A stretch of DNA of 63,810 nucleotides, counting the filler, from Craspedostauros australis (Eukaryota): assembly GCA_030167865.1 (NCBI GenBank). It is 6 parts of 6 records of this genome, joined end to end, with 100 filler letters (N's around TTAATTAATTAA, not from the genome) between each part and the next. Parts side by side here need not be neighbours in the genome. Positions count along the whole stretch, not along the records: positions 12,598 to 21,694 come from JALAGF010004486.1; 5 more parts are not named here. One strand, 5' to 3'. The stretch's first letter is position 1, and every line of letters starts with the position of its first letter. A model generated the notes under the pieces. It did no database searches and was not told where the DNA came from. It worked only from the letters and a program-made list of their open reading frames with translations. The translations under genes and the position numbers were made by a program. This document shows, one piece after another, positions 1 through 63,810 of the stretch.

Positions 1-1423
1 AAATCAAGTCGAATCACGTTTCAGTCATGGTAGATGCTACCTATTTTCGATCTAGATGTTGATATCAACGAATCAGTTGTATGCGTGTACTCTTGTGCAT
101 GTTGTGGTCGGTCCGGATCTTGTGTGATACAACCTTTGTTCTCGTGACTGCACGAACATCAACACACACGCGCGCACACACAAAGTTGGGTTTGTCAGGC
201 TTTGTGTTTTGTGGTGCCAGCAGAGTGTCCTTTTTCTTGTGCATGGATTCAATGTCATCATTCCGGACCGACTAGTGAAAGCCGTTCTGTGTCGAAATCT
301 GTCAAGTGTGAAATTGAAAGTAGTAGTTGTTTCTGTGTATGTGCCTGTGTATGTGATTTGTTGGTAGTGATTAAGCTGTCATATTCATGGTTGCAAGCAT
401 TTTCCAAAGTCAAGAGGACACAGAAATATGCATAAAGTGGTGTGTTCATGCTGAATGCCAAAGTGTTCGGAAGGACGATGTTGGTCTTGCAAAAGCTGGT
501 CTTCGAGGTCAACAACATTGGTGTGGCCTCTTATGCATCATGTATATCTTGGTTTCTTTTCTGTTTGGTGGTTTCACATGTTGGTAAAATGGGAAGAAGA
601 TGCAAAATGTATCATTTGCCTGCCAGTCATAGAACACAATCAAGATTGGAGTCTTTCCAGGAAACTTGGCCAGGGAACTGGATCATACGTATAAAAGTGA
701 GATGGAGATGGCCTCCACGCAAGGTTGGAGGGTTCCAAGGTCCTGGAGCTCTTTCAAGCGCACTTGCAGAGTGCCCGCAGGCGTCCTTGGTTGCTGGAGA
801 ACGCTAACGAAACTGCAGTCTTGTGCGACTCGTCAATGAGACAAAGGATGGACGGAAGGACATCATTCATGACTAATCCGATTAACCGTGTTCGAGGAAG
901 AGTGTCCTGGTTGCATGACCAATGTTCCTCACAGCCTCGCTCGCAGCTTTCAAAGCCACACGACCATTCGTCAAAATCAGGATGCCCAAATGTGTCTCGC
1001 GCAACTGTGGCCGAACAGATGTCGATGTGCAGCAAAAAGAACTGTCTTGTTCGTGTCGGAGGAAGGTGGACATCAGCAGACGCAAAAGGCATGGACGAAT
1101 TGGTATCTTTGGCTCCGCGACACGAACAGGAGAAGAGACAAGAACAGAGCATCGAAGAGCAACACAACAAGGGAAAGGAAGACGAGGCAACAAGAAGACA
1201 CGAGAGAGGAAGGATCTCAAGATCAGACACACAATCCAAGTACTCCATCGGAATAGGAGTGCTCGTTCCACAACTCACTGGCGCCATCTATCCATTCTGC
1301 GACTCGCACCACACACCACGCACCGCACGCATCTCGTCCTACCACAACACAAGGCCTGCCGCCAGAAACGCTCCGTCACCACACGAACCTGCTCCAATAC
1401 GCTGATATTCCCAAGAGTGCACC

Positions 1424-2730
1424 ATGCGCCTCACGTCAACCCAAGTCTCCGCTCTGTTCGCAGCCTCCACCCTCACAGGGGTGTCTGCCTTCAGCGCGCC
1501 CTCCATTCTGCCCAAGCCAATGCGGCCCACACACAGCGCAGGTGCCGCAATCCCAACCTCAACAACTTCGCTCCATGTGGGAATGACGCTGAACATGCCT
1601 CCAAGCCGAGAAGATGGCGAATTTGATGGCAGCGATCCCTCCATGGTGACTCAGATGGCACAGGACTGCGCAGATTCGGACACCTGCTCGGTGGAAGATG
1701 CGGAGAAGTACCTTCGAGGCTTGCTGATGATCCAGAGTGACTGCGCTGCCAATATCCTGGACGAAGAAAACGCGATCTGCAGAGATGTTGGCACCGCTGC
1801 CGCCCTCGTCGCCGCCCTTCGAGACAAGATCAAATTCGGTCAAGCAGAGCTCGCTCGGTAAGCGTGAAAACAGCGGTTGCAATGGGATGCTTCGTCTCGC
1901 AGTCACCATCCTCGTACTCTCGTGTAAAGAACTCAGCTAAGAATCCAAGCGGGCAAAGCAACAAACGACTTCGTGTGCGAGCATTCGACATCCAATTGAA
2001 TACTCTCCATCCATTCTGTTTTCTCACTTATCTTCTCCTCGTACATATAATACTCGCACCATAATCGTGTATCATCAGACAAACCAATGTCAACACGGTC
2101 GCATCATTCGGACTTGGAGCTGTGGCGCTGCTGTTCGCGTCCACCCTCGCTGTTTCCGTCCTGTCAGCCCAGCCTGATGCAGCACCATTCACGATGCAAG
2201 AATGGTGGTGGGCCGCACGTGATGGTTACTTGGGCACCATGATGGCGCATTTCGTGCGTCATGGGGGGCTTGTTGCAGCAGAAGGGGTGGATGGAACACA
2301 GAGCAACAGCAACCCACTTCTGATGACGTTGACATTGCGAGAGTGGGTGTGGGCCATCCAGGGCGGATACTTCGATAACATGGTGGTGCAGCTGTTCCGA
2401 GAAGGTGGCATGGAATTGGCGTCAGTTGCTTCGTCTGCACCAGCATCAGCAATGTCGCCATCGTCATCGTTGTTGCAGGAAACTGCAAGCGCTGCATCCT
2501 CGCTCGATGGAGTCCTCGTAGCGAATCTGACACCGCAGGAGGTTTGGTGGGCCATCCGAGGATCGTATTTGGATACCCTGTTGTCCCATGTCTATCACAA
2601 TGGCGGATTGGCCGTCACTGACTACGATTCGGACGCGGTGTCCTTTTCGATCGAAGAATGGAAGCACGCCATGCGAGATGGATACATGGATGACATGGTG
2701 GCGAGCTTTTACACGAAGGGTGGGTTGTGA
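1424..2730 (+). CDS. Plastid-targeted protein of unknown function with four Trp-rich repeats; exons 1424-1857 and 2079-2730
   Basis: Signal peptide ending VSA-F (diatom ASAFAP-type motif). GTAAG donor at 1858 and CAG acceptor at 2076-2078 join the exons in frame (CG|A = Arg). A hydrophobic segment follows, then four T.xEWxWA.xxGY..xGGL repeats. Confidence 0.8.
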
Positions 2731-2761
2731 TGCGTCAAACTCATCCGCTATTGTACGAGTG

Positions 2762-2765
<4 letters not shown>

Positions 2766-2797
<32 letters not shown>
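2766..2797. repeat. (CT)n microsatellite
   Basis: Seen directly, just downstream of the first gene. Confidence 0.9.
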
Positions 2798-2798
<1 letters not shown>

Positions 2799-3534
2799 GA
2801 TAGATAGAGATGGATGCGGCAGCAATAGAGTTTCGCCGCAAGCAACCATGCCACATAAACAAATTCTCCGTGCAATAACACATTCACACCCACCACACGC
2901 CTCTGCCTGTATCATGCATGAGTGCGAACGCTTTGTCCTGGGCTTGGGCTGATGGTTGCATTTCGCTCGCTTTCAGCAGGGGGTTGTTTCACTGTGTAGC
3001 CCGTCTCTATATTGGTTGGTTAGACTGGGTCGACGACTCAAATAGAAGCTATTTGTGTACCGATGACAAGTGAAGAATTCGCAGTCATTTCCGCAACGGC
3101 GGCAACCGTTACGCAACGCACAGACGAACAGCACGAAACAAGGGAAGATGCGTGGAGGCGGGTCGCGGCAGAGCAAGAAAGAACGAAGGAGGGAGAAGCA
3201 AGAAGCAAGAGAAAGAGGAACGGCACCAAGACCGCCACCATCGTCGCCACCATCGTCTCCATCAGAACCGTCTCTGGTGCTGCTCTTGGCTCTCAGGTCG
3301 TAACTAACCAATAGTATTATATAATATTCTACAACATATACGACTAGTGGATAGTATTCTATTATACTCGACTCGCACTCCGAGGACAGCCTCAGGAAGA
3401 AGCCTCCACACCAGGCAACCAGGCAACCAGGCAACCAGGCAACAAGGCAACAAGAAGCACTCCACTCTGCATACGACTAGTCGTAGTATTGGTTTTGGGA
3501 CTCTCGCTGGAAGCAAGCAAGAAACAGCAACACC

Positions 3535-3996
3535 ATGGCCGACATGATGTTTGCCCTCGGGCAGACGAAGAAGAAGAAGAAGGAGGAGAACAAGGTCCGT
3601 CAGACCAAGGCGGAGCTCAAGGACGTTGTCATCACCGACACCATCGAGAAGGACATCCGCAAGGGCCAGTTCGACCGCGATCAGAAGTGGAAGGCCACCG
3701 GACGCGATCAGATCAAGCGCAACACCAATTTCGACATGGCGAGGTCGCTGTTTGGCGGCACCAGCAGCGTCAACGAGCCTGCAAGAGGCTCAGACGAAGG
3801 GATCGAGAAGAAGATGGGTTCCATGAGGGTGCGGGATCATCAGGAGGACGAAGATGAAGACGAGGTTGACGAGCAAGAAGTCCAGGAGGAAGAAGACGAC
3901 GAGGACGAGTATGAAGAGGAGGAGGAAGTTGAAGAATACGAGGAGTACGAGGAAGAAGAGGAGGAGGACGAGGACGAGGACGATGAGGAGGATTAG
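3535..3996 (+). CDS. Small protein with Lys-rich N-terminus and long Asp/Glu C-terminal tail; function unknown
   Basis: ATG in a CACC context, GC3-rich codon usage, 153 aa ORF. Confidence 0.7.
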   Translation: MADMMFALGQTKKKKKEENKVRQTKAELKDVVITDTIEKDIRKGQFDRDQKWKATGRDQIKRNTNFDMARSLFGGTSSVNEPARGSDEGIEKKMGSMRVRDHQEDEDEDEVDEQEVQEEEDDEDEYEEEEEVEEYEEYEEEEEEDEDEDDEED

Positions 3997-4687
3997 AGCA
4001 GCCCGAACACCCCAACCATCCAGCCACGCATCCATGCAGCCACTTGTTCACTCGTCCATTCGTCCACTCATTCGTCGAGAGATGGATTCATCGACCGATT
4101 CATTGTCGGGACCATTACTATAGTCCTAGCTCTATCACTGTCCTCAGGGATCACCACTCAGTCTTATGTGGCTTTGCCTATGTCTACTATGAGGAGTGCT
4201 GTTGTATCTTGCTCTCGCTCTCTCTTCGCGCAGTGCAAGCCCTCGTATGTCCAATACTCTAGTGGAATAGGCCTACTATCTATTATAATACATTATATCA
4301 TAGCTACATGTTCTACGTATGTCAGAGTGCAAGGGCGCTCTTGCTTACCTTTCTACATTTAAAGCCATTATACGAGTACGGCTGCGCGGATCTCTGATCG
4401 TCATGAATAAAATTGTAGAATACGCAGCAATGCATATGCTTTAATAGGATTCAACTTCGTTCGTTCTCGTACTTCCGGCATCTCATGTTGGCGTACTCCT
4501 ATGGTGCCTCGCGCATTGGTGGGCAGTTGCGCTTGCTCTGCTCACCACACCTCACCCTTATTGCTATTGTTGCTGCTGTTGCTATTGCTACGCATCCTAT
4601 TGTGCTACTACCCATCTATTATATTACCTACAGTGCACTCTGATACACACAATAATCTACTGTACTTCCCTGTACCCTGAAAGTCCG

Positions 4688-7600
4688 TCAGCTGGAAACG
4701 ACATTGTGCTGTTCCACGGTCGTGTCCGTGCGCTGCTGTTGGGCAGATCTCGAGGACCTGGCTGCCCGCATCGATCGCATGGATTGCGACTCGTATTTGC
4801 TCATGTCACTTTCCGAGGCGTCATCCTCCCCACTCATGTACGAGCTACCCATACCGGCCTCCAGATTGCGCCCGCTACGATCCTTCTGTCTGCGCCGACG
4901 CGTGCTCCTCGTCGACCGGACGTCATCTGGTGGCAGGCTGTCCTGGTGCTCCAGCTGGTACCGCCGGATGTTCCTCTCCATCTCCCTCTTCGCCTCTCGC
5001 CTCACATCCCGGCGCCCGTTCTGGCAGGTCATCTTGTCGTACACCCCCTCGGCCACGTACCGAATGTCATCGAATGACTCCAGGATGGGCAGCACGATGA
5101 TGACCACGGCGGAACTGAAGCCCCACGCAATGGAGATCGAAACCCAGAATGCGAAGTAACCACGCGAGAAGATGCCGGCCGGGATGCTCAGCATCGGCCA
5201 CGCGAACAGCAGCACGAACGTCAGCACGTAGCCCCGTCGGGTGATCCATTGCTCGTACCGCGACAGCACAATCGGATCGCGCTGGTCCCGTGTCAGGCCG
5301 CGCAGATCGTCCTTCTCCACCAGCGAAATGTGCGTCTCCAATTCGCCGAAGTCGTAATTCTGCGGATCGGCAAATCTAGAGTAGGCCCAATGGATGAAGG
5401 CGCTGGACAGAATGGCCATGAGGTTGCCCGTCAGCATGACCTCGTTGGTGCCCAGGCTTTCCACCGTGAGCTCCGCGCTCTGGTACATGGCAGCGAACAT
5501 CCATGCTGCCAGACCCAGGACGAGTCCTGCCCACGCAGCGACGATGGCGCCGGTCCCCGATGCCTGCTCCCATCGCATGAGGTTCCACAACGGCGCGACG
5601 GCTGGTCCGATGATGATGCCCATGAACAGGTACACCCACCCCAGATCCAATCCCAGCTCGAACAGCGCGATCGAGAGCGCCCCCATGACGAGGCCGAAGC
5701 CCACGATGACGACACGGGAGACGTAAAGGATGTCCTCACCCGTGGCGTTGGGATTGTAGTACTGCCGATAAATGTCGTAGGCCACGAGCGATGACACCGC
5801 GATGGACTCTGAAGACCCTGTCGAGACGATCGCCATGAAAAGCATGACGAGGATGAGCACGGAGCCGATATCCCCCAGCAGCTCCGTGGCGACCGCCGGT
5901 GGGACCAAGCCCGAACTAGCTTCCGCATCAGTGATGGGCAGCTGCAATGCCGTTGCGACCAACCCGAGGGAGGATGCAAGACAGAAGGGGATGGAGAACC
6001 AGCAGAGCCTGAAGAGAGAGTATTGCGTCACATCAGTGTTGCACCAGCATGACGCGAATAATCAGAGGTTGGGCAGGACGTCAAACAGTAAAATGCGAGG
6101 GACGGTATGACGGGTGGTGGAACGCAGTGGCAAATGGATTACGTGAGATGGGCATGAGCAACATTGACCAGTTGAATAAATGCACTCGAGTTGTACCAGT
6201 ATATGAGTATGTGAGATTGTGTGGAGTATGTGGATGCGCGGTACGGGGAGTGTGGAGACAACCACTCCAGAGTGCGTTAAACGCCTATACTCTGCACGTA
6301 CACAAAACACAGCATCCTGCTGCGCACATTCGAATTGCTCGCACACGATTGGTGCTCCAACAGTCTGTACAGAACATTTGCGACTTACCCGGCCAGCATG
6401 TATCCTTTGGCGGCGGCGCTGGGTCTCGCCGCGATGGCGGATTGCCAGTACGATTGGTCGACGAAGACGGTGCCGAAGTTGCCGACCACATTGATGATAC
6501 CAAAGAGCAGACCACCCTCCGAGATCATGGTGAGGTAGGATCCGTCGCGATTCCCATCGACTGGCCCGCAAGCGTATCGCCCAGGTTCGTAGAAAGATGT
6601 TTGGGGCGACCCGTCTTCCGAGAAGATGATGCGGCAGTCCCTGTTGGTGTAGGACACGGTTTGGGTCATGTAGGTGTAGAGCGCGTCGCTGGAGAAGTCC
6701 TTGACGTACACCGTGAAGACCATGGTGATGAGAATGACGAAGATGGTGGTGGTGTGGAAGTAACTCGCGAGGAAGGTTGCCTGCAACCCACCGGAAGCCG
6801 TGTAGACGATGACCCCCCACGGGATGAGGAAGGACGCCACTCGGTAGTCCACGCCGGTCAATGCCTCCACGGTGGCCGCGCCTCCAAGCAGCAGCATGGA
6901 CGTGACGATGATGTTGGCCGCCAAGCAGAAGAAGAGGAACGTTTGGTGCGCGTAGCGTCCCCAGCGCGCGTGGACGATCTCGCACACCGTATGGGCTGAT
7001 GGCGCGTTCTTCTTAATGGAGACGGAGAGCACTCCAAACAGAATGATTTGGACTGTGGCACCGGATGCGTACCTGTCATCGAAGCATGGTGGTGGATCCA
7101 CGTCGATGTTTTTGCGGGCAGGCAGATTGATAGATCGGCAGAGGGGTGGAGGGATAGGCAACGGTGTCGGTTGCACGCGGGTCGATGTTTGAAGCAGCGG
7201 ATGGGACGAGGCGGTGAGCTACGAAGACTTCAGAATGCTTGGCATGTTCGTGTCCCAGCCGCTCCAAAAGTAGCGCAAAGCAAACAGCAGGAAACACACA
7301 GCACACGACACACGGCGCAGTCACGAGAAGAAGAATGGCACAGGCACCATCCTTTGGATTGGCATTGCCACGTCGCTGCAGTGCTTTCGCTGCCACCGGA
7401 TCAACACGGATATTGCGGCGCTCCTGTTGCCCCCATTCCTGTCCCTGTTGTTTCTCGTGGATCCTGCAAGAGTGGACGCTCGCGGAGAGTAGCTTAGGAT
7501 TCTCGTCCACAATCCAATCCAATCATCATAGTACGTTTGCAACACGTATGATAGCACTTACCAAAACGGACCGGACACGCCGTACGCCCATGCGACGTTG

Positions 7601-8436
7601 GAGGACTGCAGGAGGGTCGCTGCCCACGTCCACTGACTGACAACGACGGATGCCGTCAGCCCAGTCTTGACCATGCGACCGGCCGTGCTGCTCGGACAAA
7701 GACGAGTTGCGATGATTTCGGATTTGTGTCGGAATGGATGCACGTACGGTATGGCGGCATGGCACATAATATACGTATGTATGCATGTATGCACGAAGCA
7801 GTTGCGCCAACAATGGCAATGATAGATGATATAACATGATACAATCGTACAATATATTGCAATGCAATAGGTCACCATACGATGATGCAAAGCTGTGTCA
7901 GAGGAGACAAGCATGGGGGTACATACGAGTATTGTACATATGATAGACGTGCTGAATGCAACCGAGTGCGGCCGATTGCTGGTTGATGAACGAGGCGCAT
8001 GATCGCTTTTGTCTCGATGATCAGATGATGACGGACTCGACGGATTGCCACTTCTCGCCTGCGTGCTTCTTGCTGATACAACACCATGTCTGTGCTCCAT
8101 ACTGATGCCAAGCTTTCTGCGGGTGTAGTGGCAGTATGTACCACACATGAGACAGCACACACGAGACAACAGTCTGCCAGGAACTTACTTGAAATGCTCG
8201 CTGGTGAGAGTCCGCGCTCCTTGAGCTCCGAAGTGATTGTTGACGTGAAAGAAGATGGTCGTCACGAGACTGAAGAAGATGCCAAAGCCGAGGATGATGG
8301 TGTATCCCACAGCCTGCGACAGCGGCGCCTCACCCTCGAAGAAGGACTCTGCTGCTGCGTACTTTGCAAACGGCGGCACTTCATCGTTCCGTTGGGATGG
8401 ATCGAAGGTGTCGCCAGTGCCCCCGAAGCTGGACAT
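4688..8436 (-). CDS. DUR3: Urea active transporter, DUR3 family (sodium:solute symporter superfamily); exons 8436-8189, 7687-7562, 7072-6389, 6008-4688 (792 aa)
   Basis: Motifs [69 protein letters not shown] and [17 protein letters not shown]. All three GT-AG introns are phase-compatible and the spliced length of 2379 nt is a multiple of 3. Confidence 0.95.
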
Positions 8437-11400
8437 GATGAAATGCGTCGCGGTACGAGCAGATATCCGTTATCGCCAGATGGGATGTTGTGACCAACAG
8501 GGAGACGGATCTGGCTCCTGGTGTTCTTGCTGGTGTTCTTGCTGGTGTTCTTGCTGCGTCACCTGTGTGCTGCTTCTGATGGATTACGAGTACGACTATG
8601 GTGGATTGGAGTGTAGTGGAGTGCAGTGTAGCGGAGGAGAAAGTATGGTGCGACCATGCACAATGTCACGCTTCTTCCTTCCGTCTGATCGGTCGATCGA
8701 TCGTCCACTCTTTTGATGTTCGCTGAGATTGCTTCCGTCTTTTGCGTCGGGAAGAGTTCTTCAACTGGAACTCTCTCTCCCTCTCTCTGTCAAGCTGCCT
8801 CTGATTGATGCTGATGCTGATTCTGATTGTCCTTCCAGCTCGCTGGTGGATGTGCAGATGGTCTCTACCAATAAAACTATTATAGAATAGAATATAATGT
8901 TATATTATGTAGAATACGATGTCTCTCTAGCTCTCTGGCCTTCGCACACACTCTTGATTGCACATGAATGCACTTGGTTGCGTTAATCTGCACAAGCTAT
9001 TACCGAGAGTGGTTTCAATTTGGTGGCGTTTGACAGGTTTGGCGCGCACCTCGACTGCGGGGGTGGACCGCCTGATGGCTTTCTCATCCTTTTGTGTTTT
9101 CCTTCTTCCCATCGCGGCTGGTGAACATCGCACACATCAGGCCCATTGGCGCGCACAAACAACAAGGAACGAGAGGCAGAACGGGGACAAGAATGAGTGG
9201 GGACATTCTTCTTCAGCTCGTTTTGGTGAACATCGTGGGTCATCCAACCTCTTTTGGGTACCGCGTTGGACACAAGAATTGCGACAAGAAATGTCGACAT
9301 GACTGATTGTTCATGACTGAAATAACGTCATTATAACGTTCTGGTGTGACACGCTCACATTTTCGGTTCCATCCGCAAAATCAACAGACTCATGTGTTTT
9401 CTGGCAGCACAGCGCCAACAAATGTGGATCCATCTCACAGTTCGGCCTTGACTGGATGCAGGCGATGACGGTGCTGCCACCGTCGCCGTTGTTGCAGTTC
9501 CCATGAGCATCAGCAACTTTTGGAATGATCAACGAATCGGACGAACGAACGAACGATCCGTTTACTCCAGTGATGTTTGTGTGTGTCGTATCATACTCGG
9601 ACAGCGAGACAGTGACACCTGTGTGTGCAGATGCGACTATCTTCCTCCAAAGTGTGTGGGGCAGCGATCGTGGTCGTCATTCTTCCGTGTTTGTCACCGT
9701 CGTTCCGATGAACATCGATGGAGAGAATGAAAGAAGTCAAGCCTCATCATCAACCTCAAACTCAACCTCGACATGAATCCAGTCCAAACCAAGCTGTCGG
9801 CAACGCACAACAGAACGGCGACGACACCAACAAGGGCTGCTCTACACGATTACAGGGACAGGGCAAGTAAGAGGCTTCTGAGTGCAACGCCTTACACGCT
9901 TTCCGGAAACCACGTTTCTCGTTGCTGCAACATCCTTGTGGACGATGTTTGTGTTTGTATGTGATGACGTGCGATACAAGTGCCGCAAGAACCACGAGCA
10001 GAAAATCAACTCGAAAACGCCAAGCACTCTCAGCGGATCATCTCCACACCACTTGAGGTTTCGCGATAGTGCGTGAGTCCATTCGGCGACTTGTTGCACG
10101 AGGTACGAGTGCGCGCTTCACCTGTTGCCACGGTGGCATCGATCCGGATTTCATCATGATCTGTTGATGGCCAAACACGAGCCTGATGGAGCGCGGATGT
10201 TGCGGTAGGGACAAAGTGGAGCGGAGAGAGGAGATGGGACAAGAGAAATAGCATGACAAGGGATGAGGATCCGATACTTGTTGGCCCCGTTTCGCCTTGC
10301 CATCTTCTTGTGGTCATTCGTACGCACTCGGAGTTGCACACACCATGAATTTGTTCCTGTGTGGCGCTGTTGTTTTATTCGTTCATCGGCCGTTTCTGTT
10401 TGCTGTGTGTTTTGTCGTTGTCGCGTTTCTATGAACGGATCTGTCGCATTCGTGCACCCATGAAGATATCCATTCCTTGTCTGTGTTGGTACGCGTACGA
10501 CGATTCGTACGAGTACGCGCTGATGCAAGGTCCAAGAGACAAGAAGAGCAGCGTGGAGAGCGAATAGTCTTCGACAGCATCACTGATGGCCGTCCTTGTC
10601 CCTCTTCACATCTTTCCATCCACCAATTCGTCCACACAGTCGTCACAAATGCTCGTGAGCGCTGTTCTTCTGCGCTCACAAAATAGAATAGAGCACGAGT
10701 TACACATGATGCTCAACTGTGCACGCGCACACACAAACACATGCACGCACACTCTTGTGAACCCCCTTTTGTTGCAGGATGAGAAGAAGAACAGAGAACG
10801 AAGCACGGGCCATCTTGGTCTTTCGTCGTCTCCTTGTGGCAAGGGGAGGAGGGGATCACCCTGCTCTGCCATGCACTGCGAGCAATTGTACTACTTTTCG
10901 GAACCACAACACCAATGAAACGAAACCGCATCGTGGCGTTTCTGACCATCGGTCCGACCGACAGATAGCTTGCATCACATCAGCACTTTGAGTGGTCTTT
11001 CCCTCAACCATGGGCTCGTATATTTGGAGGAAGTGTCAGGTCGTACAGCAGAGCTCATGGCGCTGCCCGCGCTTGTGCACAATCATCCCTGATTCCACCT
11101 GATCACCCAGCCTACCAGTCAGCCAGCCAACCAGCTCACTCTTCATGAAGGTCGAACAAGTTGGACATGATTTCGGCTCCATCTCTGCCTCTGACTTGGA
11201 AGTGATCGTATCACACGAGGAGAACACTGTGTACTCTGCGACCTGGAGGCCGCACCAATACGATGACGTCCACCGACGCTGACGCTAAACGTGACGTTGG
11301 TGAAAGCAAAGGACCGGCGGTGGGTGATGGGGTACGGGGCGAACCCCTCTCGGATCACCCCTTTCTTCTCCGAAGAGAGTGATGCGGCTCTGCACCACCT

Positions 11401-12497
11401 TGGTGCCGTTTTTCTTTTGTCGAACTCCAGCTATTCGTCACGGATGATTACTCAGCTCTCGTGTCTCGATTGGCGTGGTAGAGTAAGTCGCGTGGTATCT
11501 GGCTCGCGAGCGTACGAGGAGCTCGTGCCGCTGCCATCCAACACCTCTACCTTGGGGATGGTGCGCCGCTCGCCCATCTGTCTCCCTCTCTCTGTGTGTG
11601 CTTGTGTGCGTCTCCAGAAATGCCCCAAGGTCCCCTGGAATCAATAGGCCCCCTTCTGCCCCCGCGGATGCGAATAGCTCGTAGTTGCGCCAGCACTCAT
11701 CTTCGGAGGAGTAACTGAATGAGCGCTCTCTGCGCTGTCGATCATGCATTGTACCAGTGTTGATGATACCCCGCCCCTGATCCTTTCGCGTTCGTCTCTG
11801 GTTCCGCTCCCTGCGACGGATGAGGAACGGGAACAGAGAGCAAGGCGCAGATTGGCGAAGAAGTGATGGAGTGATCGAGTGATGGACACTGAGAGAAACC
11901 ACGAAACATGCGCGCACGAGCCAGAGATAGAAAACTCTCTCTCACTCACTCACCCATCCACCCACTCACCCACTTGCATACGCCGGAGAGAAGGGATGGG
12001 CACAGTCAACAGGCCAACTGGCGAACACTCGGGTGTGGGAATATTCCAATGACACGCATACTTTGTGACCTTGAGAGTGATCAAATTGTGTCGTGAATGA
12101 ATTTTGTTCCTCACTCAAATCAATCACGACTCCAGGAACCATGCGCGCCATTTTTTCAACAATGTTCCTTGTGTGTTATGTTCAATCAAAACACGGCGAA
12201 GATTCTGGATCGATCGTGGATCTGGATNNNNNNNNNNNNNNNNNNNNNNNNNNNNNNNNNNNNNNNNNNNNNNNNNNNNNNNNNNNNNNNNNNNNNNNNN
12301 NNNNNNNNNNNNNNNNNNNNNNNNNNNNNNNNNNNNNNNNNNTTACACGGGAGATGCTGCTGACCCTGCAACTTGCATTCTGACAGAACAACATCTCGTC
12401 ATCATCTCATAAACCGAGAGTTCAATCAACTCAACAACGCAAACCAACTAAATCGACAACTAACGATTACCAATTTACCTCCAAACCAGAGCCCACG

Positions 12498-12597
12498 NNN
12501 NNNNNNNNNNNNNNNNNNNNNNNNNNNNNNNNNNNNNNNNNTTAATTAATTAANNNNNNNNNNNNNNNNNNNNNNNNNNNNNNNNNNNNNNNNNNNN
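12498..12597. other. Artificial contig spacer (N44-TTAATTAATTAA-N44)
   Basis: The same six-frame-stop linker occurs five times in the window. Confidence 0.97.
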
Positions 12598-14087
12598 TCC
12601 CCCTTGTAGATGCATTCGATGACATGGCGGACATATTTGGGTTGGAGGTCAGGAAGAGCCACGGTGGTTTGGATGGAGTCAGTGATCGGATCAGGGACAG
12701 GGACAGCGACAGGGTCAGCGACAGGATCAGCGATAGAATCGTCCCATGACGATGACAGCGAGGATGACGATGACGGTGGGGATGATGGCTTGGTCAAAGA
12801 TAGATGGTGGATTCCAGAGTCGATCAATGTTTGAATCGATGGGACGGTGACCACGAGGACTCCGCTGTTTGCCTTGATCGGTTGTTGTCGGTCGCCTTGT
12901 CCACACAGGAAAACGATGTCTGCGTTCGCCTCGGTACGAACAGCGCTGCAACGATCTTGGCCGATGCTGATGTTGGTCGTTGTGTTGATGTTCGACTTGT
13001 TGTGCTTGGGTGTTGCTGTGGCAGTGCTTGTGATGCTTCGTTTGTGAAGCTGTAGTTGTGAGCTCAGGTGACTGAGACGCTCCATGATCGATCTCATCAT
13101 GTTGATCTGATGTGTTGGATCGATCACATCGAGGGGTGTTCTGTTGTTGTTGTTCTTGATGTCGATATCGATGTTAGCGTTGGCTGATTCAATGAGGCAC
13201 TTGACGCAGTCAGAATGACCTTCGGAGCATGCGAGATGAAGGGGAGTGTCACCATCGTTGTTGTTGCAGTTGACGTTGACCTCACACGATTCAATGAGAT
13301 ACTTGACACACTCGAGATGACCATTGTGGCATGCATCATGAAGAGGAGTGGAACCATAGTTGTTTTTGAAGTTGGCGTCGACCTTCGCAGAGTCGACGAG
13401 GTACTTGGCACACTCGAGATGGCCATATTCGCATGCATGATGAAGAGGAGTGTCACCATAGTTGTTTTTGTAGTTGGCGTCGACCTTCGCAGAGTCGACG
13501 AGGTACTTGACACATTCGAGACGGCCATTATCGCATGCCAGATGAAGAGCAGTGGAACCATGCTCGTTTTCGCAGTTGGCATCGGCCTTCGCAGAGTCGA
13601 CGAGGTACTTGGCACACTCGAGATGACCATATTCGCATGCCAGATGAAGAGGAGTGTCATCATCGTCGTCTTCGCAGTTGACATCGGCCTTCGCAGAGTC
13701 AACGAGGTACTTGGCACACTCCAGATGACCATTTTGGCATGCATCATGAAGAGGAGTGCCGCCATTGTTGTCTTTGCAGTTGATGTCGGCCTTCGCAGAG
13801 TCGATGAGGTACTTGACACACTCGAGATGACCTTCGGAGCATGCCAGATGAAGAGGAGTATTATCATCTTCGTCTTCGCAGTTGGCATCGGCCTTCGCAG
13901 ATTCGATGAGGTACTTGACACACTCCAGATGACCATTTTGGCATGCCAGATGAAGAGGAGTGTCACCATCGTCGTCTGCAACCTTGTTGACATCAACGCT
14001 TTCCTTCTGCTTCTTCCATTCTTTCAACACAGACACATCACCTGCCTTGGCAGCATCAAGGAGTTGTTGGTTCGAAACATCCAGCAT
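12598..14087 (-). CDS. Ankyrin-repeat protein with a C-terminal BTB/POZ-like domain; 3'-truncated by the contig end
   Basis: Eight 34-aa repeats (G.TPLH.AC..GHLEC.KYL). These are followed by ADIVFLCG...IKANSGVL and VALPDLQPKYVRHVIECIYKG, which resemble the start and end of a BTB domain. Confidence 0.85.
13165..13978 (-). repeat. Tandem array of about 102-nt ankyrin-coding units (8 copies)
   Basis: Near-identical nucleotide units, e.g. recurring GAGGTACTTG(A/G)CACACTC. Boundaries are approximate. Confidence 0.9.
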
Positions 14088-15224
14088 GTTGAGATGATGG
14101 TGGATGCTGGTGGATGATGGTAGATGATTGTTGAGCGTTTGTTAGTTGGATGATGCGTGAACGATGAGTGGACGATGCGTGGACGATTGTTGGATGATTG
14201 GTTGCCGAGGATGATTTTATGGCATGATGCCTGCTTTATGAGATGAAATGGTCAAGATCCAGATTGTGTGTCCCAATTCCACCAGTGCAACGACGAGCAC
14301 GTCTACGAGCACGAATACGAGTATGTACGCGTAGTTGTATGACTATGATGCCGTGTGATGAGCAGCATGCCGACGCCTCTTGTTGGTGGATTCGAGCGTG
14401 GATTTCGATACCTGGAGTAGGACTCGCACAGCATTGTTGTCTCATTGCCTCTGTCTTTCATTGTCTTTCATTGTGTTTCTCTCTCCTTCTGTCGCTTTCT
14501 TTCTGTGTTGGTCTCCATCCCTTGATCGCCATCCCTTGATCCCCATCCCACGATCGTGTCCTGCTTCGACACGGGTACGATCTATGGAGTGTTGTGGAGG
14601 AGGATCACCAGCGTGGAGTCTCAGCACCCATCATGTCCTGGTTTTGTTGGGTCATGTGGGGCACCAGGAAGTGGAGTTGGACAAGAACACTCTCCGTGAG
14701 ACGATCTTTGTGGGTTGTGGGAACAACCCAGAGATCGTGTGTGATGAGAACGGAGTATCTTCGACTCGTGGGATCGTTGAAACAGAACAATGACCATGGT
14801 CACCAATCGAAAGCATGAAGAAGGCGATCGATCAATCGTTGTGACACACATCGAGTTCGAACTGTTCGGACAGTGTTCTCATTGGTTCATGTGGTCATGA
14901 GAGGACGAGCCATGTGTTGCGATTGACTGGGTCTCGTGATGCATCCTCATCCATGTGAATGTGGTTGTGCTCCGATCCACGCAAGTAGAATACCAACTGG
15001 AGTGCTCTGTATTTGGTATTGTATTATATTATACAATAGAATAGAATACATAGTGATTCTTTGTAGTTTACGGCTTTGTGTTCATGAAGCAGCGTAGCCT
15101 TTGATATGAGTGTGATGGCAAGTGCATAGATCGTTCGTGGCGACGTGTGTTGATTTCTGTCATTGCGAAGCCACTGTGCCGAACGCTGCTGAGTCGAGTG
15201 TCATTGTTCGGACCAGCTCACATT

Positions 15225-15534
15225 TCACTTCTGCAGCTGTGCCATGAGGGTCGCCATCTGATCCTGCAGGACTTGCAGCTGCGAGGCAGCCGTCGCCTTG
15301 AGGCTGGGTCCGAGCTGCTGGATGCCATCAGTATCATTGAGCCTGATGACCTGACCATCCCCGATGTTGATCTCGAAGTTGGCGCCCTCGTAGTTTGTTG
15401 GTGACGTTTGGTTGTTGTTGCCCTTGTGCTTCTTGGTGACAGTTGCAGTAAGTTGCACTCGTACTTGGCATTGAAATCCCGGATCTTCATGCCTTCGACC
15501 GCCATCGACAGCTTGAGCATGTTGGCGATGTGTG
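15225..15534 (-). pseudogene. Truncated, frame-broken gene fragment, tentatively Borealin-like
   Basis: MLKLSMAVEGMKIRDFNAKYECNLL in one frame switches to TATVTKKHKG...QLQVLQDQMATLMAQLQK* in another frame at a repeated TGCAACT. The 5' part is replaced by an LTR. The family call is by recollected resemblance only. Confidence 0.35.
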
Positions 15535-15768
15535 TGTCAATAGGACTGAGTGTGTGAATCGATGTTGTTTGCAAATACAATACATATTATTCCATTATAG
15601 ATATAATAGAATATGTCATGATAGAATGTTAGAATGGATTGATGAGTTTGGGAGTTGCGGTCTGCCCACGTGACAGTGGCTCACCCAGCTCTGTGGGAAG
15701 ATGTGGGTGTGAGGTGTGCGCTACATTGGTGGTGGTCAAGCGAGTCACGGACGGGACTAGAATCAACA
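15535..15768 (-). mobile_element. Orphan LTR (234 bp, TG...CA) related to but diverged from the LTR of the adjacent copia element
   Basis: Both ends align with the 188-bp LTR (tgtcaataggac.gagtgtgtgaatc.atgttgtt and cgagtcacg..cggga.tagaatcaa). The flanks GTGTG and ACAAC are not a TSD. Confidence 0.85.
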
Positions 15769-15923
15769 ACAACATCACCGTCAATCACAACAACCACAAC
15801 AACAACGAATCTCACCTACGGCAAGGTTCTGGCAGTCCCCAACATTGCGCGCAAGACATCGAACAGGCTCCGACGCAGCGTCCGGCACACTTCTCTTGTC
15901 ACGGAACTTCGGCAGGTCATGCC

Positions 15924-16111
15924 TGTCAATAGGACGGAGTGTGTGAATCAATGTTGTTCGCTAATATTTATGAGAGATAGCATTGATGTATTGAGGAGTT
16001 GCGGTCTGAACCTCTGCTAGTGTCTTGCTCTGCTCTAGGGAAAAAGTGGGCGCGAGGTGCGCGGTTTGCGTACGCCGGGTAGACGAGTCACGAGCGGGAG
16101 TAGAATCAATA
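15924..16111 (-). repeat. 3' LTR (188 bp, TA...CA termini)
   Basis: Identical by eye to 21012-21199. Confidence 0.95.
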
Positions 16112-19100
16112 CACCCTCGCGTAACTCCCAACATGCTCTGTCCTGCTGTTTTGCTGCTGTCTGGAGTGGGCTTCAGGTATACTTCGCGCATTTTGCGATG
16201 ATGGGCCGTCGGGTGATGTTTCGTGAAGTAATCCGCGAGGTTGTCGGCACCGGGGGCCCAGTAGATGATGAAATGGCCTTGCTGGACTCGATCACGTACC
16301 CAGTAGAAACGCATGTCCATTGCGCGGGTTCGTCGTTGCTTCATGGTGTTGTTGACGATGCCTGATGCGGTGGAGTTGTCCGTTTTGATGGGAGTCGGTG
16401 GCTGTTCGTGGCCTAGTTCTGCGAGTGTGGTTCGAAGTGCGGTTGCTGCGTTGCAGTTCATGTACAACGCGCCGACTTCGGCTTCCGCTGCCGAACTCAT
16501 GACGTTCTGTATCTTGTTGCATACAGTGTGGATGGCCCCGTTGTTCGGGGGTGGGCAGGTGGGTGCCTTGGTGCCGTCGATGGACTTCGCGCTGAGGTAC
16601 ATGTGTCCCCCTGCCCGGCTGCGCGCTTTGGGCAGACTCAAATAGGACGCATCGCTGTCGACATGAAGTATCATATCGCTGGCTTTGTATTCTATGGTCG
16701 CGTGTGGGTGCGTGGCACAGTAGTCCAAGAGCTGTTTGACGCTGTGGGCTGTGGTCTGTGTTGCATGCGCCTGCTGTGTGGCTATGTCGCTGACTGCCGG
16801 CAGGATGGTAGGATCGACCGCTCTTGCGTAGTATAGCAGGGTGCCGACGATTTGCCGGATTCGGATGATGTCGGCTGCCGGTAGTTCTGGCGATGTGTCT
16901 TCGAGTTTTGGTTCTTGTGTTTTGGCGCCGTATTGTGGTGCCTCACATTTTGCTGGGGAGTGCTGGGGTCTCGTTGGTAGTGGGTGTTGGAATTTGTGGA
17001 GTGCCTTCTGGATGTACCCGGGCATGGAGAGCCCGACTGTGCGCTTCTCGTAGTCCCATTTGAGGCTCACTCCACAGTAGAGGTCGCCGTCCCACTCGAT
17101 GGTGCACTTGTAGATTGTCTGTAGTGCTGTGATGAGGTGCTGGGCGTGCTCTTTGCCAACGTATTTGACTCCGAAGTCATCTACTACCAGGGTGAATGTG
17201 ATCGGTCTCCAGTCGTGTTTCCACAGGCCTGGTGTGTGTGGGACTGGGCGGTATCCGAATTTCGCGAGGTGTTTTTGCAACTTCACATTCGCGATCTTGC
17301 CGGCTTGGGGGAGTCCGTACATCCCTTTGCGGACTTCGACGTATACATTGCCGTTGTGTTCGAGTTTGCGCAGCTGGTATTGCTCGATGATTTCTGGTGG
17401 TATCATCGCTACCGGCATGCGCATGTACTCATAGCGCTTCATGTCGGTGTTCAAGTAGAAGTCCTTGATGTCGATCGTCATGAAGCGCGCCTGCGGGGTG
17501 GACACGACGCTGTTGAAGAGGCATTTCGCGGTGGTGAGTTCTGCCGTTGGTGTGTGTACGTCGAAGGGGTAGTCGATGAGGTTGCCGCCAACCGTGAGTC
17601 TGGTTCGATGGGTTTCCGCTTTCTGCGGTCGTACGGCGCATACAATGCGGCCGTATGTGACAGTGCGGTCTCTTGGTACGGCGGACCGTGGTACGAAGAA
17701 GATTGTGTTGGTTGCGGCGGATGCTGGGATGCGCGTTCCGATGCCTTGGGCCAGGCGACCGATCTCGTTGGCAAATGATGTGTACCATTGCTCCGGTGTG
17801 TGGCCGTGTACTTTCCCAGCGATGAGATGCCGGTACTCGTATGCGGTTCCTGTTCGTTCGTCGATGACGGCGTTGGCTTTACTCGTGTGCTGCGACCATT
17901 GTCGCCGCTGGATTGCGCCTGTTCGCAGTCTCGTGCGTGGGATGGCCGTTGCCGGATGCGGTTGCGCGTCGTCTTCGTGGTCGGACTCGTCGTCGGAATC
18001 GTCGTCGTCGTCGGACTCGGCTTCGTCGTCTGTCACTGGTGGCGCCGTCGGGGCCACCCTCGGACGTGAATGCGTGTCTGTCGGCAGCGCTTGTGGTGGG
18101 CCGGTTTGTGTCGGGCCGCATGTCGTTGTCTGCCGTGTGTCGATGGCGCGCGTCGGTGTTGGCACCCTCGGAAGTGATGCTGTCGGTTGCGTTCCTGCGG
18201 CGGTGGCGAATATGCTCTCCAGTTGTTTCAGCGCTTGCAGTTGCTGGTCGCCGACTGGCTGTAGTGGGAGGCATGGTTTGGTGAGCGCTGCGGTGAGGTC
18301 ACTGGCGGCCTTGATGGCCAGTTCTGCATTGGTGGGCGTGGGGACGGCGCATTTGCTGGGCATCAGTTCGATGGTGTCGGTGATGCGTACCTTGCGTGTT
18401 TTGCTGCAGTACACCTTGTAGCACCGGTAGTGCTCCATGGCCGGTGCGATGTACCATCCTGCGGTGCCGTGTGGGGCCCATGTCGCTCGTTTGCTGGGCT
18501 TGTCGTGGATGACGGCTCGTGTTCCCGGAGGTGCCACTGGCGTCGCGTTGAAGTCGAAGGTGCCATGCAGTACTTGATACGCCGACACGTGTGGGTTGAC
18601 TCGCGATGGCCGCATGAGGTTGAGCGTTGCGTCGCATTGCGGGAGGAGATGACACCACAAGTTCAGCGGGAACTTCGCGTCGGCGGTGGCCAATCCTGCG
18701 ATGAAGTGGTCCTTCCAGGTTGAGATGGCTCTCTCTGCCGCGTTGCGTCGGTGGATCCCTGGCGGTACTAGTTGGTACTTGACGCCTTTGGAACGGATGA
18801 GTTGCTTGAGTTCCGCCGGTGCTTCGTTGTCTAGTTGATGAAAACATGGCGTGAGTCCGCTTCGGAGGAGAACGTCCAACATCTCGCCGCACGCTCGTGT
18901 GAGTTCGGTCGCGTGTCGGCTTTTCAGCGGGCGTGACAAAATTGCGTTCGAATCGTGATCGTAGAGTACCATGATGTATTGGTATCCGCGACACGACGTC
19001 ACTGGGAATCGGCCTGTTTGGTCGGTGTAAATTCGGCCGGAAGGCTGATACACATCCATGAACATATCGCGGGGTTCTGGCGAATTCTTGGTGGACTGGA

Positions 19101-19788
19101 CGATGTTCCCACATTTTCGCTTGGTGGACTGCGTGTTCTGGTACTGCTGTCGCAGATGGCCAGCCGCCGTCGCTTCGGAAGGTGGAAGGAATTTTCGCAC
19201 CAATTGTTCGGTGAGGCCAGGCCATGACGCAAAGAATCCTTTCTTGATCGCTGCCGTGAACGTGGATACCGCTGGGCTGAAGCAGCACTGGTGGTAATAC
19301 TTGGCGAGCTCGGTCTTGGTGGACTGGTGATGGATGTGATTGGCCAATTTTGGCGAATCCGGTGGTTTCGGTTGGATGTTAATTCGGTACATTCCGTCAA
19401 CTTGATGCCGACAGCCTGTGTGAATCGTGTTTCCGTTTTTTCGAATTCTCACGGATTCTTGGTCAAAGTCAACAGTCATGCCGTGGTCACACAGCTGTCC
19501 CACAGACACAAGCGAGGCGCTCGTGAGCTGTGGAAAAACTCTTGCTGCACATGCATGCTGTGGCACGTTGGAGATGCTGACTGTGGCTCGGTGGGAAGAT
19601 TGGATCGACGAACCGTCAGGCAGCGCAACAGACAACGGTTTATCGTCGGGTGTTCGGCCAATGCTTGGATCGGTTTGGCGCAAGAAATGACTAGTGCAAC
19701 CTGAGTCAACAATGGCAAGGGCAGGCTCACAGGGTTTTGAAGTAGTAACAGCGAAAGTTACTTGCTTACTGTGCTCCTGCCGTGGTCG
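15961..19788 (-). CDS. pol: Pol (protease, integrase, RT, RNase H), in frame with gag after a single UGA
   Basis: AIVDSGCTSHF protease motif upstream of the listed ORF start. Integrase IYTDQTG...LDNE...RNAAERAI; RT YGLPQAG and LVVDDFG; RNase H HVDSDASY, SSAAEAE, TDNSTA, NLADYFTK. No internal stops. Confidence 0.95.
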   Translation of the reverse strand, partial: RPRQEHSKQVTFAVTTSKPCEPALAIVDSGCTSHFLRQTDPSIGRTPDDKPLSVALPDGSSIQSSHRATVSISNVPQHACAARVFPQLTSASLVSVGQLCDHGMTVDFDQESVRIRKNGNTIHTGCRHQVDGMYRINIQPKPPDSPKLANHIHHQSTKTELAKYYHQCCFSPAVSTFTAAIKKGFFASWPGLTEQLVRKFLPPSEATAAGHLRQQYQNTQSTKRKCGNIVQSTKNSPEPRDMFMDVYQPSGRIYTDQTGRFPVTSCRGYQYIMVLYDHDSNAILSRPLKSRHATELTRACGEMLDVLLRSGLTPCFHQLDNEAPAELKQLIRSKGVKYQLVPPGIHRRNAAERAISTWKDHFIAGLATADAKFPLNLWCHLLPQCDATLNLMRPSRVNPHVSAYQVLHGTFDFNATPVAPPGTRAVIHDKPSKRATWAPHGTAGWYIAPAMEHYRCYKVYCSKTRKVRITDTIELMPSKCAVPTPTNAELAIKAASDLTAALTKPCLPLQPVGDQQLQALKQLESIFATAAGTQPTASLPRVPTPTRAIDTRQTTTCGPTQTGPPQALPTDTHSRPRVAPTAPPVTDDEAESDDDDDSDDESDHEDDAQPHPATAIPRTRLRTGAIQRRQWSQHTSKANAVIDERTGTAYEYRHLIAGKVHGHTPEQWYTSFANEIGRLAQGIGTRIPASAATNTIFFVPRSAVPRDRTVTYGRIVCAVRPQKAETHRTRLTVGGNLIDYPFDVHTPTAELTTAKCLFNSVVSTPQARFMTIDIKDFYLNTDMKRYEYMRMPVAMIPPEIIEQYQLRKLEHNGNVYVEVRKGMYGLPQAGKIANVKLQKHLAKFGYRPVPHTPGLWKHDWRPITFTLVVDDFGVKYVGKEHAQHLITALQTIYKCTIEWDGDLYCGVSLKWDYEKRTVGLSMPGYIQKALHKFQHPLPTRPQHSPAKCEAPQYGAKTQEPKLEDTSPELPAADIIRIRQIVGTLLYYARAVDPTILPAVSDIATQQAHATQTTAHSVKQLLDYCATHPHATIEYKASDMILHVDSDASYLSLPKARSRAGGHMYLSAKSIDGTKAPTCPPPNNGAIHTVCNKIQNVMSSAAEAEVGALYMNCNAATALRTTLAELGHEQPPTPIKTDNSTASGIVNNTMKQRRTRAMDMRFYWVRDRVQQGHFIIYWAPGADNLADYFTKHHPTAHHRKMREVYLKPTPDSSKTAGQSMLGVTRGCIDSTPARDSSTRRTQTAHLAPTFSLEQSKTLAEVQTATPQYINAISHKY

Positions 19789-20952
19789 TCACGCGGTGGT
19801 CGGTGCTCCTTCGGTGGATCCTCCCATCGTGTTGTCACGTGTGGCTTCGCGCTTGTGGCCGTGTGCTGGGTTGTTGCATGTGGCGCTGGTGTGCGACGCC
19901 GCGACCTTGTATCCGTGGGTCCAGCAGTACGAGTTGTGCTTCTGCTTGCGCTTGTTCTTCTTGCCTGCTCCGGTGTTGGTGAGCGCCACGTTGGCTTGCA
20001 TCTGGGATACCATGGTGGTGATCTCCGTCAGCTGCTTGACCAGATTGGCGTTGCTCTCGGTGAGTCTGGCGACAGTGTCGCGGTCCGCCGCGGTGGCCGA
20101 TGCCAGATTGGCCAGAGCGTCGGCGGTTTCGGTGGGCGAGATGACAGCATTGGCGCTTTGGTAGTCGCCGCCTGCTGTCGTCGCTTGGGTCTCGCGATGG
20201 TCTTGGTGTGCGGCGGCAAAGTCCGTCTTGAATCTTGCCCATGTCTTGTCGGCGGCACGGAGAGCGCGGAAAGAACGGCATGCTTCGGGGAACACTTGCG
20301 TGCGAAACACCAGGTTGTACGCGGTGGTGACAAGCTGATGTTCGGAGTACGGGGTCTTGGCTGCGGCGGCAAGATCTCGTGCCGACTCGATCTGTGCGAC
20401 GAGGACTTCGAACGGCGTTGACGGATCGTAGGGCGCCTTCATGTTCTTGTCGTTCTCGTCAAGGTCTTGCGGTGTGATCTTCTCGTACGTGCTGTACAGG
20501 TGTGTCAGGAGCTCGAGCGTGGTTACGTTGGCGTACCCTACGATGTTGTGTCGTAGGGTTCGTACGTACTGGTCCTCGACCGCGCCAAGAAGCTGCTGCT
20601 TGAGGGCGTTGTCGACGGCGCGGTACTCTCGCCAGAGGCGCTCCTGTTCCTTGTGGATGCTGGTGGCTGCGCTGATCTGGGCTGCTGTAGCCGCGTTCGG
20701 GATGTTCGGATGTGGTCCTGGGTTGGCTGGCACGACGAAGGCTGCGGTGGACTGCTCTTGAAAGATATCGTCAGAGACGGTGAGTACCAAGTAGCCGAGC
20801 TGTCCATTGCCGAGGGGGCAATGTACAGAAGCTGCGTTTGCGTTGAGTACTACGTTGAGCTCTGCGATGGTCTCGTAGGTGGGCACCCCGACGATGGGTT
20901 CGACGACGGCTTGCGGAAAGGTCGCGAGGATCTTCTCGTGGCTGTTGGCCAT
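19789..20952 (-). CDS. gag: Gag of the copia element (387 aa)
   Basis: Begins 59 nt after the 5' LTR. C-terminal YCWTHG...HTSATC...GH...NTMGGS Cys/His motif typical of diatom copia Gags. Confidence 0.92.
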   Translation of the reverse strand: MANSHEKILATFPQAVVEPIVGVPTYETIAELNVVLNANAASVHCPLGNGQLGYLVLTVSDDIFQEQSTAAFVVPANPGPHPNIPNAATAAQISAATSIHKEQERLWREYRAVDNALKQQLLGAVEDQYVRTLRHNIVGYANVTTLELLTHLYSTYEKITPQDLDENDKNMKAPYDPSTPFEVLVAQIESARDLAAAAKTPYSEHQLVTTAYNLVFRTQVFPEACRSFRALRAADKTWARFKTDFAAAHQDHRETQATTAGGDYQSANAVISPTETADALANLASATAADRDTVARLTESNANLVKQLTEITTMVSQMQANVALTNTGAGKKNKRKQKHNSYCWTHGYKVAASHTSATCNNPAHGHKREATRDNTMGGSTEGAPTTA

Positions 20953-21011
20953 GGTGATGATGTTGGTCTTGGTGACCGAGATTTTTCAAACGTTTGCTAT
21001 TAGCGAACAAC

Positions 21012-21199
21012 TGTCAATAGGACGGAGTGTGTGAATCAATGTTGTTCGCTAATATTTATGAGAGATAGCATTGATGTATTGAGGAGTTGCGGTCTGAACC
21101 TCTGCTAGTGTCTTGCTCTGCTCTAGGGAAAAAGTGGGCGCGAGGTGCGCGGTTTGCGTACGCCGGGTAGACGAGTCACGAGCGGGAGTAGAATCAATA
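21012..21199 (-). repeat. 5' LTR (188 bp)
   Basis: Direct repeat of 15924-16111, followed by the TSD ATGCC. Confidence 0.95.
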
Positions 21200-21694
21200 A
21201 TGCCATCGGTGGTGGAGCAGGAGTCGCACGCATCCTTCAACTTCGTGGTCAACGGCGACGACAATAATACCAACAACAATGCCAGTCCAACATCATTCTC
21301 CCTCTTCCCATCAAGCGATATCGCATCACGTCGATCGGCCACCACTGACAACAACAACAACAATGAGAGCAACAGCAACAACAACAGGAAGAAAGGTAGA
21401 GGCAAAGGCAGAAAGCGCCCAGTCGCCAACGCTGCCGAACTGCAACAAGCCGTTCTGGACGACGGAGTCGCCTTCAAGGATGTGCAACTCGAGATCGACC
21501 TGGCCGAGAAGGACGTCCAAGACATGCTATCGCACGACGTCCTGCAAATCCTTGCCCAACGGTTCCACGATCCTTCCTCCAAACCGGGCGCCCGCAACGA
21601 CGATGCCAGCGTCGCACTCGCCATCGAAGGCGGCGGCATGCGTGGCTGCGTCTCGGCTGGCATGGCAGCCGCGATAGCCTCTCTCGGTCTCTCG

Positions 21695-21794
21695 NNNNNN
21701 NNNNNNNNNNNNNNNNNNNNNNNNNNNNNNNNNNNNNNTTAATTAATTAANNNNNNNNNNNNNNNNNNNNNNNNNNNNNNNNNNNNNNNNNNNN
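21695..21794. other. Artificial contig spacer
   Basis: N44-TTAATTAATTAA-N44. Confidence 0.97.
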
Positions 21795-22944
21795 TGCTTC
21801 GTTGCATGTTATCGCATCACTTGTTGAGACCAAAGGTTGATAGGATCATTAATGGGTGTGCTCTGAGTTGCACGCAACACACATCCCTCTTTCTCCTCTT
21901 AGGAGTTTCGTGTTGTGAGAGGTTCGTTGCCATCTCTTCTGTCTCAACTTTGCCACCAACAGAGGTCCGGTAACATATGCGCAAGCACTTTGTCCCTGCT
22001 GATTCATAGCTTGTTCAAGGCTCTGTTGCCAATATCGATGGCAGAGACCTCTCGATCATCGTATCATGGAGATGGATCAGCAGTTTGTTGTCCAATAGAA
22101 GGTCTCCACGCAGTCTACACAGAACTATTGCGATTGCACGTTGGGTTGGTTGGAGACCAACAACGACTTCCGATATGGCAGTCAGGATCTCCAAAAGATG
22201 CAAAATGCGCGTTGGTCGAAGTCCCTGGTCGTATCTGACTACACTAGTCCGCAGAGCATCAGGAACACGCCACGGATGTTGTATTGGGTGAAATAGGATA
22301 TGAGCAAAGATTCCTCAGCTGGATTATGAAGGGGGCCTTTTGTAATTGCGCGCAGATATCATATGTGAAGCTTACAGGCATATTCGACATTGTAATCGCT
22401 CTCTATCGCTCCATGCACCCCTCATTCGGAATGCTAGTTTCATCGTCACTAGCATCTCAAAAAACTATCATCAGCACGACAAGGACGACTCAACATTGCT
22501 GCAAATGAAGAGAAATGATTGGTCGTTGGTTTCGTTCCAACACGTGGAAGGTTGGCTTGCCGGGACTGCAATGTGAAACTCAATTCTGTTTTTGGCTCCT
22601 AAAACGCAATCGAGTTTCACTTTCCGAGGGGGAAGTTCGCATGTTGCCCCTCTAAAAATGTCATTATCAGGTTATTTTGTACCGTGGGACTCCCAATGTG
22701 AAATGCGATAGGCCTCTATTAGAGGCCTATCGCGGCAACAACGGAAGAACGAAACGCCCCTGTTGTCTCAGCGAGCCAACAACACGAAAACCAACGACGC
22801 CACACACCAAGACCACGAGATCAATCAAAGGCAACGACCCAACACGTGACTGCCGTCCAGCCACTCCGCCTCTCTTGGCCAACGACCTTCAACTCCCGTC
22901 AACTCTCTTGCACCCTCACCTCCAACGGAGACAGTCCCGTCATC

Positions 22945-23217
22945 ATGCTTGCCACAGCCTACAGCCGTATTCACGCCGCCACCTCGAGCAGGTTCACCAG
23001 CGCCGCCGCGCGCGGATTCTCTGTCCCTCCGCAGAGCCTGTGGGCATTCCCTGGCTTCGTCGGCTTCACCTGGTTCATCTGGCAGGGATTGACCGATGAC
23101 ATCAAGCAGTCCGTCGGTCTCTACTGGGACCCGCATGCTGTTGTGAAGCGCGTCGAGATGGAGAAGGAGCAACGATTGGCCGCGCGCGAAGCCGCCAAGC
23201 TGGCTGCCAAACAGTAG
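22945..23217 (+). CDS. Small single-TM protein (90 aa), QCR10/UQCR11-like; short paralog of 31370-32306
   Basis: Ser/Arg/Ala-rich N-terminus resembling a mitochondrial presequence, then the TM segment SLWAFPGFVGFTWFIW. Near-identical core to the second copy. The family name is tentative. Confidence 0.55.
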   Translation: MLATAYSRIHAATSSRFTSAAARGFSVPPQSLWAFPGFVGFTWFIWQGLTDDIKQSVGLYWDPHAVVKRVEMEKEQRLAAREAAKLAAKQ

Positions 23218-26200
23218 TAATTGCCAGAAAGCACGTACGCATCGCGCACACTGGGAACTCTTGGGATGGCTGGGGGCTGGAAGCTGGAGGCAGAATCGTC
23301 ACAATACCCCACCGTGAGTCTGGCGATGATATCTCATTCTACGATGCCGAATCCAGACCAAACTGAGCTGAGCGTGTCACGCCGACACAAAAGGCCATAA
23401 CAACGACAACGACAACATCATCGTTATCATCACGTCGTAGCTCAAGTTTCCGCTTCGGTATCTTTCCAGACATGAACAAAGGTCAGCAGCGAAACATCTT
23501 TGGCGTCGTGACCTTGGTGTTGTGCTAATATCGCTGTCGAGCTGCCGCAGAATTTTAAGTTTCTAGGTATCACAAAATCAAACGACCATCAGCAATCACT
23601 CACGGCCAACTTCTCAAAGACAACCTCTCACATGTCCCATAGCATTCGTTCCAACAGCCACGCAGATCAACCGATCTAACGATTGCTATTTCACTTCTCC
23701 TTGCTGGGGCTTGCTGCAGTACTCGGGCGTACGAGTGTGCACGAGTAGTGCTGTGCTATGCTCTCCCGCAAATACTTCACCTTTTCTGCGAGTAATGTCT
23801 TGGAATGCGATACCACATGACTATCGCGCATGGGTTGCTAACCACTGTCTGACGAGCAGGTCGTACGGTATCATCCGCTAGCAGGAGACTGTGCTGTATT
23901 TGAGAAACGAACTACAATTCCAGCAACCAACATTTGACCCGTGCATCATTGTTATCACTCATATGCGATGTAATCACTGAGATATTACTATTGCCAAACA
24001 CCAGATTGCTCGCACCATGCCATCCTTGGAACCAATCCAATCCGAGGCGATGTGATCGCTTCGTCAGATGGGACATCCAACATTCCCAGTGCACATCCAA
24101 ACGAACGACAACTGCAATTGATGGAGGCTGTACCAGAACGTTGGATGGTGCAGCCTCTCTTCTGCATGAAGATGCTGTTGTCCATTCTATCTCGCTTCCA
24201 ATTGCAATTCCATTTGCAATTGCAATGCTGGCGTTGGCGCACGGAGCAGCCCGTTGATACCGACATTGTGCCAGGTCGCACCCAACCGCAACTGAAGGGG
24301 AAGGCTTGGCTGCTGCTACCTATTGCACACGCGGGTATGGAACGCGTCAATCGCAAAGGTTGCGGGATGATTGTGTCGACATAATAACATCGGCCTCTCA
24401 CAACCGAGCTATGAGCATAGCGCAACACTCCGACAAACATGACCAGCCAACCAGTTCGTCAACCGTCCAAAGACCAAAATGAATAGAACAGAGGAGTCGC
24501 GTACAACGGTCAACTTGCCAACATGCCCAGAGCGTACATCCTCATTATTGGCCCATTTCGGTGGCAGAGTCAAACATGGGGATCGTCGGTGCAAAGGTCG
24601 CGAAGAGTACCATGCAATAATGAGGCATTCTCACGGGCTACTGGCTTGACTGTGCACGCGGAGAACTTCAAGTGATGGAATCAATCGCAGACACTTGGTG
24701 TCTTTGGTCGTTGCTCAGCGCTTTCGATCCTGATAAAGGACGAGCAGGGTATAATATTCTATTCTATTCTATTATACAATATTACATTATATTCTATTCT
24801 AGAATATATTGCATAATGACACATAACGTACGAATAGAAAATGGCATGGCTCTACTTGTATCTCCATGAATTGTTGTGTTGAGAAGAAGCCTCTGCCCAA
24901 GTCCACGGAATAGCGTGCCGCTGGATCCATCATGGGAGGCTTTTTATTCGAGACAGTGTCATGTGATCACCACCACTTGTACCATACCATCAGAACGAGT
25001 GGTACAATGGCCGCAGCCTTGTCTTCAAATTGCAGATTGTGCTCATACTCGGAGACCACCTTGGTCGCGACTCTCTCGTCCAAAACTGCGCTCCAACCAC
25101 CTCGTGCGCTCCAGACGGCGGTGGTCGCTGCTCGCTGCGCTGCGCTGTGCTGATTCCATGAAAAGGGCGAAACAAAGAGAAACAATCAAGTTCCCTTTTT
25201 TGGAGCAAGACACTCGCGAACCTCCTCCCGAGAGCGCCAAGGGAGGAGAGGGCGAATTTACTGCCGCAACAGAATGGACCACGATGTCGTCAGCCAGCAG
25301 GGGTCGACGAAACAGACAATACTCATCAACTCTCACACTGTTTGTCAAGGCGCTGAGTGACAGGAAGGCCGCGCTAGAAAAGCACGTCTCCTGCCTTTTG
25401 GTGGATGTTCCGAACAGGACTTGGGACAGCCCATTTTGTTTTCACTCATTTCATGTTGTTGAGTATAATACTGATCTATTATATCTCACACCTTCTCTGT
25501 TTTATCTGCGCCAACACCAACAGCCTTGTTGATGGCTCTGGAGGTTGGGCTGGGCTAGGTTGGGTTGGGTTGGGTTAGGTGCATTACTATCTTCGTTCAC
25601 CGTAATGGCAATGTGGCTGTGGACCTACTGCGTCGACGGTCTGCCACTGTGTCGCCAACGCTTGTTCAAATGCTGGTATGGCCACGCATGGACGGTTGGC
25701 AAGGTGATGCTTGTCGGTTCTCTCTCTCTCTCTCTCTCTACTCGCAGAGAGACATATACCGCTGAGTCTCAGCCAGAGCTCGAAACGATCTCCGCACCGT
25801 CGACATGCTGCGATGGTGTGGGCAAGTACATGTGCCATGACGATGTGAAAAGAGCCGGCCATATTACTCGTACTACTCTATTGTAGAATCGTAACACAGC
25901 AAGCTATGGGATGGCACTGACATGAAAATGAGGGTCTGGAAGAATGTGCTGTCATGGATGTCCCTCAACGTACGGGATTTATTCTGGGACAAGGGACCTT
26001 GCAACCATACGCTCCAGTGCAAGTGCCAATTGATCAATTCCTTTTGCCAATGTTGTTGGTGAGTATAGTAAGAGAGTGGCTGGATACACCATCATGTGCA
26101 TCATGTGCTGGGCGCAGTCGTAGAACAGTACTGCGAGTAATCTGCATCTAATATGTGGTGTTTTACCGTTTTATCGACTATGTGCGAAATTCATCTATTG

Positions 26201-26916
26201 CCTGGATGGAGAGTTGCCTGGCATTTCCCATCACTCTTGGAGTGTGTAGTGCCTCCAGTCTGTGGATTGGCGGGTGCGTGGTCGCCAGGGGGCCATCGTT
26301 GCCGCTGATGCTGCTACTTGTGCTGCAGCACCGTTCCGTGTGTGCCCTCTTCGTCGTTATTCGATTTGATTTGTAGATAATTCTTGCCGTCTGGGTGGGT
26401 CGCGTTTGTCTTATGACCTCTTTGCTTGCTGCATTTTGGAATAGGATCCGTACTTGCCGTCATTGTCATGATCCTAATCGACGTATGAGGCGACTTGGCC
26501 TCGATGTGCCGTGTGGTATTGCAACGTAGCAGGCTGCATTGGTCTCTTCACTGCTGTTGTTTCCCTTCCACCCTTCGCGTGGTCCCTCAAGGGTCTTTTG
26601 TGAATGCTCAACTCTGCCAGGATCATCTTGCATGGCTTTCGCTGGTTCTCAGGTACGCACCCATGAAGCTGTGTATTGATCGTATTGTCCGTATGGTTTG
26701 TCTGTGCATGTGTGTATGTGTGTATGTATCAATGTGTATCTCTCTATAGAGATGATCGAATGGTTGTTTCACCCTATGTCCGTTGGTCTCAATACGACGA
26801 GCACAGTCGTCATCGCCGTTGTTGTCTTGCAATCCGAGCCAGAGCTGCCTTCACAGTACCAGTACGAGCACGAGTACTCTGCACGTCACTGCTCTCCAAG
26901 TATGATACTCGTGCTC

Positions 26917-27504
26917 TCAGCAGTCATACTCTCGGTATCGATGGCGAGACTGTCTACGACTGCGCCGTGCGGATGTTGTTGTCCGATCCAAACGGATCTG
27001 AGAAATCTCAACCACCTCTTTCTTACCCGTGGATTGCCACTTGATCGTAACACGCTGCCGCCAGGTCTCGAAGTCGGCTGCTTCCATCCATGCTGGATGC
27101 TCTGTCTTGCCGACAAGGACCCACACGTAGAGGCGGCTGGAAGTTTTTCGCTTCTTCGCCGGACCTGCTGGCTGCTCTGACTTCCACAAGTGTCTTGGCT
27201 GCTGCAGGCACTGTTTATAGCGCTTTCGTTTGATTTGGCGAGGGCAGGTGGGATGATTGTCACGCGCATGGCGATGGCGACGATCTCCAATCTCTTCGTC
27301 ATCATAGGGAGCAAGGCTGTTCATGTCATTGTCCTCACCACCGCTGTTGCTGATAGTGCTACTGCCGCTAATGCTAATGCTAGTGCTACCACTGCCGCTG
27401 GCGGTAGTGGCGGTCACATTAGTGCCATCTGTTGATGGTGCTGTTGATGGTGTTGTTGATGATGTTGTCGATGATGTTGTCGATGATGATGTAATGTTAC
27501 ACAT
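26917..27504 (-). CDS. Hypothetical protein with a Tudor/SH3-like beta-barrel segment
   Basis: Ser/Thr-rich N-terminus and basic NLS-like PAKKRK, then YVWVLVGKTEHPAW...VTIKWQSTGKKEVVEISQI. Confidence 0.55.
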   Translation of the reverse strand: MCNITSSSTTSSTTSSTTPSTAPSTDGTNVTATTASGSGSTSISISGSSTISNSGGEDNDMNSLAPYDDEEIGDRRHRHARDNHPTCPRQIKRKRYKQCLQQPRHLWKSEQPAGPAKKRKTSSRLYVWVLVGKTEHPAWMEAADFETWRQRVTIKWQSTGKKEVVEISQIRLDRTTTSARRSRRQSRHRYREYDC

Positions 27505-30500
27505 GTTTTACCTGCGATCCTGTCAGAACCACTTTGTCTGTCTGTCTCGGTCGTCGTTTTTCGTTTGCCTTGGTTGTTGCGACGCACTTGCCTTTGCTTG
27601 ATCGTATCTGGACGATTGAGAGTGAAAGCGAGAGCATGAGCGAGAATAGGAGTGTGAGTGTGAGTGCGAGTGCGAGTGCGAGTGCGAGTGCGAGTGCGAC
27701 GATGAGTAACTTCACCAAGCGGTATCGGTGGTTGTCCCCAACGGTTGTATAATATGTTGTTGTGCTTACTTGTTGGTATGTCTGTCGGCTGGTTTATGGC
27801 TGTGCTGCTGCTTGTTGTCCTGTTTTGTGGTGCTGATGTTCGAGGTTGGTGTACTACTCGTACTGGCACTCGTGCTCTTGCTCGCGCTCGTGCTTGAAGG
27901 CACGTGATAGCAGCGGCGTCAAAGTCGTGAAACGATTCCGGAACAAAAGGACGCAGAAGTCCTACCAGGGTCTACGGTGTTGCTGCGTTGGCCGTCTTTC
28001 CCGTCCGTCTGTCGAATGTCCGTCTCTCCTCTCTCTTTTCTGTTGCTGTTTCTTCCTCTGTGTTGGTGTTGATGTTTTTGCTCTCTTCCGCTTTGTTGAT
28101 GTCATGGGCCAATTCCACCGACAGCGCCCACCACCCGAACTGTATTCGTCCACCACCTGCTCGTGCACGGTCTCAATCATTCAAATACATGTGCCCCCTC
28201 CAACAGTCCACGTACGAACAAGGTACATAAGACGCAGACATCTCTCTCTCTCTCTCTCTAGACTGATCTGTCTTCATTCGCACACTTGCTATACATGCTC
28301 AAAACGGCAAGCAGTCATAGACGAGCAGTTCGTATTCATGTTGGAGATCTCCCATCATGGTCTGTCAGATGACATCAAATTGCATCAATCCTCACCGCGA
28401 TCCTCTCTTGGCAAGTGCAGGCAAGTGTACCCCCTCCAAACAGACAGACAGACAGAGAGAGAGAGAGAGAGAGAGAGTAGACGACTCTGCTCTCCTCTAT
28501 TTGCGTTTGCAATGGACCAAGGCCTCGATCCCAACCTCCACCAATGTTGTTCTTATCAACTCGACACCATGCATACGAGCTGCTCAGAGCTTCCCAATGA
28601 AGGCAACCGATTGGTTCCGCCATGGAGAATGGGAGCCAGGTGGGTGTTGGAAAGGTTGGCGTGTTCGCTCGCGGTCAATGACGAATGACCAACACTACAG
28701 TGGACTTGTTATCGCCAATTTCCCTGTCGTTATTTGTGTGGCGGTTTGGCTGGCTTCGCTTATCCTACATGTCAAACATCCAGGGACGCGGGCTATGTCA
28801 ATGGGCACAAACAACTCTCGTGGCGAGAAAAGAGCGTCACCACTCGCTTCCCTTCTCGGAAGCTTCGACCTCTATTTCTCACCCAAAAGAAAATTCATCC
28901 AATCAGATCGCCACACCAAAACACAAACGGACCAACGAATGAACAGACAATCGACCCTGGGGTGCCCAAGCATACGAGCCATAATACTCTGGAGGGATAG
29001 AGATAGAGATAGACAGAGAGGCTCAAGTCGATTACAATCATGGAGCAGAGTTGGATTACTACACTTGTCATGGTGCTTGCCCTGTGTCATTAGAAATCAA
29101 GGACTGTTTGCAAACCCCATCGCACTCCCATGGATCATCCAATCGACATGGTTGCGGGTGTGTCCGTGTGAATGCATGAGAAAACAACGAGAGGGCGAGG
29201 AGGAGGTGCTCACCACATTATCCAGCATGTGATGGCGTTGCTGGTGGAGACAAAGTCCTGCACGAGAAACCTTGACAGGATAACTCCATTCTTGCGAGAA
29301 CACCACGAAAGTGCCACATGCATCAGCAGGATGCAACAGATCTCAAAATCAGAAGCCGACGATGGCAATAGAACAGTCCTACCTATTGTGCGACGCAAAG
29401 TCTTTCATGCAATAATATGAGAACTTGATCATGGAAATGCGATGCGTCAATGCCAGCATGTGCGTCCGCAATCAAGGCCCATGCTCCTGTAAGCATACGG
29501 TGCTGCGTCGTGTCGCATCGCATTCGATTGCCTCAGGAAAATGCTCGTAGAGCAACACCATACGTACTCCAGGATACGGTGCGATTGTTTGGATTGTTGA
29601 TCAATCGTAGAGTATGAGGGGTTGCATGACATTGAATTGCATTGCATTTGATTGGGAGCCGCACAGTGAGTTGATGACAGCCGCGATGCACGATCGACAC
29701 TGATCAATCCGACTTCCCACTAGCATGTCAGTAGCAAGACATACATCGAAGCAAAAACAGCAAAACAGCACGGAAGCCGATGCGCCTGCATGAGGACAAC
29801 TTGGTCATGAAAAGGATAAGCGACCAGCTCGCTCATACCAATCACAGAGTGTGACGGAATTGTGGACGATGTCTACCCACTTGAAACTCAACAACTTTCC
29901 TGCAATAGTTGGGATGGCCTTGATGATTTCCAGCGCCTGCTGACATATTCTCTGTCTCTCTCTCTCTCTCTACATATATATATGGAGAGAGAGAGACAAG
30001 TACTCCTACCGCCATTGTGAAAGACAGTCGTCGTCATGTTTACGGTTTTGAAACGCTTGCGCAATGGATCCAAAGAAACAAGCAAGCAAGCACGTTTGTA
30101 AGCACATTCGTGAGTACTCCACATTGCTGACAAAGCTTGCATGAATGAAGCAGCAGCAGCAGCAAGAAAGGAACTGCGATATGCTATTCCTGTGCTATCT
30201 CTCAATACTCATATCACTGCGGATGACCTAAGATCCATGACAAGTCAGATATGTGTTGCATGAACGGAGCAAGGCCCAACTCCAACACAGACAACGTGAA
30301 CGACCAGAGCAATAGAAAGGTCGATTCCACAGTGGGAGCCGCCAAGACCGACATGCTCTGGAGTATTAAGGTTCAGCATCCCCTGATCGCGCGGCGATGA
30401 GCGTGGAGGAGGTGAAGGATCCCGTCTCGGCCATCATCAACCAACGCGTACGATCTATAATAGCCGGTTGTCTCGAACATCGAAGCGAGCTACCTGTACT

Positions 30501-31369
30501 ATTTGTCACCATCACATCATGTAACTTGTCAAGTGTAATACAAGATGGCATAGCATCATAAGATGCCCCTCTCGAGAGAAGATGGCTGAAAACTGCAAGG
30601 CAGCCCACTCAACGAGCATAACGCATGGTGCCAAGGCACTGCTCTCCACACAACACAACACAACACCTCGGTGTGCAACACTATACATACTCATACAACG
30701 CGTTGTCGGCAGCACGAGAGGCGGAAAAGGAGTCTTTGTCGCCATTGTGGTTCTTGTTGCTGTTGTCGTCGTTGTTATCGTCATTGCTATCGTCATTGCT
30801 ATCGTTTTCGGCGAACGAGAAGAAGAGATTCAAGCTCTCCCAACCGGTTAAAAGAAAAGGAGACGAACTCCTCCATGGGGTGTCGCTCGTTCATCGTGTT
30901 CCTGTCTTGTACCTGTCTGACGAAACTCATCGAATGGCAACAATAAGGACTTATTTAGCTCCTCTTGTTGGGTGACGTCATGCGTACACAGTCTGTATGT
31001 CATCCGGTGCAATTCGCATTTCGTGATCCGATTGGTCAATGCGAACACTTTGTCTCGCACATCTGCACGTTGGGACAAACGTTGAATTCGAATCGCCAGC
31101 AACAACACCAAGGAGCGCCGTGTGAAGGCAAACAAGGCGACGAACGGGCCGACGATGGAGATCGAGGCATTCGCTGCGCCGCACGAGTACGTGGTATCGG
31201 TACGCAGATACTGTACCTACGCGTGCGAGAACAGGAACGCACCTGAATCCAACGCCGGAAGCAAGTCGGCATCAACACTGCAAGAAAGGAGAGTGAAGAT
31301 CGGCACCGACGTCACCATCAATACACTCACACCCGTCACACGACCCAAACGCAAACGCAAAGACACATC

Positions 31370-32306
31370 ATGTCCGGAGTCTACGGCCGAATCTTCGCGG
31401 CCACATCGAAGCGGCTGACGAGCTCCGCCGTGCGCGGATCCTCGATCCCTCCGCAGAGCCTGTGGGCAGTCCCAGGCCTTGTCGGCTTCACCTGGTTCAT
31501 CTGGCAGGGATTGACCGATGACATCAAGCAGTCCGTCGGTCTCTACTGGGACCCGCATGCTGTCGTGAAGCGCGTCGAGATGGAGAAGGAGCAACGATTG
31601 GCCGCGCGCGAAGCCGCCAAGCTGGCCGCCAAGGCTCCAAAGCCGTCGATCGAGGAGACCATCGCCGCCGTCGTGGAGCAGGCCGAAGACGAGGAAGACG
31701 AGGAAGAAGAGGAGCAGCAGGCTGAGGAGCCAGTGGTGGAAGAAGAGGAGGAAGAGGCCGCGCCTGCTCCAGCCGCCGAGGTCGAAGCTGGGTCTGGCGA
31801 TGACGAAGAGGAGGAAGTCGAGGCTCCCAAGAAGAAGGTCGACGACATGACCATGGAAGAGAAGTGGGCCTACTTCGCCGAAAGGGCCACAAACCCAGGC
31901 GACGACGATGATGATGACGACGATGACGATGACGTAAGTGTCTATGTTTGTTGGCACATGCTGAATGTCACTCAGTCGGTTCTTCACAACTTGGCCACAA
32001 CACTCGCGCAGAGCAGAGCAGACTTTGCCTACCACCCTGCTGCTGATGCCAATGCTACTGCCCATTCTGCTGATGACGACAGCTCCCTGCCTCATACAAG
32101 TACTATATTCATATGCATGCCTATGCATAACTGTTCCACATGCTCTCCCATCCAACTCACACCTTCACTCTGTCTTTTACACCCACCCGGCCACCTCAAT
32201 GCATCACATTATATGTGCCAACTTCAAATCTGAATACTCCACTGAACTCCTCTCGCTACCACAGGATGATGACGATGATGATGACGACGAAGATGATGAC
32301 GAGTAG
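31370..32306 (+). CDS. QCR10/UQCR11-like single-TM protein with long acidic tail; exons 31370-31933 and 32265-32306
   Basis: GTAAGT donor at 31934 and CAG acceptor ending at 32264, phase 0; strong coding codon bias. The family name is tentative. Confidence 0.7.
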
Positions 32307-32779
32307 ATGCATTTCGCTTTTCTTCGCGGATTGGGCGCTCACCAGTACTCACATTGCGAGTCTAGCCCAATAATTGTATGGTAAAAGAAGCATTCGAACC
32401 AACCAGCAGGGCTGGAAGCGATGCCGCATGCGCATACCATACCATACTACTCTACTCTAGAGTACGTATAGCACCATTACACTGCGATGCATTGCAACCA
32501 ATCGGGCGATGGAGCACGGTCCAATCAATTCGCCGCCGTAACATCAGCATAGCTATTGGGTTTGATGTGCCGCACTGGTGTCATTTGACTGCATCCAATC
32601 ATCTCGTGTCTGTAGCGACACTCAACAGAGCACATGTCACTCCATTAATTAGGTACACCCGACGAATGACTAGAATAGAGTAGTGGAACTTTACGACTAT
32701 GAGTAGAGCGGACGCCACAGCTGCCGCGCGCCAGCGTCAACCTCCAGCTTGCCAATTGGATGCTCCCAAGCCAAAGCGC

Positions 32780-35700
32780 TCATGAGAACGGATTGGAAGT
32801 GAACTGGTTTGGAACCTCGGCTTCATTTGAGTTCCCCGACAGGTACGTGTTTGGGATGGTCATCTTGGGCTGCTCATCTGTCAAGTATCGGAATGTGGCG
32901 CTGCCGTCGTCACCTTCCGCGCTGTTGTTGGTGAGGTTGCCGCTGTGATTCCCGAATGCAACCATGCCCTCACCATTTCTAGTTGCTGGCGATGCAGACA
33001 TGGTAGGCGTTGAGGTATCACGTCGAAAGCGTTTGGAATCAGGTGCAGATGTCGTGGACACTGGGGGGAGGCCCATCTGCTGCGACTGCATCGATGACGA
33101 GGAGGAGGTCGGTGCCCCGAAGCCATTGCCGAAGAACTGCTGAATACCCGTGAAGAAATCACGCGCTGTCCGTTGGCCGGCACTCTGATCTTCCTCCGCG
33201 AATGTCTGCAGGTACGTGTCCATGTCCACCCTGACATTGTTGGGCATTCGCTTGGAGCCGGACAGCGAGTTGGGTGTGTTGTTTGATGAATTGGACGCCA
33301 CCGAGGCACTGGATGACATCGGTGCTGCAGAATCGGTTGAGTTTGGCATCTTGACAGCGGGATCCTGATGTTGGAGCATCAGCTGTTTCTGCTTCTCTTG
33401 CTGTCTCTTGTTCTGGGCAGAAACGACTGCCCTGCGGTTCCGGAATCCGTGCGATATCTTGTCCCTCGCCGCGGAATCGCTCACCACGACCCACGACGCC
33501 CCGTCCTGCTTCAGAAAGCGTCCCCCCGAAGCCTTCACGACCTGCACGATCTCCTTCGTGAGCGCTGTCTTTTCGAGCTTTTTGGACATGTCGTACTTCT
33601 GTCGGTTGGTTTCGATGAGATGAGAGTAGCGCAAGTTTCCAGGGTGTTCCTGGAACGGCCGGCCGCGACCCAGGAGAACATCATTCGTTCCTGGCACAAC
33701 CACTCGTGAGCCCTCTTTGGTTTGTGCCTCTGCACCCGCTGCGCCGACAAGATTGCTTTGTGTGATACTGCCCATCACCATTGATTTGGTTTGCCCATTC
33801 AGTATGGTGCCGCTGATGATATTCTGCTGAAGCTGCAACTGCTCTGCCTGCTGCTGCATCGGCAACGCAGACATCATGGAAGTTACAGGATCGGCCAGCG
33901 ATTGATCCACATGTGGCAGATTGTTGCGCATGTTCGCCAAGTTGAGGGGTGTTTGCATGTTCGATTCGCTGGTGGTCCCGCAGATTGTGGAGAAACTAAT
34001 TGCTGTTTGTGCTCCTGCTCCTGCTCTTCCTCGCGTTTGTGTCGACGTGGCTGACTGCATCGATGGACCGGCGGCGTTTTCTTCGGCATCGTAATGGGCG
34101 TCTGTGAGCTCCCGGTGGTCGCACCACATGTGGTGGCTGTTGAGATTGATGATCCCATCGGCATTGACGGGAAGTATGGCATCGGAGATGCCGAACGTCA
34201 TCAGCTTGTAGATGCACTCCATATGTGTTCCGAAATGAGGCCTGAATCGTGTGCGTGTGTGCTTGTCGAACATGGTCAGCGATAGTAGCAATCTCAGATT
34301 TGCATTGTCGTAGCAGTAATGCAGTGCCACAAGCCGGTATGGCAGATATCCAAAGAGGCGCCCGTTCTTCCACGCTGCGACGTGGTCGATCGAGCGATTT
34401 GCGACATTGTACGCGATGGTCACTATGCCACGCTGCTGCGTCGACACGTCCTCCAGCGCAGCCATCGTAATGTAGTAGATAGCACGGAGCTTTCAAATAT
34501 TGGTTGAGTGGAGCAGATTGATACGGTTTTGTTTGGAGTGGGGGTGAATTGCATGGAATTGCATGGAGTTGGGTTGGGTTGAGTTGGATCATGGCAGAGA
34601 ACGGCAGTTCGGTACGTGATCAGATCGTGTCGTGTTGAAGCGAAACGAAGCCAACCAGATCATGGCGTGTACCATAAAGGGATGGACACGGTGATTTTCG
34701 AACATGTAGCATGAAGGAAACGGCACCATCGCATAGAGTCGAGTCGAGGATAGCGTAATGCAACAAATTTTGGCATCGTACAGCACAGAGGCATCGTGAG
34801 CGGTCAGCGAGATGCGTTTGGGCATTGTATGTTCTGTTGCTGCTTCAGGATCATACCAGATTTGCCTCCGTCGCACTGTAGTGGCCTCGCCATCGTTGCT
34901 TCCTCCAATGAAAAGCTTCGCGTGTTCTCATTCCGCAGCGCTTGCCATTCGACCGGATACAGTTTGCGATTTGCAATGCAATCTCTCCGCGTCTTCGTCA
35001 ACACTCATCACGATAACACACCCGCTAAGTCTTCGTTCTCAGAAGCAGAATCCGCTATCAGGCCGCGTGCCAAGCATTCGTGCAGGTGGAGCATGGCAGT
35101 AGAGTAGAGTGGAGCAGAGTACGTACATTTGCGTTGGTGTGCTGTTGTTTTCCCCTAATGCCAGGGAAGATGACCAGGATGACTCGTCCCGCCCGATCCC
35201 GTCCAGGCAGCAGTTGCAGATATCCACTCCTCAATGTGGCACGGTCCTCATCCGTCAAGTCGCTGTATCGCACGGAACGGCACAAGCAATGCACGCCGAA
35301 TAGGTCCAGCTTGGCCCTCAGGAATCCGAACAACCGTGATGCTGCTCTCGAGACATCGAATGCCTCCGACCGCAGGAATAGCAGGAGAAAAGATTGCGAT
35401 GTGACGTAGGACGCGTCGATTTGGCATGCCAGCTGAAACGCGTACGTCGCATGTTTGCTGTCGACCGGCACGTTCCACTCGTAGGTACCAAAATCACTGG
35501 CGCCGCTCGTTCCGTCGCATGGACTGTCCCGACCTCTCGTCGGCTTTGTGGTAGAAGTGGAGCGGGATGCTTTTTGCACTTGCCTGTCGATTTCTACTCG
35601 CAGCAGATCGCACTGCTGCGGGATGAAGTCTGGTGATTTGTTTTCCTGGATGAGATCTGCGACACCGTGGATGTCGTACAGCACTTGATCGCGTTCCTTC

Positions 35701-35939
35701 GTGGTGAGTTGCGAGAATTCCTTCGCAAACAACGCATCTGAATCCTCGACACTGACAGCGTTGAGCTGATTTCTGGTCGACGCAGCCTCTGTCGAATTCG
35801 TGGCAAAAGTGAATGATGCATCGGTCCCCAATTGGTGATGTTGCGCCGCGTTGCTGGTTGACGGGCTGCTTGTCGTCGCGAGAGGTTGCAGCGCCGTCGC
35901 ATCATTACCATTCCTCGCATTTGAGCTGAAAGCGTTCAT
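32780..35939 (-). CDS. DUF6824-domain protein with an N-terminal CRAL-TRIO-like region; exons 35939-35127 and 34489-32780
   Basis: DVLLGRGRPFQEHPGN...GGRFLK...W..VSD..ARDKISHGFR (DUF6824) and FLRSEAFD...QLLPGRDRAGR. Phase-0 intron GTACGT...AAAG joins to LRAIYYITM. Confidence 0.85.
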
Positions 35940-38900
35940 CGTACGGGTCCTCAATTGTCGATGGTGTTGCTGCTCCCGCTGTTTTCTGTTTTGTACCAAT
36001 TGGCGTACCGGTGCGTGTTCGTCGATGTGGGAACCTTTCCTTTCTCGATGAGCATTGACATCGAAACAAGCATACACTGATTCTCAACAGTGTCTCCGAT
36101 GCGAATCCTTGAACCAAGACGCCGAAGATGTGTGCCCAGACACTCGTAGCACGGCAAGAGTATGGTACCAAGCAAGAGGCGACGTGGCCGCAGTACTCTT
36201 TTCTTTGTGTGATGTACGGTAGGAGTAGGGTTCCTAATACTCACACACGTACGCGTACTCGTAGGTATAGCAATGTGCTATTGTGTGACGAGTGAGCAAT
36301 GGTGCGTACAAGTATGTGTGGTATGGTGTGAAACGTGGTGGAAAGGGACGTTTGCGTACAGCACATTCAGGTGGCCAACCACCAGAAAATGGAGGAAACC
36401 GCGACAGGTTTGATGTTGGGATTGGATGTGCCCAAATCCGAATGCGAAGCACAAATAGTCGCCAAACCACACATACCAGTTGGCCCAGTGATGGAGTGTT
36501 TGTTCCACGGCATGTGAGTATTCGTGTGGCGTCATACATAAGAGATGGTCGCCATGCAAACGTTTGGATGAGAGAATGACGTAGGATAACGAGACCAGAT
36601 ACGATAAAGATGGAAAGAAAAAAGAAAGAACAGGATAACTGAATGAGATACCATTGGGAGGAGGGCGATGCCGCGAGGAACAAGCGGGCAAAACGAGAAC
36701 TTTTTGATGATGTGCATCTTGTGCGTGGTTGGCCGAAGTGCTTGTCTGGGGCGCTGGTATGCAGCCGCGAAGCATGTCTGGATAGTGACGGTGACGGGCT
36801 GCTGCGGGAGTGAGGCCTTCAGTGCACATGTCCTCTCCAGTGCTCTCCCACGGAAAGCAATGATGTTGTTTCCGCAAATCTGATCCATGCCGCGGTGCTG
36901 GCACACTCAGTTGTTCCTCTTTCGGATTCGTCCAAGCCTTCACAGAAACGCAAGCTTCGGAGATGAGTTGCTGTCCAGACATGTATGGTATGGTATGGTG
37001 TGGTATGGTACCATAATCAGTGAAGCCCCGCTCTCCCTTCCCAAGCAGCGCAACCGCGGTTTCAGACCCAAGCGACGTCTCGTTCCCAGCGCTCTGTCTG
37101 GCTATGGTCGGAGCATTGGGCTGGTCTGGTCGTAGCTCTCGGCGCGATGCGTTGCATTTCGTCGGGCCTGGACTCGCGAGTACTCTCTTCAAAGTGGTTC
37201 TGCCGTGTGCCTTGATGTATCTTCGCTTGTTTGGGAAATTGGTTGCAACCGCCGGGGGTCATCGTTCGTGCTGTGCCATCCTCGTATCCAAGCCCCAATT
37301 CCATCACCGTTCGCACAATCTCTCACCCTTCATCCTCTACTTCTTGCGTATCGGTATGAAGGTGGGCCACCCTGCGCGATGGCTTCTGATCTCCGACCTC
37401 TGTCAGCCATTGAAGCGTGTTCGCACGTGGCGGCCATGGCGAGGATGGACTGGACGACTTTGATGGGTGCGCGGTACCAATGCCATCATCGATGCGCGCC
37501 ATTATCACGCGGCCATCGCCGTCACCAAGAGCACTGCCATCATTATCCAAAGGATTCAAACGCTTCAAAGCAACAACACAATCAGCACATGCGTTCCCAG
37601 CACCGACCCCATGACGTACCACGTGACCCTCTGCGCACTGTCGTTCGCTTTCCTCTCTCCGAGTTCAGCCCAAGAGATGAGACTTTGCAACGCCCGCCAC
37701 CAAGAAGCTTGTGTCGTGTTCTGCTCCTGCTCCTGCTCTCCCAAACTTTGCTTCCACTAGACTCGCTTGGTTGGTTCTTTGAATCCTTTTCGGCTCCTGC
37801 ACAGGCTGTGTGTGACCAACGGTGTTGGTACGAGTGTGGCGATCTTGGTATTAGTATGCGGTTCCGGAGATGTGAAGGGGAGGAAGGGACCAACCAGGCG
37901 GTCGTCAGCATCAGGGGACGAGCAGTTTTCTTGTTTACTTGTTTGCTTGCTTGCTTGCTTGTTTGTTTTGCTTGCTTCCTTGTTTGTTTTGCTTGCTTCC
38001 TTGTTTGTGTTCCTTTTGTTGTGCCTTTGCTGTCATGTCAAGTGTCAAGTACTGTAACTGCATGGATTTGGTCGTGTTCCAACTGTGCATCAACAACCAC
38101 ATTCTTACTGCCAGAAAAACAGGACTACGCCTACGGTCGTACCTTGTGGCTGGTGAGTTACGAGCACAAGTACGGTTCAAGTACGGATAATTACGAATGC
38201 AAGCACCATCCTGGGAAATAACGTGAAAAGCAGCGACAAACTGGGAAAAAACATCTTAAGTACAAGGCTGGGGAGTATGATGCCCAATTATACCCTACTC
38301 GTACGCAACCTTGCATCCTTGGTCTATTCGTGTGCACATATCGGATTTGTCACGCCAAGAATGTCATCAACCTCGCCGAATTTGCCTTCGCCAGATGACT
38401 TTATCGATGTCCGAGTAGTCTTCAGTTGATACAAATGAAGGAGGCCACGAAATCGCAATTTCCTGCCACAGTGCATGTGGGTGTGGCTTGTATGAACACT
38501 TTGGACATCCGTGTCCACATCCAGATAAGCCCCATCTTCCGACTTCTCCCATTCAGCAACAAGTCTTTTTCGCCTTAACGGCGAAGAAGCAACACTTCCA
38601 CCACAATTCGGCGAACCGATCTGATGGGCGAACAGACCAAGAACGACCACTTCACACCTTCAGTCTTTAGTTTCGTAGACAGGCGCACGTGTATAGAAAA
38701 ACACGTCGACTCAGACCAGAGATGGAAAATGGAGACTCTGCACGACAAGAGTGCGAGTTGACTTGCCTTCAAGATGCTCTGGGTGTGAGCACTGTTGCTA
38801 GTACCACTCATACGAGTATGGTATGCCAGCGTGCTGTTCAGCATCGCCGTTGCTGTGTTGTCCCAGTCAGCGATAAATAATAGAAATTGAATTCCTTGGT

Positions 38901-39764
38901 CATTGTTCCATTCATATTTGTTCGCAGTCCGCGTGCGCAATAGTCCTCGAGTACTCTGCGCTGAGAACATGGCTCTCTGGCGGTTCTGCTGCGGTGACCT
39001 TTCCACGAGGTTGACGTAGTAGTGCATCCTTTCTACTTCGCGCATTGAAGGATGTTTGGTGGCTCCTACTTTTGGATGCAACGGTTTGGTAGCACCCCAT
39101 GAACACGACATGTGCGATTGGCAGCTGGTTGGCATCGCTGCTTGTGATGGGATCCATCTGCTGGGCGTTCCATCTTGCCCAATCTCAACGCATCGGATGC
39201 TTGATGGACTCGTGTTGGCAGTCGTGCATTGTGCAGCAAGCAAAGAGATAGCGCTGGTGTTGATGTGCCCGTTCTTTCCATGACGAAAGTCATCAGAAAA
39301 CTTCGCAGTTCTCGCAGTTCCCGCAATCTCGCTGCAGATATCCCTCTTGCTGCCGCATCCCGTCGTCGCTGCATCGCATTCGTGATCTCCCTCTCTCTCT
39401 CTCTCTGCGTCTTTCTTTCTCCTGGGCACGAGGACTGACCCGCTTGTACACACCCAACAAATCACAACACGAAAGAACTTTGGGAACAGATTTCGCCTTT
39501 TTCTAATCACGTTTTCGATTCAATCGTGAATGAGCGTCTTGGTCAGAAATCAAGATTCCAAATCCCCGAAACGCAAAACACGACAAGCAGGACAGACACA
39601 TCCTCTGTCATCCACCATCTGCCAAACCACTGCACCCGCGTATTGACATACGCGTACGAGCGCCGTAGATCCTCTGCCAACAAATTACTCACGTACTCTG
39701 CCTCATCCACTATTATACTTCTACCAAACGAATCGTCACACCACGTGAGGAAAGGAGTACGAAC

Positions 39765-41117
39765 ATGAAACAGCAACAGCAGCACCACCATGCAAGACGA
39801 ATGAACGGATCACAAGTGAAGGACTCCTGCAGAAGTCATGCAAGAAGAGGCAGCAACCGAACTCGCGTTCCTGGCCGAGCATCTTCTGCTTTGCCATCAC
39901 GCTGGCTGCTTCTCTGTATCCTGTGCATCACCCGCTCGATGACGCTGCAGTCCAATGCCGCGATCGCCGTCGATGCTGCTGCCTTCTCACCCATCCGACC
40001 ATCACCACAAAGACGGGTGGTTGCAAGAATGCGAAGGTACAACTGGATCGTGTTGTTTCCCAGCAGTGGACTCGCCTGGTTTGGACGAGGACGCTGCTTG
40101 GCTCTGGTGACAACTAGCAACTTAGGAATGCATTGTAACTGTGNNNNNNNNNNNNNNNNNNNNNNNNNNNNGATGTTGCTTCATTGAGTTGCTTGGCATT
40201 CGCGTTGCTATCTGAAGTTTCTCCTCTTTTGGTTTGAATGTATCGTGCATCCGTGTCATTGGTAGGCAGGACCGTTTGAACCAATCATGCCTCTCTTCCA
40301 GGATCCGATTTGAAGTAGTATACTGTGCGGGGCGGTAGAGCTATGCTTCTGGGATCCTTCTCAGTCTCGGATACGATCGTGTCACATGTCTGACTCTCGG
40401 ATACCTTCGAGTCGATCGATTCGTGTCTTGGATACCAACTGAGTCCCGTATGTGATTCTCGGATACCATATTATCCCACAGATCGGTGATTTGTGGGAGG
40501 AGGTCATTGAATTCAGCACGTACGGTCCCGCCGAACGCAGGATGCTCAAGGCGCAGCGCGAAGCCAGAGCAAAGGCGGAAGTCAGCAATAGCGTCAAGAA
40601 TAGCGATGGTGAGACGGACATATCCGCGCAAGCGTTTGCCAAGATCAAGAAGGCGACCGTTGCGAAGACACAAGGCAACGCCAATTCCACCCCCATCACG
40701 TTGGAGGCCTTCCAAAAGGTCGCTGCCGCCATTCCGTCTGTCGATGGATCCGTTGCTCCTGAAAGCACGGAAGACGACAAACCCAGCATCGACGGATACG
40801 AGCTGCGCGATATTCTCGTGGCGAAATGGAACGTGCCGGTGGATATTGACTTTCAACGCGGGTACGATGGCGGCACAGTGTACTGCACGGCGCTGCCGGT
40901 CGCATTCGGTTCTCGTAAATGCCGCCACGTGACGGAGCTGGACTACCTCATGCACCTCCAAGCAGTCGTGGAAGTACTGCATCGCTACAACAACCTCGAT
41001 GGCTTCTTGGCGTTCATCCAAACAACGACGAGGACTCCGAAACCAGGCACAGACTCCGTACCGTATCGCATGGAACTTGATGCTGATGATCTGGGCAAGA
41101 TCTTGGCGCTATCGTAA
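39765..41117 (+). CDS. DUF3067-like plastid-targeted protein; main exon 40482-41117, 5' exon(s) uncertain
   Basis: IDGYELRDILVAKW...TELDYLMHLQAVVEVL...TTRTPKPG..SVP resembles DUF3067. The upstream ORF has a hydrophobic stretch ending AAA-F. An assembly gap lies in the putative intron. Confidence 0.7.
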
Positions 41118-41839
41118 GCTTTGGTGTGCGTTGTCAAAGCACGATATTGGCATCCCCTCCAGAGCCCTCCCTCTGTTCGTTGGTACGAGTATGCGTCATC
41201 CGATTCGATTTAAACAGGCTGTATCCTTTGATTCAGGTCTCGGTTCGATCAAAGAGAAAGAGAAAGAAACAGACGAGCAATTGGATGCAGAATCTTTGGG
41301 TGGGGACCCACTATGTACGTCTGGGTTGACGCGGAAGTCCAACTACATAGTCCTGCCCTCCAAAAACTGAACAATGCTATTCTTACATTCCGCTTTGCTT
41401 GCGAAAGACATTCAAATGATGGACCTGATCAACATGCCCATCGAGCGTCCCAGTAGTGTTATCAACCATGAATTGGCGAATGGCGTCGTCGCTGTTGTGC
41501 TGCCTGTTTGTCCTCATTCCATGCGGAAGGGCACTCCGCAGCTTACGGCGCCCAATCCATTCGCCAGAAGGCCACGACGTCATTCACACTGCTGAGATCA
41601 TTCGATTCGGTCGAGGAGGCATCGGTGGAGCGAGATCCAACGAGGGATGTGCAATTGGATCATCAGTCCACCTTTCCATCATTCAATTTCGTTTACGACG
41701 AGATGATCCTTGCATGTATCTGCGTATTTTCATCCTCGTCGTGAGTTCAGTGCAGCGAACCTCACCAGTCCGCGGTGGATTCTATCACCAGTTGGCAACC
41801 AGCAGCAATATTGAAAAAGCTGCTGACACGTTCTGCCTT

Positions 41840-42655
41840 TTACAGTTCGCACGAAGCTTGATCAAATGGATGTTCCGTGGTTTCGTCGCTGCATGTATCG
41901 TCTGTCTGATTCTCATGGTTGTTGGTTTCTTCAATACGCTCCTCCATTGACTGCTGCTGTTGCTCTTGCTGTAGTTGTTGTTGCTTCTCACCTTCCTGCC
42001 GTATTTCCTCCGTCCGCCTGTTTTGCTCACGCTTGGCCTGCTGCTGTGCTTGCCTTTCCTTCTTCTTTGCATGACGCTCCTTCACGCCCTCCAGGTACAA
42101 TCGATCCTCCTCCCTCTTCTGCAACTTGAGCTGATTGATTTCCTCCTTGCTCTTGCGAACAAACCCTTTCGCGACCATGAGATCGTGCATTTCCTTGGTG
42201 GTTTTGAGATCAGAGAGTCGGATGTTCTCAGCGAAGGATTCCCTCGTTCTCGTGGTTTGTATCGATGATGCGGTCTCATGTGCAGCCACCTCCGCGACGA
42301 TGGGAACACCACCTTCCTCCGCTGGTTGCGCAACCACCGCAATGCGTTCAACTTCTTCCTCGATGGTCCGAAAGATCTTGAGTGTCGCTTGACGCCCATG
42401 GATGAACTGAACAGTCACGTTGTGATACGATTCGGCACCATCCCATTTTGTGACGAATCGTTTCAGCTGTGGCTGCTTCTTCAAGGATCACCCACGGCAG
42501 GATTGGATGAGGCCGCGGACGCTTTGCACCACTTCTTCGCTGTGGTTGTCATTAATGTGCGCCAGCGATGCATGCGATGGAACAAGGAGACCGGCACCGA
42601 CCAGTAAGCTGATCAGCAAGGTGGATAGAACACGAGTGAAGTGGCGTCTCATCAT
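41840..42655 (-). CDS. Selenoprotein, SelM/SelF (Sep15) family; Sec UGA at 42490-42488; 271 aa
   Basis: Signal peptide, then GLIQSCRG-UGA-SLKKQPQLKRFV in one frame (CxxU). Continues YHNVTVQFIHGRQATL...I.LS...EMHDLMVAKGF and ends in ER-retention-like SCEL. Confidence 0.9.
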
Positions 42656-43398
42656 GACTGCCAATGGGTGAATTAGTTTGTCGTATGATGAAACAAGCGA
42701 GGGTGGATGGAGCGGCTGTCGTATTATATGATGTAATGCTCTCCTTTTCCCTGTGTCTTTGCGTTGTCTTCTCTTGGCTTCTTCTTTCGCTTTGGCTGTT
42801 GGTAACTCGCGATGATGCCCTCCCTTGTCCTTCCCTCCGTTGCTCTCCGCCACGGGTCGATGGTGACTGTGCGAGGATGGTTTCTCGAAGAATTTGAAGT
42901 TTGGTTTGCCAATCATGTTTTGGCGGCAAATTTCAAATGTGAATTGTCGGTTCGTGTTGGTCGGAGACAATGGCATTGTTTTGGTCCAGTAGGTCGAAAA
43001 TTGTTTGTCTCAAAATGTGACACCAACATGACGAAAACACGTTTTGTGATCAACACGACCACACCAGTCCCGAAATTCTCTGTGCAGTCTTTGGACCACA
43101 AGAACAGCAGAGAAGAACGCAAACCAGTCGACGCGCAAAACTGCACAGACGGAAATCACTCACACAAAAATGGTGAAAACGACACCAAACACGATGACGA
43201 TCGAACACACTCCGACGCCTGAGCAGGAGGGTGAGGTGCCTCTTCTCTCTCTCCCTCTCTCTTGCGGTCTCCTCACATCCATCTGATCATAAAACCAGCA
43301 CCTCAACAGCCTTGACACATTCACATCTTCACACTCAAGCCAACTCAAATCAACTCAAATCAACTCAACCAAAACCAACACAGCACAACATATTCAAC

Positions 43399-43806
43399 AT
43401 GTCTTCCAACTCCACACGCAATCCAAGCATGATGCTCATCGTCCTCGCGATCATCGCGATGATTCAATCGACGTCGGCATGGTCCATCGGTCCTTTCGCG
43501 ATGAGCGTTCCCATCGTCAAGCCAAGATCAACAATGACAGCAACAGGCACAGCGACAGGGGGTTTGCCAATTGCATCGGCATTCATGCCAACAGGCGTCA
43601 CAGCTGATCTTCTGGACTCCGAATCCGTGGTTGCCAATGCCAGAATGCAGCCAACGCAGCTCCCCAGCCAACTGTCAGCATCGGGATCGGCAGTTGCTCC
43701 CGAGATCGTGGTGGATGCGACGTCCTTCACATTGGACGATTCATTCCGATCGTCGACTGTCGATATGCTGTATCACCAATCCATGCAGCGAGCTGGTTTG
43801 GAGTGA
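43399..43806 (+). CDS. Small secreted or plastid-targeted protein of unknown function (135 aa)
   Basis: ATG after a CAA-rich leader; signal peptide ending TSA-W. Confidence 0.7.
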   Translation: MSSNSTRNPSMMLIVLAIIAMIQSTSAWSIGPFAMSVPIVKPRSTMTATGTATGGLPIASAFMPTGVTADLLDSESVVANARMQPTQLPSQLSASGSAVAPEIVVDATSFTLDDSFRSSTVDMLYHQSMQRAGLE

Positions 43807-44045
43807 ACGTTATCGTGAACGCAACTGCGGACAGAGAGAGAGAGAGAGTCGATCTTCTATTCCAGGATGAACCCTTCGAATCATCCAATTTTCAACACTT
43901 GCAATCAGGAGCAACTTGTGTTCCTCGACAAGGAGTGCCATCACTGCACCATACAAAACAGAATAGACTTAACATACACTACAATAGAATACAATGAGTA
44001 CACGACACAATCCAATCTTATGCGATGTCCTTATTATCGACTTGC

Positions 44046-47000
44046 TCAGTGCATGAATGTGGACTCGAACATGTCTTCGCTGCAGTCCGCGTATCCTTGG
44101 ATGAGCTCCATGTTCGTACTAAACCGCTGTTGCCGCAATGGTTGCTGCAGCTCTTGGTATTGATGCGGATAGTGAGCTTCCTCTGGCTCATCTTCTGCAT
44201 TTCTGTAGCTGTTGTGGATGGCGTCGTGGGTATCGTTATCTGGCTGGGTATACAATGGCGCATCTTCACGCACATATGCCGTCCCGTTGACATCGTCCAC
44301 CAGCATGCCATCGTTGTCGTCGTCACCGTTATAGCCATGATCATTCAATTGCGAGGTCTCCTCAGTTGCTTTCTCATCGTCCACATTCGCTTGATCGTCG
44401 CTTGCCTCCTCCAGCATGTCGTCAGAACCATTGGATTCAATGTTCATGGCGGAGGCAGTCGTTGTAGAAACATCTGCGATCGCTTCGTGACGTGCTTCCT
44501 CTTCCGCTTGTGAGAAAACTGCCAACCAATTCTGCTGCAGCTCGTCGTGCTGTCTCCCTTCTGGCATGATTTCCATCTCTTGAGACAGATCGCCGCTGTT
44601 GTTCGATGTTGTCTCTGTTTTGTTTACCATGGTGGCCACCTTGGCAGAGTTGAAGATGGCAGCTTGTGCCTCATGTTGATGATGGTGTGCCTCCGGCTGT
44701 TGCTGTTGGTGAGAATCACCTGCTGATTTTGGGACGCATGCACCTGTTTGTGGTGGAGGCACAGGGTCGGTCCGAACCTTGGAATCGGGCGCCATTTCGG
44801 TTTCAGCGACGTGTGCTTCATCTTGGGACGCACTTGCTGCAGATGCTGCTGCTGCTTCCACCAACGCTTCCAGTGTTGCGGGAGGCCGACTTGCGGCTGG
44901 GATGTCGTTGGCGATCGCTCCGTTCTTCACGATGCTCACGCTGTCACTTATGCCCACCGTTGCTGCAGCGTCAGCGATCCTGTTACGTTTGCTTGCCTTA
45001 TCATCCACAGTGCTCACAGCTTCGCTTATGTCCTCATTCGCATTTGCGGTGAAAGTTGTCGCTTCATTGTCTCCAGCCACCGGCGCGCTGGTCTGTTCGA
45101 TGGTTTCAGTGATTGTCGCGACATCGCCCCCGTTCATGTCAACACGGTGCTCACCCGTCATGCCTATGCCCTCATCGTTCCCATTCCCGTTGCCGCTGTC
45201 TTGTTCAGCAGTTTGCCGGTCAGTGGAAGCGTTCGTTGACGCAGTCGCGACATGATCGTCACCGCTTTCATCAATCTCTCCTTCCTCTTCATTCTCGCTA
45301 CTGCTCTCACTGTTGCCATTGCCATTGCCATTGCCATTGTCTTCGCTATCGGCATTGCCAGTGTCAACAGCAGCGTCAACTTCACCCTCCTCTGCGGCGC
45401 TGTCGCCATCGCCTTCGTCATCGTCCATGACGGGAAAGAATTGGAAGGTGGGAAGTTCGTCGTCACATTCTGCCGCCCACAGCTGCAATGATCTTACCTC
45501 ATCTTCGCTCAGTGGAGACCGGCGATGATCTCGTCGCTTGCGTCGCCTTAACGACTGTTGGTCATCGGCGTATCCCAACTTCGCCATGTCGTCCAGGTTT
45601 CGAATGTGGTATCTCACGCCTGATAGGCATCTCAGGAAGCTCAGCCCTTCGATTTCCTGGATGCCGGCATCATTCGAATTCGAATCCGTGTTGGCGACAC
45701 TGGGGAAGTAATAGCGAATGCCATCCTTCCGGAAACCGCTCTTCTTCAGCATCGTCTCCGCTTCTTCATCCGTGATCGGGGCGTACGAGAGTCTGGGAAT
45801 GTCCCAACTCTTAATGTTCGCGAACATGATCCACCTCTTGAGATCGGTTTGTTCATCTGCGGTCAGCCTGTAGAGATTGTCTTGGTAGAGAGGAATACCC
45901 TCTCGGCACAGGAATTTGCGAAGAGCGTTGATGCTCTCGAATCGGTCCAGGTGCGACATGTTGGCAGACGTCTCTCCCGGGAGCCGGTACGTGCCGCTGT
46001 ACGTGCATCCGCACTTCATGAGCAGATTCCAAGCCACGGATGTTGTTACCAGCGGCTCGAATGGAATCGTTCCTTGTGGGAAGTCGTCTGAAGTTGCCGA
46101 TGCGTCAGCTTCGATCTCGATCTGACCTTCAGATTCGGATTCAACCTCTATCTCAGTGTTTGTCTCACTTTTCATGGAGGCATCACCATCACAACCGCCC
46201 GTACCATGCTTGCTTCCGCTGACAGCATGATGCGAGTGTTGGCTGTCGATCTTTACACCACTAGCTGCTTCACGATTGTTGTCGCGACTACCTCCACTGT
46301 TGGTGCCATCATCGTCGACAGGCAACCCATTCATCGCGGTGTTCTGTTCTCCCTCCTCCTCTCTCTGCAATTCCACACCGTCTACGAGGTTAACCGCCTC
46401 ATTCTCTTCTTCCTGTTCTTTGCCGTCGCTACCATCAGCGGCATCCTTGCTTTTCTTGTGGGACGGGTTGAGGATATGCAGTGTTTCCCACTGCGCACTT
46501 CCATTTTCCAATTCACTCACTTCGATGTCCTCGTAGGACTTGTCCATTTCGGCGTGATCACTTTCTGGGTCGTCACCGTAGGTTGGAATCGGCGCTCTTG
46601 AGGTTGCCAGCCACAATCGCAGGGCCAGCTCCTCGCCATCATTCAGAATCTGTTTGATTTTGGTGGTTGCTCGTCGTGCCTTGCGTCCGGTTCGGGAGGA
46701 GGTGGTGTTCTGTTCGGAGCACGCCTCCTGAAGGTCTGGAATGCCCCGCAGGTACCGTCGCAGATGCTTCAGGCTGACGAATTGCTTGAGCGGCAGCCCG
46801 CTCTGCGGTGGCGCAGTGATCATGCCTGTCCGCGGAGCTTTCTGGAACCCATACTTTTGCAACAACCCCCAGGCTTCCTTGGAAGTCAGCAGCCTCGTAT
46901 CCAGCTTCTGTGCGAGCCAGGCCGACTTGGGATCGTTGCTGTGCCGCGCAAGAAGCTCAACGATGCACCGCGTGCGCTCGTCCAGTTCCTCCACATTGGG

Positions 47001-48968
47001 AATGCCATGCGTCAGAAAGAATCGGAAGGGAGCATTCTTATCGCAGAAACGCTGCGAGTAGATGGCGGGGTTTTGGTTGGCCATGTAGTACGCTCCATCG
47101 CTGGTGGAATGCTTCATGCCAATGGCCTTGAGCAGCGGGTGGCGTTTGGTCATGCTCAGAATCGGCATGTAGTGCATCCATGGTGCCACGTTGTCTTCGC
47201 GATCGCACTTGACATTCAGCACCGTGTTTCTGCGTCTCTGTTGCAGATGCGCATCTTGTTTCAGACGCTTTTGTCCCTTCTTTTGTTGCCTCTGCTTCTT
47301 GGCAGGCGGGGTGCCGCGCTTGCCTTTCTTCTGGGCAGGTGACGCTTTGGGGCCGGTCTTGGTCGATTTTGGTTTCGGAGAGGAGGTCTTCTTGCGTGGC
47401 ACATCAGCTGCCTTTGGTAGTTGGTCATGAACTGACTTTCTCTTGACACCCTTCTTCTTGAGAGTTGTTGGAGCGGAGTTGCTTGTGGGAGCTTCTGTGT
47501 TTCCGGTTGCGACGGCAGATGTGGGTGTGGGTGTGCTGGCTGCACCAGTTGTTGAACTCCAATTGTAGTGCTCATAGCAGAAACGCTTCAATTCATCCCT
47601 CGTCATGAGAGGGAAGGGAGATGCGGAGCTGGATGGGACTTGGTACATGAAGATGTTTTGGTTCGTTTGGGAGGCACCTCTCGCGTTGCCAGCGTTGCTG
47701 CGATCCACTCTGCGGGATGTCATGCCAGCAAAGGTGAGCTTGATCATGACCGCGGCAAAGTCATCGGTTGGTTCCAGCGGCGAATCCAGTTTCGGTGGAA
47801 CGGGCGGTGGCGCCGTGCTGGTCGATTTCGCTGTAGGCGTTGATGGCGCAGACTGGCTTGTGGTCTGATGAGCGTTGATTCGCAAATCCTTGGCAGTTGA
47901 TTGCTGTTCGCTGCGCAAGGGGATGACCGTACTTGCACCAACGGAGCGATCATCCGTGGTGTTGCGAGTGCAGGTGGAGACCGATGTCGAGTCTTCCGCA
48001 ACGGAAACGGCCGCAACACTCCGGCTATCCCAATGTGTCTCTCTTGGAGGTCGCTGTGGTTGTGCTGGCTGAGATTGCAACTGCTGCTGTTGTTGCTTTG
48101 GGGGGAGTCCCAACCGTTGTCTGCATCTTTGCTCAAACAAGGTGTATCTGTGCTCGTTGGTCACGGCTGCGCCCCCAACGGAGACCGCCGTCTGCTTGGA
48201 GGTCCTGCGTTGTTGGATGTACGACATGACTTCATCCAGAGCTCGGTGGAAGATGATCCAGTCGTCGTCCGCGGCAAAGATCTCGCGCCGGTTCATCTGA
48301 TGGTACATGTAGGGCTTTCTGCCTCGCAGGAATTCCGTGCACTCGTTGACGTGGCCCTTCGTGAGGACCATGATTTCCAACGGATATCCGAACAGCTTGG
48401 CGAGCAGAGGTTGAGCATGCTGTTGGTTCGACGGTGCATCCATTTCCAAGCAATCATCGGCGCTGAGCATGGACTCCATGAAAATGGCGGTGAGTGTCGT
48501 CTGTGCATCGTTCCATTGTTGCGGTGGCATGATCTTCTCCAGATCCTCCAGCATCTCATCAAAGTCAGGATACACCACAGCGGGCCAATGGATCGGAGGC
48601 GATTCACGTTGTTGCTGCTGCTGCTGTGTTGCGGGAGTCTCCGCGAGGTCTGGTGATTGTGCTTGTTGCACAGGCAGAGAGGTGGTGTGGAGGGGAATCC
48701 ACATGAGCGTCGGTCGCATGATCTGCGTCGCTTTCATCGTCTGTCGTTGCTGTTGCTGCTGCTGCTGCAGTTGAGAAGAAGGATCCATGGTGTTGGGCGC
48801 CCGTTGATCGGCAACTTGCGAGGTAGCAGCTGCTATCATGGGATTTGTGTGAAGATGCACCTGCCGAAGCCGATGATGATGTGCGTATGTGCTCAAAGAC
48901 CCTTGCGCCCTGCTGTATTCCAAGCTGATCGAGGAGGGAACGATACGAAGCCAATCAGTTAGTGCCAA
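44046..48968 (-). CDS. Large hypothetical nuclear protein with a PWWP-like N-terminal motif, internal repeats and an acidic C-terminus; start uncertain (ATG about 48840 or 48789)
   Basis: 4.9-kb open frame; IHWPAVVY motif; Lys-rich NLS-like region; recurring W/L..L.K.G....Y....F....LR.FL...GIP units. Confidence 0.8.
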   Translation of the reverse strand: MALTDWLRIVPSSISLEYSRAQGSLSTYAHHHRLRQVHLHTNPMIAAATSQVADQRAPNTMDPSSQLQQQQQQQRQTMKATQIMRPTLMWIPLHTTSLPVQQAQSPDLAETPATQQQQQQRESPPIHWPAVVYPDFDEMLEDLEKIMPPQQWNDAQTTLTAIFMESMLSADDCLEMDAPSNQQHAQPLLAKLFGYPLEIMVLTKGHVNECTEFLRGRKPYMYHQMNRREIFAADDDWIIFHRALDEVMSYIQQRRTSKQTAVSVGGAAVTNEHRYTLFEQRCRQRLGLPPKQQQQQLQSQPAQPQRPPRETHWDSRSVAAVSVAEDSTSVSTCTRNTTDDRSVGASTVIPLRSEQQSTAKDLRINAHQTTSQSAPSTPTAKSTSTAPPPVPPKLDSPLEPTDDFAAVMIKLTFAGMTSRRVDRSNAGNARGASQTNQNIFMYQVPSSSASPFPLMTRDELKRFCYEHYNWSSTTGAASTPTPTSAVATGNTEAPTSNSAPTTLKKKGVKRKSVHDQLPKAADVPRKKTSSPKPKSTKTGPKASPAQKKGKRGTPPAKKQRQQKKGQKRLKQDAHLQQRRRNTVLNVKCDREDNVAPWMHYMPILSMTKRHPLLKAIGMKHSTSDGAYYMANQNPAIYSQRFCDKNAPFRFFLTHGIPNVEELDERTRCIVELLARHSNDPKSAWLAQKLDTRLLTSKEAWGLLQKYGFQKAPRTGMITAPPQSGLPLKQFVSLKHLRRYLRGIPDLQEACSEQNTTSSRTGRKARRATTKIKQILNDGEELALRLWLATSRAPIPTYGDDPESDHAEMDKSYEDIEVSELENGSAQWETLHILNPSHKKSKDAADGSDGKEQEEENEAVNLVDGVELQREEEGEQNTAMNGLPVDDDGTNSGGSRDNNREAASGVKIDSQHSHHAVSGSKHGTGGCDGDASMKSETNTEIEVESESEGQIEIEADASATSDDFPQGTIPFEPLVTTSVAWNLLMKCGCTYSGTYRLPGETSANMSHLDRFESINALRKFLCREGIPLYQDNLYRLTADEQTDLKRWIMFANIKSWDIPRLSYAPITDEEAETMLKKSGFRKDGIRYYFPSVANTDSNSNDAGIQEIEGLSFLRCLSGVRYHIRNLDDMAKLGYADDQQSLRRRKRRDHRRSPLSEDEVRSLQLWAAECDDELPTFQFFPVMDDDEGDGDSAAEEGEVDAAVDTGNADSEDNGNGNGNGNSESSSENEEEGEIDESGDDHVATASTNASTDRQTAEQDSGNGNGNDEGIGMTGEHRVDMNGGDVATITETIEQTSAPVAGDNEATTFTANANEDISEAVSTVDDKASKRNRIADAAATVGISDSVSIVKNGAIANDIPAASRPPATLEALVEAAAASAASASQDEAHVAETEMAPDSKVRTDPVPPPQTGACVPKSAGDSHQQQQPEAHHHQHEAQAAIFNSAKVATMVNKTETTSNNSGDLSQEMEIMPEGRQHDELQQNWLAVFSQAEEEARHEAIADVSTTTASAMNIESNGSDDMLEEASDDQANVDDEKATEETSQLNDHGYNGDDDNDGMLVDDVNGTAYVREDAPLYTQPDNDTHDAIHNSYRNAEDEPEEAHYPHQYQELQQPLRQQRFSTNMELIQGYADCSEDMFESTFMH

Positions 48969-49056
48969 ATCGCCGACAAGCGAGACGCCCGTTGCTTCAC
49001 GATGATGCCAATCGTTGTTGCTGTTGATGCAGCAGTTCTGGCCTTGGTTGGAGTTG

Positions 49057-49156
49057 NNNNNNNNNNNNNNNNNNNNNNNNNNNNNNNNNNNNNNNNNNNN
49101 TTAATTAATTAANNNNNNNNNNNNNNNNNNNNNNNNNNNNNNNNNNNNNNNNNNNN
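49057..49156. other. Artificial contig spacer
   Basis: N44-TTAATTAATTAA-N44. Confidence 0.97.
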
Positions 49157-49725
49157 ATTGCAAGCGACAAATAATTCAAAATAGGAACAGGTGTGACATC
49201 ATCAGCGAGTTTTGGCGATACTCAGCGAAGTCTAAGGAAGATCTACAACGGCCGAAGACCAAAACTATTGCAAGGTCTATAACTTTTGATCCACAACTCT
49301 CCCGATTTTTTAATTAAATACCCCTCGACAGAATTTTACGTAGATTCCGAATATGTACTTATTTTGTTATATTTTAAGTCACTATCAGGCACGACTGCAC
49401 CTTCGGTCACTCGAGTGGGTCTTAAACAACGTTAGCGGCTCCAGAATCGATTGACATTTCCCGTTTGTGGACATCACACACATCGTCACCACATGCGCAC
49501 GCACACATCGTCGCCACGCAGACACAAAAAACCGTCACATTTTTGCTTCATTCCAAAGGTGCCTCCGCCGATGCAATGCTTATTGTATCTGTTGTGCTGC
49601 GGTCGTATTGGGAGGAGTGAGAGTACAAATGACATTGGCAGTTGTTGTTTTTGCTGCTTCATCCAACACCTCCTTCGGGCTCCCTTCCTCCACTCACTTT
49701 CATTCATCGTTCTACAGTGCAATTC

Positions 49726-49794
49726 ATCAATCAATCGATCAATCAATCGATCAATCAATCGATCAATCAATCGATCAATCAATCGATCAATCAA
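49726..49794. repeat. (ATCAATCAATCG)n minisatellite, about 5 copies
   Basis: Seen directly. Confidence 0.9.
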
Positions 49795-50157
49795 GCTACT
49801 CTGCTACCATCAACACCATGTCCTCCACCGCCGCCAAAGCCTCAATCAAGGGTCAAAACCAGTCTCCTCGTAAGAAGCCTCATTCCTGTGTTGACCCTCT
49901 CGGTTCTCCTTTTGATTTGGATGGCAACTTGGCACCTACTCGTGAGCAGCTGTTGCCCGACAAGCTGTCTGCTGGATCGCAGAAGCCAACCGACATCGTT
50001 CACACGATCGAGGTGAAGCCGATGCTTCCAGTGGACAGCAACCTTGTTCCAACTTTTGTCGAGATGTACATGTGAGTATATGTCGAGATGTACGTGTATA
50101 TGTGCATCGTTCACCCGTTTTTCTCTCATACGCACTTGGACGGTACAACTACATTCG

Positions 50158-50850
50158 TGTCGATAGTATGCTGTGATTCGTCAGAATTACAGAGGAAATG
50201 GAACACACGAAAATGAGCAGAATTTCTGGAGGAAATTTGCAATCGACGATTTCTGAGACAATTAGAAACATCGTCCGTCTATCCATCAATGGTACCAAGA
50301 GAATCTCGAGGTACTTCCCAACTAAACCTCAGATGACGATATCATCTGACAGACCACTGCATCACCAATGGAACATGACATCTGGAGAGTAGAAGGACGC
50401 CTACTGACGTCGACAGGATGTCAACATGTCACCACGTCGACATCTGTCTCCAAGTCAGAGCAGGAGGCAAAGATCCGATGACCGAAGGGCATCAAGATCA
50501 TGGATACAGAAGGTGAAGTTCAAATGTTAAGTACTCATGGAGTAGGAACCAGTAGTGAATGAAAGAAGTGTTGAATGCGGAGTACGCATCGAACATGGAG
50601 TATCGTGTAGCACGAGCACACAATATTGAGAGAGAGAGAATACAAGGAGCAGCGAGAGAGCATCTCGCACACCGACTCATAGTCAGAGACTGAATCTACA
50701 AAACAGATTGAAGCGCCAAGAGCATCGGGCAAGAGAATGGGCGTACGCTGAGAGGATCGGAGTAGCCAAGTAATGAAATAGCAAACAGAACGACTATCAA
50801 CAATACCGTCTTCCATGATCGTAGGCTTCCAATCATGGAACTTGCCAACA
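50158..50850 (-). mobile_element. Possible LTR truncating the degenerate copia pol; left boundary uncertain
   Basis: Pol similarity (STKGWKLCIRWKDG) stops exactly where TGTTGG begins on the minus strand at 50850. No TSD found. Confidence 0.4.
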
Positions 50851-53800
50851 TCCGTCTTTCCATCGTATGCACAGTTTCCAGCCTTTTGTGGATTTCGTTT
50901 TGGGAGAAGCAAAAGAGACTGAGGGTAAGCGTTTGTGGTCAATGATTTCGTCCATGAGGACGGTCTCATAACCGTCGTCGTCGACACGAGCATAGATGTT
51001 TTCTGCGATTTGGTTTGCACTTAATGCTTCCTGATGCCCGTCGAGGAATTCGACTTCGTAGCGCGATGTGTCCAGCATCGGATTGTCATGCGAATGGCCG
51101 ATGAGGTTGCCATCTGCATCGCGTTTCCTCCGTTTCAAAGTGCCATATCGCATCTCGCCCCCCGTCGGCAGGACGACCTTGGCCATTATGTAGCGATCGT
51201 ACACCTTGCTGGATACGTCTTTGGGTTCGATGACGGACTCCAGTGGTTCTGTGTTCTGTAGATAGGCGATGTCGGCGGCGGTGTCGTCAACGTCGTCGCC
51301 GTCGTCTTCGGGCACCATGCCTTCCATGCGTTTGTTCCATTTAGTGCTCAGTTAGACATGAAGTCGGTTTGTTTCTGTTGTAGGACGTCATCGTTCGTAT
51401 CATCGTGTGAAAGAGGCAAGACAGAGGATTTGGAGACAACAATGCCATTAGCGGTGAGTATGTACGAGCACATGGCCTCACCGACAGAACGGCTTGGCCC
51501 CAGATAGCGTCCAAGTTGCTTCAGGTTCATGGAGGCATCTTGTATGTTGATATACCAGACAAAGTCAAACCACGCAAATTTGGCAATGTGTGAGATGTCG
51601 GCTGTGTCGCCTGATAGGATCGTGGCGGGTGTTTCTCCATGCAAGTCGTACACAGATAGCGCTGTGTGGCTTCGGATCTCCGCACAGTATTCAAAGCAGT
51701 AATCCCACAGATATTCGGGCGTGTTGGTTGAGGTCATCAAGCAATGATAATGACGACGCAGTTCGCGGATGGTTGCCTCCACACGGTTTTGGTTGTGTAT
51801 GTACGCCTCGATCGGGCGGATGGACACTTGCGCCTTGTGTAGTTTGCGGCGGAACTCGCCAGCCACGAGCTCTTTCGCGTTATCGGGGATGATTGTGTGA
51901 GAAATGCCGTGGTCGCGAAACATTTCGTCGAGGGTGAGGTGTGCGTTCTTGCGTTCCGTCATCGGATACACACGAACCCAGTGGAATGGTGTGCAATATA
52001 TCATCGCACATTTGTTGCCACGGATCGATTTGGTTTTCGCGTGCATTGTGTCGGCATACACTTGTGTGTTCAGGCGACGATAGCGCAGTTGCATGGCATA
52101 CGGATTGAGTCGCCGCGTGCCTGTCGAATTGCGGAAGTCGCGCACAGCCATGTGTGTTGTGGCCTGTGGCGTTCGAGTGGCTGCGTCAACGCCAAGGCGC
52201 CAACGTCGCGCCAGTGCCTCCGGCGTGATCGTCCCCTTTCGATTGGAGGACTGAGTGCCGCTGACTGCCTTAATGTCTCGTATGATTGTTGGCGACACGG
52301 GCGGCGGCATTGACGGGACGGTTGTTCTGATGGCGTCCTCGTCGTCCCCTGACGACCAGCACCCTGGATCCCAGGTAGACTCCTGTGTCATCATGATGTG
52401 GACACAGTTGTGATCGGACTGGACTTCTTGTCATGTCGGTTTTCGTGTGTGGAAGTACGATATGGTACCACGTAGTCGGAGCGGGATATGGAGGTTGTTA
52501 CAGGAGGAGATCACTGAGTGATCCTCCGGTTTCCGTTCATCCTCATGGATCATGAGTAATGGAACATCATTAATAACAACACCAGCTGCTCGCATCTGGT
52601 TCGGGCACAATAACGGGTGCTCAAGACGAGGAAAGTAGATTGATTGCGGAAAGAAGAGAACAAATGTTTGGTATGTAACGGGATCATCATATGCTATCGC
52701 TGCCATGACAATTGGCACGTTATCGATGTTCCCAAGTGAGTCAAGAAATGGGGTCACAGTCACAGTCTGATTCGTGGTGTGCACAATATACGCTGTGTCG
52801 CCAAAGCAACATGTGTCAGCATGCGAGTCAAGCTCTGCTCACAGTGTGTCAGATGATGGGGAATGACTGACAGATGTGATCTGCCGGTTCCCACCATGCC
52901 GCGATCAGGAGCAGTTGTTTTGGTTGCAGCAAGACATCATGGAACCAATACCAGCCGTTTGGTTTGTACCAGAGTTGTTGTTCTGGTTTGGTGGGGTAGG
53001 AGGTCCGTAGTGGCCATCCGTATCCTCACAGGGACGTTTGGGCGGACTGCCCCGACCAACAGACATCACACCTCGACGCTTGTCACGTGCACCGCGCAGT
53101 TCCAACGCGCGTGCCTTTTGGGCGGATGACATGGCTGCCCATTCCTTGGGGAGACAATGTTGGTCAGTGCTGACCATGTTGGGATTGTACTGTTTGGTCC
53201 GTCCTTGGCCTCCACGTCCTGGTTTGTTGGCTCGGTGATGGCTGTTCCGGCCGCTGCTGTTGTTGTTGCATCCCATGGACAAGATTTGACGCGTGGGAGT
53301 CGATGCCTGTTTTTGGCCGATCACTTCGCTGAGTGCATTCACGGTGGCAGGGAAGCTGGTACGGATGCTTTCGTTTAGCATGATAGCGTCACACACGGTG
53401 GTCAAGTGTGGCACACAAATGCCATGCATCAGATGCCGGACTTTGGCATCCTCTACAAGCAGTTCACCACATGCAGCCATGTCTTCGAAGGCAGAGTTCA
53501 AGCGTTGGGTGTACATTTCAAATGTGAAGTTGCGTGACTTGCCATCATAGAAGGTGTTGTTGATGATGCCGGTTGCGGTTGTCTTAGTTCGGACCTGGTA
53601 TGAGTCGCTGCGGAAATACTCTTGGAGTGTAAGAAATGTGGCACGTCCATCTCTGGATTGTTTGTTATCTTGCACCCAGTTCCATGCTGGACCACCATGA
53701 GTCACGTGGCGGATGACCTGCCACACAGCTGCGTTGTCGACCTTGTGCTTGAGGCCTGTGAGTGCGGCTCTGTCGATCAGCTCCTCCTTGGGGGACGGGG

Positions 53801-55027
53801 TGCCAAATGGGGTAGTGATGGCTGGCACTCTGTCTTCTGGTTTGAGTGGGTTCTCACGGATGATGTACGACAGTGGAGTGTCGATTGCACCAAGCGTGTT
53901 TTCGAGATAGTTGGCGATATCCTCAAGGGTCTCGCAGACGTTGTCCACACGAGTGAGGGGTTCGGGCAGGTCCATCAATGCCAAGTCCTTTGCGTGGACT
54001 TCCTCCTCAAAGAGGGACCAGAGGGCGTTGAGGCGCTCCATTGGCGCTTCAGCGGCAGAGAAAGGACGCTGGATACGGTCGAAGTGGAAACGTGCATAAC
54101 GGAGCTTTCGTAGCTTCAGTTCGTGCACCCATCAAAAATTGACGCCGGGATCCTTGATTTGCGCTGGTGTGGTGGAGCGGTTTCCCGACGTTTGGGCTGG
54201 ATTGGCAACGAGACTGCTTCCTTTACGGATATGGTCGAAAGGCGTTTGCAGGTCGTCATCGGAGAACATCAATAGGTCATCGAAGGTGTTCAACCCCTGT
54301 ACACTGAGTGCTTGGCCAATGTCGGCCTTGGTAAAGCCCATGGTGTTGGTCAGATAGTTGCGAATCTCGTCGCTGTTGGTCAACATGTTGGCTTCGGTCT
54401 TGGTCAGAGTGTGGCTGTTGAACGCAGAGAGTAAGAAGAAAGCAAGACGTAGAGTTGTGACAGAAATCTCAGCTGGGACAGGGCGTGTTTCGTCGTGTGA
54501 GTTTTGCAGCGTGTGTGTGTCGATGTTTCGACCCACGGTGAAAAGCACGGATGTGGCGACGAGGCACACGATCTTTTCGCTCATTGCGAGCGCGTGTCTC
54601 AGTAGGGGTTCCGCATGGCCTGCGGTCGGTGCGTCCACCTTGTCTTGCCATCCACACCACGCCAAAGCGAACAGTGGGAGTGCATCCCTCTGGCGCCGGC
54701 CAAAATGCACCAGAACATCATTGTCAAAGGGGATGCAACAAGATTTCAAGCTGTGCCGGCTCACGGCGGTCCACCCTCGGAGCGGGGTCCCAGTATTGTC
54801 ATCGCCTCTTCAGGCGGTCCCCGCGTGCTTGCGCATGGCCCGCGTGAGCGGATGCGTAATGATAAACCAAGTTAACACACACATGCATTGTCATAGAGGG
54901 TTGGAAACCCAAAGGATTCAGATTATAAGGGTTATAGGGTCGTGTAGGATCGTCAGAGCATACACTGTTCTCACGTGGTTGGGCGATGCCCGTGTTCGCA
55001 CGTTAACCCCGTTTTAACCGTTTCACA
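50851..55027 (-). mobile_element. Degenerate, 3'-truncated Ty1/copia (CoDi-like) element: gag 54386-52905, protease and integrase 52904-50851, possible 5' LTR about 54873-55027
   Basis: ELDSHADTCC protease; integrase VYADTM...PDNAKE...HNQNRVEATIREL; post-integrase KRRKRDADGNLIG...YEVEF. Several premature stops (54132, 52431, 51348) and a frame change; no RT present. Confidence 0.9.
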
Positions 55028-55386
55028 CGTATCCCTGTTTGCGACAATTTTTGATTGGGTGAGTCAGTCGCATCAACACTTGACTAATCCGACCCATTTT
55101 GCCGGTTGTTCCAAAATGCTCCGAAACAGTCTCGTGTTGCCTATGACGGTCTTTTCGGGATGTTCTTCACAGGGACTCGAGGGACAAATGCTCTTGCGCC
55201 AACATGACCAACTCGTTTCTGTCTTGATCGGAAACTGTATCAACTGTGGGTGATGACGAACCAACAGGAACAAACAACAACGGAATCGCAGTGGATGGCC
55301 ACAAAATGAAGAAACAGAGCAAATTCATCTCGCATAATACCAGTACACGACTATTCGTTCACATACCCACCTTCTCTCCCTCCATC

Positions 55387-57719
55387 ATGCGCGACGACGA
55401 CCATGATCAAACGACCGAAGACAGTTCTGGCGATGTCGCAACAACCGCATCCGATACACCCAGAGGCAATGATGAGCACTCTCCTCTGCCAGACATCACA
55501 GATGATGTCGAAGCCGGCATCATCAAGCCACAATCATTGCCTCCGTCGCAGGCATCAACGACATTGGCTTCGTCCGACGGCATCAGCAGCCCTGCTGTCA
55601 TCAGCGAGCATGATGTCATCCACAAATCCATCCAAAACAAATCCTTCCTCGACCATCTCAAGTTCGTCGTCGAGCTCAAGTCCGACATCGTCTTTTCCAC
55701 TTGGTACAACGACAAGGGAAAGGCAATCAACAACTACACCTTCCAGCAGCTTTGGGATGAAGCCGGCCAATGCGCCCATCTCCTCCGCAACAAGTGGGAC
55801 GTCAACAAAGGCGACCGTGTCGTTCTCTGCTACGACTTCGGTCTGCACTTCTTCGCTGTCTTCTTGGGATGTCTTCGTGCAGGCGTGACTGCCGTGCTGG
55901 TCTATCCTCCTGGACCGCCGCTCGTCAAGTCGCTCACCAAGATGAACAAGGTGATCGAGGATTGCGCTCCAGCACTCATCCTCACCCAAACATCCATCAA
56001 TCTCCTTCGAGCCGCCGATCGCGCCAACCCAACATCCAAGAGCCGCTCCATGTGGCCAAGCGGGGTGAAGTACCAAGTCACAGATCGCATAGTTCGCCGT
56101 GATGGCTTCATCACGGACAAGACCAACGGCAAGAACAAGCAAGCCAAGAAAGGCTTCCTTTCCAGCCTCATCTCTGGCCGTTCATCATCACCGCCGCCTT
56201 CATTCGATGAACCCAACATCGCAGGATCGGATCTGGCGTTCCTCCAGTACACATCTGGAAGCACCGGCAACCCCAAGGGTGTGATGGTGACGCATGCCGC
56301 ACTGAGGGCTAACATCGAACTTCTCCATGGTGGTTGGCTGGATTGCTTTGAAAATGACGTGGGTGATAGAGGCAAAATACCAAAGAGAATCACGGCATGC
56401 TCATGGCTACCGCAGTACCATGACATGGGTCTGATCCAGATGGGCATTGCGCCTTTGTCCGGTGCCTTCCGTCTCCATATGCTGTCGCCCGTCTCATTTA
56501 TCAGCAACCCGCTGCTGTGGATTGATCTGATCTCGCGGCACAAGTGCCACATGAGTGCTGCGCCAGACTTTGCGTACCGCCTTGCAACACGCAAGTTCAA
56601 CGAGGCCAAGAGCAAGCAGACTGGAAAAGGTCATCCCATCCCGAACCTCGACCTATCCAACGTGTATCATCTGCAAAACGCGGCCGAACCAACACGGCTG
56701 GACACAGAAAAGCACTTCTCTGACGCATTCTGCCCATACGGCCTGCGCGAGGAATGGTTTGTGGCTGGGTATGGTCTTGCAGAGAATGTGGTTGGCGTGA
56801 GTTTCAAGCATGGATTTCATGTTTCTACCATCCGCGAAGGTGAAGATCTGCATCCATCTGTGGCAATTGCACACCGCAATACTCTACACCAATCGATTGA
56901 CATCATCATTGTGGACCCGGACACCTGCGTGAAACGTCCAGAAAATACCACTGGAGAGATCTGGATCGCCGGGGCCTCTGTCGCAGCCGGGTACTACAAT
57001 CAAGCCCAGCTCACCGCTGACGAATTTCATGCGAAGCTGCAAGATCCTCCATCCGATGGCGATGGCAATGGCGAGAACGCCGCTGACGGTGACAGCAATG
57101 GAGGCCGCCCTTCGACCAAGACGTACTTGCGAACGGGAGACTACGGATTCTTCCAAGATGATCATCTCTTCATTTGCGGACGCAAGAAGGACATCATCAT
57201 CGTCAATGGTGTCAACTACTACCCGCAAGATATCGAGCATGCTGTTGAAGAGGCCTCATCTGCCGTCCGTCCAGGATGTGTCGCGGCATTCTCATCTGAT
57301 GATTCAGGCAACGATGGACAGCTCGAGATCGTCTTTGAGATCCGAACCAACCATACAGACGATGCTGCAACAATCTGTCAGGAGATCAGAAAGGCCGTGA
57401 TGGAGCACATCGGATTGGCACCTGTCACAATCGCAGCCGTCAAGGAACGCACCATCTCCAAAACAACAAGCGGGAAGATCCAGAGACGCCGCAACCGACA
57501 ACGTCTGCACGATGGAGACCAGAAAGCAATATTCAGCTTCAGCGCAAACCCAAATCCAACCGCCCAAGTTGCACAGGATGGTGATGCCAAGACATCGCCA
57601 ACCGAAACCATGTCAGCGAGGAACGCAGACCAAGACGACGACCTCCAAAGTAAGACTTTCCATGAGATCATCACGAACGCAACGGGATCGCAAGTCAAGG
57701 GAGATGAAACGTGGGAGGA
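55387..57719 (+). CDS. Fatty acyl-AMP ligase (FAAL)-like adenylation enzyme, probably multidomain; 3'-truncated
   Basis: LAFLQYTSGSTGNPKGVMVTH, SWLPQYHDMGLI, P..F..NPLLW, APDFAY, YGLAE, YLRTGD, GRKKDIIIVNGVNYYPQDIE and KTTSGKIQR are FAAL-type signatures. Confidence 0.9.
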
Positions 57720-57819
57720 NNNNNNNNNNNNNNNNNNNNNNNNNNNNNNNNNNNNNNNNNNNNTTAATTAATTAANNNNNNNNNNNNNNNNNNNNNNNNN
57801 NNNNNNNNNNNNNNNNNNN
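57720..57819. other. Artificial contig spacer
   Basis: N44-TTAATTAATTAA-N44. Confidence 0.97.
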
Positions 57820-60800
57820 AGTCAGATAGTGTGTGATGTCGACACCGCAGACCCGCTTCAGGCATGGATGAAGCATGAAATTCAGGAACATCTCTCCGAT
57901 GTCTTTGTCAGCCATGAAAGTGTTGGTGCCCACAGCTCGTACGTGAGTGTCCAGAGTCGGGAGTGGGAACCCAGGCGCCCAGACAGCGTCGTTGAGGCTA
58001 CTTGCAGTTGCATCATACACCATGCGGATGTTGGTCTCTCCCTTGGGTACCCCGAAGAACAAAGTGAGAGAGTGAACAGTGCCTGGGATGATGTATCGCT
58101 TTTGTTGGACCTTGCTCAGCTTCGCTGCCATCATGTCTCGAATGTGGGGATCTGCCTTATGCCAGCAGACGATTGAGGGATAATTGTAGATTATGATTAC
58201 CTTCCTTCCTTCCTTCCTTCTTGCCTCCACCTGCTCTACTTTGCGTTACTCCACAAGTAGCGCACTCTGCCATGCTGCCTCTGCTTACTCCGTGCCTGTT
58301 CCAAGAACCACGCCTGAATTCCAAACCTGCACCACCTGGTCACTCATTTACTTGCTTCCATGTTTTGGCATCAAGTTTGGTGGTGGCATGTTTCCATATG
58401 TTGGCACCGCAGGTACGACTGAGTCGAGTCTCACATGGTTGGACTCGACTGACTGGTCTCAGTCATGGACGTTACTGGAATCGATCCAGTACTGGCAACA
58501 GCAGATACATGACTGGACTCAATTGGGAGACTAGGATATTCTAGCTAGTTATCAGTCTAGGTCAGGATCGTTGGCGTTGCGTTGCGATTGAGTGTAGCTT
58601 GGCGGCGACGATTGAAAGTGTACTGGCAGACCCTCTTGAACGATAGTCTGATATTCCTTGGCCCACCTCCAGAACAGAGGGCGAGACCCGTCGTCTCAAT
58701 TCCACCAAGTGGAGCGACACGCTCGAGCGATTGCATCGCAAGCAGCATTGAATACATCAGGTGAGGACTGTCGCCTCTGTCTTCGCCATGCTGCATACCT
58801 TGCCCTGCCTTTCCGGTTCCATTGGTAGATGCCATCAGTTGAAACAGCAACAACCTTGGTGGTGACACGACGCAGGGAGAGGTGATGCCGACAGTACCAT
58901 CTCCAGAAGGAGGTGGTGATGCGCCGACTCCACCATCCCAACATCCATCTCCTCAGGCCGTTGCATCCGGCTTCCAGGTTCTGCATATCCGCCATATCCC
59001 ATTGATTTGCAGAGCCCTTGACCAGCTGATCCATCCAGAGGTGAGTGGGAATGGATGCGTTGTCGGACTTGGTAGCCTTCTGAGCGCGCCGGTTTCATTC
59101 CGCCTCCTCCAGCACGCTGCGCTGAAGTTCTGATGGAGCCACCCATGTCTTGATGGGAGTGTGACTGGCTGCTGATGAATATGTGGAATCAGGAGTACAA
59201 GACGAGTTGTCGTTGGCAGATGACGAGGCAGGAGGAGAGACGGAGCTGACGGTGTGGAGCGATGAAGTGGTTGGCTTGGAGCCGCTAAATGGCGATGGTA
59301 GATACGTAGAGTTGGTAGTAACACGGTGAGCGGTAGATGCCGCTGCAGCGGATCCAGGAATGAATACCGCTGCAGACGGACTCAAGCCGCGACCGGCGGA
59401 AGATGGAGGCGAACTGACAGGACGGCAGCCAGTCGCAAAGGAAGAAGAATCGAAAAGAAAAGTACCCCCCTTGTTGAATGTGCAAAGTTGGGACAAAACA
59501 GAGAAGAACAATTTGCTTGGGAGCGCAGAAGCAGAAGCAGAAGGAAGGGTGAGAGCAACCGTATCAGGGAAGTCGAGCGCACGAAGACGCTCGAACGACC
59601 GAAGTGGGCGAGCACACCACCTGCCACGACCGAACACGGAAGCTGCCAGCACAAACTCTGACCGAAGGCAGCCGATCGGGATGAGACCACCAGGATGCAG
59701 CACAGGTTTACCATGCACCTTCACGGCGTCCACGCGGACGACGCGAAGAGGTCCAACATTGAGGTTGNNNNNNNNNNNNNNNNNNNNNNNNNNNNNNNNN
59801 NAGGAGGATGCCAGTGCTGAGACGACTGCTTGTCGTCCAGCACCGAGTGCAGAGTGCGAGGAACCGAATGAATCTGTAGGGGGCCGTGTGGAGGCGAAGG
59901 GCATCGCCAGAAGATAGTCGGAGAGCCTACGGCATCGGTGACGCCACCGACCTGTGAGTGCTCCACGCGCCAAGACCTTGCCGACCAACCAGGTGGAAGC
60001 CAGCAAGAGCGATGCGATGAAGCGACCACAACAAGAGAACTGGCAGCAACAGCAGAGAAGAGGGATTTGGTGATGGAATGCTCGGCTAGTAGCAGATTAA
60101 CGCTGTTGAGCTGCGCCACAGATGGTGCTGCTGGTTGCAGCACCACCAATGGAAGCAGCTGCCGGATGATCGCGCCATCCTCGTCAGAGCCAGACCAACC
60201 GGCGATAAAGCCGACAGACAGCCCCAGCGAGTCAAGACCGAACACCCAAGCCGGGCATCGTGAAGCAACGACGCCCGCACAGCAATCAGTCCGCCGCAAC
60301 CTGCGCCCAACTGTGCCCCGAGTCATGCCGTGCAAGGATGGTCTGGAATCCACACCATCCACCGCAACAGCCAACCCAGGAGCCGTGTCTCAGTTACTGC
60401 CCTTCTTCTTCTGTTGGTTGAGCTCGTTCTTCACGTTGGCACTAGCCCGCTTGGCCTCAGCAGCCTTCTTGCCGCTGCGCTCAGCCTCGTCCATAGCATC
60501 CTGTGCCAGCGACTTGACAAGCTTGAGCTCATCACGCAACTCCTCCATCTCGGACCTGTTGACATGCTCAGAGAGCTGGTACATGGACAGCGCCCGAGCA
60601 AGGGCAGGATGCCCATGGAATTCGACCTCCAGGAGCGAGTCCATGATGCGATGACAGCGGAGAACGGACCACAGGACCTTGGCCTTGTTGTCGAGGCTCG
60701 CCATCTCGTCAGCGACCAAACTGGAGTCAGATCGGACCAGATGTAGCTTGTCAAAGACGGAGCAGACGCATCGGCCAACCAAGTTCCAAGCCGAGGCGGC

Positions 60801-62350
60801 CTGAAAGTTGAATGCCGACACGAGGTCATGGTAGAAGGTCTGCATGAATGAGGTGAGCCCATGCCAATGGATCTCAGCGTGCCCACTAAGGTAACAAGCA
60901 AGTGCCGCCTGGGCAGGGTTGCCGCAGGACGGGACCTTTCTGTTGATGCCTTGTAGGTACCCACGGTAGGACGAAGAGACAATGCTACGGTAGGATGACA
61001 TGCCATTGGCCCATTTGTTCCAGCTGGGAGCAGCGGCCAGGCCTTCTTCAGGTGGCGAGAGCTCTCCACAACCGTTCTTTGCAAAGAAAGCGACGGGACG
61101 GATGTGGCCCATGGACGCGGCAAGGTCAATCCCAGCAACAGTGGCAGCAATACGACTGGCAGAGTAGCCCTCATCAGCGCGATCCTTGCCGCTCTTGTTG
61201 GCCTTGGAGTTCATGGACACGAGCAGGGAGAACATATCCCAGAACAATCCCACTGACTTGATGTTGTTGGAGTCCATCCAGGCGCGAATGTCCTCAAGCG
61301 ATGCGAAGGTGTCGCTGTCAGTCGAGAAGGCGTGGTCGGATTGGAGTCAAAGGGCTTGCTCCACGCAACGCTCTGCTTCGTTCAGCCGCTTGGCAAGGTC
61401 AGTTCCAACATCGCTGGGTGTGGAGATGCCTGGGACCGAGCGGGAAGCAGAAAGCCTGGCCTCCATGTCGCGCTCGAATGCGCAGAAGCGGCGCTCGACG
61501 GCATCATCCACCATGGTTGCGATGGATGCAGCGGAAGCGATGGGAGAAAAGGAGACTCCACGAGAAGGAGAGGACCGCTCCGGCAAAAAGGATGGCTTGG
61601 ACTGCAGGGAATCCAGGTGTCCAACGATGGCATTGACCAAGTTGCTGTAATGAGTGAAGAGCTTGTCGAGCGATGAGCGCAGAGTGGGAAGCTGGGTGGC
61701 CCACTCACGCGCGAATCTGGCCGCACCAGAGCGCTCCAAGTCGAGCACCTTCTAGTGCGTCATCTCCACTGCAGATCGGATGCCGAGGATTTTCTCACTG
61801 AGTGTCTTGTCAGCACTCGCTCCCTCGCCCATGCGAGCGCTGAGGAGCTGATCTTGAGTGTGCAGACGCTGCAGGCTGGCCATGACGGCGCTGATGTCAT
61901 TGGCAACCGCGTTGCGAACGGCGCCCTGTCCTTTCTCGATGCCGGCAACAATCTTCTCCAGCTGCGCGAAGTTGGAGCGGACCTGTTCCCAGTTCTCAAT
62001 CAGAACAACGGCGCCAGCAATGGCAGGGTCAGTGTCGTCTGAGACTTGGTACTTGTCTGGCAGAGGTGCCACGATGTCCAGCTCTTGCAGCTTGATGGAG
62101 GAGACCTCGTCTGCGCGTGGGCTGATGCGGAGAGCGAGGCGGCGAGGGGAGGCCAAGTCCTCAACAGCCGCGAAATCGTCAACTGAGACGATCGGTACAT
62201 CCTCACCAGCCTCGACACGGAGGCGAGAGGTGGCGAGGTCGCGAAGAAAGGCACGCCACACTGTTGGAGCCTTGAGCTCAGCCAGCAGGCCCTCCTTGGT
62301 CATGGACACAAGCAACCATGACGCGTCGATGGAAGGCGCCAATCTGCCCT
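57820..62350 (-). mobile_element. Decayed retroelement, DIRS/Ngaro-like: gag-like ORF1 (about 62342-60390, two premature stops) and ORF2 (about 60374-57820) leading into an RT N-terminus
   Basis: FFGVPKG..NIRMVYD...LN...PLPTLD...MADKDIGEMFLNF resembles RT motifs 1-3, preceded by WWN*DDGSRPLFWRW. Three ORF1 pieces share one frame. YxDD, RNase H and a recombinase are not visible because the contig ends. Confidence 0.7.
58153..58564. mobile_element. Solo LTR (412 bp, TG...CA) with 5-bp TSD GGATC, nested in the RT ORF
   Basis: GGATC at 58148-58152 and 58565-58569. Removal restores the frame RNANDP|HIRDMMAAKL. Confidence 0.88.
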
Positions 62351-62427
62351 AGACGGCTGGCTAGATAGACTATTGGTGACACAAGACCTAGACTTGTGCA
62401 CAATAGATACTAGTCATGAATAATGTC

Positions 62428-62527
62428 NNNNNNNNNNNNNNNNNNNNNNNNNNNNNNNNNNNNNNNNNNNNTTAATTAATTAANNNNNNNNNNNNNNNNN
62501 NNNNNNNNNNNNNNNNNNNNNNNNNNN
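62428..62527. other. Artificial contig spacer
   Basis: N44-TTAATTAATTAA-N44. Confidence 0.97.
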
Positions 62528-63810
62528 CTGTCATTTGATGCATTGCCGTCCTTGGCGTTGCTCCCTTCCGTCCAATGGTTGTGAAGCTATCTGCGTTCGT
62601 CATTTCTGAATCGTTGAGTGTGTTTGGTGCTTGNNNNNNNNNNNNNNNNNNNNNNNNNNNNNNNNNNNNNNNNNNNNNNNNNCAGGAACAGACCAGTGAC
62701 TTGGTCGATGGTCTGTACATGTTGTACACTCCTGATGCATGTTGGTGTGCATATCCGATGAACACCATCTCTTCTCCTCTATTCTTGAGCTTGGCGGAGA
62801 TCCCGCCATAGGCGGTCTTCACAACAACCACCTCTCCGAATGTGCGGAGTGAATCGGCGTATGGTGGATTGCTGTCAAAGAATTGGCGATGGCAGTGGCA
62901 ATGCTTGCAGCTGATGCCCACAGGCCATGCCTCTATTTGTTGTTGAGTGGTGCTCTGTTGAGCATGGAACGGATCTTGGTGTAGAGATACACAAACTTGC
63001 GTTCTACTCTACCATTCCGCTGTGGCGTGTTGGACGCCATGAACTCGAATTTCGCATTCAGTCCTGCATCGATGAGAGTATCCTGCGTGGATTTGTTCTC
63101 TCCGCTGTTATCGCCTTGGAAAATGATTTGTTGATCACCTGTGTGACTTGATCGTCTGCACGAATCGTTTGATACCCTGGTTGGTCCCTCTTGTTCTTCA
63201 GAAAGAAGCTCCAGCAATAGTCCGTGAAGCCGTCCACAATCAAGGTCCAGTAGCGTTTATCTCTGAAGCCTATGTGTTTAGTGTAACTGATATCGATGAA
63301 GAGGCGTTCGCCATGGCGAGTCGCTCTTGGGATTCTAGTCTTTGAGATGTTCTTCACTCTCGCATTCGCGACAGCACAGTCGCGACACACCAGCATCTTG
63401 CCGATGATCTTCCATCCGTATTGAGCGGCTGTCTGCTTCATGGTCTCGAGTGGTGCGTGACGGAGCATTCGATGCAAGTTCACTGCGCTCACCTCCTTGG
63501 ATGGGCTCTTGATGATGGCTGTGGAAGCCTTGTCATCCTCAGTTGGCATGATGGGATGCATCTGCACTCCTGTGATGAATCNNNNNNNNNNNNNNNNNNN
63601 NNNNNNNNNNNNNNNNNNNNNNNNNNNNNNNNNNNNNNNNNNNNNNNNNNNNNNNNNNNNNNCAATCTGGTAACTGTTGTATAGTGCCTTGTTTGTAGAG
63701 AAAAGGTTCACCACCATCTTGGGTGTGTACTTCACATTATTGAGCTGGATAATGTGGCAAGTGTTGTCATGTTGCTTGACCTTCAAGCGGATGGATCCGA
63801 TCTTGGGAGA
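62528..63810 (-). mobile_element. Degenerate Ty1/copia pol fragment (end of protease, GAG-pre-integrase region, integrase)
   Basis: NVKYTP...NLFS; HRMLRH...CRDC; RLFIDIS; GDNSGEN; TPQRNGRVERKF; KLKNRG..FIGY. Contains frameshifts and gaps. Confidence 0.88.

Follow-up and report, generated by a model that had tools for sequence, protein, structure and literature searches.

A Ty1/copia-order retrotransposon of Craspedostauros australis that probably primes reverse transcription from its own RNA

How does a retrotransposon of the Ty1/copia order start reverse transcription when the bases that follow its 5' long terminal repeat (LTR) show no TGG-starting binding site of the usual tRNA type? The question is raised by an element carried on the minus strand of a 63,810-nt stretch of DNA from Craspedostauros australis (GenBank assembly GCA_030167865.1; six parts of six records joined end to end with filler), which we refer to as the window. 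The original prediction held that this copia lineage primes itself in the manner of Tf1, through a primer-binding site (PBS) complementary to a segment of its own LTR. We followed this proposal in the window, in relatives of the element and in the literature, and conclude from sequence comparison that the element probably primes its own reverse transcription in a Tf1-like way.

One complete LTR retrotransposon, 5276 bp long, is present in the window (minus strand, 21199..15924). Its terminal repeat copies, at 21011-21199 and 15923-16111, are 189 nt long and 100% identical, and the 5-bp target-site duplication GGCAT found on both sides (21204..21200 and 15923..15919) fixes the true LTR length at 188 nt (minus strand 21199..21012 and 16111..15924); the 189th repeated base is a chance identity, since the first PBS base is the same as the first base of the duplication. 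The LTR starts with TATTGA and ends with TTGACA, and its initial TA differs from the TG with which the LTRs of relatives begin. Because its end is set by both the identical LTRs and the duplication, the predicted abutment of the PBS on the LTR, with no spacer, stands. The features, all on the minus strand, are as follows.

21200..21204, minus strand: upstream copy of the target-site duplication, GGCAT; the same 5 nt follow the 3' LTR.
21012..21199, minus strand: 5' LTR, 188 nt, TATTGA...TTGACA, defined by the 100% identical repeat and by the duplication-fixed ends.
21058..21062, minus strand: CTCAT initiator-like motif, the likely transcription start (A at 21059 or T at 21058) as judged from the motif.
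21041..21054, minus strand: 5' arm within the LTR, the proposed self-primer TATTAGCGAACAAC, a perfect 14-nt complement of the PBS with homologous arms in relatives.
21012..21040, minus strand: 29-nt loop between the arms, the 3' end of the LTR, from sequence reading and fold.
20998..21011, minus strand: 3' arm, the proposed primer-binding site GTTGTTCGCTAATA, running from the first base after the LTR; the same abutment is seen in LTR-mapped relatives.
19789..20952, minus strand: gag ORF, 387 aa, with its TGA stop at 19791..19789, in frame with pol (ORF and translation).
15961..19788, minus strand: pol, 1275 codons past the gag stop, with protease, integrase, reverse transcriptase and RNase H (translation and Pfam).
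16112..16129, minus strand: polypurine-tract-like stretch ending in GAGGGTG and adjoining the 3' LTR; (A/G)AGGGTG occurs likewise in relatives.
15924..16111, minus strand: 3' LTR, 188 nt, an identical repeat with a second copy of the 5' arm at 15966..15953.
15919..15923, minus strand: downstream copy of the target-site duplication, GGCAT (sequence reading).

The gag ATG lies at 20952, leaving 45 nt between it and the stem. A single in-frame TGA divides gag from pol, as one in-frame gag/pol stop does in 21 of 24 relatives, and the pol frame enters the 3' LTR. Translation of pol gives, in order, a DSG protease motif, a D256/D320/E352 block, SH3_retrovirus, RVT_2 and a C-terminal ADYFTK; D256, D320 and E352 are invariant in the family and lie upstream of the invariant DD of the reverse transcriptase. 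RVT_2 is matched at pol residues 728-910 with an E-value of 8.1e-07 and 29.3 bits, just below the curated cut-off of 31.6, and 22 of the 28 aligned family members match it at E up to 0.01 (best 1.6e-12). The SH3_retrovirus match is weak in the window (residues 422-471) and recurs in 12/28 members, the integrase core (rve) is matched in 1/28 only, and no solved structure was matched when the pol profile was searched against their sequences. Domain order, an RVT_2-type reverse transcriptase and the 5-bp duplication are those of Ty1/copia elements (Pseudoviridae), and the copia assignment made in the original prediction is borne out by the position of the integrase (IN) before the RVT_2-type reverse transcriptase (RT). 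The identical LTRs, the intact target duplication and the open frames together point to a recent insertion, and the element appears to be a young, intact and possibly active copy. By tblastn, no further copies were found in the window. We note that the rebuilt empty insertion site is spanned by ORFs of 76-271 codons on both strands, and is therefore uninformative on the interruption of a host gene. A DUF6824 ORF was also noted, and such ORFs are typical of diatoms.

The predicted inverted repeat proved correct in every detail. Straight after the 5' LTR with its TTGACA end, GTTGTTCGCTAATA (21011..20998) is reverse-complementary to 21054..21041 over all 14 nt, the two segments standing 29 nt apart. 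A scan of 15800-21300 for paired segments of 11 nt or more, no further than 300 nt apart, found three, of which this was the only perfect one. The 14-mer, searched with up to 2 mismatches, has four matches in the window (the PBS itself, the complementary segment of each LTR and a further site with 2 mismatches) as compared to 0.15 expected from shuffles, none of 100 shuffles reaching four. By simple arithmetic, the expected number of perfect complements to the 14-nt PBS within a 188-nt LTR is about 175/4^14 = 6.5e-7. In the predicted fold of the RNA from 21059 to 20950, all 14 pairs are present in the minimum-energy structure (-23.6 kcal/mol, z = -4.3), and 0/200 shuffles are as stable. The first 40 nt past the LTR contain no TGG, in agreement with the earlier statement that a TGG-starting tRNA PBS is lacking. 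The search for tRNA genes in the window found none, and no Rfam family matched on 15800-21400.

Relatives of the element are plentiful: among 8000 candidates scored, 1220 pol homologues had an E-value up to 0.001, the best being 64% identical. Metagenome contigs were scanned with a 28-member pol alignment; 609 stretches matched, 588 of which are relatives, and the best 80 loci of these 588 (pol identity 38-63%) were taken for analysis. When all 80 loci were scanned blindly for perfect inverted repeats whose stems reach 11 nt or more, 54 matches were returned, mostly single hairpins with stems of 11-14 bp, loops of about 30-48 nt and arm sequences specific to each locus. When loci were placed by their gag and pol matches, 46/80 showed, at the corresponding position, a perfect inverted repeat with arms of 10 bp or more. 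Of the 30 gag-anchored loci, 29 have the hairpin 13-191 nt ahead of the first codon inferred for gag (the value for L020 is -67); relative to the pol N-terminus it lies 1.2-2.0 kb upstream, with the exception of L075 (2570 nt).

For 48 of the 80 loci the contig surely includes the leader, and the same stem is found in 48/48. It is perfect over at least 10 bp in 35 and shorter or imperfect in 13, these 13 having been classed by eye and from folds of chosen segments. Automatic thresholds had sorted the 48 into 34 perfect, 5 imperfect and 9 without a stem; one of the imperfect cases, L019, is in fact a perfect 12-bp stem, and all 14 loci scored as imperfect or as lacking the stem display it in their minimum-energy fold. 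The deviations are a bulge of 1-2 nt (L013, L027, L041, L044), one mismatch (L002, L014, L028, L039), G-U pairs (L018, L063) or a length of only 8-9 bp (L050, L052, L060). Among the remaining 32 loci, 12 have a perfect hairpin although their leader was not counted as sure. Two others (L003, L078) are 3' LTRs followed by unrelated flanking sequence, and they carry the 5' arm with no complement after the LTR, as expected. The other 18 are without a usable leader (L004, L008, L012, L021, L031, L034, L038, L047, L054, L055, L058, L062, L064, L067, L072, L073, L077 and L079). Loss of the complementarity in related intact elements, which would speak against self-priming, was thus seen in none of the 48 informative relatives.

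We also examined the position of the repeats with no choice of hairpin by eye. For the 34 loci with at least 2 kb upstream of pol, perfect repeats of at least 10 bp were counted in a zone of 851 nt located 1150-2000 nt upstream of pol, and 23/34 have a repeat there. The zones hold 25 repeats in 28.9 kb, as compared to 12 in the remaining 168.8 kb, and the background would lead one to expect 2.06 (Poisson P about 6e-19).

What is conserved is the pairing, and the sequence is not. Indeed, the 47 perfect hairpins (the window and 46 loci) carry 39 distinct arm sequences over their inner 10 nt, and the pairing therefore covaries. Cognate arms pair at 10/10 of these positions and non-cognate arms at 4.5/10 on average, never at 10. 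In a gapless subset with 37-nt loops (11 of the 46 distinct hairpin sequences), 12/12 pairs change on both sides and all cells pair; 0/500 shuffles, and no slid register, come near the observed values. The perfect-pairing counts in both the 47 hairpins and the 11-sequence set are partly so by construction, the hairpins having been found as perfect repeats, and the less biased figures are those of the position-defined zone and the 48/48 stem count. Single compensated changes can be seen between close relatives, for example TTTACGTAGCTC/GAGCTACGTAAA versus TTTACGTAGTTC/GAACTACGTAAA. MAFFT alignments of the hairpins were left out of the pair counts; as loop lengths differ, MAFFT misaligned the 5' arms. 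A covariance model built from the 11 loop-37 hairpins gave 37 matches at E up to 1, six of them reverse-strand mirror hits, and the window hairpin is absent from these 37; the model is a narrow one, made from a single subfamily, and its miss says nothing against the structure. The covariation that the original prediction named as a check is thus present, LTR-PBS pairing being kept by compensatory change across a divergent family, and this lends support to the proposal that this copia lineage primes itself.

The hairpins also share a geometry. Stems are 10-14 bp long (mode 12) and loops 19-74 nt (median 37) in the 47 hairpins, and the two bases before the 3' arm are CA in 34 and TA in 13, which corresponds to the LTR-terminal dinucleotide. 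Many of the loci lie on metagenome contigs whose ends overlap, as in cyclic or tandem assemblies, so that most relatives' LTR ends lack independent mapping. Where the end is independently fixed, namely in the window, L053, L032 and L014, the 3' arm begins at the very next base after the LTR. For L053 and L032 the end is given by two LTR copies each, L053 having no clear target duplication; the LTRs of L014 and L003 agree as far as TTGACA, beyond which the complementary arm follows in L014 and unrelated flanking sequence in L003. A C closes the 5' arm in 36/39 distinct arms, and none of the 47 3' arms starts with TGG. On the upstream side, the 5' arm starts 0-5 nt past a CAT trinucleotide in 44/47, without ever taking it in. 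This CAT lies in the family consensus (A)TAGCTCATAA, and its C and A are invariant in 46/46 aligned hairpin regions. The sequence from which minus-strand synthesis must start is thus a match to the LTR of the same element and changes along with it, which is the signature of self-priming of the Tf1 type.

The two arms can pair, and we infer that this pairing is used in priming, in a scheme that would run as follows. Transcription would begin at or beside the conserved CTCAT in the 5' LTR, and the 14-nt segment of the RNA would fold back over the last 29 nt of the LTR and pair with the 14 nt that follow it. The RNase H of the element would then cut the RNA at the 3' end of the duplex, after the C of 21041, by analogy with Tf1, leaving a 3'-OH on a C paired with the first base past the LTR. 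Reverse transcriptase would extend this primer across the loop, first copying the LTR-terminal A, and the resulting short minus-strand strong-stop DNA, a copy of the 29-nt loop, would be transferred to the repeat copy at the RNA 3' end. In plus-strand synthesis the RNA primer would be copied, so that the PBS would be rewritten from the 5' arm in each cycle. Such rewriting through copying of the primer follows from the general replication of LTR elements, and it would explain why the arms remain perfectly complementary while their sequence drifts. Under this scheme, no host tRNA would be needed. We note that only the 19-74 nt of the loop (29 nt in the window) would be available to R and U5 together. 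For the first strand transfer this would be a short repeat, which counts against the scheme.

A conserved hairpin could instead serve packaging or dimerisation, polyadenylation or termination, or translational control of gag, with the primer located elsewhere. Stems in the LTR-leader region do occur in tRNA-primed retroelements, Rous sarcoma virus needs an extra stem-loop (as cited in PMC5445492), and the stem of the window lies 45 nt upstream of the gag ATG. A structure with such a role, however, would require neither anchoring to the exact first base after the LTR, which is where the 3' arm sits in every mapped case and, as judged from the preceding CA or TA, in 47/47, nor a C-G end, found in 36/39 distinct arms. 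In addition, no TGG-type site follows, and since the 3' arm occupies the base where minus-strand synthesis must begin, there is no room for another PBS. We thus regard a purely non-priming role as unlikely.

Within self-priming as such, the place of the RNA 5' end matters, because a transcript that started downstream of the 5' arm would leave its 5' end without a primer. The original prediction placed the start at or very near 21054; the sequence favours a start at 21059 or 21058, within the invariant CAT and 4-5 nt before the 5' arm of the window, over one at exactly 21054. CTCATAA fits the Inr-like motif TCAH+1W proposed for diatoms in PMC4686930 as well as the human BBCA+1BW (PMC5287107), and the CAT motif fits the oomycete initiator YCAYTYY (PMC3599244). 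No poly(A)-tailed, that is transcript-derived, contigs are present among the 80 loci. Were the transcript to start downstream of the 5' arm, the copy of the arm used would have to come from the RNA of the 3' LTR or, in trans, from a second packaged RNA. The arm is indeed present in the 3' LTR also, and the ATAAAT beside it can be read as a TATA-like element or as a poly(A) signal. Against this stand the fit of the invariant CAT to initiator consensus sequences and the fact that in 44/47 the arm does not reach back beyond CAT, which is expected if the RNA starts there. Furthermore, we know of no system in which the primer is still joined to genome-length RNA. Priming by a 3' LTR or second-RNA copy is therefore quite improbable, and priming from the 5' end of the element's own RNA is the reading that we retain.

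Priming by whole or half tRNAs is the rule in copia lineages (PMC6317226), and a host tRNA or tRNA half might in principle be the primer here, the match to the LTR being incidental. The PBS, however, has no TGG start, takes 39 distinct forms in 47 hairpins and always matches its own LTR and not a sequence shared between relatives; no Rfam family was matched in 15800-21400. We consider the tRNA reading very improbable. That the 14-nt match is a chance inverted repeat has nothing in its favour beyond the fact that short inverted repeats occur, and it is refuted by the expectation of about 6.5e-7 at the PBS position and by the covarying recurrence of the structure at the same place in relatives (25 observed versus 2.06 expected).

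Self-priming by the 5' end of the transcript has been demonstrated experimentally for Tf1 and is described as proposed for Tf1/sushi elements, Tcn1 and Tj1, all of gypsy order (PMC6317226, PMC7175516 and PMC4600332, the last for Tj1). In the account given in PMC7175516, the PBS of Tf1 is paired by the first 11 nt of the RNA, and the RNase H cut falls between nt 11 and nt 12. As in Tf1, Tf2, Tj1 of S. japonicus and Tcn1-like elements, the PBS that follows the 5' LTR of the present element is complementary to a segment near the likely start of its own transcript, and like the Tf1/sushi elements it appears to be without a tRNA-type PBS. The pairing spans 11 nt in Tf1 and 10-14 nt in the present family; it runs from nt 1 of the RNA in Tf1 and probably starts at nt 2-8 here. 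Cleavage and primer use are experimental facts in Tf1, whereas for the present element they are proposed by analogy. Tf1/sushi elements (Ty3/gypsy chromoviruses) have the gypsy order PR-RT-RH-IN, and membership of this group was considered and rejected, as in the present element IN precedes RT and the RT matches RVT_2. The element thus probably works like Tf1, and it does not belong to the Tf1/sushi group.

Among copia-order elements, the TAR lineage of plants (Houba, Osr-1) has been predicted from sequence to be self-priming (PMC6317226, in its treatment of that lineage). The premise of the original prediction that Ty1/copia elements use only tRNAs was therefore too strong. TAR elements live in plant hosts, and the lineage is set apart from the present family by description only. 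The fungal GalEa elements, as portrayed in PMC5445492, resemble the present element in several respects: they are copia elements in which no tRNA-type PBS is apparent and a conserved hairpin stands in its place, they have a 5-bp duplication, and their RNase H ends with ADxxTK (ADYFTK here); their LTRs read TGT...CA, and the LTR of the window starts with TA and those of its relatives with TG. In that description, however, both GalEa arms lie downstream of the LTR, which was not found to hold a complement, whereas here one arm is inside it; the first GalEa arm is a palindrome of 9 nt that hardly varies and takes in the terminal A of the LTR, whereas here the arms vary freely. The authors of that report could not fit the GalEa hairpin to the Tf1 model. 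With its 5' arm inside the LTR and its variable arms, the present structure is distinct from the GalEa Conserved Hairpin Site, an identity that we considered and set aside.

The diatom CoDi elements of Maumus et al. (2009) are short copia-order elements of about 5.2-8 kb with LTRs of 153-844 bp (PMC2806351). They have one gag/pol stop or none and relatives in ocean metagenomes according to the same text, a likeness to the present family by description. The main text of that paper contains no mention of primer binding, tRNA, priming or a hairpin, PBS standing there for the buffer only, and a 2021 re-examination of diatom genomes is likewise without mention of primer binding, tRNA, priming or hairpins. 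Our literature search, which covered few subscription journals, found no description of self-priming in this copia lineage, and we consider it probable that the element is a self-priming LTR retrotransposon, of a copia-order family for which this mode of priming is not described in the literature searched.

Self-primed reverse transcription has experimental backing in Tf1-type gypsy elements only and has been predicted for one plant copia lineage; the present family would add a second and very divergent copia-order case, with unusually clean comparative support and a copy in the window that is apparently active. It forms a natural series of compensatory variants with which the recognition of the hairpin by RNase H and reverse transcriptase could be probed, and it offers a simple sequence rule for annotating elements whose PBS will be missed by LTR finders based on tRNAs. 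Independence from tRNAs may also help elements to escape silencing by small RNAs from tRNA 3' ends, an idea put forward in PMC7472051, and the family bears on the question of whether the first LTR elements were hairpin-primed.

A broader reading would make self-priming ancestral and universal in a very large, deep-branching clade of copia-order elements of aquatic protists. It is suggested by the 1220 pol homologues among the 8000 candidates scored together with the presence of the stem in every informative relative, and we hold it to be doubtful. Were it true, self-priming would have arisen independently in plant TAR copia elements, in Tf1/sushi gypsy elements and in the present clade, or else would be left over from the self-priming ancestor that PMC3601003 proposes for LTR elements; the elements of the clade would need no host tRNA and would be unaffected by defences that act through tRNA fragments.

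Relatives of the element are abundant in metagenome assemblies, some of which are labelled marine. In the window and in relatives alike, the polypurine-like (A/G)AGGGTG before the start of the LTR sits inside the coding region for the C-terminal part of pol.

In the minus-strand copia-order element of the window, gag and pol share a single reading frame and are parted by a lone TGA, directly followed by CGA:

19789-19791, minus strand: gag stop codon (TGA) between gag and pol

We counted stops at the gag-pol junction in the 24 relatives that carry matches to both the gag C-terminus and the pol N-terminus, among the 80 metagenome loci best related to the element by pol (L001-L080). Exactly one in-frame stop was present in 21 of the 24 (TGA in 19, TAG in two). 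The recurrence of this single in-frame stop, in the window and in these relatives, suggests that pol is produced by programmed readthrough of the stop codon.

At the other end of pol, a short polypurine-like tract precedes the LTR, and the LTR itself is most strongly conserved next to the 5' arm, the LTR segment proposed as self-primer:

16112-16118, minus strand: GAGGGTG, polypurine-like, immediately before the LTR start
21058-21068, minus strand: (A)TAGCTCATAA, immediately preceding the 5' arm, and in the homologous place in the loci

A tract of the GAGGGTG type is kept before the LTR start throughout the family, in the window and in the loci read. It falls within the coding sequence of the pol C-terminus (consensus LRGC), and pol therefore ends inside the 3' LTR. 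The LTR starts with TA in the window element versus TG in relatives. LTR conservation peaks family-wide, in window and loci, at (A)TAGCTCATAA, which, besides a proposed initiator role, could also provide the 3' LTR with an AATAAA-like poly(A) signal. CTCAC takes the place of CTCAT before the 5' arm in three loci:

L039:1658-1758
L075:52-123
L032:135-245

The loops of L039 and L075 each hold a second CTCATAA-like motif, and start regions may be duplicated in these loci.

Terminal direct overlaps reaching both contig ends were found in 34 of the 80 metagenome contigs (for example L033:1-11307, L036 and L061). These contigs are LTR-plus-interior units, cyclic or tandem; L033 (1-11307) spans approximately 1.86 units, and L001 is likewise longer than one. 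Possible explanations are a collapse of the assembly at the LTRs, genuine tandem arrays, and circles with a single LTR.

The window also holds other genes and repeats:

12546-14087, minus strand: 513-codon ankyrin-repeat ORF (Ank_2, E = 1e-110)
13075-13986: tandem repeat, seven copies of 102 nt, within the ankyrin ORF
22956-23210 and 31378-31632: 256-nt direct repeat pair, 90.6% identical, 8.4 kb apart
32780-34465, minus strand: DUF6824 ORF (E = 9e-25)
55306-57771, plus strand: ORF with AMP-binding enzyme domain (E = 9e-56)

Nine of 13 other long ORFs tested in the window lacked a Pfam match. The 256-nt pair lacks TG..CA ends and is GC-rich and coding-like in sequence; it resembles duplicated gene segments more than LTRs. 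Repeat family D2, returned by the repeat search of the window, was rejected as an artefact of runs of N, which total 747 N in 15 short runs (such as 12228-12342, 21695-21794 and 63582-63662). Several of these come as pairs of 44 nt, one pair lying 500 nt away from the 5' flank of the element.
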